A stretch of DNA of 63,367 nucleotides, filler included, from Globobulimina sp. (taxonomy: Eukaryota): assembly GCA_003354225.1 (NCBI GenBank). It is 48 parts of 48 records of this genome, joined end to end, with 100 filler letters (N's around TTAATTAATTAA, not from the genome) between each part and the next. Parts side by side here need not be neighbours in the genome. Positions count along the whole stretch, not along the records: positions 3,973 to 5,196 come from PIVH01020650.1; 47 more parts are not named here. The stretch is one strand, 5' to 3'. The position numbers were made by a program, and so were the translations under genes. The notes beneath the pieces were generated by a model. That model saw only the letters and a list, made by a program, of their open reading frames with translations. It made no database searches and was not told the DNA's origin. Shown here in pieces: positions 1 to 63,367 of this stretch (position 1 is the stretch's first letter; each line of letters begins with the position of its first letter).

Positions 1-1224
1 TCGTAATATTCAATGGCATCATTTTGTCGGTTCAATTGAAACATAACATTTCCGCAAATATTATACGTAATAATTAATTTCTTGTCATCATTATTCTTAT
101 TTAAAATTGTGAGTATTTCCTGTAATATGGACCAAGCGGCGACAAAATGTTTTTGAGCAATAAAAACTCCGACTTTATCATGTAAAATGTCTATTTGTTG
201 CTCTTTGGATGACAGTTCCTGTACAATAAGTAACTGCTTATCCAAATATTCAATACTTTTATCATAGTTTGCATAATAACATAAATTCAAATGTGATAAA
301 CCATTCAAACATTCCAATTTAATATTTAAATAATTCAAACTATTTGTTGATAAATCAATGATATCCAATATTTGGTGATAAATATTTTGTGCAGATTCAT
401 AATCCTTTATTTTTTCATTATAAATCTTTGCTAAATTTAATAATGGATTGACCAGTTTATAATGATTACAACCAAATGTTTCTTGTATAATGTCTTTACA
501 TTCGATTAAGTGTTTTAATGCTAAATCATATTTCTTGTTCAACAAATAATAATTTGATAAATTGTTATGACACGAAATTAATACGTTCTTATTCATATTT
601 CCATTGTTTAACATTAAATCGTAAGCATTGCTGAAACAAGTTAATGATTGCTGCATATCATTCATTTTAAAATAAACATTTCCTAAATTATTCAAACATG
701 CTACAATATCAATGTTCGTTGGTCCTAACTTACTAATTTTTATATCTTTCGCAGTTTGCAGAGATTTAATAGCTAACTTATAGTCTTGTTTCAGCTGATA
801 AATATATCCAAGTAATGAGTAAACCATTGATAATTGAAAACAATCGCAACCAAAATTAATTTCAAATATTTTTTTCGCTGAAAAAGCCAATTCCTGTGCT
901 TTTTGCAAATATTTATTATTTTTATCTTTATTTGACATAATATACGTATTTGCAATGTTTATCATATCAATGGCAATTAATGGATTTTTATCGTCTAATA
1001 ATTCTATTTTATTTTTTAAGCAATTTTCATAATTTTTGATTGCTTCATTCCATTGATTTAATTCTTTTTGAATTCCAGCTAAACCGGATTGGCGTATTAA
1101 TAGTCTTAATTTGATATCTTTATCGTTTTCATTGTTCTTGTTCTTTTTTTCTAATATTTGCACACATTCTTCATTTAAATTCAACGCTTTATTCATCGCA
1201 TTCTGTTTTTGATATAATTTCGCC
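1..1224 (-). CDS. TPR-repeat protein (kinesin-light-chain-like TPRs), internal fragment
   Basis: Manual minus-strand translation gives TPR motifs, e.g. YSLLGYIYQLKQDYKLAIKSLQTAKDIKISKLGPTNIDIVACLNNLGNVYFKMNDMQQSLTCFSNAY and ICGNVMFQLNRQNDAIEYY; absent from the ORF track because it runs off the window. Confidence 0.8.
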
Positions 1225-1324
1225 NNNNNNNNNNNNNNNNNNNNNNNNNNNNNNNNNNNNNNNNNNNNTTAATTAATTAANNNNNNNNNNNNNNNNNNNN
1301 NNNNNNNNNNNNNNNNNNNNNNNN
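1225..1324. other. Artificial contig-joining linker (first of 47)
   Basis: N44-TTAATTAATTAA-N44 recurs every ~1.32 kb; flanking contigs decrease in length from 1224 to 1221 bp. Confidence 0.99.
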
Positions 1325-1516
1325 TCCAGGCTCACAGATTGCTTGAGCATCCCTTGAGGATAGTGATGTAAGTCAACAATAAAAAAATTATTCATAAATA
1401 TATATATAGCATATATATGTATACGTACACAAAACCCAACACAAACGGCAGATATGTACATAATAACATATTAAAAAAAGAGGCAAAATTAAATCGAAAA
1501 AAAAGGAGAGAAAATT

Positions 1517-2548
1517 TTATAAAAATTCATAATTTATTATTTCTACCTCTTCATCATTTTCGCACATGCAAATAGCAAAAGTAATTTTTTTACAATAATC
1601 CAACAGTGCTAAGGTTTCTGCGTGTTTTCCATTGTGATAAATTATCAATTCATTACTAACAAAATTAAACGATAATTTGAAGATATCGCCTTGTTTGAAG
1701 TTGCTGGGTGCTCTGTAATTTAAATCTCGACAGCCACCTCGCATCATTTCACAAAAATAGTTGTACCCATTGTAAACATAATACGCTGCGCAATTTTGTG
1801 AGTTTTCTCCGTAACCAAGACAAGCATTCCAATCTCGCACAGAATCTTCTATCGCGTCCGTAATGTAACCAATCAGAAAATTACTGCCGCCTCTAATAGA
1901 AATATCGAATTGGTCACACATTGTATTATTTATTTCTTGACCAAATAAACATATGCTCCAACTGTTATCGTTGACTTTTTTAACAATATTTCCATTCACA
2001 AACTCTAAATTCTCACCATGCTCTTCACTATAAAATTGCATCGGTTTTGTACGTTTTATTGCTTTTTTAATTGATATTATGTTACTTGGCACTGACCATG
2101 AATGTGCATCAAAGTAACACAATTTGAAAACATATTTTCCTTTTTTATTTCCAATATTTAATGAGATTTCATTCTCATTCACATCGTAATTATTTATACT
2201 AAAAGATTTATTATTGTTGAAACATAATTTCATTTCTTTTTCTTCATCATCATGCTCGTTCAAATCGATTCTGGTCCATTCAACTTTTATTTTTCTTTCA
2301 TTATCAGAATTTCGTCGTAATTGAGCTTGTTTTTCTTGATTACAATTATTTAATTTCCATTTTAATTTTACAGAATTGTTTGAATCATCAATGGCTAATA
2401 ATATTGGAATTTGCACATTTGAAATATGAGCAAAATTATTTATAATGTTAATGGAATGATTTTTGTTGATTGAAATATTAATTTTATATTCATGATCAAA
2501 TACATTTGTAATAGCAGCGTCATTTACATATTTTGCGGCATTTAAAAC
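1517..2548 (-). CDS. FN3-like plus SPRY/B30.2-like domain protein, 5' partial
   Basis: VKLKWK...YVFKL...WSVPSN (FN3-like) followed by FLIGYI...FKQGDIFKLSFNFVSNELIIYHNGK...FAICM (SPRY-like). Confidence 0.6.
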   Translation of the reverse strand, partial: VLNAAKYVNDAAITNVFDHEYKINISINKNHSINIINNFAHISNVQIPILLAIDDSNNSVKLKWKLNNCNQEKQAQLRRNSDNERKIKVEWTRIDLNEHDDEEKEMKLCFNNNKSFSINNYDVNENEISLNIGNKKGKYVFKLCYFDAHSWSVPSNIISIKKAIKRTKPMQFYSEEHGENLEFVNGNIVKKVNDNSWSICLFGQEINNTMCDQFDISIRGGSNFLIGYITDAIEDSVRDWNACLGYGENSQNCAAYYVYNGYNYFCEMMRGGCRDLNYRAPSNFKQGDIFKLSFNFVSNELIIYHNGKHAETLALLDYCKKITFAICMCENDEEVEIINYEFL

Positions 2549-2648
2549 NNNNNNNNNNNNNNNNNNNNNNNNNNNNNNNNNNNNNNNNNNNNTTAATTAA
2601 TTAANNNNNNNNNNNNNNNNNNNNNNNNNNNNNNNNNNNNNNNNNNNN

Positions 2649-3621
2649 TAACCAACATAGGTTTAAGATAATTGCTTTGTGGCGAGAGGTATGGTCATGT
2701 TTTGATACGAACGCAACAAAACAGATTACTGCAGAACAGTTTATTAATGTGTTGAAATTGACTCCAGCCACTCACGATTTTTACAAAAAAAACTCAATTG
2801 TTGGTCCTGGCTTTTATGACAATGAACAGGGCCCATTTCTTCATTTGATGAATAAATATGGTGATTACAATAATGCAAATGACCATCAATTTATTTTAAA
2901 AAAATTATATACCATTATGAGTGTGGACGAATTGCAGTCACAGTTAAAGAAATTGTGCAATAATAATATCCCACATTCAGATGTGCTAAAATTATTAATT
3001 TCATTGAGATTAAGAGTATATAGAAAAAAGAATAAGAATGATACTGCTGTTGCAAATAATAGTTGTTGTGTAAAATTGCAACAAACAATAAAGAAGAAAT
3101 TACATTTAATCAACCGACCCATAAAGAATGCAGATTCATCGTCGTACATTAATGTTAGTGATGATTTGGATGCTTTTAATGAATATAAATGGTATGTTTC
3201 TTTTGACGAAGCTTTGTTAGCATTATGCAGCGAAGCTATCGGTCCTCGGTTGCCTGACAATGCGCAGATATTTGAAATAAATGAAAATAATCAACAATTA
3301 AAAATTGAGGAATGGTATGCAATGAAATATAATGTTATCAATGAATATAAATCAATCAAATTAAACATAACAAAGAAAAAGCAAATTGTTCCTAATACAC
3401 AGAAAAATATAAAGTTAAGATTTCAAAAAAATGTTGAAATGCTAAGTGAAGCTGCATTCAGTTATCAGAATACTGTATCTATGGATGATGAGAATGACGA
3501 CGATGATGATGGTGAATGTTGTGATAATTCCGTGTCGAGTGATAATGAGAAACCTAGCATTTATAATTACAGCACAAACAACGAACAGAAACAAACCATA
3601 GAAATTATCGAATGTGAATAA
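2649..3621 (+). CDS. Voltage-gated Ca2+/Na+ channel C-terminal cytoplasmic tail, 5' partial
   Basis: WREVWSCFDTNATKQI matches the post-S6 EF-hand motif (W..FDP.AT..I); VSFDEALLALC and EEWYAM resemble the pre-IQ and IQ regions. Confidence 0.6.
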
Positions 3622-4030
3622 CGCAAAATTTATGATTTTTTCATTATTGGGTATTTATGATAATAAATATTTTTTTTGTATGTATGTTGTGTGGATGTTA
3701 AAAATATTATAATTGGCAAGAAATTTCGGAGCCATCCAATAAATCTAAAACAAGGTTGTATGTACAACTGAAACAATATACTGCACATATTAGCAAGTCT
3801 ACAAATACTGTTTCCATATGACCCTATATTCTTTCTATCTGACAGTCTAGCGTTGTCATATGAACGTATATTNNNNNNNNNNNNNNNNNNNNNNNNNNNN
3901 NNNNNNNNNNNNNNNNTTAATTAATTAANNNNNNNNNNNNNNNNNNNNNNNNNNNNNNNNNNNNNNNNNNNNTTTTGAGTCAACTGAAATTTTTTGTTTT
4001 ACATTGTATTCATTTTGCGCTCTTTAATAA

Positions 4031-5032
4031 CTAATTAATTATCTTCTTGAATTTCTCGAAATAATGATATTTTGATATAGTGTTCATGTGAGGGTCAAAA
4101 TACATGCCAGGCTTTCCTTTAGTTGTTGGGGTAGATACAACACCAAAATATATCAATTCAGGCATTGGTATCCAATAAATGAAATCCAATTTGGTCATTT
4201 CTTTGTTCCCAAGGCATATTGCAAGCACATCAAAATCAGATTCATCATACGGAACTGCCACACCACGCTTTGTTTTTGTAACACCAACCTTCCAACATCC
4301 TCTATCAGTTACGTAAGTTTTTGATTTGACTTGTACTCTCATATCCGATGTGCCATTAAATCGGTTTACAATGACATCAACTGCTCCGCCACCAACAGTT
4401 GGCCAGGTAATTTGATATTTGTTGCATAAACACCATTCGATAAACATCTGTTCGCCAAGTCTGCCATTTCTGCAATTCGCAACGCACACATTTTCTGCAC
4501 GATGTTGATTAAGAGATGACAAATCAATAAGAAATTGAGGATACTTCTGAATGGTTGACACAATAAATTGATCCAAATTATAAATTCTTCTTACGTCGCG
4601 AACACAATTTACTGCAGTACCGCAAGAGTCTATTGTCATTGTCCGATGATTTGTCTTCGTTTCATTGCTGAGTTCATACCAACAATGTATCATATCATTG
4701 TCAGCAAATCCAAATAATAGTATAACCATATTCGTATATCCCAACAAATTACTCCATGCAAAAGAGTTTCGAATATCACCAGATTTCAGGGCACGGTGGC
4801 GCTCACTACTACATTTAATTTGTATTGGCAAAAATAAGGAGTTATCATGAGATACTCCGTAATCAGCAACGCACCCTTCCTCGGAGTGACAAGTATGTAC
4901 AGACGTAATATTTTTATCCATGTAATGTTTAGCTTTTGCTTCCAAAATAAATTTAGGATTGTATGTCTGCGTTTGCAGCCATCTTCGTTGACTTATTGTA
5001 TTTGAATATCTGCATCTGCAGAAGAATGCCAT
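4031..5032 (-). CDS. Tandem PD-(D/E)XK endonuclease-domain protein with putative organellar presequence
   Basis: Complete intronless 333-aa ORF. Domain 1: E..EGCVAD..IQIK. Domain 2: GE..GAVDVIV..RVQVKS..YDESDFDVL..YWIP (PDDEXK_5-like). Confidence 0.75.
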   Translation of the reverse strand: MAFFCRCRYSNTISQRRWLQTQTYNPKFILEAKAKHYMDKNITSVHTCHSEEGCVADYGVSHDNSLFLPIQIKCSSERHRALKSGDIRNSFAWSNLLGYTNMVILLFGFADNDMIHCWYELSNETKTNHRTMTIDSCGTAVNCVRDVRRIYNLDQFIVSTIQKYPQFLIDLSSLNQHRAENVCVANCRNGRLGEQMFIEWCLCNKYQITWPTVGGGAVDVIVNRFNGTSDMRVQVKSKTYVTDRGCWKVGVTKTKRGVAVPYDESDFDVLAICLGNKEMTKLDFIYWIPMPELIYFGVVSTPTTKGKPGMYFDPHMNTISKYHYFEKFKKIIN

Positions 5033-5296
5033 TCCAAATAAAAGGTCAGTGACTTAAAAAAGCATCCAGTGGAAGATGAATAGCATGTTCTTGGTGTCTG
5101 TATTTTTCGTCAGTATTTTGCATTTAAATGGAGCAAAAAAAGTGAGTGTTGATGTGACATTACATCGCAAAGATATATTTTCTTTGTTTTCAGAGGNNNN
5201 NNNNNNNNNNNNNNNNNNNNNNNNNNNNNNNNNNNNNNNNTTAATTAATTAANNNNNNNNNNNNNNNNNNNNNNNNNNNNNNNNNNNNNNNNNNNN

Positions 5297-6316
5297 TTTT
5301 TGAACATATTTTTTAATTCTTCCATTTCTGTTTTATTGTCATAAAATCCATCAAATATTGATGACCGAAATGTTAATTTATCACATTCAATCTCTTCAAT
5401 TTCTTTTTTTACTTCTTTTTTTGTGGATGTTTTACCAACTTTTCTTTGATTATTTTTAATTGTTTTCCATTCGCCGGATTTAACACTATGAATTTCATCA
5501 TTTTCATGACATTGATTTTTTGTTTGGAGATAACTTTGTTTTTCGGGCTCTTTTTTAATTGAAATTAATTTCCATGATTTACATTTGCTAATTTTACCAT
5601 GTTTATATCGTTTATGATCTGAAAAAACAGAAACTTTCTTTAAATTATGATAATCTTTTTTAATATCATCATTCGGCCAATTCATTCTTTCAATTTGTTT
5701 CTTTTGTTTATTATTATTGTTTCTATCATTAATCTTAAATTGTGCGGGAGCAATTTGTTGAATATTAGCAGTTCGAAATAACGATGGATCTGTATAAATA
5801 CTTATTTTTTTATCATTTTGGATTGGTTTATTTTTACCATTTTTATTTTTCTTATTATTTTTATGATTATTATTCACAGAATGTGCATTTGGTAATGGTT
5901 TATGTCCAGAAATACCATGTTTAACACTGAAATGGGCTCTGCGTGGTTTTGTATTGGATGATGCTAAGACTACGGTCAATTTTGAATTGTCAAATGCTAA
6001 TATTGGTAATGATGCGAGTACTTTTTTTACGGATGATTCATTTGCAAATGTTACCTTAATTTGTATTTGTATATATGTTTGTGTTTGTATTTGTATTTAA
6101 TTTGCTGTGCTATGAATAATTAAGAACAGAAAACTTAACAAATCCATAACATCTCGATCGAACCCTAAATCTATCCGGAATAACAACAGATTCTCGAATT
6201 GCACCAAAATCAATAAATATATCATATAAATCTTTTGATGAATGTTTTTGTGATAATCCACCAACAAATAATTTTAATTTATGTGTATTGATTCCTTTTG
6301 TTCCACCTATCCCCAC
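5297..6316 (-). CDS. RRM-domain RNA-binding protein, partial, intron 6055-6139
   Basis: RNP2 KLFVGGL; RNP1 RCYGF|VTF is restored by splicing GTTAAG...TAAG; Lys/Asn-rich tail. Confidence 0.75.
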
Positions 6317-6619
6317 TGGACAGAATACATCGATTTTTATTGGTTTAAGGAAATTGAATTAAACGGCAAAAAATATCGCGATGAATATTCATTCAAAACC
6401 AGATACAGGCTGCTTAGTTCAAATTATACTAAAATCAATGGTGACTTTGTTGCTGAATATGAAGAAATACTTGTTGGGAATAAGTATTTTGATTATGATG
6501 ATTATCTTTAGATTAGAGGNNNNNNNNNNNNNNNNNNNNNNNNNNNNNNNNNNNNNNNNNNNNTTAATTAATTAANNNNNNNNNNNNNNNNNNNNNNNNN
6601 NNNNNNNNNNNNNNNNNNN

Positions 6620-7842
6620 CCTATCATAAGATCCTGATGTTCGGCTTCTTGCACTCTTTGTGTTCCGTACGTATATCAATGAACGACGTATCAAAGAAAA
6701 CCTTCTTATTATGCGAGAATTCGATCAAAACCAACTCTGTGACCTCTGTTTTGTTGCAGCAGTATGCGACGGACCACCCCTTTGCGCAGTACTTCCCTTC
6801 CCATTTAAAACAGGCGGCCGACTATTTCCAAGTTATTTTATTTTGTTGCTTTTGCGTTTGCACAATTTGTTGACTAATAATTTTATATAATATAATGTAA
6901 TGCAGAATAAATTTGAGATGGATATAAAACGATTTGGTAATGCGCTACGATTAGCGGCTGGCAATAATATGAGTGTGAATCAAATAAATCCGTCCATGGC
7001 CGGCAATTGCAACCTACCGTCGGCAGCCATGACCTGTACAGCCACCAACCCCTTAAACCATGCATTAAATCACAATTTGAATATGAATATGAACGGTATC
7101 ACTGGCTTAAATATCAATGATTTGAACGGTTTGAACTCATTTAATCGATATTCCATGCAGCGATTAAACGGTATTGGGTTGAATCGGATGAATATAAATA
7201 ATATCCAATTCACCAATACCTTGAACGGATTGCATACATTAATCACCACTCAAAACCATGCAAAGTCAAAGGAAAGCGACCACAAATCAGAGGATAAGAA
7301 ACATATTAAGGTCAAGACCAATATTAACGAGCAATTAGCGTCGCCCTTATCTGTGGGCAACACCACAAATAATAACAATCCATTCAACACCAATACCAAT
7401 ATTCATTTACCGCCGATACCAAATTTGAGCATCCCACCACAGCTCGGCAGCGATAATAAGATGAGGATTGCAGTAAATGGCAAATCCGAGTCGGTGGTCT
7501 CCTTTTTGAATCAGATTGTGTCCACATGTAACAACCAACAAATATTCATGCAACGCCTACAGAATCGCGTATATTCCATGGAACGCATTATTAAACAAAT
7601 CAAGCCGCACATTGACGGCAATAACAATGGCTTAGATGCGACTCATTCATTGCGGCCCTTACCGCGGGTGCAAGAAATCGAAGTTTGCAAATCTAACATT
7701 CAGTCGTTACCGTTGATGAATGCAAATATTATTTCAAATACAAATATTAATTCAAATACAAATAATAAACACTTACAATTTGTACTAAATCCACAAATGC
7801 CTTCCGTGCAACAAGCGCAACAAAGACAATTTCAACAAATTC
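6620..7842 (+). CDS. Asn/Gln-rich low-complexity protein, partial, intron 6832-6905
   Basis: A phase-0 GTTATT...TGCAG intron joins ...AADYFQ to NKFEMDIK...; long open frame. Confidence 0.55.
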
Positions 7843-8232
7843 NNNNNNNNNNNNNNNNNNNNNNNNNNNNNNNNNNNNNNNNNNNNTTAATTAATTAANN
7901 NNNNNNNNNNNNNNNNNNNNNNNNNNNNNNNNNNNNNNNNNNGTCGTCGCCGTATGATCGAAAGTTTGTAATTTTAACGCATAGGTCGATTTAGCGATTT
8001 TTTGATTTGTAGCCGACGTTTGATCTTGCCGATTTTAACGGTATTGCCGACGGTTTACGGCAAATTTTGAGAGTTTGTTTGACGTTCGAGTCCGCGAATC
8101 CGTTGACTTTTGGCAAAAAATAATGATTTTGCTCTGAATGGCAAAACCGTTGGACGAAACGGTGTTTGTCCGAATTTGAACGATTTTGCTCTTTTTTGGC
8201 AAAACCGATTGACGAAACCCTTTGGTTCGTCT

Positions 8233-8284
8233 GTTTGCGCTGCGTTTAAAGCGACTTTGTTTGCGCTGCGTTTAAAGCGACTTT
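8233..8284. repeat. Perfect 26-bp tandem duplication in a non-coding contig
   Basis: GTTTGCGCTGCGTTTAAAGCGACTTT x2. Confidence 0.9.
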
Positions 8285-9265
8285 GGATTGTAGCTACGAG
8301 GCTACGAGAAATTCTGCCAAATTTTCACGAATTTTCGACTGACTCTACGTTTGACAACCGAATTTTAACGAACGGCTCAAAAACGCCAATTTCACGCTGT
8401 TGTTTTTAGCGTTTCCGATCGATCATACGTTTGCGGTGAGCGACGGAAAACCTCGGACGCACAGGTGAGGTTGGAATAAAAAAGGGTTTTTAGAGATGGC
8501 CTTTGAGGCTCCCTGGTGAAGTAGAGGGGGACGAAATTTGCCACGAAACGTCGCTCTGCGAACCCCCAGACTCTTGTGATTTCGGAACAAGATTCCTAGT
8601 CTCATTGGGGTCGGGTTGAAGCAAAGCTTCATTATGGATGGGCATGGGACAGCAGACGTTACTAAACCCTCAAAAAACCCATGGCCATGGTATACCTTTT
8701 GAATCCCAATCCGATCGACTCCATGTTGATTTCTAGGCACCAAATGTAAAGAAAGTACAATAAAGTAATGTAGATTTAGAAATATAATAATGATGTTGTG
8801 TGCCTGGCGTCCGGTCCTGATCGTTTTATTCTCGTCAACTAAATAATATTATCAAATTAGAAAAGATAAAAATTACATAACAATACTACGTGAAACTGGT
8901 AGATATAAATTACATAATATGCAAATTTTTGTATAAACTAAATAAATTTACGATATGTAAATATCGTCACTCCCGACAACAAAAGAACCGGAAGTGAACA
9001 AAAAAAACATAATACAATAATTAATATGATTACATATAAATAATTGAATACATAATAATATAACTTAATATAAAATAATAATATAAAATAAAAAATTTTT
9101 CTTTTCCTTTAGGGACCTCCGCCACACGAAAGGTGTTGACCAAATTTGTCCCATAGACGTGATGGNNNNNNNNNNNNNNNNNNNNNNNNNNNNNNNNNNN
9201 NNNNNNNNNTTAATTAATTAANNNNNNNNNNNNNNNNNNNNNNNNNNNNNNNNNNNNNNNNNNNN

Positions 9266-10488
9266 TAAAGTGATTCCGGTGCGAATTAATTTGACAGATA
9301 ACAATGACATTGCAGACATTGAAATTCCTTTTGGTGAATATGATGTATTGGATGATTCTGTAAACAAAAAACAAATCAATGCGAAAGTAAGCAAACAAGG
9401 AAAGAATTCATTGTCGTATTTTATATTTCGGTATACGAGCAAACATGAAGTGAATAATCAAATGTTGTTTGATCCCAAAAGTAAAACATTTTTGCATCGA
9501 TTTGGTTTTATTAATAGTATGGAAACAGATTGGAAGATATTGCCAAGAAGAACTGTGTTTGTGTTGGATAAAAGCGGTTCAATGTGGGGGATTTGGAAGG
9601 CAGCACAAGAAGCACTCATTGGCGCAGTGGCGAATATGAAAGAAAATGATAGATTTGGCATAGTATTATTCGATTCTGATGTGTACACAAAACAAATTAA
9701 GCAAGCACATAAAGGCGCTGTTGATAAAACAATTGCATATTTACGTAGTCAAGAACCAGGAAGTGCCACTAATTTGTATGGCGGAATACGAGCGGCGATG
9801 GATTTAATCATTGCGGATGGTGGAGGCCATAAAGGCGATGAATATGTGAATCAAGTTGTGTTTGTTACAGATGGTGTGGCAAATGTTGGTGTAACCAGCG
9901 TTGATCAAATATTAGCAAATATGTTTGCTGTAAATGGGAAATTAGCCAAACCAATATCTGTATTTGGTATTGGAATAGGCGATGATTATGGCAATGATTG
10001 GGTGCAATATTTAAATTATCCGTTAATTCGACAGATATCAATACAAAATGGCGGATTTGATAAACGAATAAAACAAAGTGAGACGAAACAAGAGTTAGAG
10101 AAATATTACAAAATTTTAGAGTCGCCACAATTAACATATATTAATGTTAAATATACATCGTCAAATTATGAAATTACTAAAGTGAGCCAACATAAATTTA
10201 GCACATTATACAGTGGCACCGATATTGTAATTTGTGGTAAATTGGAGACGAAAGACAAAAACATTAATTTATTTGATGGAGCATTCAAAACAGCAATTAT
10301 TTCTGAACAGGATGTTATAGAAAAAGAGTTTGCGTCGACTGACATAATAATAAGTTCGAATGAAAATATTGGTATAAATGTGGAGAGAATTTGGGCGTAT
10401 TTGAGTTTGAAGCATTATGAAAATGTATTGTTACAAGACAGACATAATATTGATGCTGCAATGAGAAGATTAGTGAACGAAAATGCAC
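9266..10488 (+). CDS. Inter-alpha-trypsin inhibitor heavy chain-like vWA protein, internal fragment
   Basis: MIDAS motif VFVLDKSGSM; DRFGIVLFD; ATNLYGG; VFVTDG; ITIH-like IVICGKL and VERIWAYL. Confidence 0.85.
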
Positions 10489-10588
10489 NNNNNNNNNNNN
10501 NNNNNNNNNNNNNNNNNNNNNNNNNNNNNNNNTTAATTAATTAANNNNNNNNNNNNNNNNNNNNNNNNNNNNNNNNNNNNNNNNNNNN

Positions 10589-11811
10589 ACTACGCCGTAT
10601 GCCACATTCAATGGCTCCGGCCGTAGAACGCCGAAATTGCCGCACCGGCCACCCCCGAAAAACAAATCCCTCCCACCCTTGAAAATAGCCTCCAGTCTGC
10701 AACAAAAGGATGTGGTGCAAGTGACGCAGGCCAGTATCCCACATCGTATGTCCGTGACTGACCATCGTCGGTTGCATCGCCGCGCAAATACGCTCTCCAA
10801 TGCGTTGAAATTGGGCAAACATAACGCCAGCAATGTGTCGCCGTACGGCTCTGAGCCGTCACTACGCGACAGCGCCTGGCTCCGAAATCACATCAAGCAA
10901 AAGAACAACAGTGGCGACCACACGGTGGTGTTGTTGGAGGACCATCAGCAACCGTACCGCTTCCGCATCAGTGGCTTGACGAATGTGACCAAGTTGCCGC
11001 GCTTCCAAGCCATGAAGGAGAAGATCCGCCGCGTCATTGTCAGACACGAATTATGGACCGGGCCGTTGAGTTATGCGCAATGTATGTACGCCACGCCAAA
11101 TATTGCGCGCGTCAGCGACAACATGAAGTTCGCAGATTGGTGCACAGGCAAAAACGTACGGTTCTGCGAGTTGCCCCGCGAGGCAACTATTTCGCTGACG
11201 GTGTATGGTTTGTCGCCGCATGAGAAGAAGAAGAATCGTGTGGTGGAGACGCCGTTGGCCTATGTGCGGCTGCCGTTGATTGATAATAGGCACAGATTGG
11301 TGAATGGCAAGTATGTGCTGAATGTGTGGCCCATTGCAGTGTTTGTCAAAACTAAGCACGGTTTGAAATCTGATCCGTATTCGCACGGACAAGCGTTTAG
11401 ATTCCGAGGGGCTACGCGCGATCGCTTTATTATTAAGCAACAGAAACACACAACCAAAGCAGGTATGAATTGTGTAGATTTGATCTAAAAAGGCAGTTTC
11501 CAACGAGATGGATTGATCAATGCAAGTAAATGCGTGATGAGTCTATCTCGCTTGAAGGAGCATGCTGTGTCAAGCTGACATGGTGCGCTGTGTAAGTAAG
11601 TAACTTAGGGTTTTTTTTAATTTCTCTACAAAATGTAAAAAGATTCCGAAAAAAATAAATCGTCGTCAATCTTGGACCATTTTAACAAATTACAACACGA
11701 TGTATGCCAACTTTGCATTGAATTCACGCGACGCGACTTCGATGTGATAGCGCCGTTAATCAATACGGCGATTCGAAAGAAAGAGCGAAAGCGCAAAGAG
11801 AGCGCGGAACT
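10589..11811 (+). CDS. Phosphoinositide 3-kinase, C2-domain region, internal fragment, intron 11463-11642
   Basis: FCELPREATISLTVYG...PLAYVRLPLID...LVNGKYVLNVWP is a PI3K-type C2 domain; a phase-1 GTATGA...AAAG intron links to ...QLCIEF. Confidence 0.8.
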
Positions 11812-11911
11812 NNNNNNNNNNNNNNNNNNNNNNNNNNNNNNNNNNNNNNNNNNNNTTAATTAATTAANNNNNNNNNNNNNNNNNNNNNNNNNNNNNNNNN
11901 NNNNNNNNNNN

Positions 11912-13134
11912 AAGCCATACTTGTCCCCAATGTCTAAAGTCATTTGCTAAGGTAGGTCCATATACTTTTGCTGGCATATACCATATGTCATGCTCCTTTC
12001 AGAATTCGAACCTGACGAGACACGTCAAAAGTGGTGCGTGTCAGAAAGTACCTGGTCAGCAATGCCCAGTATGCAACGATTCGTACCCCGACAAACGGAC
12101 CCTATCGAATCATATCAAGAAAGACCATCCGGCTCAAGCGCAGCACATGGTGCCGGACCACAAATGTTCCCAGTGCTCACAAATATTTTATCAAGTAAGC
12201 TGCAACGCATACATAAATATATTCCGTTTGCTATCCTTTAGGAGCGCAATCTGAAAAAGCACGTTGAGAAAGGAGGGTGCAAGAAACCTCAATTCGAGTG
12301 CTCCATTTGCAACAAAGGCTACTCCCTGAACAAAAATCTGCTCAGACATATGAGAGAGAAACATCCGGAACAGGCTCCGGAGAAAAAACCTCACACTCTG
12401 GCCGATGTGGAAGGTAAGGTCATAAATCGTATGCAATGTGCAATGATCATTTTCAGGCTATCACTGTTGTGGAGAATCATTTACAACAGGACGCTCATTT
12501 CGTACTCACAAAGACAGAGTGCACGTTAGAAAGCCGTTCGACAGCGTTATACCATTTGCGTGTCAATATTGTGATGAGAAATTCGGTTACAAAGTCGAAT
12601 TGATCATGCACGAAAAAGTTCATAAGCCAGACGAAGAGTCGGATTCCGATGTCGAAGATGATCAACCGCGTTACTTCAAGTGTGCATTCAAGGATTGCAA
12701 TGAGCGATTTCAAAGCAGACCCGAATTGGTCGAGCATAACTGGGTGCACAGAGACCCCATCGAGCAAGATGGTGAATTAATCAACGATAGCCAATGTGAC
12801 ATATGTCAAGAATGGTTTTGGTTTCCGGATGAGCTGAAACAACATCGAATGGACGAACACGATTTCGCAGGCGGCAGCAGTGTTCAGTACCAATGCGCAT
12901 ACATTGGATGCAACGAAACGTTCGATACCAGACAGAACCAAGCAGCTCACATGAATGAGCACGTCAAACCGACTGAAGAGGAGCCTGAGGAACAGAACGA
13001 GACCTATGGTAAGTAATATGTAGCTCAGTACCATAGCCATTTACACGTATTGCAGGACTCATCCATGACGACCTGCTGGACAACGCAGAAGTTCTGATGG
13101 ACTCGAGCAGCGCAAAAGCGCTTTACACCACTCA
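11912..13134 (+). CDS. Multi-C2H2 zinc-finger protein, partial, introns 11952-12002, 12195-12241, 12414-12456, 13009-13055
   Basis: Splicing restores intact fingers (CPQCLKSFAK|NSNLTRH; CSQCSQIFYQ|ERNLKKH). Confidence 0.85.
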
Positions 13135-13234
13135 NNNNNNNNNNNNNNNNNNNNNNNNNNNNNNNNNNNNNNNNNNNNTTAATTAATTAANNNNNNNNNN
13201 NNNNNNNNNNNNNNNNNNNNNNNNNNNNNNNNNN

Positions 13235-13537
13235 GAAAAAAGCCATGGTGAAAGCGTAGGGAAGGCAGTTGTGCCAAGTACTGATCAGTATGAAAGGTTT
13301 TTGGTGAAAACTCGTTGGGGATGCAGGATTGGGGATGCACTGTCCGGTATATCCTCCAAACGTATCCACTGTTTCATTCATACATTGTTTTAAGACAATG
13401 TCGTCTGTGTTATGCAATAAACGGTTAAATCTTAACCAATGTTGTAAATGTTCGTTGCTTCGTGGTGTTTTGCTTCTGTCCCATACACCACGATCTACGG
13501 CTGTAGCAGAATAATCAGAATCAGATGACACTGACAT
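13235..13537 (-). CDS. Hypothetical protein, 3' partial
   Basis: ATG-initiated ORF running off the contig, preceded by an AT-rich upstream region. Confidence 0.4.
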
Positions 13538-13685
13538 CAGAAAATAATAAAAAGAGGTATAAAAATAATAAAAATAGTCGATTATAAATACATAATTAGA
13601 GCATAATCAGAATACAGCTCAATAAGTGCGTTTAAAATAAACAGTTTTTATTTTTCACGACTCAAGTAAACTGAAATTAAGAGAA

Positions 13686-14171
13686 ATGGTAACGACGTAG
13701 AACTATGGGCAGCTATTGTTTGGAATATATATATATAGCATTTTATTTATCATCATGCCGATTTGTATTCTTTTTATTAAAAGGATATGGAATGTGCGAA
13801 CAACAGTAATTATGAAAAAAAGATACATCTCCGGAACGATATGTTTTTGCTATTTTGCATGTATTTGGTTATTTGTTACCACATCATTGTCCTATTTTGT
13901 CTTTGCATTTGAAAAAGGAAACGGCAAGAAAGCAGTTTTAACTTGTTGGCTTAGTTTCGTTTCGTTTCAACGATTAGCGAATTTCTTCGTTTGCTAGAGT
14001 GGTTTTCAACTTAAGTAATGACATAGTATTCGAAGTTGAAAACCACTCTAGCTCACCCAAAAACCTTTCCCATCGTTGAAATAAAACGAAACTAAACTAA
14101 GCCAAAAAAGTTAAATGGAGAAGTCAACGGTTTCTTGCACGATATTACTGTTCAATTACTAATTGAAGACT
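13686..14171 (+). pseudogene. Membrane-protein gene remnant interrupted by a MITE-like insertion
   Basis: Two hydrophobic helices; early in-frame TAG; removing 13942-14114 restores the frame (KKAVL|NGEVNGFLHD). Confidence 0.4.
13938..14114. mobile_element. MITE-like foldback element flanked by TTAA
   Basis: Imperfect ~40-bp terminal inverted repeats; perfect internal 20-bp inverted repeat (13993-14012 / 14033-14052); TTAA at both ends. Confidence 0.7.
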
Positions 14172-14187
14172 AACTAACTACATGACG

Positions 14188-14457
14188 TTAATTTAAATAA
14201 TTCAAAATATTGACTCGTTGAATACTACTTTGCCTTCTTGTGATTGGTGGTACAATTTGAGATTTAGCCATTGTTAGGTCTGCAGACTCTGCACTAAGCT
14301 TAGCTGTTTGCAATAGATTATTCTTTTTGTTTTGCTTTCGTTGTTCTTGTTTCATTTTATCGAATAACATTTTCCTTCTTCTACGTTTTTCTTCTTCCGC
14401 GGCATTTGATTGTATCAGCCAAGATTCTCTGTTATTTTTATATGATTTTAACACAGA
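14188..14457 (-). CDS. Charged coiled-coil protein fragment
   Basis: Open frame from the contig edge, EEEKRRRRK-rich. Confidence 0.4.
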   Translation of the reverse strand, partial: SVLKSYKNNRESWLIQSNAAEEEKRRRRKMLFDKMKQEQRKQNKKNNLLQTAKLSAESADLTMAKSQIVPPITRRQSSIQRVNILNYLN

Positions 14458-14557
14458 NNNNNNNNNNNNNNNNNNNNNNNNNNNNNNNNNNNNNNNNNNN
14501 NTTAATTAATTAANNNNNNNNNNNNNNNNNNNNNNNNNNNNNNNNNNNNNNNNNNNN

Positions 14558-15779
14558 GACTCTGCATTTCCTATTTTTAAACGAAATTTCCTCAATGAAA
14601 ATACATCACCGTTTGTTTTACTGATCCTTGTCCCTCTTACTCGAACTTGCAATTTTGTTGGGAAATAAATATTTGCATTAAGTATCTCGAATATTATCCA
14701 ATCATTATCATGCTCTGTACTTAGGTAATAATCGTCATTTGTTTGCAACATTCTCTCTGGGCCATAATCGCCATGATGTCCTTTGTGTGAATGAATTTTT
14801 AACGGGATTTGTTCATCTGTTGAGAGAAAGAAGTTTTTTTCTTTTTTATGCTGCAATTGACCATATTTGGCCAACTCAAACATGTTCATCGCTTCTTCAA
14901 ATTCAACAGCAATTAATATTGTATTGTTTAGCAGGAATTGTGTCAATAATCCACTTTCTTGGTATTGTTTATAATTTGCATTGTTTTCAAATACATTATC
15001 TACAATTTGCTGTAATCTTTCTTCTCTATCCACAGATTCAGTCATTCTCAATGAATCATTGATGATTTTCATTGTTGTTGTCAATGTATTGTGATATTCA
15101 ATAATATTCTCATTTTCATGCGTTACGTTTTTAATTCTCTCTAATTTCCATTGTTCTAACTAATAAATGATTGCTTGTTAGGTATTATATTATTTATATA
15201 ACATATATTTTAGCTTAATTACATAACTTGATCATGAAGGAATTTTTCTCTATCTTGTAATGTCTTAATTACATTACCAATTTGTGTGCTGATTTGCGAT
15301 TTTATGGCTGCTATGTCTTCATCAATATCATTTAAATGTTTTTGTAATATATTTTGTATAGCATTTGATTGTTTTATTGCAGCTTTAACTTTATTAATTT
15401 GAGATCGTTCGTTTGCGGAAATGGTGATGAGTGCTTGTGTGGGTTTATACGTATATTGTAACTTATTTATAGCTGCTTTAAATATAACCTTATCACCGAA
15501 TGACAAATCCAACTCTCGGCAAAGATCATTTAAATCGTTTTCATAAATAAATATTAATGAATCTATTTCTGTAATACCAAGTTGTGCTGTTAATGTTGTG
15601 TATAATGTGTCATGATCAGGTAATGTTTTTAATTCATGTGTGTTGGAGATAAACTCTTTCAATGTTGGCTTTTCATGACTTGTTACGTGATTTAGCGGCT
15701 TGTCACAATTAATAGAATCACAGCGCAATATCGATGAATCATCCCCGAAGATTGAAACAACGCACAATAATACTAACAT
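14558..15779 (-). CDS. Signal peptide + SAM-like + coiled coil + discoidin/galactose-binding-like domain protein, 3' partial, intron 15160-15227
   Basis: Hydrophobic N-terminus; LGITEIDSLIFIYENDLNDLCRELDL..DKVIFKAAINKL (SAM-like); PERML..NDWIIFE (discoidin-like); the GTTATG...TTAG intron joins the two ORFs in frame. Confidence 0.6.
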
Positions 15780-16408
15780 TNNNNNNNNNNNNNNNNNNNN
15801 NNNNNNNNNNNNNNNNNNNNNNNNTTAATTAATTAANNNNNNNNNNNNNNNNNNNNNNNNNNNNNNNNNNNNNNNNNNNNTTTTATATATGTTCTTTCAT
15901 TTAGCTTTAATGTTAGATTTTTTATTTTATATTTTTGTTCCTCCGTTTTTTATTCCTTTTTTCGATTTGAAATTTACTATGTATTTTTATGGGCTTTTGG
16001 TTTATTTTATATTATAAATAAATTCTACTCAATTATCAAATTTATATTTGGTTTATTATGCATTATATTTGATTGGTTCTATATATTCATTCGTTTCATT
16101 TGTTTACTATATTATCATTTTTTTAGCTCCAATCTTTTATCTTTACTTTTGTATCTATTTTGTTTTTGTTTGTGACATTTCCGTTTATGATATTTATTTT
16201 TTTCTTCTTTTTTTTATTTCAATTCAACATTCTCAGTTCATAGTGTCTGTGAATCATGCATTTATTCAATAAAAAGGTGAGAAAAGTGTCGGTGAATGTG
16301 ATATGCATCATTTCTGTATAGCAGATCCATCAAAAATTTGTATAACTTGATTGCTGAAACATGGGTGAAACAATGACTTATGATTTGTAGTATATTTTCA
16401 ATTAGTTT

Positions 16409-16650
16409 TCACATTCTCGCATATTGTGATCTGATAATAATATTTGTGGGGCAAGCTTTTAAACTCGTACTCAATACATACTGCACAGAGTGTGCTATAT
16501 CCTCCACATTCATACACTCATCAATATTTAATCCATAGTTTGGATTTTTTTTGGCATAATCTTCCACCATTTTAGTTCTTACAAATCCAGGCATTATACA
16601 ACAACATTTTATTCCATATTTCTTAATTTCATTAAAACACAGCTCAACGG
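16409..16650 (-). CDS. Short-chain dehydrogenase/reductase, C-terminal fragment
   Basis: EIKKYGIKCCCIMPGFVRTKM...MNVEDIAHSVQYVL. Confidence 0.7.
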
Positions 16651-17203
16651 TAGACCTCCAAAATGTTAGGATAACTGCGATACTGACTCGAATATTGGTC
16701 CAATTTCAAAAAATTTTATTTTATAAATTATCGCAAAACTATTTTCTTCTCGAATATCATGTTTAAAAATTGCAATCAATATGCAATCAACAGTTTGAGA
16801 TTTTGGTAAGTCGTATTTTTGGCAAATTGCGATCAAAAGACATTCAAAAGCCAATAGAATTCACATTAGATTACCCATCATTGATGATTGAAAATCATTT
16901 AGTAGGTAAAATTAAAGAAGCACGTAATGATGAAATGATCCACAAACATTTCAAAATGGCTGGTATGAATATTTTTATATGGTGAATGAAGAAATTCGAG
17001 ATTTTATGCCTTGATCTCGGACTGTGAAATTTCTGGATGAATCGCATAAGGCGCTTCCACAAAGGCAATGTGCCGCTGATTATTTGGATGATTTGAATTT
17101 ATTNNNNNNNNNNNNNNNNNNNNNNNNNNNNNNNNNNNNNNNNNNNNTTAATTAATTAANNNNNNNNNNNNNNNNNNNNNNNNNNNNNNNNNNNNNNNNN
17201 NNN

Positions 17204-18260
17204 TGGACTAAGATGGTTTCCAAGTTCGAAAATGCATCAAAGCAGAGTTACCAGACCAAACAAGCAACTCTGCATCACCTCCACCACCAACAATTTTAAT
17301 TAAAACAAAGAAAAGAAAAAGAGAGCAATCCAATGACGGTAATAATCCAAAAAAACCCAAATTATGCACAACATCATCCATTTATTCATCTCCATCGTGG
17401 GCCCAACTGCCACCAAAGCATTATAAATTTGAATTGGAGGTCATTAAAAATGGTGTATCACTGAAAAAAATCAGTTTAAACAGCAAAACACATTTTATTT
17501 TTGGTCGGGACCCTCAATCTGTGGACATTTTAACTTTGCACCCGTCGTGTTCTCGGAATCACGCTGTGTTGCAACATAGAAGCAATGGACAATGGTTTTT
17601 ATTTGATTTTGGCTCCACACATTTCACCAAATTAAATCATAAAAAGTTATTCCCGCACAAATATTATAAAATAGAAATTGGAAATATTATTCAATTTGGT
17701 TCCTCGCAACGAATGTATCTCTTAAATGGCCCAAAAGAGTTAGAAAAAGATTTGGAATCAGCACCACAAATATCAGTATCTCCAAACACTTTGAACATTC
17801 AGTCAATGATCAAACACTTGGCTCAAAAATCCAAACAAGAAAAAGTTGAACAATGCAAAAAACGCAAATCATCAAAAATAAATGTTTGGGGCATAACGGA
17901 TTATAATTATTCGACTAACAATGAATGGAATGAAGAGAATGCAAAACAAAACATCCAAAGCAGAGAATTATACAAAAACTGGCTGATTAAACGCAAACAA
18001 CATGGAAAGTGTCAAAATAATTTGCAATCATTGCTATCGACACAGCGATCAGACACTGAATTGAGTCAAAGCCAATGTATCAAGATTGAAAAGTTGAGGG
18101 CAAAAATTGACAATTTAGAAGATGATATCGAGTCACTTTCGAGGACTGCATACTGATGCAAATAATGCATATTTTGAGAGTAAATATGTTGGATTTGATG
18201 ATGACGATGATTGTTATGATCGGATTAAAAGTATTCGACATAGAAAACCGCTTATTTTAA
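17204..18260 (+). pseudogene. Kanadaptin-like FHA protein with frameshift and early stop
   Basis: YSSPSWA..LEVIKNG..FGR..HPSCSRNHAVLQH..GSTH (FHA). The kanadaptin-like DDDDDCYDR motif lies in a shifted frame after ~18145, and there is an in-frame TAA near the contig start. Confidence 0.65.
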
Positions 18261-18526
18261 GATATTGTGTGCAGAATCACTGCTTTTTGTTGTTGTTGTT
18301 GTGTGCAGAATCGTTAATCATGTTTATACATTGATATTCACTCTATTTTTTGATTGCCTCTGACTGTGTTGTTTGATGTAATTGACTTTTTAGGCTTAAA
18401 CTTCTAAACACTTCTTTTGTGATTGGNNNNNNNNNNNNNNNNNNNNNNNNNNNNNNNNNNNNNNNNNNNNTTAATTAATTAANNNNNNNNNNNNNNNNNN
18501 NNNNNNNNNNNNNNNNNNNNNNNNNN

Positions 18527-19618
18527 CATTGCATGCAAAGCAGATGCGAATATGTACTTTCGGACTCCATGTCATTTCATACAATCCTCCATCCATACCA
18601 ATCTTATACTATCACCTGGTGCCACCTGCATTGGATATGCGGACGACTTGGCCTACATCAAGAAAGCTGAATCTACAAATGAACAATTGGACATTGGGCG
18701 GGATACAAATGCTATTGTCAATTGTTTCACTAGCCTTGGGTTACCAATTAACATTAAGAAAACGGAAACCATGTTATTTACTCTATCAAATGCCACAGTC
18801 AACTTCGAAATTCGACCAAACATAAACGGCCAAGATTTAAATGTTGTTACTAGTTACAAATATCTTGGTGTGTGGCTTGATCCAAATCTATCATGGTCAG
18901 TACATTCAAAGAAAGCTGCTTGCAAAGCCCGACAAGCTATTGGAGCATTTTCTCGTCACTGTCGAAACTATGTGCCAAAGCCTGTATTTAGTCATCTTTA
19001 CAAATGTGTCATATTGCCTTCTCTGTTATATGGACTGACTATCGCATACCCTATCAAAGTGAATGATCGCGGACGCCTTGAACGTGTTCATTTGTATGCA
19101 GCCCATACAGCAAGTAATAACTTTGACACCCCTTCTGGCCAACTTCTTTCTGAGTTAAAATGGAAAAGCATATCAAGAATTGTTGAGGACAGACGATTAT
19201 GTTTACTTCATCATTACCATCATGGCACTCGTTATCTGCCTTCTGGAATCCTCAACCCACAAATGGACTTCGTCGGTCGAAATACTCGAGCCCATTCAAA
19301 TATTCAGAACAGCTTTTTATATGATCGCCCATTCCCAAGTCGTAATCGATGTGGAAACAGTTATTTCATGAATGCTATTGGGCAATGGAACATTTTGAAT
19401 AATGAACAGATTATATTAAGTAGAGAACATTTCAAGCAGTTTGCTAAACGAAGAAGTTTAAATTGATATTTTAAATTGATAATTGATATTTTCATCATAT
19501 ATATTATTGGCTTGCATATTTTAGTAATTTTTTTGTTTTAATTTTTGTCCTAAGTGTTGTATTACGATCTGTACAGATTATTTCAGCACTATAATAAACG
19601 TATCTATCTATCTATCTA
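18527..19618 (+). mobile_element. Non-LTR retrotransposon 3' end (RT C-terminus, 3' UTR, (TATC)n tail)
   Basis: YADD, INIKKTE, YKYLGVWLD..LSW RT motifs; stop at 19466; AATAAA at 19593-19598 followed by (TATC)4.5 at 19601-19618. Confidence 0.9.
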
Positions 19619-20154
19619 CTTAGGGTGCTCTATGATGATTGGCACTAAAATAAGGCATTGATGACAGATAGTCAGTGCTGAGGATGGGCACACAGCATAT
19701 CAGTGATCATCAAGGGGTTTCCATAAATATATGGAGTCAAGCAAACACGNNNNNNNNNNNNNNNNNNNNNNNNNNNNNNNNNNNNNNNNNNNNTTAATTA
19801 ATTAANNNNNNNNNNNNNNNNNNNNNNNNNNNNNNNNNNNNNNNNNNNNTATGGATGAGTGAAAAAGGAATGCACCAACTCCTGGAATGGTGTGACAGAT
19901 TGCAATGTGCGGAATTTGTTTTTAATCTTTCTTTAAAACTTCTTTCAAGCCAAGATCACTAAACGATATACATTATACCTGTCAGTTTTGACTATGAATA
20001 CATACGTGTGCATCCATAATCTAATACATCATGAAGGGATCTTGCTATAGCTCTGCCAATCTGAATTAAGTGATTGGTCTGGCGCAGTGACCCAATCATT
20101 TTCCATCTTGTTGCTTTTTGTTGTTTGGGAAAGTGGTGTTTTACAATCAACAAA

Positions 20155-20300
20155 CCAGATATATCTCGGAATATTCTCGGATATATATCTCAGATGTATC
20201 CAAGATATATCCAGATATATCTCAGATATATATCAACGTATCGAGATACATCTGGATATATCTTGGATACATATAGGAAGGATATAAGAAGGATATCTTC
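20155..20300. repeat. GATATATC-based degenerate repeat containing a perfect 23-bp inverted repeat
   Basis: ATGTATCCAAGATATATCCAGAT (20194-20216) and its reverse complement (20250-20272). Confidence 0.8.
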
Positions 20301-21174
20301 AAAATACTAAGAAATCAATTACTATGACAATGGCACCTTGCCAAGCAAACTTGTTGAGATGGCTCAACTATTCATTGTCACTATTCTTAGTCATCGTATT
20401 AATCAATTTATTAAACAAAGAATCGTATGGTGAATAATAATTTCCTAACCAACGTACTATTTCATGCAGCACATAAGACACAGAGTCATCCAAATCTGTC
20501 TCACACTGTGAATGAACCAAATCCATCACACCCAAATATTGAACAAAGCCCAACCCATACAATGAACACAAAATACATCAAATCTACACTTAATGAAACA
20601 ATACCAAAACTACGCAATTTCGCAGTTCCAAATATCCGCAATTTCGCAGTATCAAATATCATCAAACTGACAGTAAATCCATTACATCCCATTACATTGA
20701 ACAAAATGACATTACGCACAATCGCATTATATCTAAACAACGATATAAATGATCACAATCCACATACTATCAAGGTAGCATATTTACAAATTTTTATTTT
20801 TAATCTTTACATATTAATTTATTTAAACACTTTAATTAACATTAAACTATCGATGTTCGTGATAAAAATGGGATTTATGTTTTGCTTTTTGCAAACTGAG
20901 GCCATTCTTTGTCACTTGTTAGTAAAACTAATGAACAAAAATGAAAAACTAATTAATTACCAGGTGTTTTTCAACACCACCAAAACTACAATGTTAACAA
21001 CTATTTACAATCTGTTTTTATGTCGGAACATCAAAACAGATTGCATTTTAATATATTGTCTGATATTTATAANNNNNNNNNNNNNNNNNNNNNNNNNNNN
21101 NNNNNNNNNNNNNNNNTTAATTAATTAANNNNNNNNNNNNNNNNNNNNNNNNNNNNNNNNNNNNNNNNNNNNTT

Positions 21175-21297
21175 GAGAGAAATGGTGAAATAGAGATACT
21201 CAAAAAATATAACAAACTGGATTTTCAGCTGTATGAATATGCCAAACTGTTGGTTGAATATGATACATATTTTCTAAAATATCTGCTTCCACCATAA
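21175..21297 (+). CDS. Golgi-type sulfotransferase C-terminus
   Basis: ILKKYNKLDFQLYEYAK matches the N.lD..LY.yA C-terminal motif. Confidence 0.5.
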   Translation, partial: ERNGEIEILKKYNKLDFQLYEYAKLLVEYDTYFLKYLLPP

Positions 21298-21469
21298 ACT
21301 ATATCGAGCTAATTTTCATCGTGATTTTTTGTTGTATACTGAAGAAAATACAAAAAGACTTCGCCATCTTATAATTATTTGAGTTATTTCAATTTCAGAA
21401 TAAACTTTGTAAACAATTGCAAGTAATAATTTATATAAAATGAAATTTACAAAAAAACACAATCAATTA

Positions 21470-22324
21470 TCAACTACGACTTCTACTCTTTGATCTTGAT
21501 CTGGAGCGACTGTTAATTGATGCCGATCTCGATCGCGATTTGCCTTTCCCGCCATTGCCAACACCTCCACTCCCATCGATGTCTACGTCCATCTTATTCT
21601 GTTTCCCGTCTTTCCTTTTAATGCCAGACAACTCTGTTTCTGTCACCCCAACAACTCCCACACCACCATCATTAGCAACCACCTCTTCGCGTTTCACCTC
21701 TTTGCCGTCCCTCGATCTATTATGTGCGCCCTCCCTTGATTTGGATGAAGACACTGACCGAGAGCCATGCTCATGATTTTTATGTGTCCGCCGTCGACTC
21801 CTTCTCGATCGGCGATGCCTATGATGGCGACGCGTCATTCTATCCCTCCGTGTCCTCGATCTGTGCCTTGAGCGTGATCGCGACCTGGATGTGGATACAG
21901 AGCGTGAATGTGACGGTGAATGCGAGGCGGACACTGACCGTGAAGGAGAACGAGTGTGTCTGTGCCGCCGCGATCTATGTCTATGATGTCTAGCTCTATG
22001 GCCATGTGAATGTGCGTGCGATTTATGTGCATGTCCATGAGAATGGGCATGCGATTTTATATCCTTTTTATGTGAATTGGAGCTCGATCCATACGCTCGA
22101 GAGCCACCATAATAACTACGACGAGTGACATGCCGCTCATTTTCATGTAAACGTGGCGACGATTTAACGGATTCATTGTCATTCTCGTTTCCCTCATTTC
22201 CATTCAGTTGGTCCAGAGTTCCATCCTCGTTGATATTGATTGGTGGCGCCTCTCCGTCTCTAGTTGTAATGAACTTGTCACTTTCACCCGGGCAAGTTTG
22301 TTTTCTTTCCTCTCGGGTCTGCAA
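21470..22324 (-). CDS. RS/His-rich low-complexity protein C-terminus
   Basis: Long ORF with SR dipeptide runs and His clusters. Confidence 0.6.
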   Translation of the reverse strand: MQTREERKQTCPGESDKFITTRDGEAPPININEDGTLDQLNGNEGNENDNESVKSSPRLHENERHVTRRSYYGGSRAYGSSSNSHKKDIKSHAHSHGHAHKSHAHSHGHRARHHRHRSRRHRHTRSPSRSVSASHSPSHSRSVSTSRSRSRSRHRSRTRRDRMTRRHHRHRRSRRSRRRTHKNHEHGSRSVSSSKSREGAHNRSRDGKEVKREEVVANDGGVGVVGVTETELSGIKRKDGKQNKMDVDIDGSGGVGNGGKGKSRSRSASINSRSRSRSKSRSRS

Positions 22325-22796
22325 CCCCGGGCAAATTGCTGGCTATTGCTGTACACTGCTCTCACTCCTGAATGGATGGACGGTCGAACTTTGCCNNNNN
22401 NNNNNNNNNNNNNNNNNNNNNNNNNNNNNNNNNNNNNNNTTAATTAATTAANNNNNNNNNNNNNNNNNNNNNNNNNNNNNNNNNNNNNNNNNNNNTCTGA
22501 AATAGGAACAAAGTCCATGACATGTTTATGTTATGTTTTACCGTATGATGTAGACGCATCAAATATCCTGGAAAATGTGTGAAAAAAGTGTTTTTAAATA
22601 ATTGCTCACAATAATCATTTTTTTCTTTGTTTTCGTTTTCGTTTTGCAGAATTGTTTGTATTGGTTGCGTTGTGATTCATTGATAAATGTTTTTTATTAT
22701 TTAATTTTCGCTTTTTTTGAGGTCGAATATTTCTTTCTTTTTCTATACTTTGTTTTTGTCTTTGAACAGATGTTGAATATTCTTTTATTTTTTTTA

Positions 22797-23366
22797 TTAA
22801 ATCTCGTTTACTGCAATTTGATTTGAATTTAACTGATATGCAGACAAATATATTTTTAATTCATCAATTGTTAACTTATTTAATTGTTTGTTATTTATTC
22901 TATTCACCCATTTTTCACTCTCTTTACTTACTAATGCCGGAAATTTTAGATTCAGTTTTTTGTCAACAGTATTTGATATTGAATGTAACTTTATTTTTAA
23001 AATTAAAACATATTCTGACATATTAACTTCGTATCTATCAAATACACAATCAACATAATCCGGACCGCAACAACATAAAACCATATATTCATTATCAAAT
23101 GACTTATCTCTCAAACCTGTATTTGTTACAATTTCACCATTATTATAAAATGTAATGTTGCATTCACCAACAAAGTTATTTAATGTCCAGGTATATTGTA
23201 ATAATGATCGGATTCCAACAATATTTTCGGAAACACAATGATGAACAATAACATCAGATAACGCAACAAGTTGTACATTATCATATTTTCTCCGCGACGC
23301 TTTCTTTTTAGTTACCGTTACTACACATTTGGTAACTAAATCTTGTGCCACCTCTTTAATCGGCAT
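22797..23366 (-). CDS. Hypothetical protein with SAP/HeH-like helix, possibly degenerate
   Basis: LNKLTIDELKIYLSAYQL; stop-interrupted continuation downstream. Confidence 0.35.
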   Translation of the reverse strand: MPIKEVAQDLVTKCVVTVTKKKASRRKYDNVQLVALSDVIVHHCVSENIVGIRSLLQYTWTLNNFVGECNITFYNNGEIVTNTGLRDKSFDNEYMVLCCCGPDYVDCVFDRYEVNMSEYVLILKIKLHSISNTVDKKLNLKFPALVSKESEKWVNRINNKQLNKLTIDELKIYLSAYQLNSNQIAVNEI

Positions 23367-24323
23367 TTTCTTACATGATTTGGCTTTTGTCTTCGGTAAT
23401 TGTGAGTTAGTAAGTTTGTCTCATATTAAGTTTTAATATTAAGCCTGCATATTAAGTTTGGATAAAATTGTTTCAAAACGCAAAATAAAGGATATAATCA
23501 TGTTTTATGATGTTTGGGGATACTACCATGACTTTTTATTTTTCAAAAAAACGCTTTTTTCATTTATTAAAAAAACGCCACAGTAATTGTGTCAGTTTTT
23601 GTTCATTTATTCTTTCATTAAAACAATTTGTTGTTAAACAATATTTTACAACATATGACAGCGTGCAAAAAAAAATCTATTAAATTGGAGAAACCTGCTC
23701 CTTCTAAAAAAGATGAGCNNNNNNNNNNNNNNNNNNNNNNNNNNNNNNNNNNNNNNNNNNNNTTAATTAATTAANNNNNNNNNNNNNNNNNNNNNNNNNN
23801 NNNNNNNNNNNNNNNNNNAAAATTACAAAAAATTTCCGAAATTTTTTGGAAAATCGAACCTTTTATAGACCGCAGTATTTTCAATGAAAAGAAAACGACT
23901 TGGAGTTTGAGCAGTGTGTGTTAACTTATTTGGGAATTTCACCAAACAGAAACTTTGTGTAATACTTATTTGGGTTATCACCAAACAGTATTTTTGCAAC
24001 AATGTAATTACTTTTACAGTTATTTGTAAAGTTACCACATATATTACCAAAGCAATAGAAATATGAAGTACAGTACTGTATAAATACACAATAGCAGTTA
24101 TAATTGGAAAAAAGTAACTTACAAAAGTTCGTTTTGAAAGAAAAAACAAAGTTTGATTGAAAAGTCACTTGAAATCACCAACAATTGTCCACAAGTTGAT
24201 TTCTCTTGTTCACAACACATTAATAGTTGTCCACAATTGATGCAGGATGAAAGCAAGAAAAAAGTGAAGTACCAAATAATAAGTAAAAATATCTAGAAGT
24301 AAAAATAGTATAGAAACAGTACA

Positions 24324-24456
24324 GACCGTAAATTGCATCAAATCAAAGACCGTCGATTGCATGAAATCAAAGACCGTAAATTACATGAAATCAAGGACCG
24401 TGAATTACATGAAATCAAGGACCGTGAATTACATGAAATTAAGGACCGTGAATTAC
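24324..24456 (+). repeat. 24-bp minisatellite, about 5.5 copies
   Basis: Consensus GACCGTGAATTACATGAAATCAAG, with no spacers. Confidence 0.9.
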
Positions 24457-25142
24457 GACGATACTTCTGAGTTTTTAATAACCACAAAAGTACTCATATC
24501 TTAGTTTTGAGTCAAAACGACTATCAGTTATTATTGTTGTTTGTTTTTCGAAAGAGTGACAGCTAGTTCTAATGTGCCTTGACAGGCGACACCGATAACC
24601 GTCACAGATATAAAAAGGATAAAGTACCTAACTAACCTTTCAGTTGAGTGTTAAACAAAACAAGTAGCAGGATTGCCAGTAGATCAGAAGGATTTGATGT
24701 TGAACTCCGGGGTTTCCATGTGCTGAAGAGTGAGCCGAGTGCTTCAGCTGGACTGCGATCCACTTGTCAATGTCAAAGTTGAATGTAAGACAGGGAAAAG
24801 TACAGTAAAATAAAAGGTTTTAATATAACCAAAACAAAATACAAACAAGGGACATTTTGGACTGCAAAGTACATATAAAAGTGCACAGTATAGACAGTAA
24901 AAGTACGTACGTCAGTAGAGTGAAAGTAGAAAGCAGTGATGAATGATAAACGTTACTGACAGGAGATGTTTGGGCGAAACTATTATGAACTGGGAAAGGG
25001 GTGACAGCCCGCGCATCTCGTGTCAATATTACAACAAAATGNNNNNNNNNNNNNNNNNNNNNNNNNNNNNNNNNNNNNNNNNNNNTTAATTAATTAANNN
25101 NNNNNNNNNNNNNNNNNNNNNNNNNNNNNNNNNNNNNNNNNA

Positions 25143-25278
25143 TCTCGGGTGGCACGGGCAACTGGTTGCCCGTGTTCCGAAGGAACAAAAGGAAAATCCA
25201 AAAACATAGAATATCCTCTATGAAAACAAACCCTTTTACGCTGCGCGCACTGGCAAAATTTGCCAGTGCCACCCGAGA
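25143..25278. repeat. Inverted pair of REP-like palindromes (bacterial)
   Basis: TCTCGGGTGGCACGGGCAAC-TG-GTTGCCCGTG (25143-25174) and GCACTGGCAAA-A-TTTGCCAGTGCCACCCGAGA (25247-25278). Confidence 0.7.
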
Positions 25279-25542
25279 ATGCCGGGATCTTCCCCATTGC
25301 AACGCAGCTGAGAGCCGATGGTTTCCATGGAACAAGGGAGCAAATTGTTTGAGCGGTGAAACGTCGATTATTTTGAATGCGGAAAAATATTATCAATGCC
25401 TTTTGCAAGGCGTTTTGAATAATGAAGCGCCAAAAAAATAATAAGATGGCTGATCCCGCCGTGAAAATCAGTGGATCGAGGGAAAATACATATATTTCTA
25501 TGGGGTTTACCAACAACAAACAGATCGGGCCGCTTATTCGTG

Positions 25543-26363
25543 CTAGTATATTGTCCGAATTAATGCTTCATCTCGAATTATTCTCTTAACCACGAATTCT
25601 CCGAGACTGTTATTAACAAAAAACATTCTAAATACCAAAATCCGAATATCAAATAGGATGCTGTAAAAAATACGTTTATCCTTTTTCCTGATAATTTTAT
25701 TAATTTTTCTTCGTAAGTCTTTGTTGCGAAGGGCAATTGATTTGATAATGTATTTGGAAAAATATCGTTTAAGCATTTTGACTCTCCATTTTTCCAATTT
25801 ATTCCCATCAAATATATTTAAGTATTTGGCATGACGATAGGTTGATTCAATATATTCCTGATTATTTATGATATCTTCTATTTTCAAAGACTTACTTGTA
25901 TTATCAGCGTGACTCCGCCACACGGACACATATCGATCAATAAAACCTACTTTGTGACCGATTATAAGCCTGAGAACTGACTCCCAATCTGCACTAATTA
26001 TATTTTTATCATAATACCCAATACGCATTGCCTCTTTTCTATTATAAAGCGTTGTATTGTGAGGAATTGAAAAACCTTTAAAATAATTAATAAAGAGATC
26101 ATTACCTGAACTGACTGTCGCCAATACCTTTACCTTGGGCATATTCAATTCTGCTTTAATATCATAAAGTATCCTGGAGCGTGCAAATACCATGACCATA
26201 TCATTCTTTTTTCTTATTAAATGCATTGCAGCTTTAATATAATCTTTGTCAGTCAAATAATCATCGCCATCAAGCATTAAGATATAATCACCTGATGCAT
26301 AATCATATAACGCCTTGTGGTAATTCCCAACGCGCCCAAGATTCTTTTCATTTCGATAATATC
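25543..26363 (-). CDS. Bacterial glycosyltransferase family 2, 5' partial
   Basis: YYRNEKNLG..NY....ASGDYILMLDGDDY (GT-A DxD); ADWESVLR; WRSHADNTS; intronless. Confidence 0.9.
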
Positions 26364-26599
26364 NNNNNNNNNNNNNNNNNNNNNNNNNNNNNNNNNNNNN
26401 NNNNNNNTTAATTAATTAANNNNNNNNNNNNNNNNNNNNNNNNNNNNNNNNNNNNNNNNNNNNTTGTTCCCAATATCAGGTTGGTGTCACCCTTGATTGC
26501 TTGATAATAAACCACTCCACAATCGGATTTAATAGTTGTAGCCAATCGAGGACTATGTCCGAAAAAATATATACATAAAAACAACTTCTGTCGGATATC

Positions 26600-27448
26600 A
26601 TGGCATTTTTTGCCTGTTTTAAACTCTTGTTGTGGTTTTCAATCGGCATTAATGAAGGTTCCAACATCAGCACTAATGAAAACATATACGATGTACTTGT
26701 ATTGGGAGCCGGCTTAACTGGAATCACCGCAGCTGCTGAATTGTATGTAAATGGCATCGACAATATCTTAATCATTGAAGCACAAAATTATATTGGTGGT
26801 CGCGCCAAAACAATCGAATTTGGAACAAAGAAGAAAGTAAATGTGAATATCGGAACAAGTTGGATTTATGGCGCATGCACTTCGTCATATTGCGATGACT
26901 CTGATCCTTTATTATATGAGGAAAATCCGGTGAAATTATTAGCAGATAAATATGATATATCATACGTTTATGACAACTTTACTTCAGAGAATTATTACGA
27001 TTTTTTAGCTGAGAATCTAGACCAAGTAGCTGAGAAAATAGACTTTGATAAATTATGGGAATATTTTATAGCATACTACAACGCGACAGAATGTATCAAT
27101 GCCAGATATCATGATTTTGAACGGCTGGAAAGTGAGGAACCAGACACATTAATTTCATTTAGAGATGGCTTGGCTGCTTGTAATTGGTCTACACCGTCAG
27201 ACAAAGAGTCCCGTTTTGTGGAATGGTATGAATATGAATATGAGGAAGGTGTTTCGCCGGATCTTACAAATGTTTTATCATTTATATGGCCTTTGACTTT
27301 ATATGGAGATGAAAATTTATATTTGAACGATCGAAAAGGATTCCAAGGTATTGTTGAAGCAATGGCAGCTGACTTAGTTTCAGAATATGGCGCGGAGATA
27401 AAATTGAATGAAGCTGTGACTGATATAAATTACGAGAGCAATGACATT
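26600..27448 (+). CDS. Flavin-containing polyamine oxidase, 3' partial (probable intron from 27449)
   Basis: Signal peptide; VLVLGAGLTGITAA; IIEAQNYIGGR; GTSWIYG; DRKGFQGIV; IKLNEAVTDINY. Confidence 0.85.
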
Positions 27449-27828
27449 GTACGTAGTGTTGATAGGTGGTTAAAACACACATTTGACACATGCGTGTTAC
27501 AACCAAATTAGAAACACGCTGTCGTGACAACGGGTGTTTGTAATTATTTTGTATACACTGTTGTCACCGTATGTGATAACGGATAGTGATCACGATTTTG
27601 TTGTTACCATTGTTTTATCAACACTCAGTTATCACCATTAAGTTATTACCATTGCGTTGTTACCACTGCTAGATCACCAATGCGTNNNNNNNNNNNNNNN
27701 NNNNNNNNNNNNNNNNNNNNNNNNNNNNNTTAATTAATTAANNNNNNNNNNNNNNNNNNNNNNNNNNNNNNNNNNNNNNNNNNNNTACGCAAATAAAAAT
27801 ATTAAAAAAATACAGAGGATAATGCTCG

Positions 27829-29007
27829 TCACTCGATAACAACTTGATATACTTCGTAATCTTTTAACCAATAATTATATTGTTCTTTTGTGGTACTATA
27901 TGATGATCCGCCTAATAATGAATTACCCACAATATCATATACATTATCTGGCTGTGAATATGCATTGTATTTAGGTTGTGGATAAATACGTAGAGCACAG
28001 CCAGTTCCCCATGAAGGACCAGAGCCAGAATAATAATAAACAGCTTTTTGAGTATCTTTTGGTTTAAATATTTGTGGATTATGTCCAAATTGTGATCGTA
28101 ATAAAAAAATAAACGCATCAGGATCTGGACTAAAACCACCTGATTTTTCCCATGATTTACTAGTATATCCACCACAAACATGGTTATAATCTTTTGATTG
28201 CATAATTGTGACTGTTGCCCCTTTATTTAAATACTTTGCATGGGCAATATTTAAATCTTTTCCATCTCTGCTCATTCTATACAATAACAACAACTTTATT
28301 TTTTGTTTCTCATTATTTTTTACTACATTTTCAAACACCCATTTCCTTAAAATACTTTTCTCGTTCACATCAATTATCTTTGTTTCAGCAAACATATCAA
28401 TAATCATTAATACATTTATTGATTTAATATTGGAATATGCGGAATATATTTTCTCTTTCATTGAATAATATTTTACTTTGAATAGATATGTCCCAATGGT
28501 ATCAACCATGATATTATAAGTGCCTTCACGCAAATTTCCATCAATATCAACCTGTGTTGAATCCCATTTCTTTTCATCACACACTTCTTCTTTGTTGTCA
28601 TCATTTTTATTTTCAATATTTGCATATTCAATGTGCAGTTTTTTCTTGGTATCGCCACCCTGTTCTGCTGAGGGTATCTTCCATGAAACTTTAATCTGTC
28701 CATCAGGATTATTATTATCATATACAACTTGCTTCAAAATTGGCACAGTAATTTCTGACACCGCTCCTAAACCATTCACAAACTGTACACACAACAAATA
28801 AGTGTGTGACCAGAATGCACATATAACAAATATCTTAACTGTCACCGCATCCTTCAGATCCAATGTTATTCTCACGCACATCATTAACAATTTGCGTTAT
28901 ATTTTTTTCATTTTCAGCAATTTTCAATGTCCTCTTTTGAACTCCATCGATCGTGATTGGAATTTGTAATAATGTGTCACTTTCATATTTTATTTGTGTG
29001 ACATTAT
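27829..29007 (-). CDS. FN3 + TLDc domain protein, 5' partial
   Basis: LLYRMSRDG, GATVTI, GGYTSKSW, AFIFLL, GPSWG, DYEVY (TLDc); upstream IKVSWK..YLFKVK (FN3); candidate in-frame intron 28783-28839. Confidence 0.85.
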
Positions 29008-29107
29008 NNNNNNNNNNNNNNNNNNNNNNNNNNNNNNNNNNNNNNNNNNNNTTAATTAATTAANNNNNNNNNNNNNNNNNNNNNNNNNNNNNNNNNNNNN
29101 NNNNNNN

Positions 29108-29915
29108 GTCACGTAGCCATCGCTGACCACGCGGAAACAGTGCGTTCTATGGATAAAATAATCAAACAAAGGCTTGTATTTCAGTCCTACTAACTCCGCG
29201 CCTTTGTATTCATCGATAATCTTGAATTTGAAGCCCTTTCTGCCTTTAATGATCGCGTTTTCCTTCTTGGGTTTGTGCAGTGCGGTTTTGCCACAAATGT
29301 AGTGATTGCCCTGTTCGTCTTGGAAACGGACGTAAGTCAACTTTTCGTTCACGCACAGCGCTAAGTTGCTGGGCAAGGTCCACGGCGTCGTAGTCCACGC
29401 CAAAAAGCACGTATTCTCGAATTTGGTGTCGCTGTCGCTGAGGATGGGGAAGGTGGCGATGACTGCGGGGTCTCTGCGCATTTGATAGTTGGATTTGGCC
29501 TCGAAATTGGATAACGGCGTATTGAGGGCAGTCGAGTAGGGCATCACTTTGAAATCGCGGTATACCAAACCTTTGGCATGCAATTGGCGGAAGACCCACC
29601 ATACGGATTCCATGTAGGATTTGTCCAAAGTTTTGTAGTCGTTTTCGAAATCAATCCAACGGCCCATTCTTTCGACGGTGGTCTCCCAGTCGGAGGCACA
29701 GCGCATCACAATGCCGCGGCACTCGGCGTTGTACTTTTTGATGCCGATATTCATCACATCTTCGCGGGTCTCGATGCCGAGCTTCTTCTCGATCTCGTAC
29801 TCGACGGGCAAGCCATGGCAATCCCAACCAAAGCGGCGTTCCACGTAATGGCCGGTCATGGTCGCGTACCGACAGATGACGTCCTTGATGGTGCCGGCTA
29901 AGATGTGCCCGTAGT
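29108..29915 (-). CDS. IARS1: Cytosolic isoleucyl-tRNA synthetase, internal exon
   Basis: (H)YGHILAGTIKD, RRFGWDCHGLPVE, GRWIDFENDYKT, WTTTPWTLPSN; splice acceptor at 29916 within the HIGH-type motif. Confidence 0.95.
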
Positions 29916-30429
29916 CTGTAAGTGTGTGCGTGCGGTGTTAGAATCGGACGGAAATTTCTTTTTTATTTTATTTGTACATCAAGCAAATGTTGTTTCAGTG
30001 TTAAAGAAATAAAATATCATAAATTGACTTTAATTTTCAATTTCAGGGTACAGGACTATCACAATTGTGATACGTTCATCTTTTGACAGAGATAAAATGC
30101 ATTTTGGGGATAGAAAACATACGGGGTTTTCCAGTGGCAAATGGAGGACCGCTGTTATAGTGTTATTGTGTTTTTTTGTTTTCGATGTTGTTGAGGGAAA
30201 ACAAAGAAACTTACTCATAAAAAGTGAATGGTTTGTTGTTTTTTGATTTTTGTAATTGAGTTTTGAATGCATCAATTTTGCGCCAATAATCTATAATTTT
30301 TTCTTCTTCGCGAGGAAAACTTGGTTTTCNNNNNNNNNNNNNNNNNNNNNNNNNNNNNNNNNNNNNNNNNNNNTTAATTAATTAANNNNNNNNNNNNNNN
30401 NNNNNNNNNNNNNNNNNNNNNNNNNNNNN

Positions 30430-30558
30430 CTTCAAATAAATGATAGAAAGGAACATATTTTGTGGAATAATATTCAAACAGATGCTGAGATAAAGTATAA
30501 ATTAGCAATTTCTTTGAAACACCCCAATGATTCTGTTAGTTTGATTAACTCAATTTAA
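30430..30558 (+). CDS. SPRY-like domain C-terminus
   Basis: NIQTDAEIKYKLAISL...DSVSL*. Confidence 0.4.
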   Translation, partial: LQINDRKEHILWNNIQTDAEIKYKLAISLKHPNDSVSLINSI

Positions 30559-30790
30559 AATAATACAAAATACCATTTAAAACTATATCCAGGGATGAGA
30601 GTGATGAGATTAAAAAGTGATTTGTAAGCTTTTATCTTTTGAAGTAAAAACTCTTTTGTCAAAACTTAATTGGTTTCCCTAAAAAAAAAAAAGCTAAAAC
30701 GGGTTGGAATAATATTTTGTATAAACTTAATTAATTACAAAGATACAGATTATTATTTTATTTATGATTAATAAAACTATTAAATGTCTT

Positions 30791-31651
30791 TTATTTTTTA
30801 TTAAAATACTCATTGGGGATAACAGTTTTTTTGGATCGATCTGTTTTTTGTTGACCATTTTCTGTATAAACAATTTCAACCAAAACTGCATATGGTCGTT
30901 TCTCATGCATCGTATTATTTAATTTAAATGTTTGTTGAATACTATTCTTTGAGTTTGCAAATAATGTTTCACCATTCGCTGGTTTATTAATCTCCAATTT
31001 AATATAATTCGGCACAATAATTTTGAATGAAAACTTTGTGATTTCAAACGAATTATTATTAACAATTACTGCCGATATATTTCCTTGTTCCGACTCAAAA
31101 TTAAATACTATAAATATACCATTCTTATTATACGCTTCAATTGCTTTTGCCTTTTTTTTTTCTTTTTCTTTTTCTTTTTGCTGTGCGGATGCAACCTGAT
31201 GTTAATTAATATAAATAATATGTATAATATATGTCATATGTATATACCTGAGCAGTTTTCTTTGGTTTTGTTACTTTATCATTATCAAAACAACACACTG
31301 CACATTTTGAAACTTCCCGTTTATTTATAAAGGTACACATGGCACATTTCCATTCATCACTGTTAATTACTGGCGGTGCCCTAGCAAATGGATTAGGAGG
31401 TGGTGCACCATATAAATTGCCCATGTTTTGCATTGGAGCACCGAAAGAAGGTGGTGCCATTCCCATATTTGATGGACCTTTTTCTTCTTCACATTGATGG
31501 AGCTGCAGAGGCAGTGTATGATGGGAATGATGGAGCCCCTCTCATTGACGGTGCCGACGGTGCCGATGACATTATCGAATACATTGGAGCTGCAGCTTTA
31601 GATCTTCTGGCCATTGGTCTGGAGGACCGTGCAACGGATCGTTTGGCAACA
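30791..31651 (-). CDS. Pro-rich + RanBP2/NZF zinc finger + gamma-adaptin ear (GAE) protein, 5' partial, intron 31196-31247
   Basis: WKCAMCTFINKREVSKCAVC; the GTATAT...TCAG intron splices in frame to AYNKNGIFIVFNF...ITKFSFKIIVPNYIKLEI...IQQTFKLNN (GAE). Confidence 0.75.
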
Positions 31652-31799
31652 NNNNNNNNNNNNNNNNNNNNNNNNNNNNNNNNNNNNNNNNNNNNTTAAT
31701 TAATTAANNNNNNNNNNNNNNNNNNNNNNNNNNNNNNNNNNNNNNNNNNNNCTCTGACATACCTTAGCCGCACAATTCCCTTTCAAAAACACACAACAT

Positions 31800-32935
31800 T
31801 ATCAACGCAAACAATTTCAAACGAATTATACCTAAAAAGCCCTTAATAGGGCCATCCAAAAAGCAGTGCGGTGGCGGGGTCTCTGCAGCAATTTGCTCAA
31901 TTCGGTCCAACGCCGTCTGGCCACACAACTTGACCCACGTCACTTCGCTGCGCGGTGAGTCTCGCAATTTCTTATCGCTCCGCAACTGATATATGCTTTG
32001 ACCCGCTACGATTTGCACCACACCGGTACACGAACTGTACTCCAAACATTTATCAATCGCATCGTCCAAACTCTGGTAATTGTCGCAATTATCCGTAGCG
32101 CAGTTGGCTATAAACCCACTCAGCGGACCTTCCAGGAAACAGCCACTATTTGGATCCAATAGATCGTTTTTCAAAATATCTGCCTTTTCATACATATTAA
32201 GTTCCCCAATGATCTCATTATCCTCTTCTCCAAACGGGCGCTGATAACCTCGATTGTCATTGTTGTCATCATACACATGAGGTCGGTCTGCATTGATTTG
32301 CGCCATTTCAGGGATGAATTTGCTCCATGGATCGTCACCGGCAATTGCCTGCGCATCCAAATTCCGCGCAATATGGTCAAATTGCGCACCTTCCACCAAT
32401 TTGCGAACCGACTGTGCCTCGTTTACATCATTTTTAACCGCATTTAAATCTGGCCCTCGATTCTTGGATTCCGTTTCGAGCTGCTCTTTTTCAATGGATT
32501 TCTTTTTCATCTCCATTCGATCCGCCAATCGTTTTGCTTTGGCCTCAGAGTTTTTGCTGGAGTCTTTGCCATCTAACTTTTGTAGCTCATTTTTGTGCAT
32601 TTCATCCAGTTTCTGCTGGTCTACGACTGTGTGGACATGGCATGATTGTTTGAGTAAAGCAAGTAAAAAAACTTTAGTGAAGTACACTAAGCATACCGCA
32701 TGATTTCTGCCATGACTGCTCGCCAGAAGGTGACTCACTGACTTTGCCACCACTGCGTAACTGGTAGATTTCCCTATCTTTGACTAACTGTACTATGCCA
32801 GTGCAGAGTTCATCTTTGCTGCAGACTTCCTTTGCACTGCCGATGCTGTTGTGATTGTGACAGGCGTCATTGGCGCAGCCCGACAGAAATCCATCAAATG
32901 GGCCTTTCCATGTGCACTTCATTGGTGGTGGCGCT
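31800..32935 (-). CDS. Protein with repeated six-cysteine (PAN/Apple-like) modules, internal fragment, intron 32627-32696
   Basis: Two full and one partial copy of C...GP..GF...CA...C.N..S...A...C.....CTG.VQ.V....IYQLRS..K...SP..E..W.K.C. Confidence 0.7.
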
Positions 32936-33408
32936 GTGAGTGAGTGCGAGGATCATATTAATATATTTTATTCNNNNNNNNNNNNNNNNNNNNNNNNNNN
33001 NNNNNNNNNNNNNNNNNTTAATTAATTAANNNNNNNNNNNNNNNNNNNNNNNNNNNNNNNNNNNNNNNNNNNNTTATGTATCTATGGGCGGCGACGAAGT
33101 CGCCTCAACGGCTGATATTATTAATAAGACTTATTTTATGGATCTATTGGCGGCGACGAAGTCGCCCATCTGTCGAAACCGATTTATTTATTGTGATGTA
33201 GCTCATTGGAGCATCTTATTAAATAAGATTTGGGTTCAAATCCCAATCATCAGCCAATGTGATGCAGCCAATGTGTGTTTTATTATGTACAAGTTGTGTT
33301 TTTCGTTTCTATTTTACTACCTCTAGGGCTTTTGTATGCTCAAGTTACTGGCGTTTTTTTTGGTAAAAGTAATTAATACACATTCCATATTTGAACTTGT
33401 TTCTGTTT

Positions 33409-34053
33409 TTATACATATGTTTCTGTATCAATCATTCTTTGATTAGTATATGAGTGGAATCTGAATAGGTATTGTTCACATTGAATTTGTTTTGCTTTAA
33501 AAACAATGGATCGAATATCATAAATATCAAAACTAACATATCCGCCCTCTCCGCGTATTAATAATTTATTAAAATTATCCCACCTCTCATCGCCATGCAC
33601 ATTTCCAATCTTGAATCCAATCTTGAATCCGTAAACAAAACACACTCTCTTTCTTTTTATTTCTATTATAATTATCTCGGTATAAATCCCTAATAAATTG
33701 TGTGCTGAAACAATATTTTCTCCATCAATGTTGGTGAATTTATGCTTGCCTAAAAATGACTTGTTAAACCATGGTGTTTGTGGTTTGAATTGTTTTTCAA
33801 ATTCAAATGATAAAAATATCTCTAATTGGATTAATTGCGTATTTCCACGTCCTTTGTTTATGGTAAATGGTAACGATTCAATCTCATTTAAATAGGTTGA
33901 ATTTGACGCATTATATTTTCTTAATTTTAATTCTGAGCCATTTTCATTTAAATTGCTCCAATTTTCATCGCCAAATAATTGATAAATGCCAGCAATGGAA
34001 ACAAACACAAATGATTTATCCATGCATTTGTTCATAAATTGCATTTCTAACAA
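33409..34053 (-). CDS. Hypothetical protein
   Basis: 214-aa ORF in AT-rich DNA, no recognised motif. Confidence 0.4.
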   Translation of the reverse strand: MLEMQFMNKCMDKSFVFVSIAGIYQLFGDENWSNLNENGSELKLRKYNASNSTYLNEIESLPFTINKGRGNTQLIQLEIFLSFEFEKQFKPQTPWFNKSFLGKHKFTNIDGENIVSAHNLLGIYTEIIIIEIKRKRVCFVYGFKIGFKIGNVHGDERWDNFNKLLIRGEGGYVSFDIYDIRSIVFKAKQIQCEQYLFRFHSYTNQRMIDTETYV

Positions 34054-34639
34054 AAACCTGTCGCCTAAATATGAAAATCTTTCATTGCAAATAAATCTTT
34101 TTTCGCTGATAATTAAATCATTGCTCTGATACAGGCATAGATTTTTAAGACCTGTTCGACAGCATTGCGCTCGGATGGTGACTATTAGAGAAAGCGTTTT
34201 TGAACAGTAAAAAAATTCAGTACTAATCGGAGGCCTATTGTTGGTTACATTTTTTTTGCTTTGTTTTTTCTAGCAGAAAAAAATGTAATCAACAANNNNN
34301 NNNNNNNNNNNNNNNNNNNNNNNNNNNNNNNNNNNNNNNTTAATTAATTAANNNNNNNNNNNNNNNNNNNNNNNNNNNNNNNNNNNNNNNNNNNNACATG
34401 TTGAACAAAATTCACAACATGTTCAACATGTTGCTGACCCACAGAATGAAAATCTCTTAGAAAGTGTCCACACTACTGCTAACTAACTATTTTCTGAGAG
34501 CTAATACATAAAACTTCGAAGAACACTCAGTGCATTGCATGCTGGGAGCGTGGATTAGTTAAAAGTACTCATTCCACACCTCTCTATGCATGTATATGCA
34601 ATCCAAAAGTCATTTGAAAAATATTCCTCCACATAGGAA

Positions 34640-34706
34640 TTCGATAATGGTAAATAGAACAAAAATGGATTAATCCAGAAGATTCAGGTTCAAATCCTGA
34701 GGCCAC
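34640..34706 (+). other. Degenerate tRNA-like / SINE-head remnant
   Basis: Box A-like TAATGGTAA and a perfect T-arm TCAGG-TTCAAAT-CCTGA; no acceptor stem. Confidence 0.35.
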
Positions 34707-35429
34707 AGCGATATATTAAAAAATAATTAATTGAATAATTGATGGCGCAATTTCTAGCTACCAATTCGAATAGATTTGAATATGAATTATTTATGATGGG
34801 TGATATGAAAATATATTATTTATGGTTGATTAATATGAATTCGAAGGTGAAAAAAAATGTATTAATTTATTTGGATTTAGGGATTAAAATAAAAAAAAAA
34901 TGGTGGTAAAAGAAAATATTTTATAATTTAGTGGCGATCTTCACTATGAAAAAAAGGGAATTTTGTGATGTACCACGGATTGAAATCATTGAATAAAAAA
35001 TTGAGAAAGAAAGAAGGAATTAAGTGGTGGTTACCATGTACTGTAAACTGAATGAAAAAAATTGAAAAAATGAATGAATTTGGTGGTGATTACCACGTAA
35101 ACTGAATGAATTTTTTTAGAAAAAGTTGAAAAAATGAGGATAATGATGAGCTATTGCATGTCCATCATTATAATCATAAGCTGTACGTTAGAAACGAATA
35201 AATTTTAATTGTGTGCAAGGAGAGATATCTGACAGTTAACTGTCAGATAGACAAACAAAATTAAATTATGGTGATGAGCCAAAATTAAATTATGGTAAAC
35301 TAGCAAATCATTATATTTCTTTTTTTACCACAGTTTGTGGGCATCTTTTTCTTTTTTCCCTTGTTTTTTCATTCAGTTTTAACCATAAATATTACAGGGT
35401 TTTCAAATGTTGGTTGGTTATGACAAAGC

Positions 35430-35617
35430 TTTATCATGACTTTTTTTTCTTTATCATGACATTTTTTCTTATCATAACATTTATTCTTTATCATAACTTT
35501 TTTCTTTATCATGACGTTTTTTTTTGTCATGACTTTTTTTCTTTGTCATGACTTTTTTTTCCTTATCATGACTTTTGGTTTTTTTATTCAAATTACCATT
35601 ATCCTTATCATGACATT
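35430..35617. repeat. About 20-bp degenerate tandem repeat T(n)CTTTATCATGAC
   Basis: About 8-9 units with a variable T-run and a TCATGA/TCATAA core. Confidence 0.8.
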
Positions 35618-37899
35618 NNNNNNNNNNNNNNNNNNNNNNNNNNNNNNNNNNNNNNNNNNNNTTAATTAATTAANNNNNNNNNNNNNNNNNNNNNNNNNNN
35701 NNNNNNNNNNNNNNNNNATGATAATGGATACAAATATAAAATGGAAGCGTTATTTAAAAAACAGTATTTTAAACAGGCGTTGTATCATGAATTGGAACAT
35801 CATTTGCATGAACATCATATCGCAAATTATAAACACCTGTATATTAATAAAATAACAGTAATCAATATACATGATTTTGGAGTGTTGAATGGATCAATAG
35901 AATTTTGTAGTATGTAAAAAATGGATCAATAGAAATGATTTCCGAGATGTTAAGACTGATCTGTCTTTTAACATCAACAAATTGTCCGTATCATTCCATT
36001 CTTTGGGTCTGAATTTATATAAACGGATGATTTCGCATAGAGCACATACTAAATTGTGTTTGCACCAATGGAATAATGGGGCGGATTGTATGTTTCCGGC
36101 CTGATTATTGTATATTGGTTCAACATGGATTGCGGCGACCATGGATTTCGATATTATTTGTGAATGCATTTAATGGTTTAATAATTGGTGCATAATTTCT
36201 TGCTCTTTTTGTGAAAGTGAATAGCTCACTCTTTGACACTTTTGAAAGTGAATAGCTCATTTCTTAAGAATTTGAATATATTGTAAATCAATTTGAATAT
36301 ATTATCGTCAATAAAAATGCAATGCAAATAAGACGTAAGTCCGATTCCAAGATTGCTGGAACAACCATGTGAGAGAAATTTGCTGCCTGAATATATATTT
36401 GCAAAGTTAAAAATATATTAAAATGTATTAGGGAGCAAGTCAAAATGATGTAATCGCTATGGGTGTGGGGTGACAACTAACTAAAACTACTAAAATCTAT
36501 TTAAATTAATTAATTTAATTGATAATAATTTAATTGACAAATGCATATTGTAGCTGACACATATTCATAATTTCATAATCCGGCTAAAAATGCCGGATAT
36601 CGGCTACTAGAATGAAAATGCCATCCTTTGTAACAAACTAGCAAAAAAAACTCGGAAATACATTTCTAAAGTCATGACGACAATGGCTACTGTTATTTTG
36701 TTTTGTATTTATTTGTGCAGCATACATAGCGAAGGTGCTTCTGTGTCTCATGGACATAAATCCTGCTCTGACATCAAATTAAACCCAGGTAAAGATTTTG
36801 TTTTTTGGTTTTTGATAATTTTGGTTTTCATACAAACATGAAACAGTGCTTCAATTAATGATATATACGACAATTCTACACATTTACATTCGCTGTTTCA
36901 TGCAATTGAACATTCACTCGATTATTCATACAATAAAACNNNNNNNNNNNNNNNNNNNNNNNNNNNNNNNNNNNNNNNNNNNNTTAATTAATTAANNNNN
37001 NNNNNNNNNNNNNNNNNNNNNNNNNNNNNNNNNNNNNNNTCCTCGTTGGCATCAATCCGACTGACACCCACAGCTTCAGCCATGACATTCATACAATGAT
37101 GCATTCCAATACAATTAAATTGACAGCGGGACCCGTAAATATCACTGAAACGTCACCCGATAGCTTCTGCATGATATTGAAGGCCCTACATCGCACCCTC
37201 AAACCGGAATGCGGCGGCAGAACCTGTGCGGTCGTGAAAGGTAAGAAAGAAGCGCAGTGACGGAGATCGATAATTTAGTTTATTATAATCGTGGCATCCT
37301 GTGTTGGCATTGCGGCGTGTCCAAAGTCATGTTTGAGCACAATGTGGTTTTAAGAATGTTACTGGACAGAAATCCGTATTCGATGTCGAATGCGAAATTG
37401 ATGGATTGGCCGCTTACCGCCACGGAGGATATAAACAATTATTTGGCAATATGCGCCTCGATGACATGTTTTACAATCATGCAGTGACCGCCGCGGAGGA
37501 GAAAGCACCGGAAGCAGACGACGAGGATAAAAACAAAATGAGATTGAACATGGATATCGTCAACGCTCTACAAATCATGCGTTATTCCTTTCGGCCGGAA
37601 CAATTAATGACATCAGAAACCAAATATGTTGTCACCGCGAAAGATCCTCCGTCAGATAACAGTGCGACCTTAAAAGGCGCCCAGTATGACCAAAGACAGA
37701 ATGTTGGGTTCAAGAAAGCTTCCGAACTGTAGGAATGGCACCAGGGGTGAGGGCATCCCTACATTCACATCGTGCCAGAATTGCAAAACAACTCATTTTT
37801 GTATCATATTTCTTTTTATCCTGTGCAGTCTCCGCTTTGTGTGTTATATATACTTCTATTACATAATTATTCTCTTTATCCCAATTAGTTATTCCATGT

Positions 37900-38261
37900 T
37901 AATATATAAAAAACGACAATTGCGCAACAAAATTAACTATGTAAAGCGCACCAGAGGCCATAACACTGTGTGGCTCTCAATCTGTTTTGACGGCCAGTCC
38001 AAACCAACCTATCTCTCGGTGAACTATGTCAGACCTTTTAAACCTGAAAATGCAGAGAGAAGCACCAAATTCTATAATAACAGAGAATGCAGAGAGAAGC
38101 ACAGACGACATCCAACGGTACACGCCGCATTGCCACAATATGTTTGTCATTGGTGATTTCAACGCCAGAATGGGTCAGGCGACCCTTGACCACAATACAA
38201 ATGCGCATTACACTCACATGAAAAGCCTACTGAACAGCACCAGTCTGAGTATTGACAATCC
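37900..38261 (+). mobile_element. Degenerate non-LTR retrotransposon APE (EEP) endonuclease fragment
   Basis: TVWLSI...YLSVNYVRP then MFVIGDFNARMG in another frame; a 17-bp direct repeat (38049-38065 / 38086-38102) sits at the frameshift. Confidence 0.65.
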
Positions 38262-38361
38262 NNNNNNNNNNNNNNNNNNNNNNNNNNNNNNNNNNNNNNN
38301 NNNNNTTAATTAATTAANNNNNNNNNNNNNNNNNNNNNNNNNNNNNNNNNNNNNNNNNNNN

Positions 38362-38963
38362 TAACAGCTATGATGTTGATTACAGGTTCGGCGTTTGGTG
38401 TAATGTCAGAGGGAACCACTCACTGGGAACTGACATCTCCGGAACAGACAGTATCAGTATACGCAGTCACTTGGAATTGGACTGGAACAATAACCTCTGT
38501 ATTTACTACTGGGCTACAAGGCGCGTTCAACAAGACTTTTGATCTTACAGTTTCCGGTAGTGTTGTGACCTTTACTGAAACAAACAACGAAACTCCTACC
38601 CCTGACTTATATGGTGTTGGTACCTATGCTGGTACTGGCCCTTATACTGTTACTACAAATGCGACAACTGGACAATATGTTGATCCTTGGGTCGAGGTTA
38701 CTTTAGAATATACAATAGACCCCTTTACCATGAATGCTGCGGAAGACACAATTACTAATGGCGTTATGAATACCGTGGTAGGTCCAATTGGTGATATGTG
38801 GACACCTTATACTTTCACTGCTCTCGCTGATAAAATTACCATCGCAGAAGGAGATTTTGATAATGACGATGATGTTGACGGTTCAGATCTGGAGGAATTA
38901 GCTGCCGACTTGGGACTATTGAGTTTATCTGAATTTTCTGCGAATTTTGGTAGAGCGGATTGA
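38362..38963 (+). CDS. Bacterial secreted Thr-rich protein with C-terminal dockerin/EF-hand-like motif
   Basis: End of a signal peptide (MLITGSAFG); beta-rich body; GDFDNDDDVDGSDL...FSANFGR tail. Confidence 0.7.
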
Positions 38964-38991
38964 ATTGATTAGAATATCATGTTTTTTTATC

Positions 38992-39028
38992 AAGGTAGAA
39001 TGTCTGAAATGGATATTCTGCCTTTTTT
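38992..39028 (+). terminator. Rho-independent terminator
   Basis: AAGGTAGAATGTC / GATATTCTGCCTT stem followed by a T-tract, about 30 nt after the stop. Confidence 0.7.
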
Positions 39029-39425
39029 ATTGATTAGTTGTGGATTCGAATTAATCACAGGTATGACCCAATGCCATATACTATGTTAATAGGCGTAACA
39101 ACGGCAGGTGCAAAATCCCTGCGATTCTCTTACCAAATCTGCAAGCAGATTTAATCTTCTTTTGTATTTTACATTATTTTAAAATATACAACCAGGCTAT
39201 CCTACCTGTTGACCATGATGCTCAATTTTTAGGGTAAATTACAAAAAATCTTGGGTTCAAACCACCAACTTAGTGAGGCGGTACAGTTTGGCCGACATAT
39301 TGGATAATTCAGCTGTTTTGCAGGTTATCAACTTCCAAAATAAGTAATCATTTCTATTGAATTCTCTGAAAATATTTAATAAACAGATTTTGAGTGGGAC
39401 CTGATCAAAGATAATGAAAATCAGA

Positions 39426-39530
39426 GAAAACATTATGTGTCATTTTCATTTGCTGATCCAAAACGTATCAGTCTTGAAAACATTATGTGTCATTTTCATT
39501 TGCTGATCCCAAACGTATAATTCTTGAAAA
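39426..39530. repeat. 50-bp tandem duplication upstream of a bacterial gene start (ATG 39562)
   Basis: GAAAACATTATGTGTCATTTTCATTTGCTGATCC.AAACGTAT.A.TCTT x2; purine-rich RBS-like AGGAAAGAAG before the ATG. Confidence 0.8.
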
Positions 39531-39683
39531 TATAAGTCATAGTGAATAGGAAAGAAGATATATGAGAAAGAAAATAAAAAGACNNNNNNNNNNNNNNNNN
39601 NNNNNNNNNNNNNNNNNNNNNNNNNNNTTAATTAATTAANNNNNNNNNNNNNNNNNNNNNNNNNNNNNNNNNNNNNNNNNNNN

Positions 39684-40600
39684 AAAATATGAAAAAATCC
39701 ATTTATGATTTATACAGCGCAACTATTGAGAACACAGAATATTTAATTGACACAAATAAAAAACACAAACAATTCAAAAATGAAATATTAGTCAAACAAT
39801 CGGAAATAAAGCAAACCAGTGATGCAATAATTAAATTCCATGATAAACACGAAGAGAATATAAATAATTTGAAATCCATTGCATCAAATATTGATAATAA
39901 GCAAGAAAATATCTTACAAAATCAAGAAAAATCGATTAAAAAACAAGAAAGTATTTATTTAATGCAAAATAAGTTTGAAAAAGAAATGAATAAAATGTAC
40001 GAATCACAAAAAGTTGAAATAAATAATGCAAAGAACGAAATCAAAGAATTAACCAAAGAGTCTAAAAATGCATATCAAGAAATAACGGCGATGATTGATG
40101 AGGCATTGTTTATTTTGAATATAATCTATAAAATGGATATTACCATTTTGCAACAATTTATATCTATTCAATCCGTCACATTTTATTTATTTTGGTGTGT
40201 TCTGTCATATATTTCAACCATTCCAGAACGTGCTCGTTCGGTAAGAATTGTGTTGTTTATAAATATTTTTATCTCCATCATATTGGAAAAAACGGTTGTT
40301 TCAAAATTTGCCATAATTCCGATTGAAGTGAATGAAAACAATTATTATGATTATGATGATATTAACGAGTGGTGTGTTATAATTCGAAAATGCATGTTTG
40401 TTTTCAATGTATTATTGTTGGTTTGGTTTATTTTGAGTTACAAAGATCCAATCAAAGAGCAATTGAAATTATTACGCCAGATCAGTGTTAAAACGCAAAA
40501 CATTTCCATGTTTCGAGGCAAATCTAAAAGAATATTATTTGGTTCCGCTATCAACTCGATTACACCAAAAAATATTAGACGTTTATGGCTAAAGATGTAG
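39684..40600 (+). CDS. GEX1/Brambleberry/KAR5-like nuclear fusion protein, 5' partial
   Basis: Long coiled coil followed by three TM helices with GEX1-like motifs SVTFY..YISTIPERARSVR..LEK..IRK..SYKDP..LLRQI. Confidence 0.7.
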
Positions 40601-41005
40601 TCATATATTTATTCTATCAAACTTATTATTTGTATATTTAAGCCTTTCTTTTTTAAAGTATTTTTTTTCAAATTCTGATTCAGTTTGCTAGTTTCTTACG
40701 TAATCCACTTACGTTAACGATATATTCAAAAAGATAACCCCCCCACATCTGGTCGCAAGTTGTATACATTTTATTCAATTATCTGAGAAACGCTTTGCAA
40801 ATACAGAAACTGTTTGTTATAAGTTTCTCTTGCATGGGTTTGCAAATCCAGAACAAAGTCAGAACGAATTTATAATTGAATTTTCGGTATACAAAGGGGG
40901 GTTATNNNNNNNNNNNNNNNNNNNNNNNNNNNNNNNNNNNNNNNNNNNNTTAATTAATTAANNNNNNNNNNNNNNNNNNNNNNNNNNNNNNNNNNNNNNN
41001 NNNNN

Positions 41006-41324
41006 TGAACACCATTAATTTTGCAATATGCCATTTCCAACTCATGCAATAACACATTTTTTTCAGCCTCTCTCTGAACTCGTTCTTTTTCCAAACGTTC
41101 CTTTCTCTTTCTTGTTCTTGTTCATAGTGATTATTATCATCATTTTTTCCTCCATTTCCAGACCCTCCAAAATTAAAATCTAATTTGTGGTCATTGTCAA
41201 CCCAAAATTCAATTGGTCTGCTTCCGCTGGAATTGTTTGGATGGAGTGGATGGTTTGGTGTACGATGCACGACTTCTCGTGTGGTATTGTCGACGATTGA
41301 AAAGGGAATGCCTCCGTAAGACAT
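41006..41324 (-). CDS. Hypothetical protein N-terminus
   Basis: ATG 92 nt downstream of the ValRS stop, open to the contig edge. Confidence 0.5.
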
Positions 41325-41415
41325 GATGATTCAACAAACTTTACTTTAGAAAACGGCAAAAACTGTAATTTAAACTAAATCTGTTTCAAATAAAGTCACA
41401 AAGCTCAGTTATCAC

Positions 41416-42227
41416 TTAAGACAATTTATTTAGCTGTTTTATAATATCTTGAAACTTTGCTAAATTCAAAATATATTCAATTACTTTATCTTGTTGTTTT
41501 TTCCTTATATTTTCTTTACTAATTTTATCCAACGATTTGTTTGTTTTTTCAATTAATTTATTCAATTTTCCAACCTCTTTCTCAAATTTCTTGATCCGCT
41601 CAGTAACTTTCACAATTCCTTTCACATCGCAATATATTTTAATTGTGTCAATAATCTCTTTCCTCGAATATAAGCCATCCTCTTTCTTCTCTTCCGCATC
41701 CGCATCACATTGCAATTGCACATTCTCATAAATATCATAAGTAGATACAAAATAATTATCTTCATTCTGCTTCGAGTCATCATACATTTGTACACATTCA
41801 CTCATAGATAACGTACAAATATATCCCGCCATCATTGCTATTAAATCATCATTTATTCCCTTCTCCGATGACAAATAAATTGCATATTTAGTCTTTGTGG
41901 ATAAGCCCAATTGCGATTGTTTTACACTCCGTATACTTTTTGCCAAATCGTCCGCCATTTTCATTCCATTTTCGATATCCTCCACAATCATATTTTGCCA
42001 CTCCATTCTATATTTACCCGTTGTTGGATACGCAGAAATAATCAACGGTTCGTCACCAAAATTATACCCATCGCCATACCGCTTTTTCTTTATTCGTTGA
42101 AATAACTCTTCACTCAAAAATGGCATGAATGGATGCATTATTTTAAAACAAAAATACAACACAAAGTACAAAATATCGCTAATAATTCTTTTTTTCTCCT
42201 CATTTTCCCCATATAATATTGGTTTGA
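41416..42227 (-). CDS. VARS: Valyl-tRNA synthetase C-terminus (anticodon-binding domain + coiled coil)
   Basis: KPILYG...MHPFMPFLSEELFQR...IRSVK; C-terminal coiled-coil arm. Confidence 0.8.
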
Positions 42228-42327
42228 NNNNNNNNNNNNNNNNNNNNNNNNNNNNNNNNNNNNNNNNNNNNTTAATTAATTAANNNNNNNNNNNNNNNNN
42301 NNNNNNNNNNNNNNNNNNNNNNNNNNN

Positions 42328-43462
42328 TTACAAATTAATTTGACTTTATTTTCATTGATCCAAACAAAAGAATATTTTGTTGAGCATTCTGCGCGTACAC
42401 TATATATTGTTGATTTCCATGAGTTCATATTACAGGCAATAACCATAATTGTTCCAATTGCACCTTCAAACTCTTTATTATTATCATCATTATATTCCTG
42501 TTAATGAGGGGAAAAAAAATAAATATTGTTGGGAAAAAAAATAATATTGTAACTTTTGTTGGAAGTTTTGTTGGATTTCCATCTTTGATCATTTTTTTAA
42601 TGAATAAATGGTCACATAATAATTTATTTTGATACTGATCACAAGAGCACGAATCACCATCATGAAGCTCTTGAACATGCACAAATTTATTATTTAATAA
42701 TTTTTGTCTATTTTCATCAAACTGCATCATTATTAAACATTTATTATTTCTTTCTCTTTCAATAATTCCATTATTAACTGCTAATAATTTGTCATGATAC
42801 AATTCAAACAAAGGCGATGCTGCAGTTTTAATTCGATTAAAATATTCATTTACTTCACCTGCATTATCATTGATACCCTCAATTGTGATATTTTCCTCCT
42901 CGACACTAACCATTCTTTGGTCACTTCCGTCATCACTTATACTATCATATCGCACCATATTTCCGTCAACATTAAATAATACATGATCATAATTATGGTG
43001 ATGACCGCAATTATGATTATTATTATGTGCAATTTCTGATTCATTTGCGCGTTGTCCACTTACTTGCTGTCCACTTAATTGTGGTTGAGGAGGCTGTGTT
43101 GTTTCTGATATATGTCGGATATTTGCTGTCAGATTTGATGTCGGATTGAATGAAAAATTTGCGGAATATGCAGAATTGGATGAAAACGTTGCAGAATCAA
43201 ATGAATCCAATGCGTCTACGTCTACATCCATACCAGTATCATATTCATTAACTTCTGCATTTTCCGTATTGTCAGTTGCTGATAATATATGTGATGATCT
43301 GGTGGACAAAATATGTTTGTCATTTACAATGTTTGTTTTGGTGGATCGAGTACGTAATGTAATAGATTTTGCCTTCCTGGAATTATGGTGAGAGCCACAG
43401 TTATCTCTACCAGTTAGCTTTATTGACATGACCAAGATATCCGGATAAACCAATGCCCACAA
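42328..43462 (-). CDS. SWIM zinc-finger protein, possibly transposon-associated, partial
   Basis: SCSCDQYQNKLLCDHL fits the SWIM pattern CxC-xn-CxH. Confidence 0.5.
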
Positions 43463-43649
43463 TGACTATTGCCCAATTCCCAACTGTTGTGTTTTAGATA
43501 GATAGAACGGAAACATATATTGTATACGACAGTATATACATAGAACGGANNNNNNNNNNNNNNNNNNNNNNNNNNNNNNNNNNNNNNNNNNNNTTAATTA
43601 ATTAANNNNNNNNNNNNNNNNNNNNNNNNNNNNNNNNNNNNNNNNNNNN

Positions 43650-43826
43650 CTTGATGCCTTCGAGGTTGACACCTTCGTTCGACAGTGCCTGTATGAGGAG
43701 CAGTCGGCTGAGATCATCCTGGCTGTAACCAAAGGCCTCTATTAGTTTGTTTGCTGTCTTAGCCACTTCGTCAGGTTTTATTCTGCATATCACACGCAAA
43801 TTTACTGTATTAGGAACATCTGCCAT
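43650..43826 (-). CDS. Hypothetical protein N-terminus, divergent from the La gene
   Basis: ATG-initiated frame open to the contig edge. Confidence 0.45.
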
Positions 43827-44105
43827 TACTTGGCTTTAATTTAATTAACTCATTAAAAACATGCAGCTTAAAAATAAAACTTTTGAGATGGATCAGATTA
43901 AAAAGCTTTGTTGGTATATTGATGTAGCTGACGTTGGATATTATACAGTTTATAGGTAGCAAGGAGCGGATATATTAATGATGATTATCAACGATTACTC
44001 ATAATTACTATTTATAATTCAAATTATTGACTCATAACAACAAACACTGTCAGCATCACATTATTCAATTATTGTTGATCTGAGACTCCATTCCAAATTG
44101 TACAA

Positions 44106-44871
44106 ATGGCAGAAGCTGAAAAGGAAAGTAAAGCGATGAGAATTAATACTGAGGTACAAGAATTAGAAGCATTTGATTATAATTCCATTGCAATGAATAT
44201 GGTTCAATTCCAAGTTGAATACCATTTTTCTGATACAAATCTTGCTTTGGACAATCATTTATTGTCGAAGTTGCATCAGGATAAAGAATATTGGGTTTCT
44301 CTTAAAACAATTGCTAATTTGAGTAAAATAAAAGCAATTACGGAGGATATTGATATTATATTAAAAGCAATACGCAAATCGGAAATAATAATATTAAATG
44401 ATGATGAAAGCAAAGCAAAACGTAGGGATTTTATTCCACCAAAACCAAAACACCATAAAAATATGAGAAGAACTGTATTTATTTATGGTTTACATGATCA
44501 AACCAACGAAGCCGACATTATTGAAATGTGTTCCATTTATGGCAAATTAAATGCAGTTATATTTGATAATGGATGTAAGCATATTTTTGACAGACAAGCA
44601 ATCAAAAAAGACGATTTCGACGCAATTGATCGTGAAGTTGCTATTGCAATTATGACAAAAAAATTTGGTCCACGTGCAATTCGAAGTAATTCTTCATCAT
44701 CGATGTCATACCAAAATGTATTATCTCCCGTTGCCTCGCCGGCTGATCTTACGCCAATATCTGCGGCCGCATCACCGGTGTTTGTCCATCCAATACCAAA
44801 TCAAAATGGTAATCCCTTAGATTTCTCTCATTTAAAAACATGTTTTGCTATATTTCAATCACAATCACAAG
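44106..44871 (+). CDS. La-motif + RRM protein (La/LARP family), 3' partial
   Basis: QVEYHFSDTNL..D.HL...WVSLKTIA..SKIK (La motif); RTVFIYGL (RRM). Confidence 0.85.
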
Positions 44872-44971
44872 NNNNNNNNNNNNNNNNNNNNNNNNNNNNN
44901 NNNNNNNNNNNNNNNTTAATTAATTAANNNNNNNNNNNNNNNNNNNNNNNNNNNNNNNNNNNNNNNNNNNN

Positions 44972-46193
44972 ATGATTTGGAATTTTTGAATTTATCCGCA
45001 AATTATTTATTACATTTTGATGAAATTGACATTATTTCTACAATTCCACAATTAAAACATTTGCAGCTCAAGTTTTGTGTTATTTAAATTTTATAATTTG
45101 TATAAATTGAATGCAATACATAGTGACCCACATTTTGGGTCAAATCCAATCTGTGATCTGAGTAATTATCACATTTATTCATTGTATAAATTGACACAAA
45201 TACAAAGTTTTGATGGAATTAAAATTGATGATATTTCCAAACAAAAGGCTCAAGTTTCAATGTTTAAAAAAACAATGTTTTATCAAATTCTCTATAATGT
45301 ATACGTATAAATGTGTATCTCTTTAAAATGTTTGTGCCAAATAAATAAATATCTGTATTATATTATATTTAGTGCCAGAAACGTGATGAAAGAGCACTGT
45401 ATAGAATAACCTATCAAATTACGTTGAAATTATATCGTTTGCTGTTCAAAAATATAGAATTTGCATATAAATACATAAAAAGTGAAGAAATTGCGCCATT
45501 TGTACATGAAATAAATAAACACATAAACAGACACGATACTATTTGTCATGAAATGTGGCAGGATTTGCAATCAATAAAACACAGGTTTTGCTTCTCTCAT
45601 TTTCTGTTGTGATATAATTCATTTTCTTTGCTTTATCCATAGAGCAGAACAAGAGACAGAAAATAAATTTGAAATTCTCAAACATGAACTAAAAACCGCT
45701 GGGAATTTAAGATTGATAAAATGTGACAACACAATCATTGATACTTTAATACAATGCAAAATATCAAATATTGAGAATGTAAACATTTTAAACGTCATGA
45801 AAATTGAGCATAGATTTGCAAGTTATGCGTTTAATAAATATTTACAAACGATACCACAGAAAATAGCAACCAGTAATAAACAAAAAAAGAATGACAATGA
45901 TATTGAAATGGATAAAATATTTGTAATCGATGAGTTTTTATCAGCTGATTGTCCAGAAATATTATCTCTGATTTTACATTGGCAGAATGTCGATACACAA
46001 ATAAAAATAAAATCACACACAACAATTAAAGATAAAGCATGTCAGCAACAAACCATTTTATTTGTAAAAGGTATTGTTAGTAAAACAGACCATGGCAATG
46101 AAGAATGTACAGTTAATGGCTATCAATTGGAGCCATTATATATTGTCCAGTTATCATACAAAAGCAACAATGTGTCTGATAATAAAATAGCAA
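44972..46193 (+). CDS. LRRC9-like leucine-rich repeat protein, partial, introns 45072-45123, 45299-45372, 45585-45642
   Basis: LEFLNLSAN; spliced LQLNDPHFGSNPICDLSNY; ELKTAGNLRL resembles LRRC9 motifs as recalled. Confidence 0.65.
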
Positions 46194-46293
46194 NNNNNNN
46201 NNNNNNNNNNNNNNNNNNNNNNNNNNNNNNNNNNNNNTTAATTAATTAANNNNNNNNNNNNNNNNNNNNNNNNNNNNNNNNNNNNNNNNNNNN

Positions 46294-47515
46294 CATAAAT
46301 ATACACACAAACTGTATCGATTTATACCTCGCCAGCACCCATAGCGACAATGTCTGTGTATCCATCAAAACACACAATATCAAAGCAGTGTATATCCCGA
46401 CAAATCCAGAATTGTTTAATACCAATGAGCTACGTATTAACCCTTCCGCTCTTGACCAATGTGAGGAAGATTACGGTTTCGAGGTCAAACCTGATATACA
46501 AGCCATGTTTATGCAAACTACGAAGCCGTTATCAACCTATCGATGGCTATCAAAGTATTATGATCCAAATAACTTAAAACAACCCGGCATTGAAAGGATA
46601 ACAATGTTTATGAGATCCGATGAATTTAATGCATTGCGAACAAATTGGTGGTTAAATAAAACGTTTTTTGCCGATTTATACGATAAAGTTGCGCATATCG
46701 ACGATGCTGAGAAAGATTTGTGGATTGGACACATATGTTTTGGTAGAGCTATTAAACGAGGCTGGAAGAAATATGATGGACAGCAAACAAATGCATTTAT
46801 TGATGCTTTATTGTACGGCGACAAACAACAACAAGAGGACGAGGATGATGATATTAAGGAAGCATTGTTACAACAAATTAAAAAGGAACGTAAAGAATTC
46901 AGAGAAAAACGTGCTGCGATGATCGAGGAAAAACGGAAAATGAAAGAAAAATTGGATCAGTTCCAACAAACTACGTTGCGATTAACACAGCTAGATAAAT
47001 AATAATTTATTTCAGCAACAGAAAGAGGAAAAGAAACAGGAACAAATCATTGGATTAAAGGATGAGATAATATTTTTAGATAAGAAAATGAATGAATTTG
47101 GCAATGTTTACAATCGAAATAAATTATCAATTATGTTTGAGAATAATTCAGAATCAGTCAATGTTAAACAGGAATTGCAACGGTTAGAATTTAGGAATAA
47201 ATCATTTGGTAAAACTTTACAAGATATATCAGCATATATTAAATCAATCACTGTGCCGAATATTATGCAGTATGAGACATGGAATGTGAATATGATTATA
47301 TTATGGATAAAAACATTGGATAATGGCAAATATTTAAAGTATTGCAATGTTTTAAGTGAAGGATTTATGAATGACGGCATTGAAAATGGAGAAACATTGT
47401 TGGCAATGGACGATCAAAAGGATTTAAGGAATGAGCCATTTGGAATTAAATCGTTGCCAGACAGAAAAGCATTGATTAGACATTTTCAATCATTACCAAC
47501 ATTGAAACAGCAATT
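46294..47515 (+). CDS. Coiled-coil + SAM-domain protein with apparent frameshift at ~47000
   Basis: The coiled coil continues in another frame after the TAA at 47000; WNVNMIILWIKTL..GETLLAM..FGIK..DRKALIRHF (SAM). Confidence 0.6.
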
Positions 47516-47776
47516 NNNNNNNNNNNNNNNNNNNNNNNNNNNNNNNNNNNNNNNNNNNNTTAATTAATTAANNNNNNNNNNNNNNNNNNNNNNNNNNNNN
47601 NNNNNNNNNNNNNNNTTGTTCGCATATTGTTGAAAATACAATATCCTTTGATACGTTACACAATGGTATCGAAATCAGGCTCTTATGTTTACCACAATAA
47701 TTGAGCATATATTTATCTTTGTTCTGATTTTGAAAAATAAAGTAAAAAACAGCTTTTATTTTGACTGTCTGAGACC

Positions 47777-48645
47777 ATGGCAACCCCAATTACAAACGGC
47801 CATGAAGCAAACAAACCTCAACGAATTTCAACAATACAAACCCCGCGCGAACAGTTATGGTTGGAAGTCGTCGATTTCTTAAAATCCATGACCTTTGACG
47901 AATACATCGATGCATTTAAAACTGAAGGCTTTGATCGCATGATTGCATTATACGATATAAATATGGACGATTTACGCGACATGAAAGTCAAAAAAGGTCA
48001 TGCCAAAATATTATTATATCAAATAGAACAGCTAAAAGCGAAAAATGCATTATATCCCAACAAGAAAGTTCGATTTGGAGGTACCAGCACATACACACTC
48101 ACACACTCTGTTTCTACACTACATGAAAACTCTGCGCTTTTGCGATATTTCTATTACAGAAACACTTTAAAATATACAGATGGTGGAGCATCACCAATTT
48201 CATCTTCTGATACATTGCAATCATTTGTAAACGACAACTCATCACAAACCTCATTACAATCCGCACAAAACTACACCAACAACAACAACAACCACATACC
48301 GAATCGACCAAATCTTCCCATTGTGGACGAAACAAAAAACCATTCACCAAAAATAGATTATGATTACAATCACTCACAATTACAACAGCAGAATGCCAAT
48401 GGAAATGGTTACATGATCCACCACTTAAATAGTTATAATAACAGCGGCACGCAAAATTATAGCGGCTCTCAAAACGATTTAGCTAATCATAGCAACAGTA
48501 ACTTGTTACCATCACAGAAAGGCTTCTATCATTCCACTATAAATCCACGACAAAATAAACTACAAACCCCACCGCCGCACGCTAGCAATAACATATTGAA
48601 CATGGCCCCACATCTCGACCCTGCGCGAATTAATCTATCCAGAAC
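47777..48645 (+). CDS. N-terminal SAM-domain protein, 3' partial
   Basis: VVDFLKSMTFDEYIDAFKTEGFD...DLRDMKVKKGHAKILL. Confidence 0.8.
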
Positions 48646-48981
48646 CGTTGCGTTTTTGTGCAAGGATAATATTCAGTTTCTGTTTCACACTGAAATATGT
48701 TTTTCCGTTTTTGTGGCGGATTATTTTCAGTTTCAAACAATATTCCAATTTGTTGGAACTGGAAAAAGGTTTTTTTTTTGAAATTTAAAGAAAACTAAAA
48801 ATAAATGGATTTTCCCAGGCAGGGGCAAAAGGTAAANNNNNNNNNNNNNNNNNNNNNNNNNNNNNNNNNNNNNNNNNNNNTTAATTAATTAANNNNNNNN
48901 NNNNNNNNNNNNNNNNNNNNNNNNNNNNNNNNNNNNGCATACAAATTATATAAAATAAAGTATTAATCTATAAATGTTTTT

Positions 48982-50157
48982 TTAACGTCCATTTTTATAA
49001 AGTAAATATATAATGGAAAGTATTCTAAATGCACCAAATAATACGATTAACATATAAATATCTCTCCATTTATCATCCGGTTTCATATTATATTGATCAA
49101 GAAAATAATTGCCAGCATGTTGACCATTTGCATCAACTGCGCCAACCCCATCAAATTCTAAAATACATAAAACTTCAACACCATAATAATAGACATCAAT
49201 CCATCTTATCCATCTCAACCATTCCGGAATGGAGTTGATCTCAATCAAAAAGCCAGAAAACAACATCAATGGAATCATAACAACTGGCAATAACTGCGTA
49301 GCAACATTTGTATTTGGAGCTAAACAGCCAATAAAAAAGCCCAATGAATCAGCAGTCAACGTAATTATCGCTAAAACAGAATAATACCAAAAGATATCTG
49401 CATGCAAATTGATCATATATTTGGTTAAAATCGCAAAGGGTATCACTACAATGCACGTCCAAGGAATATCAATGAAGAATTTTGCAAGTATCCATGGTGT
49501 GGAATAATACCAATTTCCACTTCTTTCCTTTTCAAAAACAAGTCGCTGTCCAGGGAACACTTGGTTTGACACTGCGATCGCATTCATTGAAACAAACGAT
49601 ATCACCAAAAATATGGCACCAAACCGATTTTGCTTTGAATTAATTTATATTTAATATTGTATAAACAGAAAAAAAAAGAGACGGCAGGCAACAAAACTAA
49701 ATTAATTTGAAAATTTTCATCATCGGATATATCTTTTAAGCGCCACCAAATTAAACCCATCAAAACCGAAATAAACACGATTTGCGCGACACGAACATAC
49801 GTCGACGCTGAATCGCGAATAAATATTCTAAATTGCCTCGAAAGTAATATCCAACATTGCGTCGATACGCCGATCATTGCTTTTTCTTCAATTTCGCCCA
49901 TTTGCGATGCCGTCGAGGTTTGCCTGATTAGGCCTGGCTGCTTGGCGGGAACTAGCCCGCTTAGCCCTGACTGTCGAGGTTTTTTTTTGTTGGCTTTCAC
50001 ATATTTTATCCATTCAGCAATGAAATATTCTGTATTTTGGTTGATTTGCTGTATGATGTAATCACCAATGTTGCTGAAATTCGGACATTGATAGTTAATA
50101 TTTTTGAAATATTCATATATATCTGGTTTTATACCTCCTTCATACACAACTTTCCCT
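48982..50157 (-). CDS. ABCG (White-family) half transporter, 5' partial, intron 49633-49697
   Basis: CPNFSNIGDY; QCWILLSR; spliced INL|QNRFGAIF; VFEKERSGNWY; LFSGF..IPEWLRWI. Confidence 0.92.
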
Positions 50158-50257
50158 NNNNNNNNNNNNNNNNNNNNNNNNNNNNNNNNNNNNNNNNNNN
50201 NTTAATTAATTAANNNNNNNNNNNNNNNNNNNNNNNNNNNNNNNNNNNNNNNNNNNN

Positions 50258-51233
50258 TTGTTTATTAATATTCCAACAAATATCTTTAGGATGTTTTTCT
50301 TGAATATTTTTTGTAGCACCTAACATTTTTAAAAAACCCGCAAGAATATAATTGTAATTTTTCTGCCCATATTCTTTAATTTCTTTCCATGAAGGCCAAT
50401 CTGCTCCAACTTGTGTAACATCAAAGTTACGGTCACATTCTGTAAGAGATCTATCTTGATGTATTTTTGTAATGTGTTCATGTAAACCTCGCTGCGTAAT
50501 AAAATATCGTGGACATTCAAAACATTGAAATTTTTCAGTATTATCTTTATGTTGTTCATAATAGTTTTGCATTTTTTCTTGAGATTTTTCTTTATAATAT
50601 TGTTTTTTAAATGTTTTACGTTTTTTTTTAGCTTTTTTATGATATGATAAATGCATACTTAATCCTCGTGGTGTTTCAAATGTTTTATTACACAATTGAC
50701 ATTTATTCAGGGCAGTATTCATTTTTCTACGTTTTATAGGTTTTGGTGGTTCTTCACATGGAAGGTTTGTTACAAACGGTGTTACATTTTTATAATCTCT
50801 TTTATGAGAACGTCTTTTCACTGTAGTTTTTTCTGGATTCTGCTGGATTTTTCTTTTTTTGGTTGCAGGTTCCAAAGATAAACTAGCAATTTTAGGTAAA
50901 ATATTACATTTTTCTTCTTTTGAATCAGAATCATCTGAATCATGAAAAGTTATAATTCTTCTTTTTCTAATTGGTGATGATGATGATGATGTAGTGGGAT
51001 TAGTGGGATTGGTGGGATTTGTGTGATTGGTGGGATTTGTGTGATTGGTGGGATTTGTGTGATTGGTGGGATTTGTGTGATTGGTGGGATTCGTGGGATT
51101 AGTGGGATTTCTGGGATTGGTGGGATTAGTTGGATTGGTGTGATTGGTGGGATTAGTGGGATTAGTGGGATTAGTGGAATTAGTGGGATTGAAATTTATA
51201 ATTCTTCTTTTTCTAATTGATGATGATGATGAA

Positions 51234-51267
<34 letters not shown>

Positions 51268-51478
51268 GTGATGGTGATGATGATGATGTTGTTGATGATG
51301 ATGATGATGTTGTTGATGATGAAGTTGATGATGTTGATGATGACGTTGTTGATGATGTTGTTGCTGTTGTTGTATTATTATTATTTGGAGTGGTTGAGTT
51401 TAGATCGGAAGTTGTTGTGGCTGTTGCAGCACTGTGTTGTTTCTTCATTAGTTTTTTTGATGCCTTGTCCTGGCACGA
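50258..51478 (-). CDS. C2H2 zinc-finger protein with Ser/Thr tract and NPT/NHT repeats, partial
   Basis: CQLCNKTF..GLSMHLSYH; CFECPRYF..GLHEHITKIH. Confidence 0.75.
50975..51370. repeat. Coding 9/18-nt tandem repeat and (GAT)n microsatellite
   Basis: TAGTGGGAT/TGGTGGGAT/TTGTGTGAT units at 50995-51190; GAT/GTT run at 51218-51370. Confidence 0.9.
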
Positions 51479-51789
51479 NNNNNNNNNNNNNNNNNNNNNN
51501 NNNNNNNNNNNNNNNNNNNNNNTTAATTAATTAANNNNNNNNNNNNNNNNNNNNNNNNNNNNNNNNNNNNNNNNNNNNTACTCGATCAGCATTAGAGAAG
51601 TGCAGCTATTCTGGAGGAAAATTAGCAAATATGTCACACTAACCACTGTTGGGGTGATTTCCACAGTAATTTGCATGTTAATGGTTGGCGTCACTTCGTG
51701 GATTCGAAATCCGTAATAAATAAATAAAAAATCACAACAAAAAGTCACTCACGAGAAAAACACAACAATTTAAAATCACGCAGCAAGCC

Positions 51790-52799
51790 TTATTTTAATT
51801 CTTTGCTACAATAACTCAAAATGATATCGCCAACATCATAACCAAAATGCTCCAAAATAATTCTCTCAACATCTGTACTCCAAAATATTATATTGAAAAA
51901 TTTGCACATTTCTCTTTCCAATTCCTCAGTATCCACTGCACCCCAACGTACCTTCCATTTGCCAGGCTCAATATGTCGCAGCCAATAATTAATCCGAAAC
52001 GCCTTTATTCCAAATACAAACACCAATAATTGCAATCCAATGTAGATCCACAACATAATCATATGGAAGACATTGATTCCATTTCCCAGACTAAAAAACA
52101 ATTTGTTATAACCTAAATATGCCACAATAATCCATGGATATAATACATGCAAAAGCTTTGATAAAATAAAAATCGGAGTAAAAATATATAGCAACACAGT
52201 CACTGCAGTCACCATAATATCCATTGCTAATTCGACACAAAAATCTAAGATCCGTACCCATTCCACCAGTGCCTTGAATTTTTTCTTCCATAATTTAATT
52301 AAATTTGCTTGGACTGGATCCATACATTCATTTCTTATATCAGCACGTTTGATTATTCTTAATTGTTTGTATCCATTCTCTCTGATTGATGTATCAATAA
52401 ATTGACACAGTTTGGAGCAACGCTTCGAGTCTACTCTGTGTAAACCATAATTTACCGCCAAAATACGAAGTCCTCTGTTACGATGTTTGCCGCTCGACAA
52501 AAAATCTACGATCAATGAGATATTCTGCTCAGTATTCATTGAATAATATCCATTGTCAACTCGCGTGGTCAACCCGTCGTAAATTATAAAAGCCACAATG
52601 CTAAAACAAATTATTTCGGGAATGATGCATGCAATGAATACCAAAATGACAGTACATGCGATGATAACCGGTGTGAGTACGAACCAGCAGCATACTAATA
52701 AGGTGTTGAAAAAAGGCTCCTTCTCAAAGTCACCGATTCCAAACTCTTCGATAGTCAAAAAGCTAACACACGAACAAAGCCAATAAATTACGCCAAAGA
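51790..52799 (-). CDS. Multi-pass membrane protein of unknown function, 5' partial
   Basis: 322-aa ORF with several hydrophobic helices. Confidence 0.65.
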
Positions 52800-52899
52800 N
52801 NNNNNNNNNNNNNNNNNNNNNNNNNNNNNNNNNNNNNNNNNNNTTAATTAATTAANNNNNNNNNNNNNNNNNNNNNNNNNNNNNNNNNNNNNNNNNNNN

Positions 52900-53370
52900 T
52901 TTAATAAGTCTTGCTTTTCTAAGTCAAACAATTTCTCACATTCTTTGATTTGATATGGTTTGTCCCAAAAAGAGGATATATACACTCGCATCACTTCCGG
53001 TGTTTGAACAACTTTCCCCAAACTCCATAATAAGGGCCATACACTCTCATTAATTGCTGTTGGTTTATTGCGTCTGCTTTGTTTAATATACACCGGATTT
53101 TATCGAAATTGCCCCGTAAGGCTAAGATTGCAGATTTAAATTCGTCACTATATAATTTATGTGCATTTAAAAAGGACATTCCAAAGCTCTCCAAAGCCTT
53201 AAATGGACGGCTGCCACATTGCCGGGTATTATACGCTCCTTTTTGTCGTTATACATGACAGCAACAAACTTATCCGTGGTCTGTTCTGGCCCAATACGCG
53301 AACCTGGGAAATCTCTCTCTAATAAATATTTTATAAATGTTGTTTTTCCAACAGAATATTGGCCCATTTG
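52900..53370 (-). pseudogene. EHD (EH-domain ATPase) pseudogene
   Basis: GQYSVGKTTFI..IGPEQTTD; AHKL..DKIRCILNKAD..QQLMRVYG; WSLGKV..TPEVMRVYISSFW are spread over three frames; the DTPG segment is missing. Confidence 0.9.
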
Positions 53371-53442
53371 GATAGAATGTTGTTCAACAAAAACGGATAT
53401 TGGATAGAAACAAACCTTGAATTGACGGTGCCTCTCACCACC

Positions 53443-53512
53443 ATCCCACGCCAGGATTTGAACCTGGATTCCCTGCATAAAAGCAGTGCTTTGCCAATTG
53501 AGTTACGTGGGA
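53443..53512 (-). tRNA. tRNA pseudogene or tRNA-derived SINE head (anticodon unclear, possibly Lys-TTT)
   Basis: 7-bp acceptor stem TCCCACG/CGTGGGA; T-arm CCAGG-TTCAAAT-CCTGG; D-loop AATTGGCA; mismatched D stem and shortened anticodon arm. Confidence 0.65.
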
Positions 53513-54432
53513 TTTGTGCACCAACAAATCACCAACAACAAAATTAATATGTTTTGTTAGTATCTAGATATAAAAGCAAATGCCGAGGTGTTTGATAAGA
53601 TCAGTATTAAAAAAAAAAAACTTTTCGAACAGCAAAAAAAACCAGTACTTATCGGAGAGCCCTAATCAAGTATTCAATTTTGTTTTTCTTTTATTTTCCA
53701 GAGTGCGGCACATTTGTTCATTATCCGATCACAGTCACGAAGAAAGGTGAAGTGATTGGCACTGGGAAGACGTCCAAGACTGACAAATGCTGTTTGTATG
53801 GTAACATTACTGTTCCGCAAAACTGTTTGTATGGTAACATTAAATGCCTGACATTAAATGCCCAATGTCGAGAATGGTTTCGCTATTTGGTACAGTTGAA
53901 CCACCACGTTCCAACACAGTGTTATCCTCACCAACGCAAAAGCAACTGGGTCACCACGTGTGGGTCACCAACGGCAAAATGACAAGGACCAGAAACAGTA
54001 AAAGAAACTGCCTGACCAACTTGAAAAAGCATTTTGCGGAGCTGTATATATTATCCTCATTGTGTTTCCGCACTTGTAAAAACTGTTCCGCAAATTCACG
54101 ACTTTGCACTTTGACTTTTCNNNNNNNNNNNNNNNNNNNNNNNNNNNNNNNNNNNNNNNNNNNNTTAATTAATTAANNNNNNNNNNNNNNNNNNNNNNNN
54201 NNNNNNNNNNNNNNNNNNNNCTCGCGAATATCTTCGTCTGATATGGCTTCTTTATGTTCCTTTTTTTCGTCTTGTTCTGATATATCATCTTCATCGTCAT
54301 CCTTCCCTGCGACTGGCTCATAAAATACTGGTGAACTCAAGGATGATTTCAACAAAGGAAGGTTTTCGGAAGACAGCATTTTTTTTGGTCTGGTTTATAT
54401 TACAAATTAAACAAAAGGAAAAATTGTATTTA

Positions 54433-55320
54433 TCACTGATATTGATGCGAAACCGATAGCCGTTGATCATGCTCAACACTTAATTCACATTGTTCAGTTT
54501 CACTGTCACTTTCAGCATTATTTACGTTGTTATTATTATTATTGTTAACACCGTACACATTTGGTTTTTGATTGACAAACTTGTGTTGTTGTTGATATTG
54601 CGCAGATAATTTCGCATGAAATGTAGATGTATATGTAATTGATTCATGGTCATCATCCAATTTAATTCGAATAATTCTTTCTTCACAAAAACAGCAAAAC
54701 TGACAAAAAACATAATAACCAAAATGATTCGGAGTGAGATTAAAACAGCAACAATAATTCTCATTGTCCGATATCGGTTTATAACCATAATATTTGCCGG
54801 TTCTTTGCATATTTTTAAGTTGTTTTTCTTGATATTTTACTTTTAATTTATGATATTTTCTTTGATATGTACGGCAACAATAAATTAATAAAATAATGAT
54901 GGATATAAAAAATATAACAATGGCACTCAAAATAATAAAATATAATGGAAGATGACAATCATCGGCGGAATAACCAACATTGCAATGACACACTGCATCG
55001 TAATCACAATACCCATTCCCGTTGCAATCCCCTGGACATTTACTCGTAAACGATAATGATAAATTTGTCAAAAATAATAACGGCGCAAATGTGTTATATA
55101 CATTATGATCGTCATCGATATACTTATAATACGTAATTGTAATTGGCACCACATTATGCAACGAATGACGATCAATAACTGGCATACTACAAAATATCAC
55201 TGTGTCATTTATGACATTTCCAGCCGATGCTACTATATCATTACCAAAATTACATCGAACATCCCACGCATTGATATGCAACGCATTGGCACCAATAAAT
55301 AAATTATCGCCATATAAATA
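54433..55320 (-). CDS. IPT/TIG-like + EGF-like single-pass membrane protein
   Basis: VRCNFG..INDTVIFC..P (IPT); CPGDCNGNGYC..VCHCNVGYSADDC (EGF); TM helix and Cys-rich tail. Confidence 0.75.
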   Translation of the reverse strand, partial: YLYGDNLFIGANALHINAWDVRCNFGNDIVASAGNVINDTVIFCSMPVIDRHSLHNVVPITITYYKYIDDDHNVYNTFAPLLFLTNLSLSFTSKCPGDCNGNGYCDYDAVCHCNVGYSADDCHLPLYFIILSAIVIFFISIIILLIYCCRTYQRKYHKLKVKYQEKQLKNMQRTGKYYGYKPISDNENYCCCFNLTPNHFGYYVFCQFCCFCEERIIRIKLDDDHESITYTSTFHAKLSAQYQQQHKFVNQKPNVYGVNNNNNNNVNNAESDSETEQCELSVEHDQRLSVSHQYQ

Positions 55321-56017
55321 AATATGTTTGCTTTGCTGGAATTAGAACTTCACTTAACGGCTCAGGAGCAAAATCAGCAGCCATTTTACTAATGCTGTTT
55401 AAATCAGATTTAAGGTGTTCAGCATCTTTATTGTTTTTATCNNNNNNNNNNNNNNNNNNNNNNNNNNNNNNNNNNNNNNNNNNNNTTAATTAATTAANNN
55501 NNNNNNNNNNNNNNNNNNNNNNNNNNNNNNNNNNNNNNNNNAAAAGTAAAATAGAACACCACTATCCCGCATACGCTAAGGAAAACACGAACAACGTCCA
55601 CGGTGCACTCGTTTTATTCATAAAATAAAGAGGCCGGTAACTAACAAAAGAGCACGGCCGAAAGTCAAGACCAGAACACGATAACAATGAATAGTGGCAA
55701 GTAAAAGGGCAAAGTAAAAATACAGTTTGATACGACATAACAATATACTAATGAGCTATTATATAATAATTGCATAAAGCGACATCAAAATAACAAAGCA
55801 CCATAATATACAGTATTGCATTACAATCAAAGGAATAACATGCATGCAAAAGGCGCGAAATTCAAACGTTATAAATACAAAACACATTAAACTATTTATG
55901 CACTCTTATCGCTATAAAGATCTTATTAGCGATAGCTATAAAATAATACTATTACATGTTAAGTACATAAATGTGCAATTAAAAATAGGTAAAAAGCCAA
56001 TGTAATGCCCAATTGGC

Positions 56018-56762
56018 ATGACATCCTTCCCCCCTAATGATGTAAATAATGATTCTTTGGCCCAAAATCAATACAAGAAAAGTCACGTTGGTAGCGTGAT
56101 GTGGTCATCTTCGGAGGGTGGACTCGAATCGCTACGTCCAACTGATTTGCCACAAATACCTGACCAAAAAGAAAGCAACGCTTCTGCATTAAAGCAAACC
56201 TTATGCGAATTGGACGAATTTCAGTCAATTAACATGTTTAAAAGGAAATGGACAATAATAAAACAAATTGGATGGGGAGGAGAAGGATCTGTGTTTGAAA
56301 TAAAAAACAAACAGAAAGCAGAAAATAAAACCCCAGCAACAATGGAGTTTGCCGCCAAAATTACATACTTCACAAACGAAGACATTTACCAATCGCTGGA
56401 AGACAGAATATTGGCCACATACTGCATAATAAACAAATACAAATTAGTAAGAAACGGTAACTTATTAAATTACATTGATTTATATATTGACAAAACGAAT
56501 TATAAGAAAGCAATGATTGTAATGCAGAAATTGTCCGATTGTCTAAGCACGAAACGAGATTGTAAATGGAATGGAATATTTAATATAAAACGGATTGCGA
56601 AAAATGTTGCAAATAATATCAAAGAAGTACATGATTTAAATTATGTCCATTTGGATTTAAAGAAAGGTAATATTATGTACAATAAATACGAAAAAAAATG
56701 GAAGATAATAGATTACGGATTTGCTAAATATATTGACCCGAATATTGGTTTTTTAAAAACGA
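56018..56762 (+). CDS. Ser/Thr protein kinase, 3' partial
   Basis: IGWGGEGSVF, AAK, HLDLKKGN, IIDYG. Confidence 0.9.
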
Positions 56763-57096
56763 NNNNNNNNNNNNNNNNNNNNNNNNNNNNNNNNNNNNNN
56801 NNNNNNTTAATTAATTAANNNNNNNNNNNNNNNNNNNNNNNNNNNNNNNNNNNNNNNNNNNNTTTTTTCATTGTTTTTTTTTTCTCATTTTTCGTGTTGT
56901 CTTTGTTCTAATCCATACATTTTGAACATTTTTAATTCGCGTTGGTTGCAAATAAATTTGCATGTGTTTGTGTTCTTTTTTCGCAATAATTCATAATTAT
57001 TTTTTATTTCATCCCATAATTATATATTGAAAACGTACACAAGCAGTTCCTTAAAAGGTTAAATTATCAAGAATCTAGCTGCCGCTCTCAAGCAGT

Positions 57097-58083
57097 ATGC
57101 GTACTGCTGTTGGACTCACCGAAAAGCAGTTATATACATTTATAGTGATATTTCGCGTTATTAACTCATTGACTATCCAAACATATTTCAATCCTGACGA
57201 ATATTGGCAATGTCTTGAGGTAGCACATTTTGATGTGTTTGGATATGGTTATCTGACATGGGAATGGTTACCTGATTGGAAAATCCGATCTTATGCGTAT
57301 CCTGCATTGATTTCGTTCATGTATTATATTTTCAAAATATTGCATCTTGACACAACGGTCTTACTAGTTTAGTTTATCAATGATTATACATGCAATGAGA
57401 CATAATTTATAATCAATAACTGAACAAGATTCATGGACCAAGAATATTACATGCAATTGGCACAGCTATTACTGATATTATGGTATATCGGTCTGCAAAC
57501 AATTGGTTTGGTAGCAAGTCAGCTAATTTCGCAGTTAATTGTTTTGTTTTTGTTTAAATAGGTTTTGATTGCATTGCATTTGATTGTAAGTACAGTTGCT
57601 GTGTTCATTGATGAATTGGTTTATATTTTATGCACTCCCACGAACATTCTCAAATTCATTGGAAACATATTTGACAATGATTGCATTTTATTATTGTTAA
57701 GTTTATACAGTTGCATCATATCCTTGCCTTCAAATTAATTTATCTTCTAATAAGGGCCATTACCAAATGCAGTTTCATCACTAACTATACCAAAACATGC
57801 TAAACATAGAAGATATGCATTAATATTTGCATCCATTGCATGCATTATTCGGATCACAAACGTTGTTATTTGGATACCATTGTTTTTAAGAGAACTTCTT
57901 ACATTGTTACATATGAAAAAATATAAATTGTTGCAACTATTTATTTTTGATGTGATAGTTATTGGTGTTATTTCAATATTAATTTTGATCGGAATTGATT
58001 CATTTTATTATGGTGAATTTACAATAACTCCCTTTAATTTTTATTGGTTTAATAACACATTGAATGGATCTGTGTTATACGGA
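57097..58083 (+). CDS. PIGB: GPI mannosyltransferase 3 (PIG-B/GPI10), 3' partial, introns 57367-57428, 57534-57595, 57696-57754
   Basis: TYFNPDEYWQCLEVAH..GYGYLTWEW..IRSY; spliced GPRIL, NWF..PRTFSNSLET, YYWP, IIRITN, DSFYYG. Confidence 0.92.
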
Positions 58084-58183
58084 NNNNNNNNNNNNNNNNN
58101 NNNNNNNNNNNNNNNNNNNNNNNNNNNTTAATTAATTAANNNNNNNNNNNNNNNNNNNNNNNNNNNNNNNNNNNNNNNNNNNN

Positions 58184-58982
58184 CAAACAATCCCATCCAT
58201 TCAATATCTGCATACTTCCTTTTCATGCATTTCATATTCATATCCATAGCATTCACATCCCTCAATAAATAATAACATCTCACATTAAAATACATTTCAA
58301 GATCCGGTAAATTGCCCTCATCTGTACTCCCATCATATTGTTCATAAAACTTCAATGAATCTGCAAACATTTCCATATTTTCAATGACATATTCTTTTCC
58401 ATCTTCATCTGCATTAAATAATGCATTTTTTATCTCTGCAAATTGATTGCATAAATTTGGCGTAAAACATTTCGATATTTTTACCACATTCCTTTCATTC
58501 ATGTTTTGCAATGATTTGAACGACTTTATAGCTCCAATCATAAACTCCTCATAACACATTATATTTTTCTTTAAGCCGCGCATTCGAACTCTTTGTATGC
58601 CATCAAATGCATTGCTTAACATATATTTTATCCATTTATTAGTATCGGTGAAGAGTGGTTGCGTACAATTTGATGTGTTCAGCTTTGATAATTCTTTGTT
58701 ATATCTTTGAATCCATTCTTTATGTTCTTGGTCCAAAGCGGTCAAACTCCAAAATGAATGATTGCGCGCTGTCTTTGCTTGAAACCTTAAGTTTGCTTCA
58801 AATTCACTCATTTTCTTCATTGGGCCGGTTTTCATAATATTGTCTTTGTCATTGTCCAGGTTTGATGAGAATTTATGTGATTGTAAATTGTGTAACGTTG
58901 GTCTTTGTGATAGAGAGTGTAAAGGGGAATAAGTGTTTGTTCTGTTAATTGTTTGCAGGAAGGAAAATTCTAGAAAATTCAA
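58184..58982 (-). CDS. Hypothetical protein, possibly mitochondrial (weakly Tim44/MAIP1-like), partial
   Basis: Long open frame; presequence-like N-terminal composition; EEFMIGAIKSF..CFTPNL only weakly suggestive. Confidence 0.4.
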
Positions 58983-60825
58983 TGCGATATATATGCATAT
59001 GTATCATATATGTACCTGGTTAGTTGGCGGGTAATATGACGAAGTTTCATGAGTATGCGTGTGTTGGTTGAGAGGAACCGCAAGTAACGAAAGCTAGAAC
59101 GGACTCTAGGGATGTTTTTTGGTCAAATATATGAAAGGGTTTTTGGTAGTAACATGTACGAAGTGAGAAATTGATGACATCAGTGATCAGTATTCATTAC
59201 TATTATGACAAGCGTTGTATTATTGTTAGAGCCACTTTCTCTATTTTTCAGGTCGTGGCAGATTTCTAGAATTACTAATTATTTGTGCTTTCAACAGTTA
59301 TTTATTTGGTTGGCATGTCCATGAAAAAGCAATATTATTAATTACAGTACCCTTTACTATTTTGGCTGTCAAAAACCGACATTATATACCTCTTATAAAA
59401 CCCANNNNNNNNNNNNNNNNNNNNNNNNNNNNNNNNNNNNNNNNNNNNTTAATTAATTAANNNNNNNNNNNNNNNNNNNNNNNNNNNNNNNNNNNNNNNN
59501 NNNNTTTCAATATATGATCAGAATCCTAAGGGAAACTTCGCAGTCTAATATATATATTAGCTGTATAATATATAATATTAGTACTAATATGCGTACCTCT
59601 TATCGGGAACACTACTGTATATCAAACTGCATCTTTATCACGTTGTATTTTGCAAATTATAATGATTGGATTGAATTGGATGGATGGATTGATTGATTGG
59701 GTGGATTGTTTGGATGAATTGGAAATTTATTATTTGATTGTTATGATGGCTTAGTGCATCGCCATCATCATAACCACAAACACGAAATTATAAGGAAACG
59801 ATAGTGGTCTGTGATGACCACGAATTAAACGAAAAAAAAGAAGGAAAAAGATGGTGGTCTGGCATGACCAAACTGACTGACAAAAATGAAAAATTTGGAA
59901 AAATTAAGGAAAGAATTGGTGGTGTTACTCCACCACGGATTGAATGGAAAAATTGAAAAGAAAAAGAAAGAAAAATTAGACGGTGATTACCATCACCAAC
60001 TGGATGAATATGATGATGATGATGATGAGCTAGTGCATGCTCGTCAACATAATTATAGGCGTTTATGTTTAATTTTTGGGGCGATAGACCCTTATTCGAT
60101 GTTAATTTCAATTTTGATGAAAATAGTAGTAGTACTAGTAGTATTAGGCATCAGCACACTAACTCTTTCGTCATTTTGCTTGCTTTGTGCTTTTGATATT
60201 GTGTGTGTCTTGTATCAATCAGATAGGTTCTAAAAAGAAAGACTTCAATTTGTCGAATTGACAAAGTTTGAAAATACCAGAATTCCATTTTTTGAAACTT
60301 TTTAATTTGGTTTGTTTTGTGAATACAATAACATATTCAGTTATCCTATGGACTAAAGAAAGCTGTGGAAATAATTTCAAACACCTTTATGGCAACGAAT
60401 ATTATGAAGTCGATGCTGACATGGACTGATTTGTTTATGTATACAATCAATTGATAATAATGTTATGGATTGCAGATAATTTGTATTTGCAGCTGACATT
60501 ACACTGATTACAGTCATACATAATGATATATTTACTTAGTTTGCTTGGTTCAATTTGTATGGCATTTTAAGACTGATCAATATCACATGGGTCACACCAT
60601 TTAATTATACCATTATATTGATCGATGGCTAGTTGTATGAATTTGGTTGCAACTGCCAAATAATATTAACAATAGACTTAGATTGATGTTATATAGACCA
60701 CCAACTATTATTGTTTTTCTTTGTCNNNNNNNNNNNNNNNNNNNNNNNNNNNNNNNNNNNNNNNNNNNNTTAATTAATTAANNNNNNNNNNNNNNNNNNN
60801 NNNNNNNNNNNNNNNNNNNNNNNNN

Positions 60826-62046
60826 TTCAGTCAATACCAGCAAACTCTATCCATTTGCACTCCACAACACGCATATCATTAACCAATAGCCTCGCAACTC
60901 GATTCCATACCATATCACCATCCAATCAACAACCGCATAAAAAAATAAATGCTCTAAACAAATATCACCACACTCTCTACACCCATACACGACCTAACAT
61001 TCACACCATTTCATCACATCGAAAATTCAAGAAATTTCAACCTAACACTTCTAACCACAAACAACACAGCAAACTGTTCAAACATAACCAGCAATATTTC
61101 AACGCTGCTTCCTCGCAAAAAAAAGACTATTACGAAACACTGGGCCTTCCCCGAGATGCAAAAGACACCGAAGTAAAGAAAACATTCTATAAAGTTAAAC
61201 CTACACACATTTCCCCGCAAGGAAATTTCCATAAATTTCGCCCACATTCACTCAAACAACACCACACTGCCACAGCTAGCAAAACAATGGCATCCCGATG
61301 CCAACAAAGCGCCCGAAGCCAAGGACAAGTTCTCCGAAATCAACGAAGCGTATCAAGTGCTATCCAACAAAGAGAAACGCGCTCAATATGATAGATTCGG
61401 CCATGACATGAATAACATGGGCGGTATGGGCGGATTTAACGCCGCTGACATTAATTTGAATGATTTATTCGAGAACTTGTTCGGTCGCAATACGGGCGGC
61501 GGTGGGTTTAATCCCTTCGGCGATCTATTTGGCGCAATGGGTGGTGGGCAAGAAATGAATGACCCAAACGCACCGCAGCATGGCCGTGATTTACAAGTCG
61601 ACGTCGCATTGACTTTCATGGAGGCTGTAAATGGCAGCAGTCGAGAATTAAAACTACAGCGCTTTGATGAGTGCAACCTGTGTAAGAGCAGTGGCATTGA
61701 AGCTGGCACGAAATCCGTCAAATGCAGTACTTGCGAAGGCAAAGGGAGAATGGTGCAGCAATCTGGCTTTATGGTGATACAGCAGACGTGTTGGGATTGC
61801 AATGGTGCTGGGCATAAGCACACAAATTGCAAACAGTGCCAAGGCAGCGGGTTAAGCTCAAATGTGTCGTCATTGGATGTCAATATCCCCGCCGGCGTGG
61901 ATGATGGCACTCGAGTTCGCATTGCCGGGCAAGGCCATTGTGGCAAGAATCATGGCGGTCGCGGCCATGCGTGGTTGCTCTGCAAAGTGAAATCGGATGA
62001 GCGGTTTGAGAGAAATGGGTCGGACGTTCATATCAGTGTTAATGTG
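60826..62046 (+). CDS. Mitochondrial type I DnaJ (Mdj1/Tid1-like), partial, intron 61194-61275
   Basis: [21 protein letters not shown] region; CxxCxGxG repeats; IPAGVDDG; basic presequence-like N-terminus. Confidence 0.92.
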
Positions 62047-62146
62047 NNNNNNNNNNNNNNNNNNNNNNNNNNNNNNNNNNNNNNNNNNNNTTAATTAATT
62101 AANNNNNNNNNNNNNNNNNNNNNNNNNNNNNNNNNNNNNNNNNNNN

Positions 62147-63367
62147 TTATTATTTGAGATGATTTATGAACCACTTAAAACATCACAGAAACTGTTTTTA
62201 TGGAGGCAGCAATCGATTATTTGGATCTGGATATCAATATTCCATCACATACATTGATTGAGTTACAACAATTTTTAGTAGATTGCGAGTATGATAGTGA
62301 TGCCATGCTACTAGATGTAGCTTCCGAGCACGACTCAAACATTTATCACACATTTCCAAACATTGCTATAGTCCGCAGATTACAACAATATGGTGATTCA
62401 AATAAGAGTATGTAATATGTATAATTGCATGCATGTAATATGTAATATGTAATATGTATAATTGCATTTTTGATGTTGTCCAAAGGTTTCGGGCGCACAT
62501 TGAGCATTGGCTGGAGATTTTATTATTGGGCATTTTACGAGAATTTAGACGATGAAGGCAGGCCATGGGATTTTTTACACCCTGGATATTCTCCAAAAGA
62601 TTTATTTGTCAAATCCTATTATGGCTCATTCAAGGAAGAGCTATTAAGCTCAGGATTAATTAGTATGGCACAGTATAACGACCAAATATTTGTAAAAGCA
62701 ACCAAATATTTACAAACTAAGTCTGTAAAAAAAATGAGGGCAACAAATATAGATCGAAATATCCATTATGGGATTGTTGAAGGGGATGTTTTATCTTTGC
62801 AGAATCTCATGGCAGTTATAAGTTACACTGATTTTACAGAGTTGTCGACCGAGTTTTCAAGCACATTCCGGAAGATGGCGCAGTGGGAAAAATTGAAATC
62901 CCTCAAAAAGAGAAACAGTAAATATTGGCATATGTCAAAAATTCTCAAGGAAACAGTGGAATGTTTTGGATCAACCGGAGTGTTGAAATACGATGGTGGT
63001 AAATTAGTCAGCGGTGAACGGGGTCCATTTTATTGTGGAATGGATGTTGTTTTAGAAGTCCATCAGTTTGTGATTAGATTCAATGGTCCTATTTCTACAT
63101 CGAAACACAAGGAAATAGCTATGAGATTTACTAATTACAAAGGCATCGTATTAAGGTTGCACAATGACTCTAAACCTTACCGCAAGACACGTTTCTTTGA
63201 TTCTTCGTGGTTGAGTCACTTCAAAGATGAAAATGATAGATTATTCTTTGGCAACAGCCATTGCCTTCAAATATATACTGTTATAAATATGGTAACCAAG
63301 GAAAATTATAAGAAACATTTTCATGCCTGTTACATTTTGGATTGTGTATTTAATGGAATAGCACCTG
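62147..63367 (+). CDS. ADP-ribosyltransferase-like (R-S-E clade fold) protein, partial, intron 62408-62485
   Basis: Manual translation of the open frame 62486-63367: GPFYCGM..FNGPISTSKHKEIAMRF..GIVLRL..SWLSHFKDENDRLFFG. Confidence 0.6.

Follow-up and report, generated by a model that had tools for sequence, protein, structure and literature searches.

Homing endonucleases of the I-Ssp6803I type, which have a PD-(D/E)XK fold, are described in excerpts of the published account as single-domain, mostly cyanobacterial enzymes that are obligate tetramers (PMC3384342). The same excerpts give I-Ssp6803I itself as a one-domain protein of about 150 aa that assembles into a homotetramer, with its gene in a group I intron, and two of its four subunits as non-contacting and architectural (PMC3384342). 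Searches of open-access literature on I-Ssp6803I/PDDEXK_5, giant-virus homing endonucleases and foraminifera turned up no account of this tandem family. The stretch of DNA analysed here (the window, 63,367 nucleotides from the Globobulimina sp. assembly GCA_003354225.1) carries an ORF, P0001, which is predicted to encode such a tandem. The product is probably a natural single-chain tandem PD-(D/E)XK endonuclease, and its gene an intronless gene of a foraminiferan-type nuclear genome.

The gene and its setting

The window is made up of 48 unrelated contigs of 1221–1224 bp with N...TTAATTAATTAA...N spacers between them, so the sequence adjoining positions 3973–5196 in the window is not the genomic neighbourhood of P0001. 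The P0001 ORF is the sole gene on its 1224-bp contig and therefore has no physical neighbours within the window. Its coordinates and those of the features discussed below are collected in Table 1. An in-frame TAA (5054–5056) lies 8 codons upstream of the first ATG of the ORF, and the TAG stop is at 4031–4033. The complete, intronless 333-aa ORF of the preliminary description was thus confirmed, with a reading frame uninterrupted on the minus strand. On a different contig, an Alg9-like gene of the assembly is broken up into three or more frame-shifted pieces matching consecutive Pfam positions (2–79, 115–147 and 159–253), which indicates that the assembly is genomic DNA with introns in at least one other gene.

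Table 1. Positions in the window of the contig, the ORF and the features of its product
Feature	Position	Strand	Basis
Gene-bearing contig, 1224 bp	3973..5196	.	Artificial N/TTAATTAATTAA spacers at both ends
Uninterrupted complete ORF P0001, 333 aa and TAG stop	4031..5032	minus	Translation; in-frame TAA upstream
N-terminal leader, aa 1–24	4961..5032	minus	Composition; low-confidence part of the model, before the first domain helix
N-terminal PD-(D/E)XK-fold domain (moderate support) and helical linker, aa 25–177	4502..4960	minus	VIA-align, hhalign
Asp57, putative metal-binding residue of the N-half active site	4862..4864	minus	Aligned with D219; 12 of 18 covering members
Gln71-Ile72-Lys73, QxK of the N half	4814..4822	minus	Family alignment, hhalign
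C-terminal I-Ssp6803I/PDDEXK_5-type domain, aa 183–333	4034..4486	minus	VIA-align Z 14.4 to 2ost_A
Pfam PF11645 PDDEXK_5 match, aa 190–296	4145..4465	minus	E 7.3e-6, 26.5 bits
Glu194, C-half helix 1, GRxGE motif	4451..4453	minus	Family alignment
Asp219, C-half putative active site	4376..4378	minus	Aligned with Asp of YDLVF in I-Ssp6803I
Gln234-Val235-Lys236, C half	4325..4333	minus	Aligned with VQVKS of I-Ssp6803I

An Rfam search of the 1224-bp contig (E up to 1) gave no family, group I introns included, a result that concerns homing biology and leaves the domain assignment untouched. No meaningful repeats were found in the contig DNA, and no similarity was found at the DNA level between the N and C halves of the ORF. 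Searching the window with P0001 by tblastn returned no paralogue on the other 47 contigs (next-best match E 0.69), and these contigs encode ordinary eukaryotic domains. The codon usage of P0001 correlated with that of the pooled window ORFs at 0.69, the 14th lowest value of 35, and its GC3 of 0.31 lies within the AT-rich majority of window ORFs. The possibility of a mitochondrion-encoded gene was dropped, since the composition and the standard-code ORF resemble those of other window genes. The P0001 sequence was present in sequencing runs from two studies. The matching runs yielded short contigs, none of which spans the ORF stretch or reaches interpretable flanks. No RNA run was among the matching runs listed, which carries no information on expression.

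Fold and active sites of the two halves

A family set of 25 members, including P0001, was assembled. Single-sequence AF2 prediction of P0001 gave a pLDDT of 33.5, and that model was discarded. The model used throughout was obtained from the 25-sequence alignment, a shallow one, with a pLDDT of 87.4 and a pTM of 0.81.

The C-terminal half belongs to the I-Ssp6803I/PDDEXK_5 type. The Pfam match was marginal, exceeding the gathering cutoff of 26.1 bits by 0.4 bit; PHROG 5018 matched aa 190–280 with an E of 8e-10. The family profile, searched against PDB sequences, matched I-Ssp6803I (2OST, E 4.2e-8) and MepB (4lqe, E 4.5e-8). On superposition with VIA-align, the C half aligned to 2ost_A with a Z of 14.4 and an rmsd of 3.0 Å over 133 of 148 residues at 19% identity, and Foldseek gave a target-normalised TM of 0.66–0.71. 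Asp219 is kept in 22 of 22, Gln234 in 23 of 23 and Lys236 in 22 of 22 family members covering the respective columns. The motifs YDESDFD (262–268) and YWIPM (286–290) are also present. Across the family, PDDEXK_5 was matched by 10 of the 25 members (best E 3.7e-18) and a MepB-like domain by five. The likeness of this second core to I-Ssp6803I/PDDEXK_5, proposed from the sequence, was thus upheld by Pfam, PHROG, profile and structure comparison.

The N-terminal half has the same fold but has diverged further, and it retains a D...QxK of its own; its core residues are E31, E52, D57 and Q71-I-K73. With VIA-align it matched the SPARDA DREN chains 9qbp_C and 9qbq_C with Z values of 7.9 and 7.8 over model residues 25/26–177. 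Further structural matches were fusellovirus D212 (Z 7.3), RecU (6.4), an HsdR fragment (6.0), BpuSI (5.4) and SwaI (5.2). These values, 7.9 at most, are middling on the scale of VIA-align itself. The PDB matches listed that were confined to model residues 7–178 were all PD-(D/E)XK nucleases except 2dbs_B, a hypothetical protein (Z 4.0). Comparison of the N-half profile (18 sequences) with the C-half profile (22 sequences) in hhalign gave a probability of 71%, a P of 3.7e-5 and a score of 31.2. In a column-shuffle control the mean score was 8.1 and the maximum 14.0, and the observed score was reached in 0 of 60 shuffles. The hhalign register places D57 on D219 and Q71xK73 on Q234xK236. E31 sits one helical turn away from the position aligned with E194, and the acid of the N site is therefore uncertain. 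The fold of this half was judged within the full-length model, and for that reason support for a restriction-endonuclease fold at aa 25–177 is moderate. Six family members keep the N domain but have lost its triad; part of the family can thus do without the N site. Both cores quoted in the preliminary description were found in the ORF; the C core is more than chance, and the N core is less strongly supported.

The top Foldseek match in the PDB for the whole model was an engineered single-chain PvuII (3ksk_A), which spanned both halves over 355 alignment columns (E 2.9e-5). Superposition on it was poor (rmsd 16.6 Å in Foldseek; Z 6.9 and rmsd 10.2 Å in VIA-align), which means that the orientation of the domains relative to each other either differs or is not captured. 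A homodimer prediction with two copies of aa 25–333 scored 0.00, which is no answer and speaks neither for nor against binding. The two-domain architecture is common to relatives from other foraminifera, a dinoflagellate and environmental contigs. The tandem PD-(D/E)XK nuclease described at the outset therefore stood, with an I-Ssp6803I-type C half and a second restriction fold bearing D...QxK in the N half.

In the proposed mechanism, the two domains would form a covalent pseudo-dimer with one metal-dependent active site each, at Asp57/Gln71/Lys73 and at Glu194/Asp219/Gln234/Lys236. With one active site per domain, a single polypeptide could then cut both strands of an asymmetric target, a task for which I-Ssp6803I requires a homotetramer. 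The family may go back to free-standing genes of a homing-endonuclease-like sort, which also circulate among giant viruses, and would survive in the genomes of foraminifera as a small family with several fast-changing copies.

Relatives, leader and origin

The nearest homologues of P0001 were transcripts of the foraminifera Bolivina argentea (E 2e-40, full length) and Nonionella stella (E 4e-24), in agreement with the earlier guess of a foraminiferan host. Divergent paralogues occur within species (P0002 and P0013 in Bolivina; P0004, P0005 and P0021 in Nonionella). A clade of environmental, viral-type sequences, whose viral origin is putative (P0014, P0017, P0019, P0023 and P0024), matched at E 3e-6 to 8e-4. 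In a midpoint-drawn tree P0001 fell on the foraminiferan side, apart from the viral-type clade; the support for this split (90/96) is below the star threshold of the tool, and resolution within the group is poor. An AP2-like segment considered in the Symbiodinium member P0007 was rejected, Pfam giving only a TTL domain in one member, presumably P0007 (source name TTLL3D).

Other searches added little. Against PDB sequences, the phmmer matches of P0001 were all to haemagglutinins and due to chance (E 0.024 or weaker), and NCBIfam and PADLOC searches gave nothing at E up to 1. No match was obtained by tblastn in 50,697 phage records. The ESM Atlas returned only bacterial clusters at 0.89–0.91, which were uninformative. 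A word-indexed homologue search with P0001 alone found none, and with alignments A1 and A6 it found three and four proteins, with P0024 and P0025 as the sole new ones; the index requires shared 5-mers, so blank results from it say little.

Structural searches of BFVD gave full-length matches to proteins of Klosneuvirus (A0A1V0SIJ8, E 1.7e-16, query-normalised TM 0.65, 318 columns), Hyperionvirus (A0A3G5A8P9, E 2.8e-16) and Aureococcus anophagefferens virus, AaV (A0A076FH51, E 5.1e-13). The giant-virus link raised in the preliminary description thus held at the level of the fold, where comparison of predicted models supports a viral kinship of P0001. Pattern scans of IMG/VR viral contigs with four queries (including P0019, P0014 and A5) and of metagenome contigs with A5 and A7 gave pattern matches and no confirmed relative. 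These scans reach close relatives only, and blank scans therefore do not show absence.

Copies of 90–97% identity were present in the sequencing runs. The 40 differences listed among them comprised 31 nonsynonymous and 9 synonymous changes (pN/pS 0.90), with no departure from neutral (binomial p 0.85). The variants listed contained no stop and no frameshift, and the sole indel was in frame: one copy carried a 6-nt insertion behind 4983, within the leader. Near-neutral variation of this kind is easier to reconcile with decaying or selfish copies than with an organelle enzyme that has a housekeeping role, and it weakens the earlier claim of domestication.

The first 24 residues contain four Arg and no Asp or Glu, as first noted, and are rich in Ser, Thr, Gln and Asn. 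Mean pLDDT in the model was 31 for aa 1–10 and 50 for aa 11–20, with aa 1–11 and 16–18 below 50. Among the full-length eukaryote-type members, 8 of 9 have leaders that are basic, acid-poor and unconserved (15–39 aa, 3–8 K+R, 0–2 D+E); P0008 is without a leader. The homologues have no downstream start. When the leaders were pooled and compared with the rest of the proteins, D+E was 3.6% against 10.5% (Fisher p 4e-4), K+R 18.5% against 13.1% (p 0.03) and S+T 19.4% against 13.1%. Members of the viral-type clade have short leaders without the basic make-up, or extra domains in place of a leader. Of the 21 window ORFs of at least 150 aa that start with ATG, P0001 alone has such a start. Its leader is weakly amphipathic, with a maximum helical hydrophobic moment of 0.36 against 0.41–0.74 in seven homologue leaders. 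Arg16-Arg17 is a motif that could precede a cleavage site. A signal peptide was considered and dropped, as the leader is without a hydrophobic core.

By their composition the family leaders are compatible with a mitochondrial presequence, and mitochondrial import of P0001 is plausible. The 24-aa basic, acid-free leader is possibly a cleavable presequence, a reading held tentatively, and the substrate would then be mitochondrial DNA. A wider scenario is doubtful: foraminifera, and probably other protists, would have captured a single-chain, two-domain homing-type nuclease of the giant-virus kind, added a presequence and imported the enzyme to cut mtDNA at particular asymmetric sites, so as to recombine the mtDNA, control its copy number or eliminate it selectively, while paralogues diversified their DNA-reading loops. 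If those loops do diversify, shifting specificity rather than decay would account for the near-neutral pN/pS.

It is unlikely that P0001 is instead a giant-virus gene, or a recent endogenous giant-virus insertion in the protist assembly, that is not adapted to the host and encodes a free-standing viral homing or competition endonuclease with an incidentally basic N-terminus. The whole-fold likeness to the Klosneuvirus, Hyperionvirus and AaV proteins speaks for it, as do an intronless P0001 in an assembly where another gene has introns, divergent copies that vary near-neutrally, and a contig too short to display host flanks. The closest sequences, however, are those of two other foraminifera (2e-40 and 4e-24), whereas the viral-type clade reached only 3e-6 to 8e-4, and the tree places P0001 with the foraminiferan sequences and away from that clade (90/96, below the star threshold). 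Codon usage is that of the AT-rich majority of the assembly, no relative emerged from the IMG/VR pattern scans, which reach close relatives only, and basic leaders are found in eukaryote-type members and are absent from the viral-type clade.

The leaders also bear on a different account, in which a selfish, free-standing homing-endonuclease-like gene multiplies and decays in the nuclear genome, has nuclear DNA as its substrate and plays no part in an organelle, its leader being a DNA-contacting arm or a nuclear-import element. The leaders vary in sequence and length yet agree in composition, a combination typical for targeting peptides but not for arms that bind DNA, and the low pLDDT of aa 1–11 and 16–18 (block means 31 and 50) also counts against it. 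Several divergent paralogues per species in Bolivina and Nonionella, run variants of 90–97% identity with a pN/pS of 0.90, and kinship with a homing-endonuclease family would all be in keeping with a selfish gene; the variants listed are nonetheless free of stops and frameshifts, their sole indel is in frame, and no repeat or intron structure surrounds the ORF. On balance this account is rather unlikely. That the protein is non-catalytic or has a single site, with one or both halves serving only in DNA binding or structure like the non-contacting subunits of I-Ssp6803I, is improbable. Six relatives have the N domain without its D, Q and K, and two of the four I-Ssp6803I subunits are architectural in the excerpts cited (PMC3384342), but both triads are intact in P0001 and in other foraminiferan, Symbiodinium and viral-type members. 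The most probable reading is a two-site tandem nuclease of a foraminiferan-type nuclear genome.

Comparison with known systems

Foraminifera, a dinoflagellate and giant viruses have the tandem in common, the viruses at the level of the fold, and the family offers a concrete setting in which to study gene transfer between rhizarian hosts and giant viruses. It could yield compact monomeric nucleases with long asymmetric target sites. Should the leader turn out to be a presequence, P0001 would become a candidate for a nuclease that works on the mitochondrial genome of foraminifera, which is poorly known.

The C half of P0001 is alike in fold to I-Ssp6803I (2OST, PF11645), the homing endonuclease of a Synechocystis group I intron, with the Asp...Gln-Val-Lys in register. 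Unlike I-Ssp6803I, P0001 consists of two fused domains in 333 aa with an N-terminal leader, and its gene is free-standing in a eukaryotic assembly, with no group I intron on the contig. MepB (4LQE, PF08877) matches the C half together with its C-terminal extension (Z 11.9, profile E 4.5e-8); it differs in being a single-domain bacterial protein, and P0001 itself falls below the MepB-like family in Pfam. For the N half, the best structural matches were SPARDA DREN (9QBP and 9QBQ; Z 7.9 and 7.8) and fusellovirus D212 (2W8M; Z 7.3), over 118–121 residues. The DREN chains match the C half too, with Z values of 8.8–9.2. Identity to DREN and D212 is 8–9%, the Z values are middling, and no Argonaute partner or other such context is found at P0001.

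The uncharacterised proteins of Klosneuvirus KNV1, Hyperionvirus and AaV share the whole two-domain fold of P0001, with query-normalised TM values of 0.61–0.65 over 318–350 columns. They differ in length, at 428–587 aa, and so contain extra parts; identity to P0001 is only 14–17%. The engineered single-chain PvuII (3KSK) likewise has two PD-(D/E)XK domains in one chain, but that chain is man-made, from two copies of one subunit. In the single-chain LAGLIDADG homing endonucleases, a homodimeric nuclease has become a fused pseudo-dimer able to read asymmetric sites. Their fold and catalytic motif are unrelated to PD-(D/E)XK, but the evolutionary logic is alike, and a natural covalent tandem of the kind predicted here would be their restriction-fold counterpart.

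Fold assignment of the two halves

The reading frame of the window protein (P0001) was uninterrupted, running continuously from ATG to TAG as the preliminary description had stated in calling the gene intronless. The motif residues claimed there were located at E31, E52, D57 and Q71-I-K73 in the N-terminal half (aa 25-177, with a helical linker) and at E194, D219, Q234-V-K236, YDESDFD (262-268) and YWIPM (286-290) in the C-terminal half (aa 183-333).

The C-terminal half was matched by Pfam PDDEXK_5 on aa 190-296 (E 7.3e-6; 26.5 bits, barely above the 26.1-bit cutoff) and by PHROG 5018 (function unknown; E 8e-10). Using phmmer against 1.84 billion representatives, 22 relatives were retrieved, 4 of them at E ≤ 1e-10. 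A 17-member family profile matched the sequences of I-Ssp6803I, the Synechocystis group I intron homing endonuclease (2ost, E 4.2e-8), and MepB (4lqe, E 4.5e-8), and the profile alignment placed the family Asp and Gln-Val-Lys in register with YDLVF and VQVKS of I-Ssp6803I. PDDEXK_5 was matched independently by 10 of the 25 family members and MepB-like by 5. The protein was modelled with AlphaFold2 from the 25-sequence alignment (pLDDT 87.4, pTM 0.81; single-sequence folding, pLDDT 33.5), and superposition of aa 183-333 of this model gave Z 14.4 for I-Ssp6803I (rmsd 3.0 Å, 133 of 148 residues) and Z 11.9 for MepB. Because of these library and profile matches, in-register motifs and superpositions, assignment of the C-terminal half to the I-Ssp6803I type, as had been suggested for the second core, is well supported.

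No match to the N-terminal half was obtained in the sequence libraries (Pfam, PHROG, NCBIfam, PADLOC). Among the listed structural matches of the AlphaFold2 model confined to aa 7-178, all were PD-(D/E)XK nucleases but one, a hypothetical protein (2dbs_B, Z 4.0). They included SPARDA DREN (Z 7.9 and 7.8 over 118-121 residues), fusellovirus D212 (Z 7.3), RecU (Z 6.4) and an HsdR nuclease fragment (Z 6.0), and further BpuSI, SwaI, DrdV, BsaWI, VRR_NUC, Vsr and I-Bth0305I. This structural evidence is moderate, since the Z values lie under 8, middling by the structure-comparison tool's own scale. The N-half profile (18 sequences) was aligned to the C-half profile (22 sequences) using hhalign, yielding a probability of 71%, P 3.7e-5 and a score of 31.2, against 8.1 on average and 14.0 at most for 60 column-shuffled N profiles; a smaller, earlier alignment gave P 0.0044. 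D57 was placed on D219 and Q71-x-K73 on Q234-x-K236, with E31 one helical turn ahead of the E194 position. Profile and model comparisons support the N-terminal half as a putative second domain of the same fold. Both halves of the 25-sequence model match nuclease folds, and the tandem PD-(D/E)XK architecture originally proposed is confirmed in the window protein at the level of sequence and predicted structure.

Leader composition and window make-up

Residues 1-24 contain 4 Arg and no Asp or Glu, in agreement with the composition first described; aa 1-11 and 16-18 fall below pLDDT 50 in the AlphaFold2 model (block means: aa 1-10, 31; aa 11-20, 50). In 8 of 9 full-length eukaryote-type proteins the first domain helix is preceded by 15-39 aa that contain 3-8 Lys+Arg and 0-2 Asp+Glu and show no sequence conservation; the ninth, P0008, begins 3 residues ahead of the domain. 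Pooled leaders were compared with the remainder of the proteins for acidic residues (3.6% vs 10.5%, Fisher p 4e-4), basic residues (18.5% vs 13.1%, p 0.03) and Ser+Thr (19.4% vs 13.1%). The viral-type clade has short leaders lacking this basic make-up, or extra domains. A start of 24 acid-free residues with at least 4 basic ones was found in 1 of 21 window ORFs, that of the nuclease, in a small and rough control set (ATG-started, ≥ 150 aa, upstream stop). In the window protein, leader amphipathicity was weak, with a helical moment of 0.36 vs 0.41-0.74 in seven homologue leaders. From its sequence, mitochondrial import of the nuclease would be a reasonable, if tentative, reading; any part it might play in processing or eliminating mtDNA is speculative.

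The window consists of 48 length-sorted pieces of 1221-1224 bp, separated by 100-base spacers of N runs around TTAATTAATTAA. Since separate contigs were joined, the sequence adjoining piece 4, which carries the nuclease ORF, is unrelated to the gene, and findings relying on adjacency across spacers are artefacts. On the other pieces, 18 of the 45 longest ORFs had a Pfam match (E ≤ 1e-5), and the domains are ordinary eukaryotic ones (PI3K C2, adaptin, La, SAM, protein kinase, FHA, TLDc, DnaJ, Alg9-like, TPR_12). The Alg9-like mannosyltransferase gene lies in at least 3 frame-shifted pieces with gaps of roughly 50-220 nt, matching consecutive Pfam positions 2-79, 115-147 and 159-253; the assembly is therefore genomic DNA with at least one gene containing short introns. 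Seven contigs stand apart in GC from the remainder (26-39%). Codon usage in 5 of these 7, compared for the longest ORF, showed a poor correlation with that of the majority (r -0.12 to 0.50), and the contigs may stem from a second organism sampled together with the first or from a separate compartment of the genome.

Features located in the window
Feature	Position	Strand	Details
Nuclease ORF	4031-5032	minus	333 aa, TAG stop, in-frame TAA 8 codons upstream of first ATG
Piece 4	3973-5196		carries nuclease ORF
5' contig end	5147-5196		
Leader insertion	4983		in-frame, 6 nt
Open-ended ORF	3-1223		full of TPR_12-type repeats (E 3e-39)
Alg9-like gene	56863-58083		
Higher-GC contigs	10589-11811, 11912-13134, 21173-22395, 29108-30329, 31752-32973, 37040-38261, 60826-62046		GC 44-49%

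Relatives, host residence and copy variation

Foraminiferan relatives were found in Bolivina argentea (P0002, full length, 305 aa, E 2e-40; P0013) and Nonionella stella (P0004, P0005, P0021), and P0003 and P0011 grouped with them. A second group comprised P0006, P0008, P0009, P0010, P0012 and P0015 (339-388 aa), and a viral-type group P0014, P0017, P0019, P0023, P0024 and P0025, with P0018 and P0022, some carrying extra N-terminal domains (about 140-170 residues before the tandem in P0023, P0024 and P0025). P0007 is a 764-aa Symbiodinium gene model named TTLL3D by its source, presumably the 1 of 25 members with a Pfam TTL domain. The C-half residues were invariant among members covering the columns (D 22/22, Q 23/23, K 22/22). 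Of 18 members, 12 retained the N-half triad; the six without it form the second group, which keeps the domain and the conserved Glu (E52 column) and ends in a conserved C-terminal tail, about 40 aa long and missing from the window protein.

The alternative of a giant-virus gene was weighed against residence in the host. Compared with predicted viral structures (TMq, TM-score normalised to query), the whole model matched proteins of Klosneuvirus KNV1 (A0A1V0SIJ8, E 1.7e-16, TMq 0.65, 318 columns), Hyperionvirus (A0A3G5A8P9, E 2.8e-16, TMq 0.61, 350 columns) and Aureococcus anophagefferens virus (A0A076FH51, E 5.1e-13, TMq 0.65, 343 columns), with single-domain phage proteins from rank 5 on (E 8.9e-6 and weaker). 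The same two-domain fold is therefore present in giant viruses, and we infer, from predicted fold only, a common ancestry of the fusions. Host residence is favoured by the closest sequences, which are foraminiferan transcripts, by codon usage (r 0.69 vs pooled window ORFs, 14th lowest of 35) and GC3 (0.31, within the AT-rich majority, from which a few contigs at 45-52% GC depart), and by the presence of the stretch in sequencing runs from two studies. In a midpoint-drawn tree the window protein fell on the foraminiferan side, away from the viral-type clade; this split had support of 90/96, not enough for the tool's star, and the group of the window protein was poorly resolved.

Several copies, at about 90-97% identity, were present in the runs. 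Among 40 listed of 50 differences, 31 were nonsynonymous and 9 synonymous (pN/pS 0.90; binomial vs neutral expectation 0.79, p 0.85), on short, low-depth contigs in which errors and mixed copies may occur. No stop occurred among the listed differences, and the sole indel was the leader insertion, in one contig of run X1. Other run contigs carry many, mostly nonsynonymous, differences in aa 198-311. The insertion and the many differing sites show that the gene has several copies, paralogous or allelic. The variation is compatible with a gene family that is selfish or evolves by birth and death, or with recognition loops that diversify, and is at odds with strong purifying selection between recent copies; multiple copies and near-neutral pN/pS count against a settled housekeeping gene. 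At the 5' contig end, contigs of much greater depth (52 and 82), from runs X2 and X4, match the last 36-48 bases only and continue into dissimilar sequence. A repeated element may cover this end and could account for the assembly break.

Proposed cleavage mode and known systems

The fold, motif and family of the C-terminal half are already known. In the open literature searched, a tandem fusion of natural origin, its occurrence in foraminifera, a dinoflagellate and giant viruses, and presequence-like leaders were not found. The best Foldseek PDB match, an engineered single-chain PvuII, aligned over both halves of the window protein with poor rmsd. One chain holds two restriction-fold domains, each with an Asp...Gln-x-Lys set; each domain would bind divalent metal and cut one strand, and with one cut per domain a monomer could break both strands of an asymmetric site. 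I-Ssp6803I, in contrast, does so only as a tetramer, with two of its subunits contacting DNA and the other two playing an architectural part (PMC3384342). From its sequences, the second group resembles a tandem with one catalytic and one structural half; these relatives, having lost the N-half triad, would form a covalent counterpart of this I-Ssp6803I arrangement.
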